From positions 1,466,076-1,530,075 of the forward strand of contig MU056277.1 in the NCBI GenBank assembly GCA_013239625.1: a stretch of DNA of 64,000 nucleotides, given 5' to 3'. The translations under genes and the position numbers were made by a program. The notes below the pieces were generated by a model. The model did not search any database and was not told the origin of the DNA. It worked only from the letters and a program-made list of their open reading frames with translations. This stretch comes from Lama guanicoe (taxonomy: Eukaryota). Positions 1-64,000 of the stretch are shown here, piece after piece. The first letter of the stretch is position 1; every line of letters begins with the position of its first letter.

Positions 1-2689
1 GGCCTTCCGAGCTCCCCCGTGTTCCCTGAGCCGGCGAGCGGGCGTCACGGCCGTGAGAGCCCGCCTGCTGCTGTCCGAGCTCCCCGGACCGGCAGCGCGC
101 TCGTTCCGTGGCATCGGGCTGTCTCGTCCAGGTCAGTGTTTTCAAGGTGCTGGTCGGGCGCGGCTCTGGTTTCCTAGGTCTCCTCGCCCTGGTTCAGCTG
201 TTCGGCATTATTTGGCGAGGAACAGAGACACCACAGCACGCCAGCCCGCATTTTATTCAAAACAACAAGCAAGCAGAACTTTGCTTCGGGGTTTAGCAAA
301 TCTGAGGAGACCTCCACCCACAAAGTCACAGGGCCCCTCCTCGTGCGTTTTGGAGAAGAAGGGGAAGAGTGATTCAAATATGTACTAGCTCAAAGTGAAG
401 CCCAACCATGACATGCTGGGAGGAAGGTGGGTCACCCAGTAGGAAAAAGGTGAGAGACTGCCTGCTTTCACTTGCAGCCTTAATTGAAAAATGAGGGCGC
501 TCTCTGCCTATGCTGCTGTCAGGAAGCAGGGCGTGCGTCCGGGGGAAGGCGTGCAGATGGACGGGAAGAGAAATGTGCAACGAAGGAGTTAGTACAGAGA
601 AACTGTGAAAAAACACGACAGAATTTCCGGATGCCGTTTGTTCTCAGAAAAGTCTTAATAGCGACGCATCAGGTAGACCCTCCTGGGGACTGAGCGAGGA
701 CGTGCAAATCATGTCTATTTAGGGTTCACCCAGCTGGCCCCCTTCTCTCCCCCTCCAACCTCCCTCAGACAGTGGGTGACCCTCTGCTCCTCCCCTTCTC
801 TCCCTGAGCGCAGGTGTGCTGCAGGGCGAGCCGGCTTTTTTGTTTTTCCTGGAAAGGGGGAAGTATAGGCCGTGGAATGATGGCGAATTCCCCTCTTCTT
901 CCTCTGGTCCCCGACTCTGCTGCAGTGAATACTGGGGACCCATGGTGGCCCTGATTCCCTCTGCCCCCGCCTTCCTCCTCTGAGCGCCTGGTCTCTCTCG
1001 TGCCAGCAGTGGGCTCCGCACCTTGCGCACAGTGGGTGCGTGGTAGATGCGTGTGGAAGGAAGGGTTCAGTGAGTTAATAAACGCTTGTTGAGGGGACCT
1101 GTGGCCATGGGCCAGAGCTCAGGTGTCGCGGCGAAGCTTCGGGGAAGGGAGTCTGGCTGAGGGCATCCCCTGCCGGCCCGGCAGCAGCCTGCGGCCCGGC
1201 TCTCACACCAGGTTCAGACTCCTGGTAAAAGCAGGTTTCCTCAATACTGTTTATTCTTATCATTTTGTTTTTCTTGTTTAAAATCTGTTTTATGCTCCTA
1301 AATCTTAATCCATTGATCCTAATGTTTTTTCACTTTGCACCCGGTGGGTTGCAGACTCTCACAGTCTCCCCTCTCCTCCATCTTTTGAGCTTTTTATCCC
1401 AATGGTTTGGGGATTCAGCTTTTATTTAAATCTCATCCACCATCTCTTATTTTCAGTATGACTTTCTTTCGGAGGCGCACACCCCAACTGGGGCTGCTGG
1501 CAAGGGCTCTGCAATCAGAAATTCAGACGCAAAGCTTCTCCACACGACATTCATGAAGACGTTTCCTTACATCTTCTGCTTGATGAGGGAAAAATCCTGC
1601 CCCACGAAGGCTTCTGAGTAACTGTTGCTGTGCATGACGTGAGGCAGGGAGCCTGCTTCTTGGCATCTTGGGGTCACCAGCGGTCCGTCCTTCCTCCCTC
1701 GTCCCCACGGCCGGCAGGGTTGGAAGCTGCGCTGCCTGGCGGCGGCGGGGTCCAGTGTCCGCCTGCTGGGCACCCCGCGTCCTGATTACCGCGCCTGCAC
1801 AGCAGGTCTCCATGTCTGCTCTGGGTCATCCTAATTAAGCTGTTCCTATGACAGTTGTAGAAATACGGGTTTTGACCGCTTCTAACGCAGAAGTAACCCT
1901 GCAGTCGTTCCACTGGACCTGGGTTAAATGTGCTAACGATTTGTTAGTCCTTCTGCGTTTGTGTATCTGCGTGGGTTTGTTCGTGTGTAGGTTGGCCTGG
2001 CACTTTGTTGTGGTTTTGGTAATGAGCCCTGTAACGTGAGCTGAAGGAATGCTCACTCTTCACACAGCCCCGGACGGGTGAGCGATGCAGTGGTGCAGCA
2101 GGTGGTGGAACTCACCTGTGGAACCATCTGTATTTTCTTCGTGGGTAGATCTTGAAATATTGATTCGAGGCATTTCATGGTCACAGGCTCATTCAGTCCG
2201 ATTGGGGTCAGTGCGGATAACTTATTTTTAGGGAGGAATTTGTTATTTCCACATTTTCTCCAAGTTATTTGACCTAGATGTGTTCTAGTACTCTTTGATA
2301 TTTGGACTTTCATTGTGTATACGTAGTTATTTTTTCTCTTATGCTATGCATATTTGATTTTCACTTTGTATTCTTCAGAGACTTGTTAATTTGATTAACC
2401 TTTTTCAAAAAAACAGATTCTGGCCTGGTTCACCCTTTCTCCCGTACTTCCACCGTTAACTGTGTTGCACTTCGTTCCTTGTTGTTTCTTCGTTTCGGTG
2501 GGTTTATTCTGCTATTCTTGCAGTTAATTAATCTCCAGCCTTTTTTTCTTTTCTAACATAACTTCAGGTGATAAATTTGCCCTGTATCATGACTCCGGCC
2601 ACATCTCAAAATTATTGATACCTAGTATTTTTATTAAGTATTTTCTAACGTCCATTATGATTATCATTTTGATCCGTAAGGTTTTCCTT

Positions 2690-2785
2690 CTCCCACTGGT
2701 ATTAAGATGTGACTGACATACAGCACTATGTAAAGCTCAAGGTGTAGAGCTTGATGATTTGACATCATGTAGTGATCATGCAGTT
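2690..2785 (-). mobile_element. Short L1 3'-UTR fragment inserted in the older L1
   Basis: 'tattaagatgtgactgacatacagcactatgtaaagctcaaggtgtagagcttgatgatttgacat' resembles the antisense L1MA-type 3' terminus. Confidence 0.55.
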
Positions 2786-2924
2786 TCTGAAAGCATTTTT
2801 TTTTACTTCACAGATAGATGAATTTGTTTTTAAATCATTTTGTCACTGATTTTGAACTTACCACATTTATTGGATCTAAAATGCAGTACAAGAAGTATTC
2901 AGATTTCAGAAATGTTAACTTGTG

Positions 2925-3058
2925 GGAAAGTGGCAGCAGCGCTCGTAAGTCCCTGATTGTAAGACTCCTCTCCATGTAGGGACACGAGGAACAGAGAGAA
3001 ACCTGTGTCTCAGAAGCCGTAAAAGTCTGTTGCAATAAGAAACCACATTAGGGCGCAA
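2925..3058 (-). mobile_element. Possible LTR fragment interrupting the L1
   Basis: Non-L1 composition block ('tgtaagactcctctccatgtagggacacgaggaacagagag') between L1 segments. Family not recognised with certainty. Confidence 0.3.
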
Positions 3059-5469
3059 TTTATTTTATTTCCTGGTATGTGGTCAGTATTTGCAAATGTT
3101 TCTCATGTGTTTAAAAAACATTTAGCTCTCTGCTTCTGTATCTTCCTGTTATGTCCGCCTCTTTCGTAGTGTTACTCAGGTATTCCGTACGCTTGCTGAA
3201 TTTTGTCTACTTGATGTATTGCTTTTTCACGTGAGGTGTTTTAAAAATCTACTTCTGTGATGCTAGGTTTTCCCGTTTTTCCTGGTAGTTCTATTTTTGT
3301 TTTATGTATTTTGAAACTGTTATTAGGAGCAAAAATGCTTAGGACTATTATGCTTTCCTGTCATACTGAGGCTTCATGCTCTTTATCGATATATAGTAAC
3401 CTTTTTTTAATGTCTCTGGTAATGCTTTTTGCTCTAAGTCTTTTTGTTTTCAACTTATACCACCAATACATCAGGACCAGCTTTCTTTGGTTATTTGTTT
3501 GGAACATTATTTTTCCTTAAAAAATTTTTTTTACCTGTCTATGCTCTTATATTTTAGGTATATTGCTTACAAACAATGAACGTATAGCTGGGATTTAAAA
3601 AACTTGGCATGATGATCTTAATCTTTTAATTAGGAAATTTTATTCATTAATATTTATTGCAATTAGTGATATATTTGAATTCTTTTCTACTATTTTACTT
3701 TATGCTTTCTATTTGTCTTGCCTTTCTTAGGTTTCTTTTTTCTTTTTGTTCTTAACTCCTTTTAAATTAATTGAATCTTCTTCTTCCTCACTTTATTTTC
3801 CAACTCAATTTGGAAGTAATATATTCTATTTCTATGATATTGTTGATTGCCCTAAAATATCGATACTCCATAAGCCATTTGGCTTGACAGAGTCTACAAC
3901 TAATATTTACCCTCTTTACAAATGACACAAGAAACATAGAGAGCTTTGATCATAAATTATATGTTGTAACTGTTCTGTTTCTGAGTTCTGGCTGGTTATT
4001 TTTAACCACACAAATTATATGTTATTATTTTCCACGGCTAATGTTTGTTTAGACTTGTCCATATATTTACTATTTTCTTTGATAAACATTCCTTGTATCT
4101 CAGATCTGTTGTTTTTTATGAGATCCCTTCTCTCTTCCTAGAGTTCTCCCTGTAAAAATGCGTCTAATAATAGTCAATCAGGAAATTTTTAAAGTGTCTT
4201 TGTTCAATCATCATTTTAGAAAAATGCGTTTAACTGATTTTATAATTTCAAGTCACATCTGTTTCCCCAGTGTTTTAGATGCGATGTCCTGCTCCTGGTT
4301 TGCCTGTCACTGTTGAGAGACTGGCTGTGTTTCTGAATCTTGTTTCGTTTTACGGAACCTATTTTTCCCTCCCATTAAGAAGAGTCTCTTTGTGTCATCT
4401 GTTTTCATCAGTGTTACTGGGATGTGTTTAAGTGTGAATTATCTTTAATTACCCTTTTTGGGGTTTATGAAAATTCTAAATATGAAGTCATATCTTTGAA
4501 AAATATTGGGAAAACTTCACCCATTAATTTTTCAAATAATGTCTTTCTTCCATTCTATTTTCCTTCTAGAATTCTGACCAGAAACATATTTTATTTTCTC
4601 ACGTTATGCTGCACCTCTTAAATATTACTCTGTATTTCCCTTCTATTTCCTTTCTCTCTCTGCTCTGTTCTGGGTAAGCTTTTGACAGTGAGGTCTAACT
4701 TCCAGTCGTAGGATTCTCTCTTTAGCTGCATCTAGTCTGCTGTGTAAACTTCCTATTAGGGTTTCTAGTTCTAATTATTAGATTTTTCATTCTTTTAAGC
4801 TCAGATTCTCTGGCCGTCATTCTGCATATGGTCCGGGAGATTCTAGCTCTTATTAGTGCATTTCCCTTGTTGTTAAATTCACTGTCCCCTGTGAGAACAT
4901 GTTAAGAAAAATAAAATGACTGTTTGATACCATTAACCTTTCCTTGAGCCTTGACCCTGTGGGCAGAAGTTGACCCGGGCACATGTCACACCAGTTCAGC
5001 AGAAATCCATAGACATTGATGTTTAAACCGAAATTGTGCACTGATGCTCCTTGGAGCCGTGGCCAGTTTGTCGGAGGAGGCAGGAATCTCAGTGGGGAAG
5101 GACGAAGCTGTGTTGTAGATCCCTTCTCATTAGATTCCTGGCACTGACTGAATGGCTTTTAGGTGAGGCAGGGGACCACCTCCGTACGCAGAACACAAAT
5201 GTCCCCCTGTGCACTCTTCTACGGCAGTGTTCTGTGGCGGATCCTGACCTCCAGCTGAGGTGACACTGTTTATAATCTTCATACCGCTTGTTCCGAGTGT
5301 TCTGCACTCTCCTGCAGAATACGAATGTTTGATTAGTCTGCTGCCTGAGATCCCCCAGCATGTTAAATAATGTGTGGCATTTGGTAGAATTCCCTTTCTA
5401 AAATGCAGAAAGTTAACGATTCTGAAAAACAACCAGCCATGGGGATTTTAGACAAGAGAGCGCAGCCCC

Positions 5470-5565
5470 ATTATACTTGCGTCACTGGGTTCTGGTGAGA
5501 GTTAAAGAACACAAAGTATAGCTTTTTACATGCCGCTGGGTTTGGCGTAAACCCTCAGTAAACCG
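5470..5565 (+). mobile_element. MIR SINE 3' fragment
   Basis: 'gggttctggtgagagttaaag...cctcagtaaac' resembles MIR 'gggttgttgtgaggattaaatg...gctcaataaat'. Confidence 0.5.
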
Positions 5566-6349
5566 GGACCACTGCGCCGGTGGTCGTGCGCACGGGGCAG
5601 GAAGCGCCGCACCGGGCCCCTCCGTGCGTTCGCGGTGTCGGCCCCTCACACAGGTTGGCATGCGAGCTGCCTGAGCATTTAGAAACTCCGGCGGCGCAGG
5701 TGTACGGCGGGGCGGCGAGACTGAGAACTTAACGTCTGAACGACTAACCGGGGAGGGGGAGTAACGGAAGGCAGAACAGTGTACTTAAGAAGTCAGATTA
5801 ATACAGACGCTGAGGTCCTTCCCAGGTCCTTAGGGGGGCCAGCAAGATGGGGCCTGGCGTCTCAGCTTCAGCGGCTTCGTGATGGACACAGCCCTCTGGT
5901 GTGAAGGCTGCCGTGAGCACCTGTGCAGACGGTCCGTTCTGCGCATCCTCTCAGCCGTGCAGGGGCTTGGCTCGCTGCTGCTTGCTGCTGCATCTGTGCT
6001 CTTGGTCCCCAGGGCATCGCAGTGGAATTCAGCGGAGGAGATCTATGCAGCTCTGAGCCCGCAGCCTTCTTCACTTCCACTCAGTCTGGAAGAGACGGGG
6101 CTCTCTTCCAGGCAAGATGGAACGGCTTGTGGCTGAGCCCTCCAGGCAAGAGGTCAGCTCTGACACATGCTGCCCTCTGAGCCCAGCTGTGGGCCCACTT
6201 ACCCTTGATAATTAGGAAGACTCTTGATAATGAAGAGAGATGCCCCACGAGTGAGAGAAGGGAGGCTCCGCTGATCCAGGAGCTGGTGTAGGCCTGGGAG
6301 GTGGAGGACCCAGGCTCGAGCCGCAGGGGGTCCAGTGTAAGCCTGAGTC

Positions 6350-6660
6350 CACAGGAGGGTGGGAGGGTCTCGCTGACCTGTTCATGGCAGATCCCCGCCC
6401 CTGCCCCGCCTGTCTCTCAGTGGCAAATTCGTATGACTGAGCTCTGATGGGGGCAGGAAGCTGAGCAGGACGGTGATGGGCAGGGTTGAAGCCAGAGGGG
6501 CGGAGATTGGAGACAAAAAGGAGGTGAGTCCTTGCTCCGTCCCCCAAAGAAGATGAGTTCTGCCCCGAGCGTGTGGAGAGTAGGTCCCAGCCTGCTCCTC
6601 GGGAGAAAGCGCTCCAGGTGGAAGGGGGTCTTGGGGGCACCCCCGTGGTGCCCGACAAGG
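6350..6660 (-). mobile_element. L2 fragment, highly diverged
   Basis: Purine-rich segments 'gagattggagacaaaaaggagg' and 'gaagatgagttctgcc' resemble antisense L2. Confidence 0.35.
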
Positions 6661-7859
6661 CTGACAACTCGGTCCTCAAGCCTTCCCTGGTCACTTCCAA
6701 ACCCTGCCTGTGGCCGGTGCCATGGTGAGCTGGCACTGGTGGGCCCGCACAGAGATTCCAGGAGCAGGGCCCAGGCGGCGTGGACCCAAGTGGGATGAAC
6801 AGAAAATCAATGTGCAGGTACTTGTTTGGGGATAACAGCCTCCACCACCACGTGTGACAGTGAAATGTCAAAACCCTTTCAAAAGTGTCTGATACACTTT
6901 GTACCCTTTTTGAAGCCAGAGGAAACATTCCTTTGTGAAGTAGGCATGTGAAATCATAGAAACATAAAATGCAGTCTGTTACTGAGCAACAAAACAAGAA
7001 TATTAAAAATACCTCCCTCGGTGGGAAGAGTATGATCTCTAAGAACTGAAACCCAGTGGGTGGCACCTCGTGTCCCTTGAACAAACGGCAGAGGAACTGA
7101 AATCACGTTTACACAAAATGTTTACACAGAAGTAAGAACGTTTTTGAGTGTGATGTAAAACCGCGAGAGGGATTACTTTCAGCTCATTAAACCAGCAAAC
7201 ACGGGGAATAAATACATAATCCAAGTCCGAGGGGCTGGATCAGACCCTCCCACAGAACCACAGCTGGCGGCAGAGAAGGTGAACGACACACACCCCGCTG
7301 GGAGCCGCAGACAGAGCTCAGGAGCCCCACTCTGGGCACAGGGTGAAAGGACACCACGCTGCAGGGACCCACGCGGGACGAGAGCTGTGCGCCCTCCGCC
7401 CGCGGTGCTCCTGGCTGAGAGACATTGGAGGAAGTCAGGCCAGCTCGGGCAGTGGCTCCAGACAGGCCTGTGCTGCCCTCACCCGACTCCACGGTGCTCT
7501 CGCTCCCTCGTTCGCTTCCTCCACTGTGGCCCGAACCACGCTGTTCACACTCAGCGTGGTGCCCTCACTTTCTGGGCTGACACCCTTTGACCGCCTGCTA
7601 AAGGCCACTTTGCTAAGCAGGATCACACACGGCTTTCTGGAGCAGGAGAGAACCTGGGAGACGTGGATGTTCTGTAGATGGAGATACTAGACAGGTGGAG
7701 CCCCGGGGGCCCACCCACCGCCAAGCCCCGAAATCAAGCAGAGAGGCGAAAGGGCTGCCGATCTGATTCTCTGTGTTCCGATTCTTGACATAAGTAATGA
7801 CGTAACAGGCTGGGTCCTGGACCCAAAACGCCCCATGTGGAGATGCTTTCTCATAGTTT

Positions 7860-9790
7860 GGTTTTTAAAAGAATTATATTGAACATAATCACTCTAATTG
7901 AAAGAATAAGTGCATGCTGATTATAGAAAAAGTAAATATTTTAAAGATCAGTAGAGACCATAACGTATGGGGAATTTTATATCCTGCATTTTCACTTAGA
8001 ATTACACCATGAGAATTTTTCCGTATCATTAAATGCTTTTCTAAAATGATTTCTGAACATTATCCAGTGGTCTCTTATAAAATCATAGTTACTTTAAGTT
8101 GACTTATTTTAAAGTGTTTTTTTCTTGATGAACATCTAGGTCTTTATTCTCCAAGTTTGATATAGAAATTACAATTTAAGTCCTTGGTCAAAAATCTTAG
8201 TGTTTATTTCTGATTATTTCCTTAGGGGACAAAATCATGAAACACGGTTGCTGGTTCGATAAGAGGAAAACATTTACAAGGCCCCTGAGACGCTGAGAAA
8301 CCTGCACTCCAGGAAGTTCACACGAATGGACACACCCATCAGTAAGGTATGGGAATGATTCCTGATTCTGTTACGCTCGACAATCTGAGTATTGTTATTT
8401 TTGACAAATCCTTGCCATTTTGACCATGAAGAACAGTATCTAGTTTGAAGCTGTGTTCTTTCGGTCATTAGTGAAGTTGAAGAGTTTTCATTCGCGACTC
8501 GCTGTGTATTGGTCTGCTTTCTGAATTGGTTATTTGTGTCCATAATCTGTTCTTCTATGGAGGTGTTTTTTCTGATTTGCAAGTGCTTTTTATATATTGA
8601 GGTATTGAATAGCCTTCTGGGTACTGTACATGTTCGTAATATTTCCCCCAATTTGTCGTTTGCCCTTGTATATTTTTTAACAGTAAAAGGGTCTGAAAAT
8701 TTTAGGTTGTCAAATCCATCAGAATTTTCCTTAGAATGTCCATTTTAATGCTCTGTTGACAAAATCTGTCTTCACATCATATAGCTACGCATATAAAATT
8801 TTCTTTCTCTGGTTCTCTTCTGACTTTGTTGTTGCAGTAATCCTGTAGTTTATTTAGATGCGTGATGTAAGTGTTAACATTTATCTATCTATCACTAATA
8901 GATAAAACGGTTATGTCAGATGAAGTTATTTAATATTTCTGTCTTTCTCCCCTGATGTAAAACGCGTTTGTACGTTACGCTAAAGACTAAAGCACAGTCT
9001 GGCTCTTCTGCTGTTTTGTCTGTGCTGTTGGCCCGCTGAGCTCATCGCTGGAGCTGTGCGGTCCTTGAGCTGGTGTGGGCGTACGTGCTGTGTTCTACGA
9101 GCAGCGCTGGTTCACCTCCGTGTTATTTTTTCCTTTAAGGATCTTTCTGTTTTCCTTACTCACTTATGCTTTCTTATGTAGTTGAATATAACTTGGTTAA
9201 AATTTGCAAAACTATGCTGTTAGACTTTTTATTGGAATTTCTTCCAGGTGTGAACTGACATTTTTATGACACATGTTATGGCTTTCTTATCTAGGAATAG
9301 TACAGGCTTTTATGATATTATTTATATCTGTTCCTTCAGTAAATCTTGGTTGATAGAGATATGTTTTTCATTAGCGTTATTTTAATATCTTTTATGTTGC
9401 ATGATTATTCTGAAGTTTTTCATTATTGTCAATAATAGGAATTATGTTATTTTTTGTATGTGTTTTTCTACTGCCTGTCTAAATAGATACTGAAGTTTAC
9501 ATTATTTTGCAATTTTTGAATTATTTTTTGAGAGAGAGCTGAGAAGGAAGTGATGGTAATTTCGTCTCTTTCTAATTCCTCCAATTTCTAGACATGATGA
9601 ACAGTGGGAGTGAAAGGGTGTCCTAGCACCGGCCTGTGCAGAGCATCCTCGCTGAAACAATACAGGCTATTGAGTCTCCATTTTGGATTCACGTCCCTTG
9701 TGAAGTTTTAAAATAATACATGTGTTTGGTTCCCATTGACCATCATTTGATCTCATAAGCAAGCATTTCTTATTCTCGGCCTTTCCTTTG
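7860..9790 (-). mobile_element. L1ME-like element, 3' end plus ORF2 C-terminal region
   Basis: The translation of 8274-8651(-), 'SIYKKHLQIRKN..IEEQIMDTNNQF..NSSTSLM', matches L1 ORF2 'IYKELLQI..KWAKDMNRQF..KRCSTSLV'. T-rich antisense context. Degenerate repeat sequence may continue to ~10750. Confidence 0.8.
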
Positions 9791-12700
9791 ACGTTTCTCT
9801 ATCTCCAAATAAATTATGTATTTTTACCTTTACTGATTAGAAAACAGTCAATTTAGCTTTTTGCATTTCTTCGGTGGCTGCCATTCATGTTCTTAGATCT
9901 GGGTTCAATATGTTATCCTCTGATTATCAGGGTCAGAAAGTAACTCTCAGCTGTGAAAGGGGAGGAAATTCTCTCTCCTTCCTTCCCTTGAAATAATTTC
10001 TAAACATTTAAACATATAATCTGGGGTTTTTTAAAGCCAGATGGTAGTGATAATGAAGGTGATAATTTATACTACTTTGTTTTCCAAAAATATTTTGTTT
10101 TTACTTTTAATTTCAGAATCGTATTTACAATTGTATAGATTTAATTCTACAGTTATATAAGGAGGTCCCCACACTGAGTTCTGGGCTCATGTCGCTGGGG
10201 GATTTCCTGTGTCTCATACACTTTGTTCAAAGAGGTTGAGAAGATGGTTTTCTTTTTGAATTCTTCGTTTCTGAGAACATGGTCTTGCTGCTCTTTGGAT
10301 TTGAAATCAGCTTGCGTGGGGTTGGCGTTCCCAGGTCACCACTGTGCGCCTCGGAAGGCGGGGTCCCCGGCCCCCCTGCCACAGGGGCAGAGCGTGAGGG
10401 CCACTTCTGCTTGCTTATTCATCTGGAGTTTACCCTGAACACCTGGAAGTCTATAGAATTATTTTATCTGTGTTTGAAGTTTAATCCATAAGTGCATGTT
10501 CAGCAGTGTGTAACTTTCCTTTTTTTCCTTTTTCCCAAAAGCTAGTTCTTTGAAGGTATTCTCTCCATTTTTTTACTCTTCAGGTACATAATGTTTTTCT
10601 TGTTTAAAATCTGCCGGGTCTTGTAACTTGCGCTGAGGGTATCTTGAGCTGGAAGCTCTGTGTTGTCAATGGCGCTTGTTCTTGCTTTAATGAAGACTTC
10701 ATCCTGCTGTTCTTCCTGCTTTCTCTGTGACCTTCCTTCCTCCCTCCCCTGTGCGTTCCTGCCTGACTCCTGCCTGGGTCCATTGCTTGGGGCTGTTTCC
10801 CATCTCCTGGTGCCCACAGAATGTGTGTGTCATGGGTCGTGACTGGGAACGCAAAGCCGTGGAGGCTGCCCGTTCACCTGCCTTTGCTCCGCCGTGGACG
10901 GGTCTCCCCTTCCTGGGGCGGGACTGTGTCCTAGACTCAACACTACACCCTTTTCTAATTGCTCGTCTTGGTCTAGAAGGGAGACCAGGGACTGGCTGTC
11001 CTCGCCGCCCCTCCCTGGCCCCTGGGCCTGTCACAAAACTGTCCCGTCTTCCAGGGCCGGGCGGACAGCTAGCTGGGGCAGCCTGTTTTGGGCTGAGGAA
11101 GGCTGACCTGTTCCTCCTCTAAATACAGAGAGAAGCACGTGTTTGTGGATACTCTTAAGAGTAGTCCATTTTTCTTCCCTTTCCTAAAACTGCAAAATTC
11201 ATCCCCTGAAATCCACGGCTCTTCCCCTCCCCTGTTCTACTACAGTTTTTTTCATTCCAAACCGTATTGCATTTTTGGTCACGACAGCCCCAAAACGGGT
11301 GCAGAGACTGCACTAGACCCCGCTCCCAGATCCTGCCCTGTCAGCAGTGCGGGAGAAGGCAGCCTGTGTGTCGTTCTGACTCAGTAAAATGCTATTTTGG
11401 CTCCTGGCAACATTTATGAGGTTTTGTTTGTCTCCTTGGCAGGCTTGGTACCACCATAATTGTCGTAATTAATTCAAAAGAAGAAGTCCTCTAGCGGGGT
11501 GTTTCGCGGCGTCAGCCGTGCAGGGGGTGTTCTGACTCTTGCTTTGTCCTGGGGCTCTTCATCTGAAAGTTACATTCGTGTTTGTTCGGATGGTTGTCCT
11601 GGTGTTCTTGGGTGGAACGGGACCTTACCTTGGAAGGCGTGAGAAAGGGAGGGGAGCTGGAGAAGTATTCAAAATGGTGACTGGTTTTTCAGGGATAGTC
11701 CTTCCTGCCCTGTCAGCTGAGACCCTCGTGAAGCAGACGGTCTCTGCACCACACGTGGCACAACCCTTTCTTAACGCGAAGGTGAGGGGAGCAGCTCCGT
11801 GTCTAGTCCGGGAGCCACTGCTGCCCCCAGAGGACGTCTCACCTCTTGGTTTAGGAGTCTGCTGGTTGAGAGCCCCGGCTCTGCAGGTTGCAGGAAGGAG
11901 GAGGTGAGCGTGACCTTGAGCCTGGGCCCCGAGTCCATCATTTTCCCTAAATTAGCGCCTCTCTGTGGAGCACGTGGCACAGCGCTGGCACGTGGCAGGT
12001 GCCCCAGAGCTGGTGGCTGTGTGGGCAGTCACGTTTGGGGTTCACCAGGACTCGGCTCACCGCCGTGGGGCACAGGCGGGACTGCCAGGTCTGGCCCACT
12101 TCTAGGCGGAGGCATCACACAGGCTGTGGCTTCTGGACCACAGGCTTCCCTGTCGACCAGGCCCCCCTGAGCTGTGCTCTCCATCTGCGCGGAAGGCAGC
12201 TGAGCTCAGAAGTCCGCGGCTCCACGCTCGGGGGGTTGGGGGGACACAGGGCGGGTGTCGCCGTGCAGTGGACACACTGTGTGAGTGAGACCTGGGCTTC
12301 TGGGTCACCTGGCCAGGCCGTCCCTGCCCGCTCTGGCCGCCGCACGGCGTCATCAGTGTTTCTGCCAAGCCAGTGGCGGTAAAGAGGGGGCCCCGTCTGC
12401 CTCCTCGGAGGTGGATCGCTGGTTCCTCGCCCACGAGCAGGTAAGTGGCACCACAGGAACCACGAGCTAAAAACAGAGTTACCTGTGTCTGTACTGGGGG
12501 GTCTGGTTCGAGCTGAAGGGTTCCAGTGTGAGCTAGCTCTAGAGGAAACAAGACTCCTGGCGGGATTTCGTCGGGGGGGGGGCCCCCAGCTGTGTCTGTG
12601 GTCTGGCACCAGGACACGAGCTTACAGGATTAGGGCCCTGGGCTCATCAGTGAGTGGGCACCCAGGGCCGAGGTGGGAGGAACTCCTCCAGGCTGGGGAG

Positions 12701-12954
12701 GTGCTTGGCTTTGGAAAACCTCTCGCCCTCCCTCTGCTGGGGCTCTGGCTGTGCTGTGATGGTGGCCTTGCTGGACGGGGCGTGGTGGCCTCTTTCCCCG
12801 CCCACGGTCAGTTGCCTCTCTCAGCCGGGAGCCCTGCCCGGTAGCAGGTGGGCCCGCCTGCTCTTGGCCACTTCTGTCTGTGTCTGGGGGGCGAGGGGGC
12901 TGGTCCTCAGGGCGCCCTGCCTCCTTGGGTGCTGGCTGACCCCAGCAGGCCGTT

Positions 12955-13290
12955 GTCTGTCTCTGATCCCTTACCACAGCTGCTTTCTGGGGCTCCCGCG
13001 GCAGGAGGCTGTTCTCTCCCAGGCTGGGGCCTGGTGGTCAGCAGGCCGTGCTCCTCCACGCGTTCTAGGGCGCCCCTCCTCTCTCCGTCCAGCGTCTGGT
13101 GTTGCCGACGATCCTTGTGTCCTTGGCCCGATCTCTGCCTGTCTCCACGCAGCCCCTTCTCCCACGAGGACGCCAGTCCTGGTGGATCAGGGTCCACCCG
13201 CCTCCAGAGTGACCTCCTCTTACCTAGTGTCTGCGACGACCCCAGGTCCGAATAACGTCACACTCAGAGGTGCTGGGAAGGGACCCTGAC
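12955..13290 (-). mobile_element. MLT1 (MaLR) solo LTR
   Basis: 'gaggacgccagtcctggtggatcagggtccacccgcctccagagtgacctcctctt...cgacgaccccaggtccgaataacgtcacactcagaggtgctgg' matches the antisense MLT1B/C signature. Confidence 0.8.
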
Positions 13291-14074
13291 CAGCCCAGGA
13301 CACTTGTTACCTGCTCTGTTCAGGCTATTGGTTTAGGCCAGGGAGCAGGAGGGCTCTCCCTGGGGACTGGCGGCCGCCGTGGGGGGCAGACTGCCGTGGG
13401 GGGCGGATGGCAGGTGGGGGTGCATGCGCACGTGCCCTCCCGTCCCCGCCTGTCCCCCCCACGCTTGCCCACAGTGCCCTCCCCGCTGTGCTGGGCTCTC
13501 TTGGGATCGCTTCCTGCTGCCCCCTCGCCGCACCACCTGGACCAGCGAAAGCACTGATGGGAAGCAGCACGTTCTGACGGGCCAGTGTTCTGTGCTGAGG
13601 TGAGTCAGCTCCTTAGGGCAGGGAGTGGCTGGCAAACATCAGTGCCGAGGCCTGCAGCTCCCACAGGCACAGCTGCCCCCAATGTGCAGCAGCAGCAGCC
13701 AAGGCAACTGAGTCGCCCAACAGAGAAACCCCTACGTCAGGATGACACATATATACACATAGACATATTAAAATGTATAATACCCAATAAAATTTGTATA
13801 ACAAGTGATACGTTTTCCAAAATATTTCCCAAAGCACAAGGAGCTAATATGTGCAACCTTTGCTCCACTGTCAGATTTATTAATGTGACACCATCCTATT
13901 AAATGCAAAGGAAGTTTTCCGAGTCTGAAGTGTGTGTGTCTCTGTGTGTGTGTGAGAAATACGTATTTGCTCATTAATTCATTGGCTGTATCTTGCAGGT
14001 AGACAGAAACAGTGGAGGGTAAATTTGTCCAGCCACTGTTATTTCTCTATTTATTAAATCTGAGCTACATGTAG

Positions 14075-14228
14075 GAATCACGTCTGACTCACTCACTTCC
14101 CCCACAATGCCCAGGAAGTAGTTTTTTCAGAGTGCACAGTACATGGAAAAGACTTAATAAACATGTAATAAACGGATAGGTGGATGAGTGGGTGGGTGGG
14201 TTGGTGAATGACGGATGAATGGATGACA
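14075..14228 (+). mobile_element. L2 3' end with (TGGA/TGAA)n tail
   Basis: 'cacagtacatggaaaagacttaataaacatg' followed by a ggat/gaat repeat tail. Confidence 0.55.
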
Positions 14229-14830
14229 GCCTTTGAATTTGGACTAATGATCTCAAAGTATGGGCAGCTTTAGGAAAATTAAGTGACGTGATGTTCTGGA
14301 AAACACTTGGAAAATTCTAAACACAGATGCATACGTTAAAGCATTGCTGTCGGGCTTCTGGGCTGCGTTCCTTGTACTGTGTCTCTTCTCAGAAGCATCA
14401 CGAAGTGCCCGTAAGATCCTTGCACCGGTGGATCTTGATTGTTGTCCACCTGGCACGCCCAAGGAGGCGCGTGGTCCAGAGACCCTTCTCCGCCCTTCGT
14501 GCTCTTCCGTTTCTTCTAGACCTGAGGACTTCTAAGGACTTGCCCCACTCATTCCCTTTTATGCCAAAGTGCTGAAGTTAACCAGGAGAAGAGTGCTTCG
14601 GAGAATCAGAACTGTGTTTAGCAACATTTGATTTCTGTTATTATGTGTCTGACGTTTTCAGTTTCGTTTAGCTCCAGATTTCCTCTGCTGCTGCTTTTTT
14701 TTTTTTTTAAGAAATCATGAGAAACTCAATGCGATTTTGAATGTCTAAACTATGAGCTCCAAGTAACCACATTTGTCCCTGGTTGGGGGAATGAGGGTGT
14801 TTCCTGTCCTGAAATCTGGACAGTGATTCT

Positions 14831-15044
14831 CAGTGGTGCTCAGCTTGGGGGCGGGGGATGTTCCCCTTGGGGGCAGTTTGGCAATATTTGGAGAAATTTT
14901 TGATTGTCACTAAGGAGGGGAGGGTGGCAGCCCTGGCATCTGGTGGGTGGAGGCTAGGAAGGCTGCTGAGCGTGTCACAGCCCACAGGACAGCCCCGTAG
15001 GGCAAAGAGCGATCTGGGCCGAAGTACCAGCAGTGAGAAGCCAG
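14831..15044 (+). mobile_element. MER20 (hAT-Charlie DNA transposon), near full length
   Basis: 'cagtggtgctc...tttggcaatatttggagaaatttttgattgtcac...ctggcatctggtgggtggaggctaggaaggctgct...cacaggacagcccc...tgagaagcc' is collinear with the MER20 consensus. Confidence 0.9.
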
Positions 15045-15639
15045 CCCAGACGCAGGACAAACAGCGGGGGCCTTAAAGGGCCATGCATCGCTGAAGGTTT
15101 CGAAGAGGTGGCTGCACACAGAGCACCTCCCCCTTAAGGACACCCGAAGACCTACCCCCCTGCCTCCCCCAGACGAGCGAAAGAACTGGCCCAGGACTGT
15201 TCGCTCATTTTCCTTAGTAACTAATTTATCCACTAAACATGGAGCCTAATGAGGCAAAGCAGAAGTAGCCTCTTGCTGCATAAAGTAGTCCGTGAAGAGC
15301 TAACCTGGGAGAGAAGAAAGCAGGAACAGCGGTTCCCACAACCCCTTCTAAGGAGGAGGAAGGCAGGCTGTTTGGCTTCGGGTGTCACAGGTTTTCAGTT
15401 TGGAATTTTCCTACGTCCACCTGTCTCTCTCGCTGAAGAGACCTGCCTTGGCGTCTAGGAGATAACCTGCCTCAGAGTCACTGTGGTGCTCTGTGCAAGA
15501 ATCTGAGTGAACTCTGGGACCTTTGTTTAGGAGGGGGAAAAACACCACATTTTACCCCAAAATCTAAAGGACTAAATAAAATGCTGAATCGTAGAGAAAA
15601 GGCCTCAGAGGAGCCATTGGATGGAGAAAAGAAAGAAAT

Positions 15640-16240
15640 TTTGCTTTAATTGGCTTTTTAATGATTCTCTATTTTTCTGTTCTGGCCTTTTTCTTTTCTT
15701 TTCTTTTCTTTTTTTTGGAAGGGGGAAAAAACGCTTAAAACAGAAAGGTTAATCTGACTATACATTTTAAGCTTTTAAAGGCTCCATTACAGGACTTATT
15801 ATGCTAAAAGAAACATACCTGGCATGTTGCAGCTTCTAAATGTCTCAGCGATGCATGTAATGACTCACTTAGAACACCGTGGTCAGAATTCTTTCACGTT
15901 ATTTCTATGTAAATTGGATGCTTCACAATTACTATAATATGTGTGAAATTCCACTTATTATTTCTTTTAACATAGAAACTTTTATCACTTAACTCACTGG
16001 ACAGAATATTTGAGCCATTTGCAATCATTAGAGCATTTCTGTTTGGTCCAACCCTTATGGAATTATACCTTGGAAAAGACAGTGAATTATATTCATTGCA
16101 AGAAAACAGCAATTTTAAATATATAAGGGGCACCGGGAAACTTTTCATTTTAGTGCAAATTCAATATTATATCTTACTTCTTTTTACAGCAGGGTAAGCT
16201 TTTATCTTTAAGCAATTTATAAAACCCAGCATGTAATAGG
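15640..16240. promoter_or_regulatory. Candidate conserved non-coding element (AT-rich island)
   Basis: Non-repetitive AT-rich block in a GC-rich background with several TAAT/ATTA cores and a TGACTCA site (~15861). Conservation not computed. Confidence 0.4.
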
Positions 16241-16729
16241 AGAGAGGCCTGCAGAGCGCAGATCAAGCTGATGGATAAATAGACTTGGGTCAGGGTGGAG
16301 GCGGGACATCGCTGGGATTCAAGGTAATCGCTTTTTGCTCCGGGAGCATTTCCTTGTGATCTTGGTGGAGGTCCAGCAATGATCACTGCCTCCTCCCCAG
16401 TTCCAGCATGGATGGGGTCCCCCTTCCTCCTGCCCCAGCTGCCCTCAGCCCGCCCTCTCCCGGCGAACTCTGTGGAGCAGCTGGTTGGGAATGGTCCTTC
16501 CCTTGGAAGAACGTTGAATTTTTTCAAACAGATTTGGGGAAGAAACACAAAATCAGAAAAAGAGTGGTGTTATTATCTATGGACCTGATGTCTTTGGGGG
16601 GCTGAAGGGCTGTTCGGGCGCCTGACACTGCAGGCGATGTCCCCGTCGTGGTGTGTCACGCTTGGAAATGCCCTTTGTGCCTTAATCATTGGGGACGCTT
16701 CTTCCTAGGGAGGAGGAACAGCGGCTGAG

Positions 16730-17220
16730 TGGAGATTTGCATGCATGTCCCCTGAGTTTTAAGACAAAGTGTATGTATGCTTGTTTTTAATACATGGTGG
16801 AGAAAATTAAAATCAGACCTTGATTAGTGCTAATTATGTAAATAAACATCTAAATTATTGGGCACTTTTTTTTCTCTTTTTTTAATTGTGCCATTTCAGA
16901 AAGAGGCAAATCTTAAGGGGCATGGCATGATATTTATTTCCCAAATTTTATTCTCCAAACTTTAACTAACAAAGACAAGTTGATAACTTTTGATGGAAGC
17001 TCTTATATATGGAATAAAAATTAAGTGATTTTTCTTTGGATTTTTTTTCTTCAGCTACATCTCTTAAAAAGAAGGTATTCCTATTTCCCCAGAAAACTGA
17101 AAACAGTTGTTGTCATTTTTCTATTAATGTAATGTTACTTCACATTTTGATAGTAATCTTTTTAGGCATGCACAGGAAATTTGAAGTATGCCATGGAACA
17201 GACAGACGATCATTAACTGC
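16730..17220. promoter_or_regulatory. Candidate enhancer/CNE
   Basis: Octamer ATTTGCAT 16735-16742, TAATTA 16831-16836 and FOX-like GTAAATAAACA 16838-16848 in a unique AT-rich block. Confidence 0.45.
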
Positions 17221-19959
17221 GTGTGTGTGGGTGTTTGTGTGTGTGTGTGCGCAAGAATGGTCGGTAAACTGTGCTTTGGTTTCACCTGGAAGTTATGTTG
17301 CATAGACTTAATGTTGGAACTGTATTAACTATACATGTTAATATATTATATAATATTAATTATGTAATAGGTATGCTGTAATAGTACTTGAACATATAAT
17401 GAACCTTATCATTAACTGTGCCCTATAGAAAGACGATTTTGGTTTTTAAACAAAAGTTCGAGACTGAAATTTAAGTTCATTCAAGTTCATTCCAGGTTCA
17501 AATAAAGAACAGTAAAAAAAAAAGAAAAAAAAGGAAACAGCGCAGGGAGGCCACCCAGGCTGGCGGCACCTGTGTGTGCAGAAAGCAAGCAGCGTCAAAC
17601 CGAGCGCTTCTCCAGGCCAGTGCGGCGCACCCGGCCCTGTGCGGGGGCACCCTGAGCCTTGGGCTGTGGGACTGCTGGACACGTGTGGCCTCAGGACAGG
17701 GGCAGGCTCTCCCTACAGCACAACCTGGGTGTATCTGAAAGAAGCGGCAGCTACCACGTACTGGCTAGAGGATCTTCACTCTGCAGTGAATTAAGTAAAA
17801 TGCATGGCGATCGTGTAACCATTCTTCCTCTGCTCTTCGGTGGAAATGCGTGCGTTCCAGACACTGAGACTGTGTGCAGACTTCTGAGTAGGTGTAGATG
17901 CCCTAAGAGAGTTAAGGACAGGAGGCTGGAAGAAGGGCACTACCCCCGTGGGGCTGAGTCATTAGAACAGGCTACTTTATGAATTTTAAACTGTTCCATT
18001 TTAAATTGCATTCATAGCGCAAGCAATAGAAAACCCAGTTCATTTTTTATTCCTTTTTTTCAGCCCGAATATTTTCAAAGACCTCCTATAGTTAACATTA
18101 TAATATAGTTAGTTGCTACAAATAACCGGGGTGATTATAGGAAAACTGTCAGTGTCGGCTCAAGGCCTGAAAAGGCTGCAGCAAATGGCTTTTCTCTTTG
18201 CCATGGAGACTGGGCTCTGTTTTTCCGGTTACTCTGGAAACCGGAGCCTCCTTGTTGTTAGTCCTTTTCAGTTACTTGAGCTATTAAACCCTCCGGTTGA
18301 GACAAAAGGAGGGAGGTATGCAGACACTTCCTCGGGCAGGAAACCTCTGGGCCCAGGAGCAGAACTCAGGCTGGGGCCAGGCGGTGTCTGTTCAGCTCAG
18401 CAGGTTTTTGTCAGGGAGGCAGCCTGCCGCAGTCCCCTCCTCGTGGAAGCCGCCTCTAACCCTTAGAATCTGTCATCAGGTTGCTGCCGCGTGCCCTCCC
18501 CTCCCGCCTCCTTCCCCAGAAGATGAAGCCACCGCCATAGGCGCCTTAGGCTGGCCTCTCAGCTCCAGAGGGCCTCTGGGTGCAGACCCACCGGCACCTT
18601 GCCGTATAAACCGGGGAAAGTGGACTCAGAACGAGGCAGTTCAGAATCTCGGAGCACAATGGGCCGCTTTATAATGCAAATGCACATCTAGAGACCGCGT
18701 GCCTTTTTGTTTGGGTTTAAGAACTCAGTTCCCAAATTGCTAATACTGTCTGCCCTGTTAGCAGATCAAATAGCGACCTAAGAAGATGGCCCGCCCTGTG
18801 TTGTCAAGTGTTCAAGGAGCAGGGGAAGAGCGATTCGGAATCTGGGGTTAGAGAATCCTGGATTCCTTGCGAGCTAGATGGGCCCTTCCTTTTTCCTTTT
18901 TCGCTTTTTTCTCTTTCTCTCTAACTAGGAAGGCTTTCTCCTAGTAATAGTAGGTAATAGTTTACTATCACCTGCATTTGCATTCATCTCGCTTTTTGGT
19001 TAAAGTGTCCTCAAGGAAAAGAAATTCTCCCCAGAAGGAACAGTAGCCTAAATAGACCACAAATAGCCTGCTTCTGCAGGGAGCATCCTTTCTGGCCCGA
19101 ACGTGGTCAGACTAAGTTAACACTGAACACCTCAGGCCCCCTGGGGGCACACTGCGTTCAGTGGGCAAAGTATTCAACTTTGAGCTTTCACTTGAGCTGT
19201 GAGACGCGTCACCCCAAACCCCCATTACTATTTTCTCTCCATGCTGCACGTTCCTAAGGGTTAAGTCCTGGCAGCAGAGTTACACCAAAACACTTGCTTT
19301 TAGAAGTAGCAACCAAATTAATAACAATGGATGTTTGTTAACAAGAAGCAATATTAAGAAGGAAAAAAAAAGAGAATGAAACGCTTTCTTTTTCGGTCAC
19401 TCCCTTATTGCTGTCCAGTGGTTTTGGTTGTTTTACATCAGAACGGTAAGCTGGCGGATTTTCCACGCAGGTGTCGGGGCCGCATATGTGCGCCCACGTG
19501 CACCAGGAGCCTCTCTGCCCTCTCAGTTCTGGCAAATTAAAACCAGCAGCGACATGCGGTTCACAGCTAAGGGACCGTCGCAAAGCCCATCCCCTGGGCA
19601 GCGGCCCAGGTCATCTTGACTCTGCCCCGACGTTACTGGGATTCTCAAAGTCTTCTAAAACACAGGCTTCCAGACGTCACCAACACTCCACGGAAGGCAG
19701 TATCATTTTTACCGGTCCTGTCCTATTTTCAGTCTAAATCACGCTGATTTCCCTCTGAACAGAAATAACACAGCTAATGGATAGAGGCTTACTAGTTAAA
19801 ATTCAACTCAGGTTCAAAGAGAATTCAGAGCCCAAAGATACACCATTAATAAGTCACTAACAAACAATCATGAAATTGGCTCTGGTTTTGGAAAAACGCA
19901 AGTATAAGGATTCAGAGCCCCCCCACCGCAGTCTACACGGCCATTTGTCCTCTGCATGA

Positions 19960-20045
19960 CGCCATTCCTTCGTCACTCGTTCAGTTTCCCGGGACATTTG
20001 TTTAGTGCCTACTGCGTGCTGTGCCCAGCTTTGGTGCTCGGAAGG
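19960..20045 (-). mobile_element. L2 3' end fragment
   Basis: 'cattccttcgtcactcgttca...acatttgtttagtgcctactgcgtgc' matches the antisense L2 terminus. Confidence 0.55.
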
Positions 20046-20299
20046 GTTTCGTGAGCAAAAGCAGGAGCGTCTTCGGGAATTGTCCTTTTCAGATGCTGCC
20101 CGGTGACTGAGCTGCCTTCCCCACGCACCGCAAAGGGAGAGGCAGGGGGAGGAAGGGGGTGCTCCCTCCCTGGTTAGCACGCCCCCCACGGCGATGGCGG
20201 CGGCGTGGAAGGAAGGCCGGGCTTGCCGCACGTTCCTTTTCGGCGCCAGCCAGGACGGGGAAGCCCCGACGGCTGCGAGGCTGGCTTTTTCTCGGTCGC

Positions 20300-21070
20300 T
20301 CGTTAAGTTGTAATGTTTGTGTAGCCCTGTTTCTTTTCATGACGTCCCTGCTTCATTTGGGACAGACCAGTGTGTGAAGTGTAACTCTGGGCTCATGGCT
20401 CACTCTACACAGCCCACCTTGGTATTTTACCAGACACCAGCCTTCTGGATATTCCTTTTGTTCTGGACTTGTTATTAAAATTGTAATTGACTTTTGGCCG
20501 ACTATTAGTAAATCAGTATTTTCTGTAACTTTGTCAAAGTGCATTGTTTCCCTCAGTGAATTTGGTGGCTTCTTCAGAGATGCATATAAATTCTTAATTT
20601 GAATTTTCTGTTATTGTTTGAAAATGGTTATGCAGTATGTATGTCCTCTGTGTACCATCAGACATAACTCTAGGGGTTTGTGTATTCGAGGCTGCTGTTT
20701 TTTATAAGTTGCTGTTTAAAAGTGAATTATTGCTCCTTTGAAGCTGGAGTTTTCCAAACAGTAGCTTGTCATATATCAGCCTGAATGCCAGATTCGTGCT
20801 ATAGTTTTCTATCAAGTTCTCCTTTCCTTTAAGAGCAACTGCATGGACTTGTACATGCTCAGGAACGCCTGCGACCGTCGTGGTTACCCTTGTGTGCCAA
20901 ATTCTATTCAAATCTCAGATGCTCTGTAATTCTTCTCTTGATTACTCCAGCGAAACCTGAGCTTTTTTACCTGATTCGTAACAGTCACAGCCCGTAAAGC
21001 TAATTTGACAGTTAAGACTATTGAGTCCCGTAGTATTTGCGCTGTGGCTGTACCGTGATGTTCTCTAAAT
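20300..21070. promoter_or_regulatory. Candidate CNE block
   Basis: Unique AT-richer sequence with 'ttattaaaattgtaattgac', 'ctaatttgacag' and the palindrome actttg-t-caaagt (~20528). Confidence 0.35.
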
Positions 21071-21094
21071 CTCGCTGTAATTCCGTTTTCTGCT

Positions 21095-21255
21095 AGTTTC
21101 TGTCTCATCTCTCCAAGTAGACCGTTAACTCCTTGAGGGCAAGGAGGGTGTTTTAAAGACCTGTGGGTCTCCATCCCCTCCTAGCCCTGCCCCCTGTCCC
21201 CAGTGTGTGCTGTGCTGCCCTGCTCGCAGTGGCTCCTTGATTCGCAAGTTGAACA
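21095..21255 (+). mobile_element. L2 3' end
   Basis: 'tagaccgttaactccttgagggcaagga' matches L2 'tagactgtgagctccttgagggcaggga'. Confidence 0.65.
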
Positions 21256-22973
21256 GTCACCCCAGGCTGACGCGCGTTTCTGAATTGAGACCATTTCTGG
21301 GTTTAGAGGACCAGGGGCTGGGATTCTCGCCTACCCTTTCCCCATGGAGGCGTCAGAGTGAGGCACGTGGGCTGGCATTCTGTTTCCTGTGAGACTGAGA
21401 TGGTGCTCCCCTTCTGTCCCTGTGAGCATGAAAGGGGACCAGTGAGCCTGGCAGGGAAGCAGGCTCGCTGGTGCCACGCTCGAGAAGAGACCCAGAAACA
21501 CAGTGACCGAGTCCCTGCGATGTCGGGGGGAAGGGGGGCCTGGGGGGCCGGGGTGTGGCCAGTGCGGGGCAGCCAGGGGCTGAGAGTCTGCCTGCCCTCC
21601 CTCTCTGCACACCCACCCCTCCCGGCTAACCCCGATGTCGAGGAGAACGTTGTACACGTCCGTCCAGCCTGCGCTTGCGCCATGGAGATGTGCAGCACGG
21701 CGAAACCTGGCACCTAGCATGAACCTGCTGGTTTGTGATGGGCAGAGGGTGGCAGATCCTGAAGATCCCTGACTTCAGTTGCATATTAAGTAATACGCTC
21801 TCTGGGACAAGGGGGCTTTTCAGAAAATACGGGCCCATTTTGTGGAGGTTTTGTTCGTACTCATTATGTTTCTAATAGAATCCTGTGTTTTCTCCTGGCT
21901 TTATAACTTGTGCAGAATATATCAAAAAAAATACACAGACACGAATGAACAAATGTGAAAGCCACAGATGTTCAGGACTGGTCTGTATATTTTTATGCAA
22001 AGGACATTTTTGGCCAGCACAGACAGTAAACAGTCCTTTCCTTCCCCCAGCACTGTTACTTGAGTTGCTTCAGCACCAGAAATCGTGCGCGTTGATAGGC
22101 TGGCGGACGCAGTGGTTTGTTTGTTGTCTGTCTGAGCCTCAGACGGTCGCTGGGGGAAGCTTTCGGCGGGGGTTGCTTTGCTGACTCTGTTTATGTAATT
22201 TTTACTTATTTGTGGAAGGTACACAGTTTCCAAGGGCGTCTCTCAGGTCAGATATAGAAAACATTGATGAGAAGCGTCAAGTTAAGGTTCAAAAGGCTGT
22301 GCCCCAAGGAGCCAGCACCCCACGCACGCTGAGGTGTGTGGAAAGGTAGGATGAACTGCCCCAAGATCTTATGGGGTCTCGGTGCCTGTGGAGAATTTTT
22401 GTTGCTACAGAAAATGTAGACTTTGACCCTAAAGCATTTCCTTGGGTCTGTTTGACTTTTCTCTTCCCCAAATGCCTCTGGACTTCTTTCTCCTGACTTT
22501 CCACATCACCCTTCATCCACCACACTTGTGTGCACGTGCACATGCCCACGGAAAGAGAAAAAAGAAGGAAGGAAAATGAGAAAGAAGAAAAGCAGCTCAC
22601 GTTGAGCAGGAGCTTGCCGACTGGTTGGCGAGTCTCTCAAGACAGCATTTGTGGTCCTGAAGTTTCAGAGGTGGGGCTGGTTTGCTCGGCTGCACACGAG
22701 TCTGCTGACCAAGGTGAGGACGGAGGCTGGCGTGGGCGCAGGAGGACACACCTGCTCTACGAGTCCGGGCGCTCGCCCCCTCGGAGATCCGGCAGCTCCA
22801 GGGTTCCTCACCACGACTGAAAAATGAGGGGCGAGGAAGAGGCGGGGTGTGGTCTGAACAAAGCCGGGGTGATGGAGATGTCTCAGTCACGGCTGTTTCC
22901 TGTCGCAGCGGCCACAGCAGTCCACGCGACGCTTTGAAAAGGACAAAGAGTCTCCTTGTGTTTATGCTTTTTA

Positions 22974-23111
22974 NNNNNNNNNNNNNNNNNNNNNNNNNNN
23001 NNNNNNNNNNNNNNNNNNNNNNNNNNNNNNNNNNNNNNNNNNNNNNNNNNNNNNNNNNNNNNNNNNNNNNNNNNNNNNNNNNNNNNNNNNNNNNNNNNNN
23101 NNNNNNNNNNN
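22974..23111. other. N-run, 138 nt
   Basis: Directly visible run of N. Confidence 0.99.
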
Positions 23112-23802
23112 TGTGTTGTAAATCGACACTGACAGCCAAATGGGGAAAATTGACAGAGCACTGTAATCACTCCCAACATCCCCTGAAGGTATTGATCCAG
23201 AACCTCTGTAATCCCCTTCACATAACACAAGCAATTTTATGTAATACCTGTAATAAGGGCGCATTCAGGCTCAAGTAGCCGTCTGAAGCATTGTATCTAA
23301 TGGCGAAGGGGCCGCCGCTGAGCGTGGAGGGAAAAGCGAGGTGCCTCCCGCCTTCTGGAGGTAACAGCCTCCGATAAGAGGGAGTTTAGGAGATAAACAG
23401 CTCCTAATGCCAAAGAAAATGAGCTATTAATTGCCGGCTTGCTAACTACGCTGTGGGAGAGGGCGCGGCGGGCAGCGTGGGGCAGGGGCCGGGCCGGGGC
23501 TGACGGACTTCTCGGGCTCCTGCTGCCCACTATCTGATGCTAATTACAACCGCGGGGAGACGCTGACAGGCGTTTAGCGGCCGGGCCATTACATCCTTCC
23601 CAGGTGCTTTCCCGTGAAATGTTCCTCCAGTTTTACAAGCTCCTTCTCGCCCTGATGGATTATTCCGCAGCCTTATCAAAGCTTTGCCAGCTCCTCATTA
23701 ATATATAGAGCGAGCCGCACCGCCCTATATATCATTGTCTTCCTCACGGGGAGGGCTAATCCGTCAGCCGCTATCAGCCCGTCGGCAGAAGGTGGGTAAT
23801 CA

Positions 23803-23950
23803 NNNNNNNNNNNNNNNNNNNNNNNNNNNNNNNNNNNNNNNNNNNNNNNNNNNNNNNNNNNNNNNNNNNNNNNNNNNNNNNNNNNNNNNNNNNNNNNNNN
23901 NNNNNNNNNNNNNNNNNNNNNNNNNNNNNNNNNNNNNNNNNNNNNNNNNN
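23803..23950. other. N-run, 148 nt
   Basis: Directly visible run of N. Confidence 0.99.
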
Positions 23951-26539
23951 CTCTTTCGTTACTGTTAAACGGCCATAACATTTATCACACCGAACAAGAA
24001 TGGACGTTTAACTACCATGATAAAATGGGACAGCGTCAGATTGAAAACCCAACAAGTCGTGATTACAGTGTCAGGCACTTTCCACTGGTTGAGAGAGAAA
24101 ACGGGAGACAGAGCATGTGTTATAATCATTCACGCATTATTCTGCAGAATGAGAAGAAAATAGATCTATTTTAGAAATGTCTTTCAGCGTCCTCCGAGCA
24201 AAACCGGAGGAAACGGTTAACATACTCTGCTTCCCAGATCGTTTTTATCAATGAAACAATAGGACGTTAAGTGACGGTCCTCCCATCAGGTCTTCTCCCC
24301 CAAATGTGTGTTTATTAGAGGCTGATTCAGAGGCTGCGAGAGGGAGTTCTGGGAAAGGCTTGCTCCCTGCTGAATTCTGAAATAAAGTCAGCTGAAGTCA
24401 GTCCGGCAGCTCCCTGTGCGGCTTTTCACAGGCGGCGTTTCCAGGCTGCAGTAACACCAAAGTGAGGCACCCTGTGCTTTCAGAAGTTAAGGAGCAGAGC
24501 ATCTGACGCAGCCAGGCTGGTTACTGAGTTGCCTTTCCTGACGTATTTGGGGACAGGCTGTGGCGTTTGAAGTCTGAAAGAAATTTTGACAGCACCGTGG
24601 GAAAAAAAATTTAAAGGGGGCTCCACGTCCCTCCACTCGCTCCCGTGTTGACCCTTAGAGTTTCTGACCCGGAAGCTTCCCACGCACGTGGACGGCCGCT
24701 GCCGCCACCGCCACCCAGATGTCTGTGCCTCACGCCGCTGGCACCGCACGACGCCTTCTCTGTCTCTCCGTGTGGGTGGGCTGGCAGGTAACGTAGGTCA
24801 TGAATTCCACAGTTAGATGTGCATCCGCAGAAGGAAAGTGTGTCTTCTGGTCTTGCTTTCGCTTCTCAGTAGAATCAGGGACCGAGGGAAAGGAACCTCA
24901 TAACCCCCGTCCGCCTCCTTCTCCGCAGTTCGCCTTTCAGCTGGGGAAGAAACACACACACAGTGGAAAACGCCCCGCTGTGCCCCGCCTCTGTGTGTGG
25001 CCCTCGGGAGCCGGGGCGTCGGGGGAGTGAGAGCACAGTGCTCCAGCTGTGCCCGGTGCTGATGGCGTGCAAGGCTCCCGGACTGGGGTTGTTATCATCG
25101 CTGTTACTTTGCAGCTAACACCTGTCCGTTTGTACCAGGGTTTCTTAGCCTCAGGCCCATCCGCATTTGCAACAGGTAACTCTTTGGAGAGGGCAGGGGC
25201 CGTCCTCTGTGTCATGGGACGCTTAGCAGCATCGAGGAGGTTGGCCTCTGCCCCCTGCCGGCAGCAACGCCCTCGCCCCGTGTGATGGCCCACACTGCCT
25301 CTGGACATGGTCAGTGTCCTGGAGAGGGGCCTGGAGGTCGTCACCTCCAGTTGAGAACTATTGATTTAGGTACACTTAGCACATTGCTGACTGACGGTAT
25401 TGCTCTGTGAAGCCTTCCCAGTGATTCCTGCAGTCTCCCTTCCACAGTGGGTGACTCAGTGGACGTGAGTCGGGGGCCTCTTGTGGCAAATACACAGCAT
25501 TTTGAAACAACCCCTTCAGCATGTGGTTGTGAACTGGCCTGTGATCAGTGAACTTTAACACAGCACACTTACTAATTGACTTCCAGCGCGTGTCAGCGGA
25601 GTGGACACTACCCGCATCCTTCATCTGGGTGGAAGGAAGGACAAGGCCTGCCTTACAAAGCCGCCAGTCCATCCTGGGGACGCATAGTAGGGCCCTCACT
25701 CCGGCATTGACATCCACCCTCCAAGAAGGACGTGATAAAGCGCGTGAAACCAGGACTGTTTACGTACATACACTGGTACAACCCAGGTTGAGCACACACC
25801 GCTCGGGGCGTGTGTTGATTCCAGTTTCATCGTGTGGTCACACACCTTACACATAAGCACACAGTCGCGGGCAGACTCTTTTGCCGTTTTGCTTGGAGAG
25901 CAGTTACTGCTTCAGAATCAGCTCTCACCGTCTCTAGGAAGATGGGACGTGTTGGCCTTTATCCTCCTGTGATCAGGTCGCTTAGCCTCCGATGATCAGA
26001 CCTGCATGGCCTTTTCATTGAACAGGCTGAGATGCCCAGCTTCCTGCCCCCCCAAGTCCTGTGCACTCACCCCGCAGGTTGAGGCCTCCGCCCTGCGATC
26101 GTTCAGACTTACCCTCTGCTCCAAATGCATCTTTCTTCCGAGATGCAGGGTGTGTCTAGCAGGGCTGGGAGACAGAACCAGGAATGTGGGTTCTGCCCTC
26201 TTGGGGTCATTTCAGAGGGTGTTGGAGCCTGGCCCCAAGTCTGGCTGCAGCCCTCCCTCAGTCTTTGCCCTGACCTTGCAGCCCAGGCCCTGTGCACGCG
26301 GTGGCAGGCCATGATTGACTGAGCCCTTACGACACGGGGACCCACGTGACACAAAAACCAAGCTTCTTTCTGGTAAAGGCGCCGCACATGGTCTCTCACT
26401 ACTCAGCAGACACGTGGGGGCCCTCTGGCCGGCCCAACGTGCCCGGCTCCGCGAACCCTCAAGCCCGCTCGCAGGATGGACGTGGTGTCCCTCGTCTGGC
26501 TGTGGATCCTGACTTTGGCGCCTGAGCTGCAGCTGGAAA

Positions 26540-27310
26540 ACAGCTCATTCCAAAATCCATTTTATTAACTTTGTTTTGTTGGCTGGAGCCGAGGGCCGTC
26601 TTAGGCCCCGAATAATCACAGTGGTGCAGTGAGCTCCGGGGCGAGAACGAGGGGCTTTCTTCTTGGCCATGCTCCTGCAGGACTGATCTGTACCCCCAAG
26701 CCGATTGTCACTGGCAGAAAATGAGAACCAGGAGCATTCAATGCAAAGTAATGTGTTCTGTACAATTACTGGATTAATAATTTTATTCCATTACCGTGTG
26801 GGGAGAGAGGACATCGGCCGGCAGATCTGCAATTCTAGTCTATTTCTAAGCNNNNNNNNNNNNNNNNNNNNNNNNNNNNNNNNNNNNNNNNNNNNNNNNN
26901 NNNNNNNNNNNNNNNNNNNNNNNNNNNNNNNNNNNNNNNNNNNNNNNNNNNNNNNNNNNNNNNNNNNNNNNNNNNNNNNNNNNNNNNNNNNNNNNNNNNN
27001 NNNNNNNNNNNNNNNNNNNNNNNAGAATAGCAGGCTTGAGTTTCCAGTAACGACAAAAAAAAAAAAACAAAAAAACTAACCACACACGGCAAATGACATT
27101 TTGCATCTTGCTGTAAATATTTTTTTTCAGAAAAATGAATAGCATCATTATTCAATGATCAAAAATATTATTCTCTTTCCAGACCAGATGCTGTGACCAC
27201 AGTGACATTTCGAAATGACAGGAGGGTTGGATTATGAGGGAGAGCCATTTACATTTGCAAATTAAGTTTCTGGCGTTGTACTTTAAATTTAAATAATTGT
27301 CTACCCCATT
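26540..27310. promoter_or_regulatory. Candidate conserved enhancer surrounding the third N-run
   Basis: AT-rich unique flanks with 'ttttattaac', 'ggattaataattttattcc', 'tgtaaata' and the palindrome ATTTGCAAAT 27253-27262. Confidence 0.6.
26852..27023. other. N-run, 172 nt
   Basis: Directly visible run of N. Confidence 0.99.
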
Positions 27311-27749
27311 GGGTCTTTCAGAAAGAAAAAAACCCTGGTGGGTGGGGTGCTGGGTGGCGTGGGAGCTGGCACGTGCGTGGTCGACCGCACGCTCCCTGGG
27401 AGCTCCGGCGGGGCTGGCTTGGGGTAACGCGCACCCTTTCACCAGTGCCACGGAGGCAGGATGAGGAAGATGGGTGTCAAGATGAATAAGCGGGGACCGC
27501 TGGCCATCCTCCCCCATCTTCAGACAGGGGGAGGGAGGGCTTGCCAGAGATCATGCCGAGAGGGGCCTGAAATGAAGCAGTCAGGCTTTGCAACGCGATC
27601 CCCCTGTTTAAACGGCAGAGCCTCGCCCGCCACGGTCCCGCTGCACGTGGCCCGAGACCCTCTGTTGTTTGCGTGGGTCCCCCCTCCTCGTGCGGAGGGA
27701 AAAGTCATTTCTCGTGCTCGCCCAGGAGAGCCAGTGTTTCATTTTGTAT

Positions 27750-28060
27750 TCTGAGGACGCAGATTAATCAGCCAGCCCCTACCCAGAGATGGCCATTCTG
27801 CCCAGAAATCTGCATATCTGCATATTGCTGCTCTGCCCCGAGTTTAATTTCCTACAGGAGCTGATATTAATCACCCTGTTTAAACAGAGGGGATTTGGGG
27901 TCTGTACAAATATGACATTTTTTTTCATGGAACTCATGGACTGTTTTTCTTCCTTTTCTTTTTTCTTTTTTCCAATTTAAAGGGACAATAGCCTTACTGG
28001 CTTAATCCTCAGTAGTTGCGGCTGTGTTTTATTTTTGCTTGACTGTTGATGGCGGTGGTG
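27750..28060. promoter_or_regulatory. Candidate CNE
   Basis: Palindromes 'gattaatc' and 'ccctgtttaaacagaggg' (near perfect), plus 'tgatattaatca' and 'ttaatcc', in a unique AT-rich island. Confidence 0.4.
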
Positions 28061-29199
28061 GCAGCAGTGTACCTGGACTCGGCCTCTTGGACTTGAGAAC
28101 TGTGTTCGGTAGATCTGGAAGCAGAACGGCGTTTTGGCACCGGGGGCCGGGTTTGCCTGGGAGACATCCCTCTGCCTCTCAGGTGACAGCACGGAAGAAC
28201 TCGCGGGGGAACAGTGGCAAAATCTGAGTAGTCCTGCTGCTCCCCAGCCGCTCGTGTGCGGGGAGCCGGGTTCACCAGCGGCTGGTGCCTCTGCCAGGAG
28301 CCTTTGGCGTTTCTTACGGCAGCGCAGCGGTGGCCCGGGCAGGAACAGGAGACAGACCCTCCGCGCCCGGAGAGACGCGCCGGGCCAGCTGGAGGGGGAG
28401 GCACGCGAAGGTTATGGACTAGATGCACCACCGTCATTAAAACAGAAGCTGCCGCCAGGCTTCTGTGTCGATCGCACCCTGGCCCCTCTAGTCCTCAGAG
28501 GCTAATGCAGATTGGCGCTTTTCCCACAGGGCCTCGTTCAAAGGCCCCAAGGATGGTGTGAGCGGGCGGCAGCAGGAAGTGTTGGAAAAGCCGGGATCTG
28601 AGGCCAAAGACGCGCGGGAGAGCCTGGCTGCCCTTGCCTCCCTCACACAGGGATTGCCTGGAGCAGACCACGCCGAAGGCAACCGGAGGCCCTGGAGGGT
28701 CCGACCGCTCTGGGTTTCCTGACCCTCAGCATCTTTGCCACTGCGATTAGCGGTGTGCGTGGGTGCGGCACCTCTTGGGCTGAGAGGAAGTTCCCCGAGA
28801 GGGGCATTCCTTTATTTCAGCCAGGTCCCACGGGGCACTTACAAAGCGGAGTTTGTGACTCTAAGCGAATACTCCCACGGGCGAGACTGCTTGCTAATTA
28901 AAGCAAAAACAAAGGACAGAATGTTCAGTTTTTTCTCGCTCAGCTGAAAAAAAAATGAGTAACTGTCTTGCGTTCCGTATTTTCTCCTTAGTTTGTTTCT
29001 GCCGCTGACTCAGAAACGGGAGGTGGTTCTGGTTGAGGGGAGTGAGGTGTTGCGAGGTGGACCTGTGTCTGGAGGAGAGGTTCCCAGCGTGTGCGTCACG
29101 CCTCCTGAGCGCTGACGCTGCTCTGTTTTCTCTGCCCGAGTAAACCGCGAGGGCGTCACCCCAGGCGAGCAGTGGCTTAGACTGTTCATCTGTCTGTGC

Positions 29200-29610
29200 T
29201 GATAGCATTTTATTTGAAGTCTTAGAAGTCCCAAGTGGCTTAAAAGGGCGCTATTACGTGACTTCACGTTTTATTGCAAAATGACTGGGTCCACCTTCAT
29301 TTGCGCTGCTTTGAAGTCTTAATGCTCCTTGGCTGTCAGATCCACGCGTCCTTTCCGATTTAAACCTGGAGCAGAATCCCCTCGAAACGAGTCCCTTTCT
29401 TCTGCGGGGAGTGAGGAGCCTTTAATAACTCGTAAGAATATAGTTTTCAAGGTCGTCGTGTGGTTGTCACTGGCGCAGTACATCTTACCGGTTGGTTTAT
29501 TGCCAGTGTGTCTGAAAAGAGAGTGAGAACTTAAATTACACTTTCTCTTTCCCTGCGTGTGCCTGACTGAACAGTAACGGATGTTTACTTTCCGTTAAAT
29601 TCTCTGAAAG
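29200..29610. promoter_or_regulatory. Candidate CNE
   Basis: Unique AT-richer island with TTTTATT (posterior HOX/CDX-like) twice, GCTGTCA and TTGTCA. Confidence 0.35.
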
Positions 29611-31209
29611 GAAGACAGATCTTCATTTCCCACCCAGTCCTGACGTGTACACACACACGCACAGTAGAAACGCGGGAAAGTTGCAGAAGCCGTGGAGTAA
29701 TCAGCACGTTCTTTCTCAGGAAAAAGTGCGTTCGGGTGAAAGCAGCCTGTCAGCCTGTGGGGACGTGTCTGCCCTCAGGACAGACAGTCGGGAGAGGTCA
29801 GCGGGGAGGTAAGCGGTGACGCTGACTCACTGCGGCGCCAGCAGCCCCGAGACCCGGCCGTTACCGGCCATCAAGGGGGCTGTGGCCCCAGAGTGCGGAG
29901 AGCCTCTCCTGAACCCCCCAAAGGTGCTGAACCATCCCACAAGGTCACAGAAAACCCTTGGGACGACGGGGCAGAAATGATGCAGGGAGCTTACAGGGCA
30001 CTAGTTCACAAAGGGTTATAAACCAAAAACTTCACTGGCTGGATGTTACACGTGTGCATGTGTGTGGTGTGCTCGTGTGTGCACGTGTGTCTCTTTAGGG
30101 TTAGAATGATGTATGCAGTCTCCTGGGAGACGCTTCTGGGGTCTTCAGCTGGGCCCTTGACAAGAACACCCACCAGGGAAAACATCTCCCTGTGCGTCTG
30201 TAACTGGGGCCTTTGGAGGGGCGCCTCCCGCTGTCCCCGTGGGACCTGCGCTCCCTGGAACCGTGGGACACGGCACCGCAGCCGTGACGCCATGGGGAAC
30301 GGACTCCGTGGGTGTTCTCAGCAGGGTTGGGGCTTTCCTGGAGCCCTGGCATCCTGGTGACAGAGCCCGGTGGGGGGAGGCCCACACTCTCGGTCAGCTG
30401 CCCTCAGCCAGCACGTTTGTAGGGTCCTCACTTGCCTGGCCCAGTGGGTACAGACAAGAGAGACGGTCCTGTCATGGAGCTGCCTGACTTCCACGGCATC
30501 ATTCATCCGGAGGTGCCAGGTTCAGAGGCGGCCTCCAACCAGGTCAGAGCAGCACAGCATTCCGCCCACACCTCCAGCCCTCGCCGTGCCCGCTGTGGCG
30601 CTGAGGCTCAGGTGACCCACCTCACTTCATCTCAGACACTCGACTTCGTGGGAAAAGGAGCTGCAGCTCAGGCAGAATAGACGATTTCCTGAATTTGTCA
30701 GCAAGTGGCAGGGTGTCGATGCACACCGGGCCTGTGACGTCAGAGCCCTGCATCCTCCCACGACCATTTTCCCTCCGTTTTATTTTGCTGTTGATAATCA
30801 AAGCAGATGCGGAAGTACAGATCCCTGGGAGGAAGCTTGACGGATGCTCTTTGCAAATTCTCACCAGACCCCCCTGCCCGGGAGGCCGTGGTAGCCCTTC
30901 TGCACCCCGGCCTCTCCATCTGTGGAGCAGAAATAAAGATTGTCCCTCCCCGACAGCGAGGGGAAGGAAGGCGAAATCTTCTCGACAGTCCGGTGGCGTG
31001 GGCGAGCCGGTGTGAGGGGAGCCCTCCTGGTGGTGCGAGCGAGGGCACCTCGTCGGGAAGCACTGTGGGGCGCTGGCGAGGTGGAGACCACCGAGCTGTT
31101 TTTTGTTTTTATTTCCCTTTCCTGCCCTGCAGTTCTGTTGACTGTATCCAGAAGTCACGAGAGGGCCCAATGTACAGATGCTGGGGTAGGGGAGGCCGTG
31201 TCAGGAGGA

Positions 31210-31390
31210 AGGTGACTGACGGTAAATGTCAAATACTAAATCCTATCTGGTTATTACCCAGCGCATTAGCGATGTAAGTAGCTTAACAATTACGGCTGTG
31301 ATTGACTAGGTGGGAATCAAATCGTAAACATCAACTGTCAGAAGCGGTAATTATAACCCGTGAGCACCTGCTTCCGGGAGACTGACAGCT
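31210..31390. promoter_or_regulatory. Compact PBX/MEIS-FOX-homeodomain motif module
   Basis: TGACTGACGG 31213, TGATTGAC 31299, GTAAACA 31324, CTGTCA 31335, TAATTA 31348 and TGACAG 31383. Confidence 0.55.
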
Positions 31391-32274
31391 CCGCCTAACA
31401 TCTGCCCGGTCTCACTTTCACTCTTCTCACGTGCTCTTCCCCTCTGAGTGGAGCCCCGTGAGATTCCCGCACGGAGAGCCGTGGCTCACCGTCCGCGTCA
31501 CGCATTCGCACTCCTAGGGCTGCTTGTTGTCCACGGTCACGGCTCCCTGCTGACAGGCTCACCACTGAACGGGGAGCTGAGAACCGGCGCAGAGCCAGGC
31601 AGCACAGCCGCGGTGCGTTTCCAGCAGGCGTTCCTGCCGCGCGGTGTGTTAGTAAGGCGTGGTAGTGGGCTGGGTCTGTAAGGATGTCTACATGCACTGA
31701 AGGCGGACTGGAATCTGGAACAGTGACTGCACGATCCCGCAGTGAAAGCAGGGCGGCGGGCTGGCGTCGCACGACGCGGTGTCTCACCTGGGGCCCTCGG
31801 GCTGAGCAAGATGCGCGCTGGGACCAAGGGCACCAGGGTTCCTCATCGCCCTTCCACGGGGAGTATTTGGGGAGCAGGTTGAAAAAGCCACCTGTCCTCC
31901 TCCGGTGTGGTTTGCCTACGTCTCTGGAACTGAAGGTCTAGCGTTCTTGCCCATGTACTAGGAGGGGAGGGGCAGAAGTTCATTGGAACGACTCTCTAAG
32001 CCCCTGTTCCTCAGTGTTTGGTGGACGTTGCTTTGCTGTTGAACTGTTTTCTTAGGATAAGGGCTGGGGGTGGATTTGTTCTGCCTGACAGTTCTGTAGT
32101 GACGGTGAACGCTTTAGCTGGCCACATCCACGTGTAATTCAGCTGCGGGAACAGCAGACAGGTGGGAGGGAGACGGCAGAACCGAACCGAGAGGGCGGGA
32201 GTTTTCTCAGTGGCGTCTGCATCTCTTCACTGATTTCAGTCGTGTCCCCGTCCATACCTCATCCCTGTCATGCA

Positions 32275-32695
32275 GAGATTCTTTCACTTTACAAGTATTT
32301 CTTGAGCATCTACTACGTGCAGGCCCTTTGCACAGCTAGACGGGCATTCCCATGGATGAGACAGCATTGGGCACCCCAGATTTTGGACTCTCTTGGCCTA
32401 AACGCACTCTGACTGACTTAGCATGGTGCAGGCCCTGGGCGGGGGTCTTTGGGCGTCCGGCTGTGAAAAAGGAGGATGTGGTCCCTGCCTCTGTGGAGCT
32501 GACCATGTAAGGGGAAAGCCAATCATTGAACAGGTGAATGCGAGCGTGGCCAGCGCCTCCCGGGGCCAGGGGTGGGGCTGCGGGCCTCGTGGCGCTCAGA
32601 GCCCCAGCCTGACCCGCACAGCCGGGAAGCTCTGCCTGGAAAAGGAGACAGTTCGATTGAATCCTGAAAGGTAAGTAAGAATTAGTCAGAAGAAT
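32275..32695 (-). mobile_element. L2 (L2a/c-like) 3' portion
   Basis: 'acaagtatttcttgagcatctactacgtgcaggc', 'tggtccctgcctctgtggagctgac' and 'tgaatcctgaaaggtaagtaagaattagtcag' are collinear with antisense L2. Confidence 0.75.
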
Positions 32696-34439
32696 AGCCA
32701 TTTCCTCATGAATTTAGCTTCCAAAGCCTGGGTTTGTTTAAAAAAATCATATTAATCAAACAAATAATCTTCATAGCAGTGGAGACGTTTGTATCATAAT
32801 ATCCAGGCCCTGTAATTGTGAATAAAATTCTGTAAGGAAAGAGACTGTATTTACAGAGATAAAGATGAGTCCATGTGAAAAGAGAACCTCGCGCCGCGCT
32901 TCTTCCCTTTGTGAAATGGTGCCCACGGCCTCGAAGAACAAGACTGGCGAACAACTGAAGGAAAGATTTAGGAAGTACCTCACGTAAGACGGCGTGGGTA
33001 AAGTGAGTTCCTGGCAGCGTCGGGGTGGCTGTGCTGGCACGGGATTACCCAGGGGTGGCTGTGGATTCCCAGGTCAGTCCTGATGGAAAGTAAGCCCGCA
33101 GGCTTCAGCTTGGTGCCTCTCCAAGGACTGTGATGGGGGCCTTGCCCCCATGCCTGGGCCGTCCAGGATCACACCAGGCCAGGGCGTTCCTCCCAGAAAA
33201 CCTCCCTTCTCCCTGGGGAGCTCTCTGCAGGGAAGGCGGGAGGCCAGTGGTGACGGGCAGCTCCTGGACCAGGGGGCTGAGTCTCCAGGGCCGAGACTGC
33301 ACGCCTCTGCTTCTTCCCCTGGAATTGCATCTGGGCGGGAAATGGGAGACGCTTGCCCCCAGCTCAGCCAAGCTAGCGATGCCGGAAGGGGGTGTAGGGC
33401 TGGGACGTGTCTCTACTCATCTGGACGCACGACATCCCCAGAACCCCGAGCGGCTCGTGCGGGCTCACAGAAACGGATGGCTGATCAGTTTCCCAGTTCC
33501 TTCTCATTTCTGGTTCCATCCTCCGCGCTTTGTTTCTGCTTCCCCGGTTACGTTCCCAGCAAGCAGTCTGTTTAACATTGCGTACGCCTGCTCACCAGAC
33601 CCCGGAGGACCCGAGAGGCAGATGCACGGAGAAGAAATCGTGGCTGTGAAAGCGAACTGGGTCTCCTAAACACGGGAGGGTCGTCAGGTGTTCAAGTAGG
33701 AAACTGGACTTAGATGGCGTGAGCTGTCCAGCTCCAGGCTGCGCAGAGGGATGGCCTTAGCGAAGGCCCCGTGGAGCCCTGTGCGCGCGTCCACGCAGCT
33801 GCGTCCCTGCTCATTCTCCCTTCGTATTTCAGGTTCTCTTTGACCATTGCTTCGGCATTTTGTGTGTGGCGTGGAGTTTCAGGTGTGCAGTGAGTTGAGA
33901 CTCAGTGATCGGCAAAATGGCGACAGTGATCGTAAATCGGAGGGTCAGACTGGTGTTAGCAAGACGAAGCAAGTGCCCGGACGTGGCAGACGGTGCTGGG
34001 ACAGGCCGTGGTGGCAGGCGTGTGCGGGGAGAAGCCCTTTCCCAGCAGCCTCTCCCTGGACACACGGACGTACTGGTGCTCTGGGGGTGACGGGTCTCAC
34101 GGCAGGAGCGGGGACGCAGGACAGCCAGGCCGCTCTGACCTTCCGCTGCTGTTCCCGCCTGCGGCCTGCACACGCTCTGGCCTGTGGCTCTGCCCAGAGC
34201 TTATTCCAGGGGAAGAAGGCCAGCTCCTGGTCCCTCCCCTGGGAGGAGTGGTGTCAAAGCCCCCCGTGCAGATCTGCCCTCGGCAGAGGCCAAGGGCGGC
34301 CTGTGGACGTGTGCCCCCGGGGCCTGCAGCTCACATGCTCTGAAGCAGACGTGGCTGCTGGGGTTGAAATCCACGGAGGGTGTCCCATCGGCGTGGGCTG
34401 CGCGTGGGCTGCTGCCTTCAAGGATGACCGTTCCCATCG

Positions 34440-35640
34440 TGTTTCTTTCCAAGCTGTTTTAAGAAGTGTCTGGACGCAGTCCCACCAGTAACAAATGAGA
34501 GTGTCTGCTTCTTTGCATCCTTGCCAACGTTCGGTGTTGTTACTTTGAAAATTTTTATTCGTTTATTTTTAATCTTAGCCATTCTAACTGATGTGCAGTG
34601 GCTGGTCTCTGTGGTTTGGGTCTTCATTTACTTAATGACAAACGATGCTGCGCGCCTTTCTATGAGCCTGTCTGCCATCGGCACGTCTTCCTTGTAAAGC
34701 GTCTGACCAGACACTGCCTTACTTTTTAACTGGGCTGTTTGTTTTTCTTATTGCTGAGTTTTAGTGTTCTTTGTACATTCTGGATAGAAGTCCTGTGTCA
34801 GATACGGATTTACCGCTACTTTCTGCCAGGTCTGTGGCTTGTACTTTCATTCTCCTAACAGTATTTTTCACAGAAGGTAAATTTTTACTTCGACGAGGTA
34901 CAATTTACCAGCTTTTTGAAGTGGGTCACGCTTTTGGTATCAGGTCTAGAATCACATCACCAAACCCAGGGTCCAACAAGTTTTTTTCCTGAAAGTTTTA
35001 TAGTTCTACGTTTCACAGTTAGACGTAAGATCAGTTTTGAGTTAAAGTTTTGGAGAAAGGGTGACGTGTGTGTCCAGGTCTGTTTATTTATTTATTTTCA
35101 TAGGTATGTGCAACATTTCTCATCTTTCACAAATTCTTTCTCCGTTGATTGACGTTGCGTTTTGCCCGAAATCAGCTGACTGCATTTTTGTGGGTCCTTC
35201 TGTCCTGGTCTGTTGACCTGCGTGTCAGTTCTTCTTGCCACTGTGACGATGATGGTTCCGTAACTGTGAGTCATGTGGGGGCTTCTGTGTCAGGATCGTC
35301 TTGACCATTTCTAGTTCCTTGGCCTTTCCATGTACATTTGAGAATCAGCTTGTCAATATCTATAAAAAACCAAAACAAACCTTGCTGAGATTCTGGTTGA
35401 GATGATTACAGATCAAATTCTAGAGAATCGACATCTTAACAGCAACGAGCCTCCTGTTGCATGAACACAGTATGTCTCTCCAGTTACTTCTGTCTTCCTT
35501 GGTTTCCTGTGGCGTCTTGTTGTTTAGAGGATACAGACCCTGCATGTATTTTGTTAGATTTATGGTTAAATCTAATCCTGGTTTGGTGTTACTTTAAATA
35601 GTATTTTTTCTTTTAATTTCAAACTCTCATTGTTTGTTCC
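34440..35640 (-). mobile_element. L1M (L1MC-like) ORF2 3' part
   Basis: The translation of 34418-34627(-), 'KTQTTETSHCTSVRMAKIK', matches L1 ORF2 'QIKTTMRYHLTPVRMAIIK'. Antisense motif 'tacattctggatagaagtcctgtgtcagata'. Confidence 0.9.
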
Positions 35641-35644
35641 TCAA

Positions 35645-36285
35645 GAGCTCAGCTGGGCTGAACGCTGAGCTGCCAGGTGTCCGAACAGCTGGTTAAGAAA
35701 ACAAGCTGAGTGGCAGAGACAGAGTCAACTTCCGTCACCTGCCGTGACAGTGTGAGCAAGAGGCTGAGCTGGAGAAAGAGCTGGTGCCCACTCTCCATTT
35801 TGCACGTGGGATGGCACCAGCCCGGCTCCAGTGGACCAGGGCGGACACGGGGGCATCTCACTGCCGAGGGAGCCCGGAACGAAAGTCCCCTGTGGTTTTA
35901 TGGACCAGGGGCTCGGGGGAAGCAGGGGGCAGTGCTGGGAGGGGACAAGGGGTGACACAGCGTCAGAGCAGAGCAAGGTGTCTTGGAGATTCCCTTTCCC
36001 CCACAACAAGGAGATCCTGGCATTGGCACCTGAGGAGGCCCCACGTAAAGAGGCCCCAGATAAAGAGGGGTGCCCAGGCTGGGAATGTGGGCGTGCCTGG
36101 CAGCAGGGCTGGCCTGAGTGCTTGGAGCTGCAGTGCCCCTGGGAGACCACGATGTGTGGGCTGCACCCCACGTCTGGGCTGGGAGGGCACTTCCCCTGTG
36201 AGGCCTGTGGTGGAGCCCCCGTCATTGCCACGGCCGGGCTGGAAGGGCTACCCGTGGCCCTGGGGCCCGGAGCTGGGCTCCTCAG
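35645..36285 (-). mobile_element. ERVL-type solo LTR (MER54/MER73/MER74-like) nested in the L1
   Basis: ~640 bp GC-rich block that cleanly interrupts collinear L1 ORF2. Contains 'gagcaagaggctgagctggagaaag..cccactctccatttt' and a minus-strand CCATAAAAC TATA-like box (~35895-35903). Family assigned from recalled similarity. Confidence 0.55.
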
Positions 36286-37178
36286 CTGCGTGTGGGGACA
36301 CAGCGTGACTCTGAGTTGTCGCCTGTGGGCCTGCTCTGCTCACTTAGTAGCTCTAGGTCGTTGGGAAGATTTTTGTTTGATTTGTATTTTGTACCTGGAC
36401 AGTCACGTCATCTGCAAGTAGATCTGTTGGTCTTTCCTTTCTCTCTCCCCCCGTCGCACCGTGTCGAGCCTCCCGTGCGACGCTGAGTGGCAGCGCTGAG
36501 TGTGGACGTAGGGGCTTGTTCCGAGACTCGGGGAAGCGTTCAGCGCCTCGTCGCCCGCCGTGATCGGGTGAGCGAAGGTGGCCTCTGTCAGGTGTAGGAA
36601 GTTCACACCTGCTGCTTCTTTACCGAGAGTTCAGATTGTGAATGGACGTTGAATTTTGTTCAGTGTTTTTCTGCGTCTCTTGAGATGATCATGTACCCTT
36701 TCATTTTTAGTCTCTAAATGTGGGGCAGTATATGGGTTGATTTTCAAATGTCGAGCGCTCCCTGAATCCTGCGAGTGAGCCCTAAGTGGCCGTGCTGTAT
36801 TAGCATTTCGTGCATCACCGGGTTCTCCTTGCTGCCTGCTTTCTGCCTTTTCCATCTGTGTTTCTTTCTTTTTCCTTCTTTTACTGCATTCTCTTGGGTT
36901 AGTTGGGCATTTTTTATGAGTCCATTTAGTCTCCTCTCTTGACTAATAATTTATACCTTTTAGGAAACATTTCAGTAGTTGCCCTAGTGTTTAAAATATA
37001 AATAGCAAATATACATTTAAGGGTTGAGTCTCCCAGTAGGTGATTTTATGCCCACTTCAGTGGCATGCGAGACCCTTGCAGCAATAGGTGACCAAGTCCT
37101 GTCTCCCCTCTTAAGCGCTCTCACTTCACAGATCCTATAAACACACAGTATGTTGCTACTGTTTCTTTCTCTTTCAAC

Positions 37179-37330
37179 CAGGGGTTAGCAAAGCTTTCAT
37201 TAAAGGTCCAGACTGTGAACATTTTCGCTTCACGGGCTCCGTGGCAGCTGCCTGCTCCCCCCGCAGAGCGCCGGGCCCGGGCTGCGCGGCAGGAGGGCCA
37301 GCCAGAGCACGGGCAGGTCTGACCGATGGC
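37179..37330 (+). mobile_element. MER58A-like DNA transposon fragment
   Basis: 'caggggttagcaaagctttcattaaaggtccagactgtgaacattttcgcttcacgggc' matches the MER58A terminus 'caggggtcggcaaactttttctgtaaagggccagatagtaaatattttaggctttgcgggc'. Confidence 0.7.
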
Positions 37331-38530
37331 ACGGCTCTCTCACCCCCACCTTTCAGACGACGTAAAACCTGAAAAATGGATTTACGTTTACCTTCATGTG
37401 CTGATTCCAAAGCTTTGTGTAGAGCCAAGTTTTAGTCTGACACACACACACGTGTGTATATATATATGTATTTTGTTTGTTTGTTTGTTTGTTTTGTTAT
37501 TGGGTCCCTCTGCTGACACTGAATTCTCTCAGTTTTGGTTCTTCCCCGAGAATGTCTTCTTTCTCCTGTATTTTTGAAATACATTTTCTCTGGGTGTAGA
37601 ACTCAGGGTCAACAGTTTTTCCTCCTCTGCAACGTGAGGGTGCGGGTCCCTGGGCTCCAGTGTCCCTGTGCACGCGCAGCGCCCCCTTCCTCGAGCTGCC
37701 TTCGGGACGGCCTTCACTTCCTGTCTTCAGTGGTTTAACACGCCGCCTCAGGGGCTGGTTTGTTCCGTATTTTTCCTGTCTGGTGTCCTCTGTCTTTCTG
37801 GATCTGTGGCGTGGTGTCTGCCGTTACTTCTGGGGATTCTTGACAGTGTCGTTTCAGGCACCCCTCTGCCCACCCTCGCTCCTGTCCGCGGGTTTTGCGG
37901 TCGTGCCCGCTCTGGTGTTTGCTGTAGTCCCACGGCTCTTGGGGTCTGTTGTTTTTTATGTTTTGCCTTTCCCGTGCTTTTCCTCTTTGTACTTCGACTT
38001 GGATGATTTCTGCTGACCCGCCTTCCTGTGCAGTGAGTCTTCAGAGCCTGGGAGGAGTCCGCTGCCGAGCCTTCGAGGCCGCCCTCCTCTCTCTACAGTG
38101 GGTTGTTCATTTCTAGCCTTTCCAGGTGGTTTTTTCTTAGTCTCTCTCCTGAAATTCCCATCTGGTCTTGTGTGTGACACCCTTTTTCTATTAGAGCCTT
38201 TAACATACTAATTAGAGTTATTTTAAATTCCCTGACAGACAGTTCCAGCAGCTGTTACCTATCTGAGTCTGATTCTGATGGTGGCTCTCTCTGGGCAGTG
38301 TGTGGGTTTCCCTGGCTTTCCTGGCAAGCCTCGGGGTTTGTGTGTGAAAGCGGCTCTGCTGCACCGGCCAGCAGGGGGTGAGGTGTGGCTCTCGTGCCTG
38401 GACAAGGGTGTGCCGTTCTTTCTGCTGCACCTGCAGCGTGAGGTCTGCACCCGTCTGGCTGGGAGTCAGGTGGGTCTGTGACCTGCCACTCCCATAGCTG
38501 CCCGCAGTGCACTGCCGGCTTCAGACTCCT

Positions 38531-38639
38531 GCAGGGACCTCTCGGGGTGGGGAGGGGAGGCTGGCTGTGCAGAGACCTCTCGGGTGGGGAGGGGAGGCTG
38601 GCTGCGCAGAGACCTCTCGGGTGGGGAGGGGAGGCTGGC
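38531..38639 (+). repeat. G-rich minisatellite, ~37-bp unit x3
   Basis: 'gacctctc' recurs at 38536, 38574 and 38611. Unit gcagagacctctcgggtggggaggggaggctggctg(c/t). Confidence 0.95.
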
Positions 38640-39520
38640 CTGTTCAGTTCCTCAGCTTGGCCCTCCCTTGGCACGGTGCCTCGGATGGGGCGTCTTGGCT
38701 GCTCTCGCTCATCTCCTGTCCCTCTCCCAGCAGGGTTCTGCTGTTACTTGTGGTTTGAAGCTCCTTGGCTTGTGGTGGTGGTGGGCGGGGGTGTGGCTCC
38801 TATGGTTCTGATTGAGGCTCGTTTCTGGGCGTCACCGTCTCCCAGGCCTCAGGGTGTCGGTTTCTCAGTTCCCCTGCCCCTGCCCTGCTCCAGTCCCGCA
38901 CTCAGAACTTAAATTTAAAACCCAGGAGTAGGGCCCCCACGCAGCCTCCGTCCACCTGCAGGGCGGGGCCGCCAGCGCGCCGCGGCCTGCGGAGCTGTTG
39001 CCTGTAACGGACGGCGGGGAGGCTCGGGTGGGGTCTCTGGCTGCTGTTCCTGCCCTGGATCTTCACCAGCGGGGCCACTTCTCAGGCTCTTTCCTGTTGT
39101 TTCCATGAGCACTTGGTGGGGCTAACAGGGAAAGGACCTGCCAGACTAGGTGGCCTCCCCGAGTCTCTGCAGCCGCAGGGCTCAGCCGTGCCCCGCGCCC
39201 AGCCACCCCCGCAGACTCTCACACCGGGGTGTCTTGTCGTGTCTGCTGGAGGTGGCCGCACGTGTGCCTCTCCCTCTCCCTCTCCCGGCCAGGACTGTGT
39301 AGGGGGAAACCTTAGGCCATTGTTTGCTCTGTGACCTCAGCTCCCTGAAGGTTTGAGCAAAGCTGTGGGTTTGAAGCAAGGCTCTTTATCACTGTACGAG
39401 TGGGGACAGCGTTCCTTCCAACTCGACACGTCCTGGGGTGGGAGCCACAAGTCTCCAGGGTCCTCCTTTTAGCAGCATGTGCAGGCGGGACCACAGGGCC
39501 CAGACCTGGGGCCCCGCGGT

Positions 39521-39645
39521 CCTGTGGCTCTCAGCCTTGGCGCCAGCTCAGCATCGGCGGAATGCACAGGGGTCAGGCCCAGGCTTCGGGGTTTTGTGAA
39601 GCGCCCCAGGTGGTGCCCATGTGCAGCCAGAGCCGGGAACCTGCG
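39521..39645. mobile_element. MER5B-like DNA transposon
   Basis: 'ctgtggctctcagccttggc...ggcccaggcttcggggttttgtgaagcgccccaggtggtgcccatgtgcagccagagccgggaacc'. Confidence 0.6.
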
Positions 39646-40929
39646 TCCAACCCTTCAAGAGCCTGTTGCTTGTCACCTGTGCTGGTCACACTGGGCCTCC
39701 CCGCCAAGAGAGCCCCTTCTGAACTGACGGTGGCCGCTCTGTGCTTATCCATGCAGAAGAGTGCGAACACCACCGGCCTCCTTGTCGCTTTTCCCAACAC
39801 TGTGCCTCAAAATTGACTCCAGGGGGATGAAACAGTCTTGATTTCTCTGTTTGGCTGGTGACGCTGACGCGGGCCTGCCGGCGGGGCTGCTAATTGGTAC
39901 CCGGTGTTAGTGTGCTTTCTAGAAACAGAAATAAAATCAATCTCATGTAATCGTCACAATTTGGGGATATGTGTATTTTTTCTTTACTTCCCAATTTCCC
40001 AATCCAACCTCCTGTTACAGTTTTTCTTCTTTTCATGCAGTTGCTGTTTGGCATTGAACTCTGTCACTGTCAAAAAAGCACTGTGTTTTGGCATTTGGTT
40101 CCCTCATTCCTTTCTTAAGAGCCAACTGCTTTACTTCATTATTGCCCCAGAGTTAGGTTCATTGAAACAGCTTGAACTAACTCTTGTCTCAGAAGAAGTG
40201 TGTTCCACTAAATACTGCGTGTTTCAGACGGTGCCACTCGACATTCCCTGTCTTCCTGCTGCAGCCTCCACTCCGCCCTAAGCGTTTGGATGTTCCAAAG
40301 CCAGCCAGCGGCGGGTGGGGCCTCACCTGTCCTCCCCTCTGCACATTTGACGAGGGTGAGGCCGTCTCGTGCTTCCTGTGGGCCGTCTCCGTGGTCTTGC
40401 ACAGTCTGATGGAATATGTGGAACCTCGGGATGTTCCAGGACAGTGCTTCTCATGCGCATGTGTGCCTCCGACCCCCGGGCGTCTGTTCCATCGCAGGGG
40501 GCAGGGGGTGGAGGTGGCCGGGGCCCGCGTTGCTGGCCGGCTTCCGGCGGGTGCTGGCCCTGCTGGCTCCTGGACCTCACGGGGAGCATCAGCCACAGGA
40601 ACCAAACAGAATGGTCAGAAGCACATTTCATCGGTTTCTAGGACCGTTTATCCTCTTGCTTTTCAAAAACCCCAGCGCAGATTGTAAGGTTCAGATTAGC
40701 ATTGTGCGATTTTCTTCCCTGACTGTATCCTGGAGATTCTCCTGTGGTTCCGGGAGGACAGGCCCAGAGCAGACATGCGGCGTCTATCACTTGAGAGGTC
40801 AGCGGGCTCTCAGGAGGGGAAGGAGGTGAGATGAGCTGGGGGGCAGGCGGAGGTCAGCCGTCAGCAGTAGCCTCCCCCCGGCCTTTCTTAGCTTCTCTTG
40901 CAACACAGACCCGTCCCTGGGCTGGCGTC

Positions 40930-41040
40930 TTCCACACACATGCGTGGAGAAACCAAGGATTCGTGTGACTCGCTTTATTCTGATTCTTGATTTACTTCGT
41001 GGTGTAGAACGGAACCCACAACATCTCCGAGGTGGGCCTG
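40930..41040 (+). mobile_element. Tigger1 3' terminal fragment
   Basis: 'gaaaccaaggattcgtgtgactcgctttatt...gtggtgtagaacggaacccacaacatctccgaggtgggcctg' matches the Tigger1 right end and TIR. Confidence 0.85.
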
Positions 41041-41084
41041 TCCCCGAAAGAGCAGGAGTGAGGTTGCAGACAGGTGTCAGGACT

Positions 41085-41533
41085 CACAGCGGCCAGAGGA
41101 CAGAAGCAAGCTGGGTGTCCATCAACAGATGAGCAGACAAAGGGTGGTGTGCCTGTACGTACGGTGGAACATCAGTCCGCCTTAGAAGCGAGTAGATTCC
41201 AGCAAGGCCGCGACATGGACGATCCTTGAAGAATCGATGCTCGGTGCAGCAAGCAGACACAGAAGGACGAATTCTGTCTGACTGCACTGATAGGAAGTAC
41301 CTGGCATGGCCAGACCCAGAGACAGAACGCAGAACCGAGGTGGTGACCGCGGCGGGGGCAGGAGACGGGAGTGAGTGAGTGAGCGGCACATGACCTGGGA
41401 CGGTGGAAAGTTCCGGGAGGACGGCAGGGGTGGCGGCAGAGCAACGGGAACGTACCCGGTGCTCCGGGGCCGCCCTCCTAGAGGGGTCACAGCGGTGCCT
41501 TTGTGTTACGTGTGTTTCCTACGATAAAAATAA
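41085..41533 (+). mobile_element. L1MB-like 3' end (ORF2 C-terminus plus 3' UTR)
   Basis: 'gtgtccatcaacagatga', 'acatggacgatccttgaaga', 'cagacacagaaggac' and 'tgttacgtgtgtttcctacgataaaaataa' are collinear with L1MB 3' ends. Confidence 0.85.
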
Positions 41534-42819
41534 CGAACCAGGAGAGCTGGTGGCTGTCAGGAGGACCGTCTCCAGGTGGAATGCCCCTCTCCTACTGCAC
41601 AGGCCTTTCCTGTGGGCGACTGTAATTCATCTTTTTTTTAAGGAAAACGCAGGATACAAAAGATACTAGGGTTATTTTGCTCAGATTCTGTTCTCAGATA
41701 CTCTAAGAGTTGTGTCAGATGTGGGTTGTTGCTCTGCGCATGGAAAATACAAGCTGTGATGGAATCTCGGGTTGGAAGGGACCGTAGGAGGTCACCATCT
41801 CCTGCCCGTGTGCAGATACCGTCTCACTTAAATTATCCAAGGTAGACGGCAATGTGTTCTTCTTATGAAAAGGCTCTTTTCATATCCCATTTCAATTTTA
41901 AGCATTTCACGGACATGGGAATATTCTTTACAGATAACCTCAAACAGTCTCTCTGTCCAGAAGAACATGCACAGAGGCCCACGTGGCAGCGCCCGTCTTG
42001 GGCACGGTGGGGCTCAGAGGTGGGCAGTGAGCAGTGAGGGAAGTCATGGCTCAGTCCGGGGAGGGGCTGGCGCGGCCTCGGTTGCGTCTACGCCTCACCC
42101 TGACCCCTGAACTAGGGGGGCGCCTGGCAGCCATCTTCCAGTCGGAGTATGGACAAAATATAGGGACCGAAGATGCCTCCCAGCGTCTCCTCCCCAGGCG
42201 TGCGGCCCCACTCCCGCTCTCGCCTCTGTCCGCGCATCGTTTTCCCGCTGCTGGATGTCCTCCTGACCCCCCTCCGCCAGCCCAAGCACTTCCCCACGAC
42301 CCTCCTGCTGTGCACCTTGCAAATGAGCACTGTAGTGTGGGAAGGCTCCGTGGAGTTCAGAAGCCATGGAATAAATGCACTGTTTTCTTCCCGCTGCCCC
42401 AGAGCACGCCTAGAATTTACCGAACTGACCGATTTCGTCTTCCCTTCCAGAAAGCCCCTCGTCCGCAGGAGAGATCAGATCTCGGTGTCACGGCGGGAGC
42501 AGTCTCTAGTCGGGGAGCGTCTCCGCTGAGAGGCATTGCGAGCACACTTGCAGTTTATCAACCGTAGCACCTCAAGTTCCTGACACGTTTCAGTTTGCCG
42601 TTTCCAAGGTTAACACCTGTCCGCATTGCATTATCTGGTCACTGATTGAAAGTATTTATCTGGGACGAGAACTGATCCTTTGGGGAACACGGCAGTTTAT
42701 CAGGTCAGTCTGTCCCTTTATTCATGGCGCCGTTGGTGACTCTTCCCTCTGGTCCGTGTATCAGTTTGCCTAGAAGGGGCCCCTTTGTGTCCTTCAGGGC
42801 AGACGGAGCAGGCGTTGCC

Positions 42820-42900
42820 CTGTAGCAAGGGAACTGGGGCTCAGGAGATCTTTTTCCCAGGTTAGCCAGGCTCAAACCCACGTCTTTGGGCTCCAAACAC
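42820..42900 (-). mobile_element. MIR fragment
   Basis: 'gggaactggggctcaggaga...cccaggtt...ctcaaacccacgtct..ctccaaa'. Confidence 0.55.
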
Positions 42901-43139
42901 ATCACGTCATTGTAGACCCAATATGAGCAAGAACTCCAAGTTTAAAACAGGGCGGGGGTGCGGGGTGGCATCCTGTGGGCCGGCAGGGGAAGGAAGCCCC
43001 GTGTTCCGCCCGGGACTCCTGAGTGTGGCGCCTGCCTCTCTCCGCCTCCTGCCCCTGCTGCTCTGCTGGCGCTGACCAGCGGAGGGAAGTCCAGGGCGCT
43101 GGGTGCTGACGCAGAGGCCGAGTGGCTGCCGCGATAGCG

Positions 43140-43360
43140 TGCGCCGTCGTTGACCCGTTTAATCTGTCGTTATCTGCCACGTTGCGGGTTGGCTGAGAGC
43201 AACCGCATTGCCAATCTATAAAGCTGGAGTTCCTCCCTGGGTGGTAATTGACCGGACTGGTGTTTCTATTGGCGGGTTTTTTAAAACCAGGGCAAAAATG
43301 GGTTGCGTCCAAGTACAGCGTTTGGTTGTGTTAATAAATGTGATCATCAGGTTTGGGTGA
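43140..43360. promoter_or_regulatory. Candidate CNE/enhancer
   Basis: Unique block with TTTAATC, TTATCT (GATA), CCAAT, GGTAATTGA and TTAATAAA. Confidence 0.4.
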
Positions 43361-46300
43361 ACGACCGCAGGCCTCCCCCGAGGGGCCTGGGAGCCCAGCT
43401 GCCGGGTGCCCGTGGCCGCAGGGAGCCCCAGGCCGCGGTCCCAGATGCAGGGCCTGTTGTGCAGGACTGTTTCAACTCTGCCCCTGGAGTTGTTTGTTCC
43501 AAAAGAGAGTTTTACATGAAGAGTCATGTGAGAAAGACACGCTGCTTCCCTACCCCGCCTCCCCTTCGTAAGTCATGCTGGAACTCGAGCACGGGGGGGG
43601 GGGAGGGGGGCAGGAACTCCCTCCGGTCACAGAGATCAGCCTTTCCAGGCTGGGTTGCTGGCTGACCAGTGTAAGCTTGTCCGGTTCTCAGTCACTGAAA
43701 CAAATTGGGGAGGGGAGACCCATCCTTGGAGAGGCCCATCTGGGGAGGAGGCCCAGGCCCTGCTCTGACCAGCTCCAGGGACGTTTGCTCAGCTCAGGGC
43801 TCCTTGACCTCCTGCATGGGGCTCAAACAGGTCGCCCACTCGAGCAGAGGCCCCGGCCGACTGGCACCAGAAGCAGCCAGACTCAGGCACGGCTCTGTCC
43901 CTGCCGCGCCAGAAAGCTGCTCTGGGGCAAGTCCTCCTGCCTCTTTCTTCCGCAGGCCTCCTCGCCACCCTGCCGGTTACCGTGAGGGCTCGAGACGGGC
44001 CCCCCGAAGCAGCGACCTCCCAGCACAGCCACACCAAGGCCAAGCGTGGTTATCCACGTGGCCACGTTTACTGTGATGTTCTTCCTCAGGCTTTGACTCT
44101 TGGAGGTCCCATTTAAAAGCAGAACACAGAGAAAGCGTGTGATGGCACTGGGTTACGTGGGAGGAGCGGGGGTCAGTTCTTTGCCCCGAGCTTGCGGGGT
44201 GGCTGAGTGACCCTGGGTGTGTAGACGTCCCCATCGGCTGAAGCCCAGTGCTGGGGCGGCAGCCCACGCAGGGACGGTGTCCTGTCCCTGGTCCTGTGAG
44301 GGCTGGGCTTAGGGCCTCTGTCACAAAACAACATATTTGGAGACACCATGTCAGCCCAGTAGCGTCTTCGATGCCGCGGACGGGGTTCCTTCCTCCGTCT
44401 GGGGGCCTGTGGGCTGCTCTGCGCAGAGGCCCCCGAGGCAGGATCTGTGGTGCTTCTCAGGAGGCCGGGGAATAAATTCAAGGGCTTCCCTCTGCCCTCG
44501 GGGCCTTAGAGCTGCTGTAACATCCACCTGACGCTCGGGTTGGCTTCAGATGCCACGGCCCCGTCTTCTCTGTCTGCAGGATCACCCGACAGAGTAAACA
44601 GGCGGAAAGTGCTTTGCAGCTTCCAGCTCGAGGCCCTTGCTGCGACGCACGCCTTCTCGGCGGTTGCTCTCCCGTCTCTATTTCTATGACTCCCATCACC
44701 ATGGAGTCTCGGGTCCCGGCAGGAACAGACTAAAAACAGCAGCTGGGGGCGGGGGGTGTGCCCTTCCTGACTTCCGCCCCGGGAGTTCTGTTCCTCAGGG
44801 AGCAAAGTGGGAGCAGGAGTGACTCCCTCCCTCCCTCCCAGGCCCCCACGGGGGCACCGACCTTCAGACCTCGGCACCGGGCCGGTTCTGCGCCTCGTCT
44901 TACCTCCAAGAGGCGGTGCTGGTCCAGGCGGCTGCAGCCACAGCCCCACTCGGGCCTGGGCGCCTGCGGCTCCCCACCTCCGCGTGCGAGGGAGGCCAAC
45001 CAGGCCAGGTGCTGTGCTGGGCCCGGGGACACGGGGAGTCACGCGCGGCCCTGTCCTCCGGGAGCGGGCAGGCTGGTCGAGGCAGAGTGGCCAGAGACGA
45101 GGGCAGTGGCCGCCGCCAGAACGTGCTGGGGCACCTGGGGGTCCCCGAGGCCGTGCGGGCGGAGTGACCCTTGGTACACACAGAAAGGCCTTTTCCATGG
45201 TGCGTGTGTGCGTTGGAATTCGGAGTTCAGCTCCCTCCTGTGGAAAGGGCCGTCTCTCAGCAGAACTGTCTCAGACGTGTCCTCATTTGTGAGCACGTCC
45301 TGAGCGCAGCTGGAGTTGATCCCGTGGTGAGTGGCCGGGAAGGCGGGTGCTTCAGCCGCGGTCTGATGGGCCCGACCGGGGAGCCACACCTGGGGCATCT
45401 CCAGGATGAGCCCGCAGCTGGTGGACGAACGGAACGCCATCATTTCAGAGCTAGGTGAACTGAAGGGGTCAAGGCGGAGACGCCCTGGGTCCCAGCCGCC
45501 CGTCCCCTGCGCTGCGGGCTCTGCTCCGAGGTCACGCCTGCAGGACCACCTGTACTGAGTGGCTGCCCCCTCACTCCTGCCACGCTCCCTGGGAGGGGTG
45601 TCCCCAAGTCCTCACTGGCCCTCAGAGGGTGGTGTGCTGGGCTGTGTGACCATTTACACTTTAAGACACGAGGGTTTATGAACTGGAGGAACCCGGCACC
45701 TAGAGACAGCATTTCCTTCCAGCCTCGAGGGGCTGAGGTCGCAGCTTTGTTTCCTGTTGCTCGTCGCGTGGCCGCCAGTCTCTCTCCCTCTCTGGAGAGT
45801 AGCTCCGGGCTAGGAGCACGGGGGAAGCCACAGCTTCCAGCCAGCGTTTCCTGGGGAGGGGTTTTGTTGAGTCCGGCCGTAGCAACCATCTGAAGAGACT
45901 TCCGGGGTGAGACTTGACCAGCTGAGCCGCGTCTGGAGGTCTCCTTGACCGGGACGGCTGAATGGCGTCCCCCCAGGTACACTGGAGTTCTAGCCCCCAG
46001 TGCCGTGAACAGGAGCTTAGCTGGAGGTGGGCCTGTGAGGATGCGAGGAGGGAGGGAGAGGCGTTGGGGTGGCCCTGCTCCAGCATGACGGGTGTCCGTG
46101 CCAAGAGGGGGCGTCTAAACAGAGACACGTGCAGGGAGACGGTGTGAAGACGGGCAGAAGACGGCCACCTGCCAGCCCAGGAGGGTCGGGGCCGCCAGTC
46201 CTGGGAGAGGGCCTGGCGGGTCCTCCCTCGCGGCCTCAGGGCTCAGCGCTGCTGACACCCCGGCCCCGGGCTCCAGACTCTGAGATGTACGTTCCTGTTA

Positions 46301-47499
46301 CTGAAAGCTGCCTGCACTTCCAGTGCAGCCCGGGGGACGGATTCGCCAGCCAGTAGGCCCTGTGGCTCCAGGGTCCTGGGAAGCCCTCACGGACCCTCAC
46401 CAGCCCGTCCCAGGAGTGTTTAGGGAAGAGTCTGGAGACGGAGGAAACCTCTGGCAGGAAGGACTGCGCTGCGCTGAGCGTGTGCCGCTGGCCTCTGGGG
46501 GCGGCGGCCCTGTTCCTGCGCGAGGCCCTGGGCGGCTTCGGGGGACTTGCCGGCGGTGAGGGCGCAGGCAGGCCCCGGGCCGTGCTGTCAGTGAAGACGG
46601 AGCCGGTGCCGGCCTCCGTCTTTGCGCTTATGGTCCTCCATTGGCTCGCATGCGTCCTCTGAAAGCCTGTCGTCAGATTTGGCCACTTTCTTCCTTCCGT
46701 TCTGGCTGTGAAAGTGCTCGCTCGCCTGGACCGCTTTCGGTTTCTTTGCTTGGAAAACCCGGACGACTAGAGTTAAATCACACCATATGCCAATGCACGC
46801 GCGTAGCCGGACAGAGATTTCACAGGCAACCTAAGTGCTCTTCCCCTCGGCAGACACGACCCTGGGCTGTGGGACAATAGGTTGTCTGCCCCCAAAGGTC
46901 CAGGAAGGGCGTGGAAGAGGAGCCACGGCCCCGGGGCCGCCGCTGCAGGGAGCGCGCAGCTGTCCTCCCGGCCCGGGAAGTGCCGCGGGCCTGCCCCCTG
47001 CCGTGCTCGTGCGGCGTGGCGCTGCCGAGTCTTCCATTCCCGCACGCGTGACCCTGGAGGACACACGTCCCGTGTCCTGGGGCGCCTTGTGGTCTCAGCA
47101 CGGTCCTGCGCTCGGGAGCCACTCCCAGGCAACAGCAGGCACCGGACGTAGAAACACCGCCCCCTGGATTAGATGGGACCCCCTCCCTCCCTGAGTGGAG
47201 GGGTGTGTGGTGGGGGGACACGTGGACCACGGAGCGGAGTTTTCACCGGGAGTGGACATCAGCCCAGCTCCTTTAACAAGGATGGTCTGATTGTACCATG
47301 TCTTGCACTGAGCAGACAGACAGTAACCAGGAGACGAACGTGTGCCCTGGGGGTGAGCCTCACGGCCTGGCGCTGCTCCGACACTCGGACAAGTGAGCGA
47401 GTGAGTGAAAGGGTGAGAGGAGACAACCGTGTTCTGGACCCAACGCCACGGCCTGTGTGGCCCGCCAGCACAGGCCCTCCTTCCGTCTGCTGTGCAACG

Positions 47500-47720
47500 T
47501 TTTATCTCTCGATCAATTTGTATTCCCCCAAGTCTCTATCTATCCTGCAATAAAACAGAAAAAGGGTTCACGTTCAAGCATCGCTGTGATTGTTCTGAAA
47601 TGCCATTCTGTCTCTGTTAAGATTTAATTATCTGTTGCAAATGCATCTGTGAGTTAGTGTTGCCCAACTCATCTTGGAATAGAAACGATCAAATATTTGG
47701 TCGCCAGAAGCCAAGTGGTG
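47500..47720. promoter_or_regulatory. Candidate CNE
   Basis: AT-rich island with 'gatttaattatctg', 'tgcaaatgca' and 'caataaaa'. Confidence 0.35.
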
Positions 47721-47884
47721 ATGGCTACACCAAACACACAGTTTTCTGCTGTGGCTCACGGCAAACAAAACAGACGGTGAATCAGAAGGGACGGGAGGGG
47801 ACATGCCAGCTGAGACACACAGTGACAACTGCTGTGGGTGACTGCAAGCACTTGGTGTGCGTGTCAGCCGCTCCGCCTGGTGGA

Positions 47885-47919
47885 ACGTGTGTACGCACGT
47901 GTGTGCACGTGCACACACG
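47885..47919. repeat. 35-bp alternating purine-pyrimidine tract containing a perfect 22-bp palindrome
   Basis: acgtgtgtacgcacgtgtgtgcacgtgcacacacg. Segment 47898-47919 (cgtgtgtgcacgtgcacacacg) equals its own reverse complement. Confidence 0.95.
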
Positions 47920-49170
47920 GTCTGGCACCTGAAATCTGACTTCAGTGTCACTGTCCCCTGGAGCTGTGTTCCCGCACAGTCAGGCTTCCCAAACCCAATT
48001 GAACTTGTCTCCCTTTTGAGGAAATATTTGACTTTCTCCCCAGCTGTTCAGCACGTCTCTTTTGAAGTGATGTTCTGAATACCGAGGCTCTGCTTAATCT
48101 GGAAGTTTCACTGTTCACGCCAAGCTTGCTGCCTTTTCCAGAGTAACGCAGGTTTAGGGCGCTGTGTGGGCCCCCGCCTCCCTCCTCTCTGACTTCCTTG
48201 CGTCTCGTTAGGGTAACGTTTCTCCCGTTGCGGGGGTGACATCCTGCCAGAGTTGTTCCACCTCCAAACACGTTTTTTCCGTATCCACATGTCAGTCAGC
48301 AGCTCGTCTGAAGCTAGAAAATGACAGTCAGGAGAATTGAATCGTTAACTGTCTCAACTCCAGACTCTAGTCGTCCTAGGGTCAGGGTGACTGCGGAACA
48401 AGTGACGGCACTTTTGGAGCTGGGACACGTCGCAGCGGCTGGTCCCCGCGGCGTCCCCGTGCGCTCCTCTTCAGGGCTCAGAACACAGGCCGACAAAGTT
48501 GTTCCTCTTGAGTGAGTTGGAAGCCATGTTTTTGTGCCACAGGCCTTGCAAACCTCACCGTCAGCTTTACTTTTTTAAACTCTTGTTAACTGTCCTGCTG
48601 AACAGCCCCGTTTCTCTGGCCCGCGGCCCCGAGCGGACAGTCTGCTGCATGTGTGGGAGCGAGACGGGGGGGGGTGCTGGAGGGGGTGCTTCATCGGCTG
48701 GCGGGTTCGGCGGGCATCCATCAGCCGGTTTCTTTTAGTTTTTGGCGGCTCCAGGCTGCAAGGACTGTCACGTTAACCTGCTCATAGAAAGTTCCTAGAA
48801 GGCAGGGTTCCGACGCCAGGCTTGGCATCTTGGAGCATCCTAGGGTGACGCCGTTCACAAGGAGACAGGCGACAAGTGCAGTGGGCAGGTGGTGCTCCAG
48901 TCAGGGCTCCGCAGGGCATGGCGATGGAGGGCGTGAGGTCTGCGAGGCCCGCGCCCCACGTGAGCGGGGTCTCTCTGCGGGTCCGGGAGCAGGGATGACG
49001 ACGGCCCAGCAGGACGGGGCCGCACTGCTGGGCTTGCTGGGGGCCGAGCTCTGTGTCAGGAAGTCAGGGGCTGTGGGTTCCACAGGCTGTGGGACAGACA
49101 GGAGCCGACGCACAGATGCGGGGCCGCACCGGGTGCAGGTGGTGGGTTTCGGGGGGAGGGAACGTGGCCT

Positions 49171-49306
49171 GCCCCAGGAAGAGTGCTGACCCGAGGGTCG
49201 CCGTGGACAGGAGGCCCCAGGAAGAGTGCTGACCCGAGGGTCGCCGTGGACAGGAGGCCCCAGGAAGAGTGCTGACCCGAGGGTCGCCGTGGACAGAAGG
49301 CTCCAG
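49171..49306 (+). repeat. Minisatellite, 43-bp unit x3 plus partial copy
   Basis: gccccaggaagagtgctgacccgagggtcgccgtggacaggag starts at 49171, 49214 and 49257. Copies are essentially identical. Confidence 0.97.
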
Positions 49307-51427
49307 TGAGCCGGCTGGGTGTGGGTGTCGGGGGCAGTAAGGAGACGGAGGCCCCGGCCCAGCCAGTCTCGTGGCCGCACCGCCTGCTCCTCCCCATCCC
49401 AGAAATGGATTCAGGGAGCTGTCCCCTCCCGCCTTTCCCCAGCCCTGCTGCTCTGAGTGTGCAGACTGTCCACTCACAGGTGGGGGTCCAGGGAGGGGTC
49501 TGGGGGCTCTGCGGTCCCGAGGCCCCAAGCTCATAAACCCCGACCCCACCCGTGGTCCTGGCCTGCCTGTTGCAGCCTGAACTGGGACCCTGCTTCGTGT
49601 CTCACTCCCAGAGGCGTGTGGGAGCCCACGGGGAGTGACTGAGCTTGACCCCTGGTGCTGGGGTTCTCCCCGGGCTGCGCAGACCCCGAGTCCCGGCCCT
49701 CCTGAGGGCGGTCCTGACAGCCTCCCCTGTGGCTCTGTGACCAGGGCCTCGGCCACTGCCTGCCTGGGCGTCTCTGCACCGGTCCCTCGACCCTGGGCTG
49801 GCCCCGCCTGGTGCTGCACCAGACGAGCTTGCACCTGGTGGCCCGGGCCTAGGACACGTCCAGGCGTCAGGCTGTGGACGTCCAGAACTTCCCAGCACCG
49901 TCGCCAGACTGGCTCTTAGATTTGTCGCTGCCTGTTTCGGGCTTTTTCCCAGGTCAGGGCAGAGAGGGGCCGTGGGGAGGAAGGCACCCTTGGCCTCACC
50001 CCTGAAACGCCCCTTACACAGCATTCGACGCACAGGACTGAGTCTTCGGGGGACTAATTTTGCAAAAAAGAACTATTTCCAGATGTCTTCCAGTGTCTGT
50101 TTCAGGGACAACCCGCACCGGGGGGGGGGAGGGGACCGCGGTGCGTTTCCACTTGTGAGATGTGCGAGTCTTAATAGAAGGAAGTAGACGTAGGAAGTAG
50201 GAAGGACGGAAGGCGGGACGGGAGCCCGGGAGGGCGGAAACCCGCAGTAGCAACTGAGAGATGGCAGCGCTGACAGAAACAAACAGGCGGTGAGCAGCTG
50301 CCGGCTGGCGCACGGCCCAGGCCTGGTGTGAGTGCCCTGCAGGTCCTTCCTGGGAGGAGGGAGCCGGTTCCCAGAAGCCATGGGCTTGGTGACGGGGCTT
50401 CGTGGGTCGTGGGTTTCTCTGGGGGACCGCTGAACGCTGGACAGCTTTGCTGTCCTGCCCGCAGATCTCTGCCACAGCAGAGTGTCGAGGAGCCCAGGTG
50501 TCTGGCCGGCGGCCGGCTGTTTGCTGAAGGAGGCCTTCGGAGGCCGTGAGGCCGGCAGGGACGCGGGGGCTCCCTGCTCTCCTCGTGGGCGTCGCGGGCG
50601 TGTGTGCACCTGCCTGCTCTCCTCCCGGAGAGCCTGGCCCCATCGCTGCCATCAAGACCCTGTGCCCATAAGTATTGACAGCTTGGAAAGGGCGCGATCT
50701 GTGCAGATCAAATACCGTCGAGCCCGTCACTTCCCAGCGAGGGCCTCTCAGTCGCCCCCCTCCTGAGGCCTGCCGTCTGAACGCCCTGTCTCCCTTCCTT
50801 CATTTCCATGATGCGCCGTTCGGAGGAGAGCGACTCAGCCAAGCGCGCAGGCTCAGCCGTGGGCCTGCACACCGCCCGTAAGGACGGCTGCGACCATCAT
50901 CCGGGGGTGGAGTTGCGGTCCCCGCGCCGCTGGGGCTGGTGTCTTTGAGCCTCTGGTAACAGTCCTGATCGTTCTCTCTGACCTCTGGGTCCCTTTCAAG
51001 GCCGCCACATGCCCTGTCATTATTTTGGTCATGTGCACTTTCACATTTTTTACTCCTAATCTCATTATCTTTAATTTTTTTCTCCTTAATTGCATCCCCA
51101 CTTCCCGAGTGGGAGCTGTCCCTTCAGAGTGACACTGACCTTTCACCTCCGCCTTGTCTGCCCGCCTGTCCATCGAGCGTCATTCCAAGTGATTTCTCCA
51201 TCCTGGGCACCCTTTCCCTTCGCGCTGGGCTGGTCACTGCGCCCCCAGCAGCCTCCAGTGGGTCGCCGGTGCCCGATTTCCTTTCTGGTTGGGCCCGTGT
51301 CTTCCCCGACTCCCCCACCTCCAGTGCACAGCGAGTTACTTCCGGCTGAACGTTGTATGATGAGCAGGTGGGCCGCCCAAGTCTAGTCACTTCTGTCTCC
51401 TCTCTTCCACGTCTTCAAGACAAACCA

Positions 51428-51646
51428 GAACAGACTGACACTACTGTATATAAAACAGACAGACAGCAAGGCCTGACTGCACAGCGCAGGGAACTGTATT
51501 CAGTTTCTCGTGATGAGCTGTAATGGAAAAGAGTCTGTATTTGTATGTATCTGTTTGTATAACCGAATTGCTCTGCTGTACACCTGAAACTGACGTTGTT
51601 AATCAACTACACTTCAGTAAAAAATAAAATTGAAAAAGAAAAACCA
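51428..51646 (+). mobile_element. 5'-truncated cetartiodactyl-type L1 3' end with A-rich tail
   Basis: 'actactgtatataaaacagacagacagcaagg..cagggaactgtattca..taatggaaaaga..gctgtacacctgaaact..aatcaactacacttca' plus A-tail. Candidate TSD aagacaaacca (51417-51427) / aagaaaaacca (51636-51646). Confidence 0.85.
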
Positions 51647-53469
51647 ACAAAAATTGATTAAGCGGCATTCTGTGGATAAGGCACTAGAGAAGTGTTCTGG
51701 GAGCATTGCAGTTGCCCGTGGTTTCCGGTCAGCAGGTGAACAAGTCCAGTCTCCCTAAGACGACTTGTAGCTGCGGCAAGAAGCACCGCTGAGCGGACGC
51801 TGCAGAAACTTGGCTCCAGCAGGTTGCCGTGTGTGCTTATGCACGCGTGTGTTTGTACTCCTCTGAGTGCCCACCTGGCAGGAGAGAGCACCAAAACAAC
51901 ATCATTTCTGTCCACCAGGAAACCAGCAGACCCGTGTGCCTTACCTTTCTCGTGAAGCCCTGACTGTAAATACGTTTCCCGATCATTTCTGAAAGCACCG
52001 CCTTTCAGTTTCCCGGGTCCTTCTCTGCAGGGTCTGCAGGCGGACGGGTGGTACGTCGGCCCCTCAAAGACGCGCATTTCCTGACCACCTGTGTTGACAC
52101 GAGTCCGATCCCCCTCGCCTCCCCGCTCCTGCCTGGGGAAGCGTGTGCGTGACACGGCTCTGCTCCAGCCCCTGCACGAACGGGGAGGGACAGTCCTCGC
52201 TGCCCTCTGAGGAATGACCGCGCGCCGCTGTGCTCCAGCGTCCTGGCTGCCTCGGGGCCGCCACTCTCCAGTCGTGACAAGTTGCACAGTTGATCCTCAC
52301 GCTTCCTGGAGCCTTCCTCTCGTTTCTGAGCATGGCTTTCTCGCCATTTTTTGGGGGGGGCTTTTTAAACTTCAGCATGAGATCATTTTCTCCTTCTGCT
52401 CTGCCCTGGTGCTTTTTATCGTGCGGGGATTTCTTTTTTAGCGTTCATCGTTTTTACCCTTCCTTCTTGCGTGTAACAGTGACGCTTTGCATTTATAGAG
52501 TGCTTTTCGTCTGCATGTGCTCCCCAAACTTAATTGTCTTGCCCTCCAGGCTGGCTGGGCCAGATACCCGCGGTGCCAGAGGCTGAGGCAGGGCGCCCGT
52601 GGGCCTGGCAGGCTTCTCTCTGACCCCCCAGCTCGTTCCACGTGCAGGGCCTTCTCCACGAGGGATGAGAGGACCCGTGTCCCGCACAGCACGCTCACAC
52701 TGCTCACCCCGTTGAAGCTGTAATCGATTTCTTAACACCCACGGCTCAGGGCCACCGCTGGGAGATGCGTGCATCTCCGTGGAGGAGTGGGAAGTGGGGC
52801 GCACACGTGGGTGTCCCCTGTGGCTGCTGCAGGACTCAGGCCCACGGGAAGCGAGCTGCCCGGGACTGCCCCGCCGTGGGGCCCGGGGCCACCGTGCGCA
52901 GTGACCGGGCCAGCAGGCAGGCCGTCAGCCCTCCCGGTGCGGGCGGCGGCCCGCAGTCATCTCCTGAGATGGCTGAGAGTTGTTGCCACAGGACGGGGGC
53001 CCTGAGGCCCTCAGTAGCTTGTCTGACAAAAATCAGCAAAGCAACATCAGAGTCAGAAACGAGGAATGAAGAGCCTTGTGATCTGGGGCCCCGTGTTGTG
53101 TCCTTTCTCCGGGGAAACTCCCCTTAGAGAATAGCGTGTCGTCTTAAGGGAACTTGCGGCCTTCCACGCAGCGCCTGCCTCGCCCGGCCCCCAGGCCGCG
53201 TCCTCTGCACGTTTTGTCCTCAGCTCTGCTTCGTTCCTTTCTAAGCCTTGAAAATAAGTGTGACTAGATAACCAAGCCGTGGAGTAAACGGTTCCTAGTG
53301 GCCACTCATGCTGACACTTCTTGAGCTACATTAAGGGGAAAAAGGTGGATTTAGTGATCCAGGAGGCGAAACGTCGGTTCGCTGGCACTTCTGTTCCTCC
53401 GTAGTGGACAGTGATGCTGCCCCGCAGGCTGGTAACAGAGGCGGGCAGGTTCTGAAGAGCCTTGCGAAT

Positions 53470-53960
53470 CATGAAGGAAATGTTAAATTAGAGTTACGTT
53501 AATTTTACTGTGAACTGCATCTTTACCCTGACAACTTGGAAAACAGCGCCGCAGTCACAGCGCGTGTGTGGCAGGGTTGTTAGCCAGACGTCCTGCACGC
53601 CTGGCGTGGCGCGCGTGCTCCCGCACGTTAGAGCAGACGCGCGCGAGTCATGCTTCCCCAAGCTGAATTTCTGCTTTTAAAGGCATGTGACTGCTCCAGG
53701 AAACCTGACAGAATGGTAATGAGAGCGACTTTTATCAGGACGGTCATGTCTGGATGTCAGAGTGCTTTTGTAACCCCGGACAGGCACATGGTCCGCGGGC
53801 TCCTCCCAGCAGATGAACCGGCGCACGGGGCCTGTGATTAAATTGCTTGCAGAGGCTGTGAGTGCCCTGCAAAGTGTATTGATTTCCCAGAAAATAATGC
53901 CGTCTTGACCTTGCCAGCGTTCAGATGGGATGAAGTCATTCTTCCCAGCCGGGGCCGTGG
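53470..53960. promoter_or_regulatory. Candidate CNE with an embedded CpG-dense patch
   Basis: TGACAG/TGTCAG, 'tgattaaattg' and 'gtattgatt' motifs. CGCG cluster at 53561-53647. Confidence 0.35.
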
Positions 53961-54267
53961 GAACGGTGGGCAGGGCTTCCTTCCTGCCGTGAACTTGCCA
54001 AAACTTGACTCCAAGAGGCTGATGGACCCTGCGACTTGTTGGACAAACAAGGAATGTTGTTGATACGTTTTTCTTTTAATGACTCCTGACTGAAGTGGGA
54101 TTACCTTCTCCTGTGGGTTTAGCTCTAGGACTGGGAGCCCTTGTCACTGAGTGTCCTCAGATTCTGTCCTCATTCAGGGTCTCGGTTCCCAGTGCCCCAG
54201 CGCCAGGCACTCAGCTCATCAGGATGAGTGAGGCCTTGTGCTGTAGCGGGCGATGCTGTTCCTGGAG

Positions 54268-54348
54268 CGCGTGTGCGCCCGTGTGTGCGTTGCTGTGTGT
54301 TGGCGTGTGTGCATGTGTTAGTGTGTGCACGTGTGTGTGTGTGTGTGT
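54268..54348 (+). repeat. Degenerate (TG)n microsatellite
   Basis: Interrupted tg/cg dinucleotide run ending in 'gtgtgtgtgtgtgtgtgt'. Confidence 0.9.
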
Positions 54349-54927
54349 TGATGCGTCGGGAACCACAGAAAGGCAGTGACAAAGCTTGCCTGTGGTTTGG
54401 GCCCAGCAGAGAAAGGAAGGGGTCATGTGACCTCTGCAGGTCCAAGAGCCGCCAAGGCTGGGCTGAGGCCTGGCCCACAGCCCCAGACTCGCGTTGGCCA
54501 GGCCGGCTCTGGTGTCGTGGGGAGAACACTGGGCCTTTGCACCCAGACACCCCCCATAAGATGTTTGCAAGCAGCTCCTCTGTGAAGCGGAGCTCAGCCC
54601 GCTGGCTGGGCCATGGTCCCCTGCCTGCGGGGTCACAGGAGGAATGGCTGCCGACTGGGGACAGAGTGCTTCCTGCTCGGTGCCCAACACCTGCTTGGTG
54701 GTGTCCTTTGTCCCCTCCATCCACATGGTCACCCTGCTGTCGTGAGGGGCCTGTTGTCCTGGAGCAGGGGGCTGCCCATCCACAGCTGCCACGTCTGAAT
54801 AAGCGATGCCCCCAGAACTCAGACCCCCGTCCTGAAGGTGTGGGTGGAGGGGGGTTCCAGAAGACCCCACGGGGCCTGCTCAGGCGGCCTTCCCGTCACT
54901 ACATGGCTTCATGGAGGCCCTAGGAGT

Positions 54928-55329
54928 CGGTGTTTCCTGGCCACCATACAAAGTCTCACAAACTGGGTGGCTTAGAACAGCAGAAATGTTCTCTCTCACG
55001 GTTCTGGAAGCAGGTGTCAGCAGGGTGGGTGCTGCCCGGGGCTCCGAGGGAGGACGTTCCAGGCCTCTCCCACGGCTTCGGGTGCTCCCCAGCTCATGGA
55101 GCATCAACCCGTCTGTCTGTCCACACAGGCTCTTTGCTCCCTGCGTCTGCATCTTGTGTCTCCTGTTATGAGGACACCGGTCATGTTGGAGGAAGGGCCC
55201 CGCCTACCCCAGCGTGACCTCATCTTCACTCCCTACGCCTGCCGAGACCCTCCTTCAAATAAGGTCATGTTCTGAGGTCCAGGGGCCGGGACTCCACCTG
55301 TCTTTCAGGGACACAATTCAGCCCACAGT
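54928..55329 (-). mobile_element. MLT1C-like solo LTR, near full length
   Basis: 'cacaaactgggtggcttagaacagcagaaatgttctctctcacggttctgga...gaggacaccggtcat...tgacctcatctt...caaataaggtcatgttctgaggt...ggacacaattcagcccaca'. Confidence 0.9.
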
Positions 55330-56959
55330 GGTGGGCTCTCAGGTTCTCAGTTCCTGGAATTCGAGGACCCAGGTCCCAGAACGAGGTCACCATCCTGGGT
55401 GGCCCTCACCCAGTCATTCTGGTCCAACAGAAGAGAAGACGGCGTGTCCTTGAGTTACTTGAATTGAAGTTCAGATTTGGTTTCCTTCCTCCGTAAACAC
55501 TGAGACTCCGTCCTGGATGGCGGGACGCCTGCATCTAAGTGCGGCTCTGCAGCTGCAGCCCCGAGACGCTTAGTGGGGCAGTATGATCACAGACCCCTGT
55601 GGGGCCGGCTTCCTCACCTGCGGCGCCCCGAGGCCCGTGGGTGGCTGAGCTGCAGCCGCTCCCTGCCGTGTGCCTGCCGCCGTCGGGGTTGTAAGCACGC
55701 GTTTTAGATTTCAGAGTGATAATACGTCTGTATGCTGTACACATGTCGCAGTGTCTGGGCAGCACTTTGTAATCAAACACATCGCTCTTCTGCAGTAAAA
55801 TGTGTGAGTATTCGCACTTAGTAGGTAAAGACAGTAGATAGCCCCACGTCTCAGCTGAGGTCCTGCGGCCCGGGAGCTGGTGGCCTGTCACCTGCCGCCC
55901 AGCGACAGCAATGGCAGAGCTTCAGCGTCCAGAACGTCCTGAATCCAGAGGTGCAGATACTGGGCTGGGGGGCTTTGTTCGTCTCTCGATGGACCGTGGT
56001 CTCCTCGGGGCAGGAGCTGGCTGCCTCCCGGCTCTGTCTGCCCTGCGCTAAGCAAAGGCTCTGAAGCGTAAACACCCAGTCCGGGTCTGCAGGGAAGGAG
56101 GTCAGCAAACAGCGCGTGCGTGGCCTCGTCCCTTGAGGCCGCTTCCCTCTGTGTGGTTAATTTCTCCTGTTTGCTGCCAGTTCTTAGTAACTTCGTTTTC
56201 AGCAGAAGTTACTGCCCCACGTTCTGCTCCCTGTGGAGGGCTTGAACACCCCTCTGTACATTCCTGAAAATCTGCAGACCCCTAGGTAACAAAGGTGCCC
56301 TGCGAGGTGTTGCATTTGGAAGGCCAGGCAGGCAAGCCGGGCCTCCAAGGGGCTGGGGGACAGGAAGGGGGCCAGGCGGGGCGGGGGGCAGGCCCGGCTC
56401 CCCACGGTGTCGCCGGTTGGCTGCTGCGGTGCCTGCACTGAACTTTCTTTTCCATCTCGGTTGTTCAGAGCGTTTCCCAGGGGTCCGCTGGGGGTTGCCA
56501 TTCGTGGTTTAGGGCTTTCCAGTCTGCGGGGCAGTGAAGACATGTCAGCGGAGATGGTGCGCCCCCGACGTGCGCGTGGCTTGTGGTGTGAAGCGGTGGG
56601 GCGAGCTCTGCTGTGCTGCAGAGGGAGCTGTCCCTGCTGCGCGGGGTCCTCGGGCCACTTCACCGAGGAAGCTGCCTTAGAGCTGGGTGTTCAGGCGGGG
56701 ACGGCTTGGAAGGTCTTTCGAGGTAGAAGGAAAAGCGTGTGCCGTTCGGTGTGTTTGAAACACGGTGTGTCCATGGAGACAGGAGCTGGACAGGTCGTTC
56801 AATATTCAGGTTGCATCCAAAATCAGACACCAATGTAAAACCTACTTAAAGCTAAATAATTTTAAAGCATGTGTTATAAATTCAGTGCAGCTGCGAAGTG
56901 ACACTGATGACGTGGAAAGTGTAAGATGGAGGCTCTGCCCTGACGTGGTGACGAGCGCA

Positions 56960-57175
56960 ACGTGCTGGGCGATGACCGCCGGGGACCCACCTTTGCTTGG
57001 CGTCCCTCGGCTCCCTGTATCCTCCTCACAGCTCTGGGAGTGGCGTCCTCCTCCTCCCCGACCCACAGGCGAGGATGCTGAGGTTCCAGGAGGCTAAACG
57101 ACCTTCCAGAGGTCACACAGAGGGCAGTGACAAGTCAGAACTGGACCAGAGCCCTTTGGCTCTGGAACCGACACA
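56960..57175 (-). mobile_element. MIR SINE
   Basis: 'caggcgaggatgctgaggttccaggaggctaaacgaccttccagaggtcacacag' matches the antisense MIR core. Confidence 0.7.
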
Positions 57176-60100
57176 GTCCTGGGGTGTCAGTGTCTACGCC
57201 ATTCGCTGTCCCTGCAGGAGGACAAGACACGTGCACGTCTTAGGTGCAAGCACGGAAAAACAACGCTGTTTACTGCCAAATCTCATGCGTGTGCTGAGGG
57301 CCAGGAGGGGGACGAGAACCACAGGAACCATTCCAGAGCGTGTGCCGCCTTTTCCCAGGACGGTTATTTTGGAATCGTTATCTGCTCTGTTGGTGCCGAT
57401 GGGTTTTCCCAGAGCCGCAGCTGAGCACCGCACAGATGACTTTGTTAGAATGAGACCGTGCCCTTACCCAGCGGCGCTGTGTGCGTGTGTGTGCCCGTGG
57501 GCGTGGCCCGCGTGCAGATTCGGGGGTGCTTGCGTGTGTGTGCTTGGTTGGAACGTCGCAGTAAAGTGATCACGGAAAGCGGCTCCCCTGGGGGCCGGGG
57601 TGAAAACAGCGCATGGAGATTTCTCAGGTTGTCTTCCCGTCGCTGAGAGTTGAGCCGTGGCTGGCGGACTGCCAGCTGGCAGACAGGACCCACAGCCCTC
57701 CGCCCCTGCCTCCTGGCACGGCCACTGGGGCGGCTTCTGGAGCGGATTAATTAGTGAGCATCTGATAAAATGAGAGGCAACATATTTCTTATTTCGGAGG
57801 TGTCACAATGATGTTAAGTTGTACTTTGCACCCCAGAACAGAGCGGCGTCAGGAGGGTTTACCCCCGTGAGACAGGGAAGTGGCCATGAGCCCAGACGCC
57901 CATCTCCGCGCCGGACGGGGTCTGTTCAAGGTGAAGACAACCAGCGGTGCTGGAGGGCATCACCTAGGAGAGGGGTCGGCGCCCAGCACACGCGCACCCA
58001 GATCTGCGAGCCTGGCGCCCGGCCGAGGGGGCTTTTCCCCTCAGATCGCAGTCTCTGCCGTGATGTTGCCTCTTATAGGTCATGCAGAGACTCACCCTGG
58101 CCGCACCTGCCGGGTTAGGTTCCAGGGCCCACCTGGTCAGAGCAGGGATTGGGGCGGGGGCACATGCCATGCTTTCCACCCCTCGAAAGACGGCCTGTTT
58201 TTCCTTCTTCTCTCTGCTCAGCCCGAGTCCAGATAAGCCTGTAGACTGCCTCTGCTTTTCCTCATGCACGCACCAATGCACGTGCCCACACGTGTGCCGG
58301 GCACAGTGTGCATCACACCAACCACGGCACACTGGCACCCACACACGCGGGCGCTCATGCAGCCCCTCCGCCAGGACTCGTGGGGATTATGGAAACGCTC
58401 ACCCACTGGCAACTGAGCACACAGAGTGAGCTGGTAAAAACGAGGGACGGATTTTTAATCTAATTGAAACGTAATTAATTCCAAGTGAAGCTCGTGTCTT
58501 ATGGCGGCCAACATCGGCGGCCTGGCTCTGAACAGGAGCCCCATGGGGATGAGACTGTCTGTGTCACCTCTGCCTGTCCAGCTCGGGGCTGCAGGACGTG
58601 CTTGTCCACTGAGGAGGAGCCATCGGGGACACAGACTGGCAATCTGAGCCGCTGTTGGAGCCCCCTCCCAGCCGCCTCCACCCTAGGCGCCTTGGGGAGC
58701 CTGCCTCCAGTGCTGAGCGTCCAGGAAAGAGCCCTGCTCGACAGCACCGAGCGCTTTGGCTGCTGTGGTTTGGGTGACGGATTAAGACTCCGTCGCTCAC
58801 ACGTTTCCCAGAGCCTTTCAGAATCAGTGTGTATTTCTCATCCTTCGGCTCCTTGGGGGAGGCGTTCTGTCAAGAGTGTACCCGGGAGGGAGCAGAACCC
58901 GGTGCTGCCTCGTCCTGTTTGTCATCGGGCTGCCTCCCGTGCTGTCAGCGCCTGGCGTCCGGCCCCGGGCGGGCTCTGTGCGGCGTTCTGCTTTCGCCCC
59001 CTTCGTGTCTCCCTGGCCCTTTCCCACCGTTCGGTCCCTCCCGACATCCCCCTCCAGTCTCCCCAGACCTCCTCCCTCTCCCCAGGCCCTGCTGATTTCA
59101 AGGTATCTCCTTGGGGCGGCTGCTCAGATGACGTGCGTCATATCCAGCAGAAACTCCTGCGGCCGCTTTCAGCGCTGTCACTGGGGAGGCGGGCGTCCAG
59201 CTCTCCTCTGTGCTCAGACGTCTCGTGTGTTTGGGGGAGCGGCCCAGTAGGAGCACAGGATGCGGGGTGCACCCCACAGCGACATGACGGGGCTGCTAAA
59301 CTGGTGTGGAATGCTCCCCAGAAAGGCACCAGCATGTCGTTGTCACAGAGATGGCCACCACCATGTCCAGGGCCTGCCCGTTCCTTCCTAAGCAAAGTTG
59401 GGCAACCGTGAGCCCTGCATGAAAACTGCCAGGGGAGGTGCCCACAGCGTGCCTGCGATGCAGCAGAGAGCAGACAGCGCCTGTGTGTGAGGGCGCGGCC
59501 GGCCTCCCGGCAGCTGGCCTCGGCCTGGGGACAGCTGGCCACTCCGACAAGCATCAAACACACGCGGCCCCTGGTTAAATAGGCCTGTCCCTGCACTGAC
59601 TCTCCAAGGCACACCTGCCTGTGCAGGGCCGCCCTGTTCGCCATGGCTCTGGGGGTGGTGAGGTGGGGGCACCTGTCCCAGAAGCTGCCGGGCCTCCAGG
59701 CGCCTCCCCTCCCCCTCCCCCCTCGCCCGCCCCGTGTTGGGCCCCGGCCTCCCCTCCCCGCACTTGCTCCAGGCCCAGCCGAGCGGGAGTGACGGGGCCC
59801 CATCGGGGCTGCTCAGGCTGTCTGGGCTCACAATGGGCCCTCCTGCTGACTGGCAGTTACTTATACTCAGCCCCCCACTGAGCTACTGGTGAGCATTCTC
59901 ATTCCGTGCAATTGTGAACTGCTCCCGCCTGAATGTTAACACGCAAGGTTCAGCACAGGGAGAAAAATAACGATATTTGAAACCCTTTAACATCGGATCT
60001 GCGTATAGCGAAATGATTCTGACGTCTCCGCAGAAAAGTCTTAACTGAGGGCTGGCCGAGGCGTGAGGTGGCGACGGCGTTGTGGGTCACTCCTCGGTGC

Positions 60101-61039
60101 TCGGCTTGGCCGGGCCACTCGGGGGAGGAGACGCTGGAAGAGACCCGCTCACGTTCAGAGCAGACGTCGCCGCTGTCTCGTCTTTTCTCTTCGCACTCTG
60201 AGCACAGTCAGGCGATTGCATCAGGCGGCTCTTAAACACTTGTCGCTGGAGGGGCAGTCTGGAACCAGTTACACACGACAGATCACCCTGCGCATCGTCG
60301 TCCGGGTGTGGAACGGCTCCTGCCTTTAGTGTCGTCTCGGTGTGTAGTTTTTTTAAGGTAAATTACCCAGTACGTGAGAAAACCTGTTTTTCTTTGTCTA
60401 AAGAGATTAAGTCTTATCTTTCTGCCTTTGTAACCAACAGGCTGCAACTTACAAGTGACAGGTGTGGGGGTCAGGGCTGGACTCCTGCGTCCCTTCCGCA
60501 AAGGCCCCACCAGGGCCCCAGAGGGGGCACGGGCTTGGGGACATGCAGGGCCTGTCTTCCTAGCCTAGTCCTTGCCAAATTCTGCCTTTATTGTCTCCTT
60601 ACAAAAGTGACTCCTCCAGACCCGTTTACCAAGTCTCTCTTTCTCACCCGTCGCATCACAGCAGAGTCTGTCACCCTGCACCAGCTCCATGGGGCGTCAG
60701 CCCCCCGTCACCTGGCTGAGGTGTGAGGGTCACGTTTTTCTACCATGAAGTGACCGTCTTGCCACATATCCTCCTCGGAAGGGAGCCAGCCACACTCCAG
60801 GGAGGGGAGGCCCGTGCTACTCCCTGAGGGTGAAGCGGCCGCACAGGTGACATGAATTCTCTCCCGCCCCTCTGCCGGGAGAGCTGTCTCGTGCCCCTGG
60901 TGTAACCATTTATCCGCTTGCTCAGTGTATCTGTGTGGACTCGCGGGCGCGGGGGCCGTCTGCTCTGCTTTCGTCCTTTTGAGAACCACCACTCAGGAAC
61001 GATGTTCATGAGGTGCATACCGTGTGCCCCAGGCTCACC

Positions 61040-61810
61040 TTCCACTCGCTCAGACAAGGCAGGCGGCTAGGGGCCGTGCTTACCCGCGAGCGCGTGAAGC
61101 ACCTTCTGGCAGGGAAGGGGGCGCGCTGCCCCCGCCCCGTCCGCAGCGTGGAGCTCACGCGAGGGGTGTGCTCGTGGTGCTGAGCTTTTCCTCTGCCCTG
61201 GAGCTCAGTCACTCACGTGGGGTCTTTACAGCTACGTCAGTTGGAGATAAATCTGCGCCATGTTACACCATGTTGTTCAGCCGTCCGTGTATCCCAGCTG
61301 TTGTACTGAGGTTTTTTGCCAGGAAACTGAGGAGTGAACACAGCTGACAACAGGTGTCTCCCTGGAGGCCCCGTCACAGCGCAGGCGACCAGCTGCCCAG
61401 GCGCGGGCGGCTTCCCGAGACGCGCGCTGTCACGGGCGTTTCAGAGTCACTTCACCCTTGCGTCCCAGCAGCGGTATCGGTGCATGATCTCCTCAGATGG
61501 CAGCTGTGTGAGCGCACGCGAGTCGCGGCAGGCGCAGGGCACCCGCGCTGTGGGCGTTCCCGCTCACGGGTGGTGAGCCGCTCCCTGGGGTCCCCTTGCG
61601 GCGTGACCTCACCCTCCTCCTTCAGCTGCCCTGGGAGGGGTGCCGGCTGAGGACTCGGCCGTCATCGGCTTCACCCCAGGGTGAGCTGCTTCGGGGTGAG
61701 AGGCGGCGAGGGCTGACTTGCGGACGGCGCGAGCCTGAGGAGCCATCTGACTCGGGCGGCAGACGTCCCGGCGGCGGCGAGGGCGGCTTGCTGGCGCCCC
61801 GCCCAGAGGC
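61040..61810. other. CpG-dense segment (CpG-island-like)
   Basis: Visibly high GC and CpG density with many cgcg/gcgc words. CpG observed/expected ratio not computed. Confidence 0.45.
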
Positions 61811-63409
61811 TGGCTGTTCTGTGTGGAGCTCTGGTGCCCCACTTTCAGTGACCTGTTCCAGGTTTTGGAGGTGGCTCTCTGTTTCACGGTTACATGCCGT
61901 CTTTGACTGAGGAGAGCCGTTCTGACGGGTGTGAAGAGGAAACCGATGGTGCTGTCCGACCAGGGTCACCCCAGAGGAGGGAAGAGGCTCCAGTTCTTGT
62001 CATACTTGAAGGAGAAGAATTCAGGTGGGAGACAGCGTTGTGTAGTGAACGATTTGAGAGGACTTCCTGGCAAAGGGAGAGCGCATCTCCGAGAGCCGGC
62101 GGGCTGATCTGAGGGCGGTGGCAGTGGTCTCTGTCCCTCCTCTTATGCCCTCGCTTAGAGGTGGCCTCTTGAATGACTGATGGCCCCTGTCCCTGGAACC
62201 CTCAGTCATGCCCGTCCCCCTTTCTGCATGTCCTCACCCATGATGCCCACAGGAGACCCCTGGGGAGCCTACGCCGCAATGCTGGCCATATTACAGTGAG
62301 CGCTGGGTCACGGTCGGTTAGGTCCTTGTTGCTGCTGCGCGGTTGTGGCTGTCGGGTTCTAACGGGTTTCTTGCTGGCGCTCACTTAGAGGAAGTAAAGT
62401 TGCTTTATGCTGGAGGCCGGCACACTGCCGTCTTCTGGGCCCTCCTCCCTCCCCTCCACCTTATCTGCCCAGTGCCCCCACCTGTCTAACCACCTAACAC
62501 TAGGGATCACGTAGTTGGTCAGTCGGGGGATGAGCCAGGCTGTCGGTCATCCGAGTGGATGGTTTCCTCACAGAAGGGCAGGTCACCCCGAACTTGACGT
62601 GGTGCCTGCAATGCGCTGACCGGCCCCAGCACCGCCTGTTCACCAGCTGATGGGTGACGTGGGTGCAGGAGTGAAGGGCCCCTGGAATGCCTAATGACCA
62701 CGGTCAGTGTGCAATCTGCGGAGGTCAGAATAAACAGAAACTTAGAACCTGTCCCACTGCTTTGCTTTCCCACAGCCTGTGCATCAGAACAATGCGACTT
62801 CACCATTTGGAACCTAAGTTAGGATCTAAGTTCCAGGTTACCCCCAGCCAGAGTGTGGCTGCCTCTCTCCTCACGTACCGTGAGCACAGTGTTGATGGTT
62901 GGCTTCCCCGGTCAGTGGCTTGGGTTCAGCATGTCCGCTGTACTTGAAAAGTTTGTATTCCTTTACATTCGGGCCAATTACGGAGAGACCAGCTAGCCAG
63001 ACCATGACGTTGGGCACATCTTGTCATGTAAACTGAGGCGGCCTTTTCCTGCGCACTTTCAAGTATAATCTGGTGATCTGGTAAATTCTCCCTCCAGTGA
63101 AACCCTGATTTCAGCGAATATAAAAGGAAGTGCAGCAGCAAGGGTGTGCTTAGAGGCCGTGCTAGGAAAGAAGAGCGTCTCTGCTCAGACTGGCACTTGG
63201 TCCTGCCCAGACTTGGTGTCCTGAGTTGTGCTGACATTAAAGATTTCAGCCTAGACGTCTTCCCGTTCAGTGACTCGAAATTAGTGAAGATCATCCTGCC
63301 CTCACAGAGGCTTTTATTTGATGGGAGAAGGAACAGCCGGGAAGGGCTGGAAGGCGTTCCCTGGACCTCCCAGTGACTGCTGCTCGGATGAGGGTGTTCG
63401 ATTCGCAGC

Positions 63410-64000
63410 AGTTATGCCAAGGGCATTCTCAGCGGCCTTGGCGTAGAGAATGAGCAGAAGTGGACGTTGAAATAGAACAGAGAGTCCCATTCGCTCTGAA
63501 ATCGGAGGCTTTCAGACCGTTGAGAACAGCATGAGAAGGTGCCAGAAGGGGGCAAAGCGCTGTGAGCAGGAAGGGGAGAAGGAAAAATTGAGGCGGAGGA
63601 GCTGGGCCTCGCATTAGAGGAGGGTCCAGTGAGAAAGTGAGGAGAGTTAATTACAGGAAAAACCAGACGTGGGACTAGTGTGCAGAGCTGCAGTGTGCTG
63701 CGTAGACAGAGGATCAGTGGGACCTCTGTAGGGTGGACGCGCGTGGCCGGAGGGCTGAGCAGCACCAAGGACAGCGGGAGAAGAGCCTCCCGAGGGGCTG
63801 GTGGCCCCCACGCAGCATGGCCAGCTCAGCCGACAAGTGGGCACCGGGCTGCAGGGAGGACCAGGGGTGACGGGAGAGGGGCAGCGGGAGCACCTGAGAC
63901 GCAGCAGGACAGGGGTGCTCTGTGGGGGCCGGGAGCTGGAAAGGAAGGAAGAGGCTGTTGGAAACATCGAGAGACGTATGTCTACAATGAAACTGGAGGA
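63410..64000 (-). mobile_element. L2 ORF2 region remnant
   Basis: Purine-rich 'agagtcccattcgctctgaaatcggaggctttcagaccgttgagaacagc' resembles antisense L2 'aagtgtccattggatttggcaa..ggaggtcattggtgaccttg..gagagcag'. Confidence 0.55.

What the first reader, a model, noticed from the sequence alone, without database searches (positions are those of the whole stretch)
22974..27023. Three odd-length N-runs fall in the cores of the most enhancer-like unique sequence: possibly masked ultraconserved elements
Seen: the only gaps in 64 kb (138, 148, 172 nt) lie within 4 kb of each other. Their flanks are unique and motif-dense, not the repeats or GC extremes where assembly gaps usually occur, and their lengths are not round placeholder sizes. 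Inference: they may be segments so similar to human or another species that a contamination screen or filter hard-masked them. If so, the Ns mark the most constrained bases of the locus, and such assemblies could systematically lose ultraconserved elements.
Basis: partly seen in the sequence, partly recalled or inferred. Interest (0 to 1): 0.72.

Follow-up and report, generated by a model that had tools for sequence, protein, structure and literature searches.

The report
Scan-added blanks upstream of SOX1
The three blank stretches are most likely placeholders added by this scan rather than biology, and they sit in and near an ordinary, likely regulatory stretch about 185 kb upstream of a gene that is likely the brain-development gene SOX1.

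Summary
The three N-runs (138, 148, 172 nt) are where stated and are the only ones in the window.

Non-round length tells nothing: 6 of 6 N-runs in 800 kb of neighbouring contig are also non-round. Context does differ. 5 of those 6 have a flank of at least 65% GC and hardly any TAAT; 0 of the 3 window runs do.

The window lies in the gene desert between TEX29 and a SOXB gene, likely SOX1. The visible 691-nt block between the first two runs is single-copy and enhancer-like: 16 TAAT cores against 5.6 in shuffles, plus a PBX-HOX/MEIS pair. Only 2 of 5 flank pieces are motif-dense.

Conservation was not shown. The idea that assemblies systematically lose ultraconserved elements is unsupported: the region downstream of SOX1, where a >99% human-mouse element is published, has no N. 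Verdict: a processing artefact over a likely ordinary enhancer region.

The parts
22974..23111 (.). N-run 1 (138 nt), likely a scan-placed blank
   Evidence: task brief
23112..23802 (.). Visible single-copy enhancer-like block: 16 TAAT/ATTA cores, 4 WGATAR, 3 TGACAG, 1 strict PBX-HOX site
23564..23662 (+). MEIS/PREP-type site followed after 83 nt by a strict PBX-HOX-type site; the only strict pair in the window, 1 of 9 in 864 kb
   Evidence: motif definitions from PMC4489388
23803..23950 (.). N-run 2 (148 nt), likely a scan-placed blank
   Evidence: task brief
26652..26851 (.). Visible TAAT-rich flank left of run 3 (6 cores vs 2.0 in shuffles, 12 of 1000)
26852..27023 (.). N-run 3 (172 nt), likely a scan-placed blank
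   Evidence: task brief

Best explanation
The three N-runs are likely blanks placed letter for letter by this scan's preparation of the window, and they lie in and near a single-copy, homeodomain-motif-rich non-coding block about 185 kb upstream of a SOXB gene that is likely SOX1. Shown: positions, uniqueness, motif excess and gene neighbourhood. Inferred: the visible block works as an ordinary long-range developmental enhancer. Homeodomain factors and PBX-HOX-MEIS complexes would bind the clustered sites and act on the SOX1 promoter within the upstream chromatin domain. The blanks themselves carry no mechanism.
For: The brief states that stretches (plural) of this window were replaced by N, and the window holds only 3 N-runs. 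The three are in excess of the local background: 6 runs in 800 kb give 0.48 expected per 64 kb, P(>=3) = 0.013. They also differ from it in context. 5 of 6 background runs have a 100-bp flank at >=65% GC, with 0-2 TAAT in 400 bp; the 3 window runs have flanks at <=56% GC and 5, 8, 8 TAAT. Locus: an HMG + SOXp protein lies in L035, with its ATG 185.7 kb from run 1; TEX29 is at contig 1,236,412 and SPACA7 at 1,838,157. The gene order that names it SOX1 is recalled. The TAAT excess of 23251-23750 ranks 1 of 3449 windows in 864 kb. TAATTA enrichment is a described feature of vertebrate CNEs (PMC5728398). CNE clusters at SOX1 are published (PMC1896008), and mouse Sox1 has a 430-kb upstream domain (PMC11031936).
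Against: In the window, scan blanks and assembly gaps cannot be told apart, so one run could be a true gap. The background runs may themselves include withheld stretches. Conservation of the visible block was not shown. Its motif pair matches 0 of the 5 human chr13 rows seen between 112.06 and 112.64 Mb in a published hg19 table. Across all 136 4-mer classes one first rank is expected by chance (1 seen, about 0.7 expected), so the TAAT result rests on TAAT having been chosen beforehand, as 1 of 6 motif classes. 3 of 5 flank pieces show no motif excess. The enhancer could serve a non-coding transcript rather than SOX1.
Confidence: 0.82

Rival explanations
1. One or more runs are true scaffold gaps of a draft assembly, with sizes estimated from read pairs.
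For: The assembly has 55,231 pieces, and the contig carries other short non-round N-runs (6 in 800 kb). The one inside SOX1 has a frame shift across it, as expected for an assembly defect.
Against: Three runs in 4 kb against 0.03 expected. Moderate GC and unique flanks, unlike 5 of 6 background runs. The brief says stretches of this window were replaced.
Confidence: 0.12
2. One reading: the assembly's makers hard-masked ultraconserved segments as supposed human contamination, and assemblies lose such elements systematically.
For: The runs sit in a desert known for conserved elements and beside a motif-dense block. Confusing conservation with contamination is a recognised risk (PMC5017631).
Against: The brief gives a simpler source for the N. 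No N lies from just inside SOX1 to about +133 kb, and the HMG-box coding part is readable, although a >99% human-mouse element (PMC5641280) and PE Sox1(+35 kb) (PMC8285398) are published downstream; I did not locate their orthologues here. FCS-GX discounts highly conserved intervals. Each run is under the 200-bp floor of UCE and UCNE definitions.
Confidence: 0.04
3. The runs are scan blanks, but the surrounding sequence is neutral and the motif cluster is chance.
For: No conservation shown; 0 of 5 human table rows match; the 4-mer-wide control expects about 0.7 first ranks.
Against: 0 of 1000 shuffles reach the TAAT count. GATA also ranks 5 of 3449 in the same window. The only strict PBX-HOX/MEIS pair of the window is in the block.
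Confidence: 0.15

Closest known systems
Conserved non-coding elements of the SOX1 locus (Woolfe and Elgar fish-mammal CNEs, PMC1896008; PE Sox1(+35 kb), PMC8285398; SOX1-OT conserved region, PMC5641280)
   Same: Same locus; non-coding, single-copy, homeodomain-core-rich sequence in the desert of a developmental transcription factor.
   Different: Those have shown conservation, and PE Sox1(+35) has shown function; the two positioned elements lie downstream. This block is about 185 kb upstream and neither conservation nor activity was shown.
PBX-HOX + MEIS/PREP hindbrain enhancer syntax (Grice et al., PMC4489388)
   Same: Both strict motifs lie within 100 bp.
   Different: The gap is 83 nt, above the more specific 40-nt class. 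The predictor requires the pair to be conserved, and no matching human row was seen.
Ultraconserved elements (UCE, >=200 bp and 100% human-mouse-rat) and UCNEs (>=200 bp and >=95% human-chicken), as defined in PMC3436827
   Same: Cluster near a developmental gene, with TAAT-rich context.
   Different: Each run is shorter than 200 nt and its identity to other species is unknown.
Contamination-screen masking (FCS-GX, PMC10898089; human-contamination survey, PMC5017631)
   Different: Both methods include steps to spare conserved sequence, and here the brief names the scan as the source of N stretches.

Membership tests
UCE / UCNE | Length of at least 200 bp | tested here: not met
   Runs are 138, 148 and 172 nt; definition. 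A run could cover only part of a longer element.
UCE / UCNE | 100% human-mouse-rat or >=95% human-chicken identity | not tested
   The letters are N; no vertebrate alignment was made.
UCE / UCNE | Listed in UCE, UCNEbase or VISTA catalogues | not testable with these tools
   The supplements of PMC3436827 and PMC3527541 could not be read.
UCE / UCNE | Located in the regulatory block of a developmental gene | tested here: met
   TEX29 - window - SOXB gene - SPACA7 on one contig.
Developmental CNE / enhancer (visible block) | Non-coding and single-copy | tested here: met
   Single match; no Rfam hit; no repeat. Non-coding status rests on ORF inspection only.
Developmental CNE / enhancer (visible block) | Excess of homeodomain core motifs | tested here: met
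   16 vs 5.6, 0 of 1000 shuffles; rank 1 of 3449.
Developmental CNE / enhancer (visible block) | Cross-species conservation | tested here: inconclusive
   0 of 5 human chr13 motif-pair rows match; a recalled hg19 assembly gap may cover the orthologous interval.
Developmental CNE / enhancer (visible block) | Enhancer activity or open chromatin | not testable with these tools
   No assay data obtained.
PBX-HOX/MEIS hindbrain syntax | Both strict motifs within 100 bp | tested here: met
   23564 and 23653, gap 83.
PBX-HOX/MEIS hindbrain syntax | Pair conserved across vertebrates | tested here: inconclusive
   No matching row in the hg19 table.
Assembly scaffold gap | Flanked by GC-extreme or repeat sequence like the contig's other N-runs | tested here: not met
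   0 of 3 with a flank >=65% GC, against 5 of 6 outside.
Assembly-wide masking of conserved elements | Other highly conserved stretches of the locus also read N | tested here: not met
   No N from just inside SOX1 to about +133 kb; the orthologue of the published element was not located.

The most novel reading that the evidence does not exclude
The visible block and its hidden neighbours form an undescribed, strongly conserved long-range SOX1 enhancer cluster about 185 kb upstream, driven by homeodomain and PBX-HOX-MEIS factors. It may have been overlooked by hg19-based catalogues because the human counterpart falls in an hg19 assembly gap (the gap is recalled; the published table has no row between chr13 112,341,132 and 112,531,174).
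Probability: 0.2. Interest if true: 0.3.

Novelty: not a real feature. Interest (0 to 1): 0.08.

Why it matters
As reported, the finding is most likely a processing artefact, so it says nothing about genome assemblies or ultraconserved elements. It has two practical uses. [quoted passage not shown] Had assemblies been deleting ultraconserved elements, loss-of-element studies would be biased, but this locus gives no support for that.

Tried and rejected
Sequencing-run search for the visible block, limited to ATAC libraries: none was listed, and no RNA holder was listed; this is no evidence either way.

Rfam scan of the window: 0 matches. ORF listing: no recognisable protein around the runs, judged by inspection only. 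Bacterial promoter/terminator scan: at shuffle level and not relevant to a mammal. The protein atlas could not read the SOX protein, so the name rests on Pfam and gene order.

'Non-round length' as a sign of masking: rejected, 6 of 6 background runs are non-round. SOX, FOX and TALE motif excess in the 200-bp flanks: no run reached below 5% of 1228 background flanks. GATA did so for 1 of 3 runs.

Calibrating human distances by matching motif pairs: I found no convincing match, by eye, between the 3 conserved human rows and the 38 local pairs listed. SOX1 in the CNE table of PMC4489388: 0 occurrences of the word.

Paper searches for a described enhancer at this place: (the phrase 'Sox1 enhancer' with 'upstream' gave 0 papers). 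None was seen in the listings or in the passages read. Searches for screens that mask UCEs: no listed title or abstract start reports it. Earlier-findings look-ups by words and by place were empty. The ranks included undefined values, so one search was used for the rank.

Full report
Observation. The window has exactly three N-runs: 22974-23111 (138 nt), 23803-23950 (148 nt) and 26852-27023 (172 nt) (seen). They span 4,050 bases; three uniformly placed points would do so with P = 0.012. The flanks hold no tandem repeat, no dispersed repeat copy and no Rfam match. The block between runs 1 and 2 has one match in the own genome.

Where the N comes from. It adds that such N says nothing about the sequence beneath and cannot be told from assembly gaps. 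With only three runs in the window, most or all must be of this kind (inference from the brief). The hidden letters remain unknown, so every claim about their conservation stays open.

Background. In 800 kb of the same contig outside the window (80 stretches) there are 6 N-runs, of 21, 45, 48, 86, 95 and 259 nt. All 6 are non-round, so length shape does not discriminate. The rate gives 0.48 expected per 64 kb, P(>=3) = 0.013, and 0.03 per 4.05 kb. 5 of the 6 have a 100-bp flank of at least 65% GC, and all 6 have only 0-2 TAAT cores in 400 bp. The 3 window runs have flanks of 32-56% GC with 5, 8 and 8 cores. The window runs therefore look like a different class from most local runs. Caveat: the background runs may include withheld stretches.

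Locus. The window is G000:C7267:1,466,076-1,530,075 in a 2.05-Gb genome. A protein with HMG-box and SOXp domains lies in L035, with its ATG 185.7 kb from run 1 and 181.6 kb from run 3. TEX29 matches at 1,236,412 and SPACA7 at 1,838,157 on the same contig. The order TEX29-SOX1-SPACA7 is recalled from human 13q34 and names the gene SOX1. The window is thus in a TEX29-SOX1 desert of about 438 kb. An earlier AI note calls the genome camel-family; I did not test that.

Visible sequence. The 691-nt block 23112-23802 has 16 TAAT/ATTA cores against 5.6 +/- 2.2 in dinucleotide shuffles (0 of 1000), and the 200 nt left of run 3 has 6 against 2.0 (12 of 1000). The other three flank pieces show no excess: 0 vs 0.1, 3 vs 3.1 and 5 vs 4.2. 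Window 23251-23750 ranks 1 of 3449 for TAAT excess in 864 kb and 5 of 3449 for GATA. Over all 136 4-mer classes, 1 ranks first in this region where about 0.7 is expected, so the result leans on TAAT being chosen beforehand as 1 of 6 classes. The block also holds the window's only strict PBX-HOX plus MEIS pair, gap 83, 1 of 9 in 864 kb.

Conservation. Not shown. In the hg19 motif-pair table of PMC4489388, the chr13 rows I saw between 112.06 and 112.64 Mb were 3 conserved and 2 non-conserved; 0 of 5 match this pair in order and gap. Not all non-conserved rows with the prefixes 1120, 1122 and 1126 were viewed. No row lies between 112,341,132 and 112,531,174. That fits a recalled hg19 assembly gap but is also within chance at this density, so the test is inconclusive.

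The general claim. If the assembly's makers had masked human-like conserved DNA, other such stretches should read N. There is no N from just inside SOX1 to about +133 kb, and the HMG box is readable. A >99% human-mouse region is published towards the 3' end of SOX1-OT (PMC5641280), and PE Sox1(+35 kb) is conserved to chicken and needed for Sox1 expression (PMC8285398). I did not locate either orthologue here. FCS-GX discounts highly conserved intervals and applies automatic internal fixes to inter-kingdom chimeras (PMC10898089). PMC5017631 uses lineage specificity to spare conserved sequence. Each run is also shorter than the 200-bp floor of UCE and UCNE definitions (PMC3436827).

Mechanism. 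The blanks have none. For the visible block, the likely mechanism (about 0.6, inferred) is a long-range neural enhancer: clustered homeodomain, GATA-type and PBX-HOX/MEIS sites bind their factors and act on SOX1 within the upstream domain. That domain is 430 kb in mouse (PMC11031936). SOX1 is a known CNE-cluster locus (PMC1896008), and TAATTA enrichment is a described CNE feature (PMC5728398). Shown: motif content, uniqueness and position. Inferred: binding, activity and target.

What I saw of each paper. Passages only: PMC8285398, PMC5017631, PMC3436827, PMC13761666 (nothing of use), PMC11031936, PMC1896008, PMC5641280, PMC10898089 and PMC5728398. Passages plus searched rows of supplements 2 and 6: PMC4489388. 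Supplements not readable: PMC3436827 (UCNE coordinates) and PMC3527541 (enhancer list); both could bear on whether a catalogued element lies here. All other papers: search listing and start of abstract only.

Verdict. The N-runs are most likely a processing artefact, not a biological or assembly feature, over a likely ordinary enhancer region of SOX1. Interest 0.08.

Noticed in passing
L035 from 4647 (SOX1 coding sequence): A 45-nt N-run begins 105 nt after the ATG, in a GC-rich glycine tract, and the reading frame is shifted across it. The gene looks broken, most likely from an assembly defect rather than a real loss.
   Followed up: partly
contig C7267, at -44, +136, +36, -235, -71 and -343 kb from the SOX1 ATG: Other 500-bp windows with strong TAAT excess and no N; these are candidate enhancers. 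The +36 kb one is near where PE Sox1(+35 kb) would be expected.
   Followed up: no
L021 (about 45 kb right of run 1): A 95-nt N-run at the edge of a very GC- and CpG-rich stretch about 141 kb upstream of SOX1, possibly an orphan CpG island or a non-coding RNA promoter.
   Followed up: no
window 1-64000: High GC (about 54%) and a high CpG observed/expected ratio (0.35-0.80 per kb) across an apparently gene-free window.
   Followed up: no
window 38530-38647 and 49171-49306: Short GC-rich minisatellites: 37 bp x 3.1 and 43 bp x 3.2 copies.
   Followed up: no
human hg19 chr13 112.34-112.53 Mb (PMC4489388 supplement 6): No motif-pair rows over 190 kb, consistent with a recalled hg19 gap that could hide part of the SOX1 desert from hg19-based catalogues.
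   Followed up: partly
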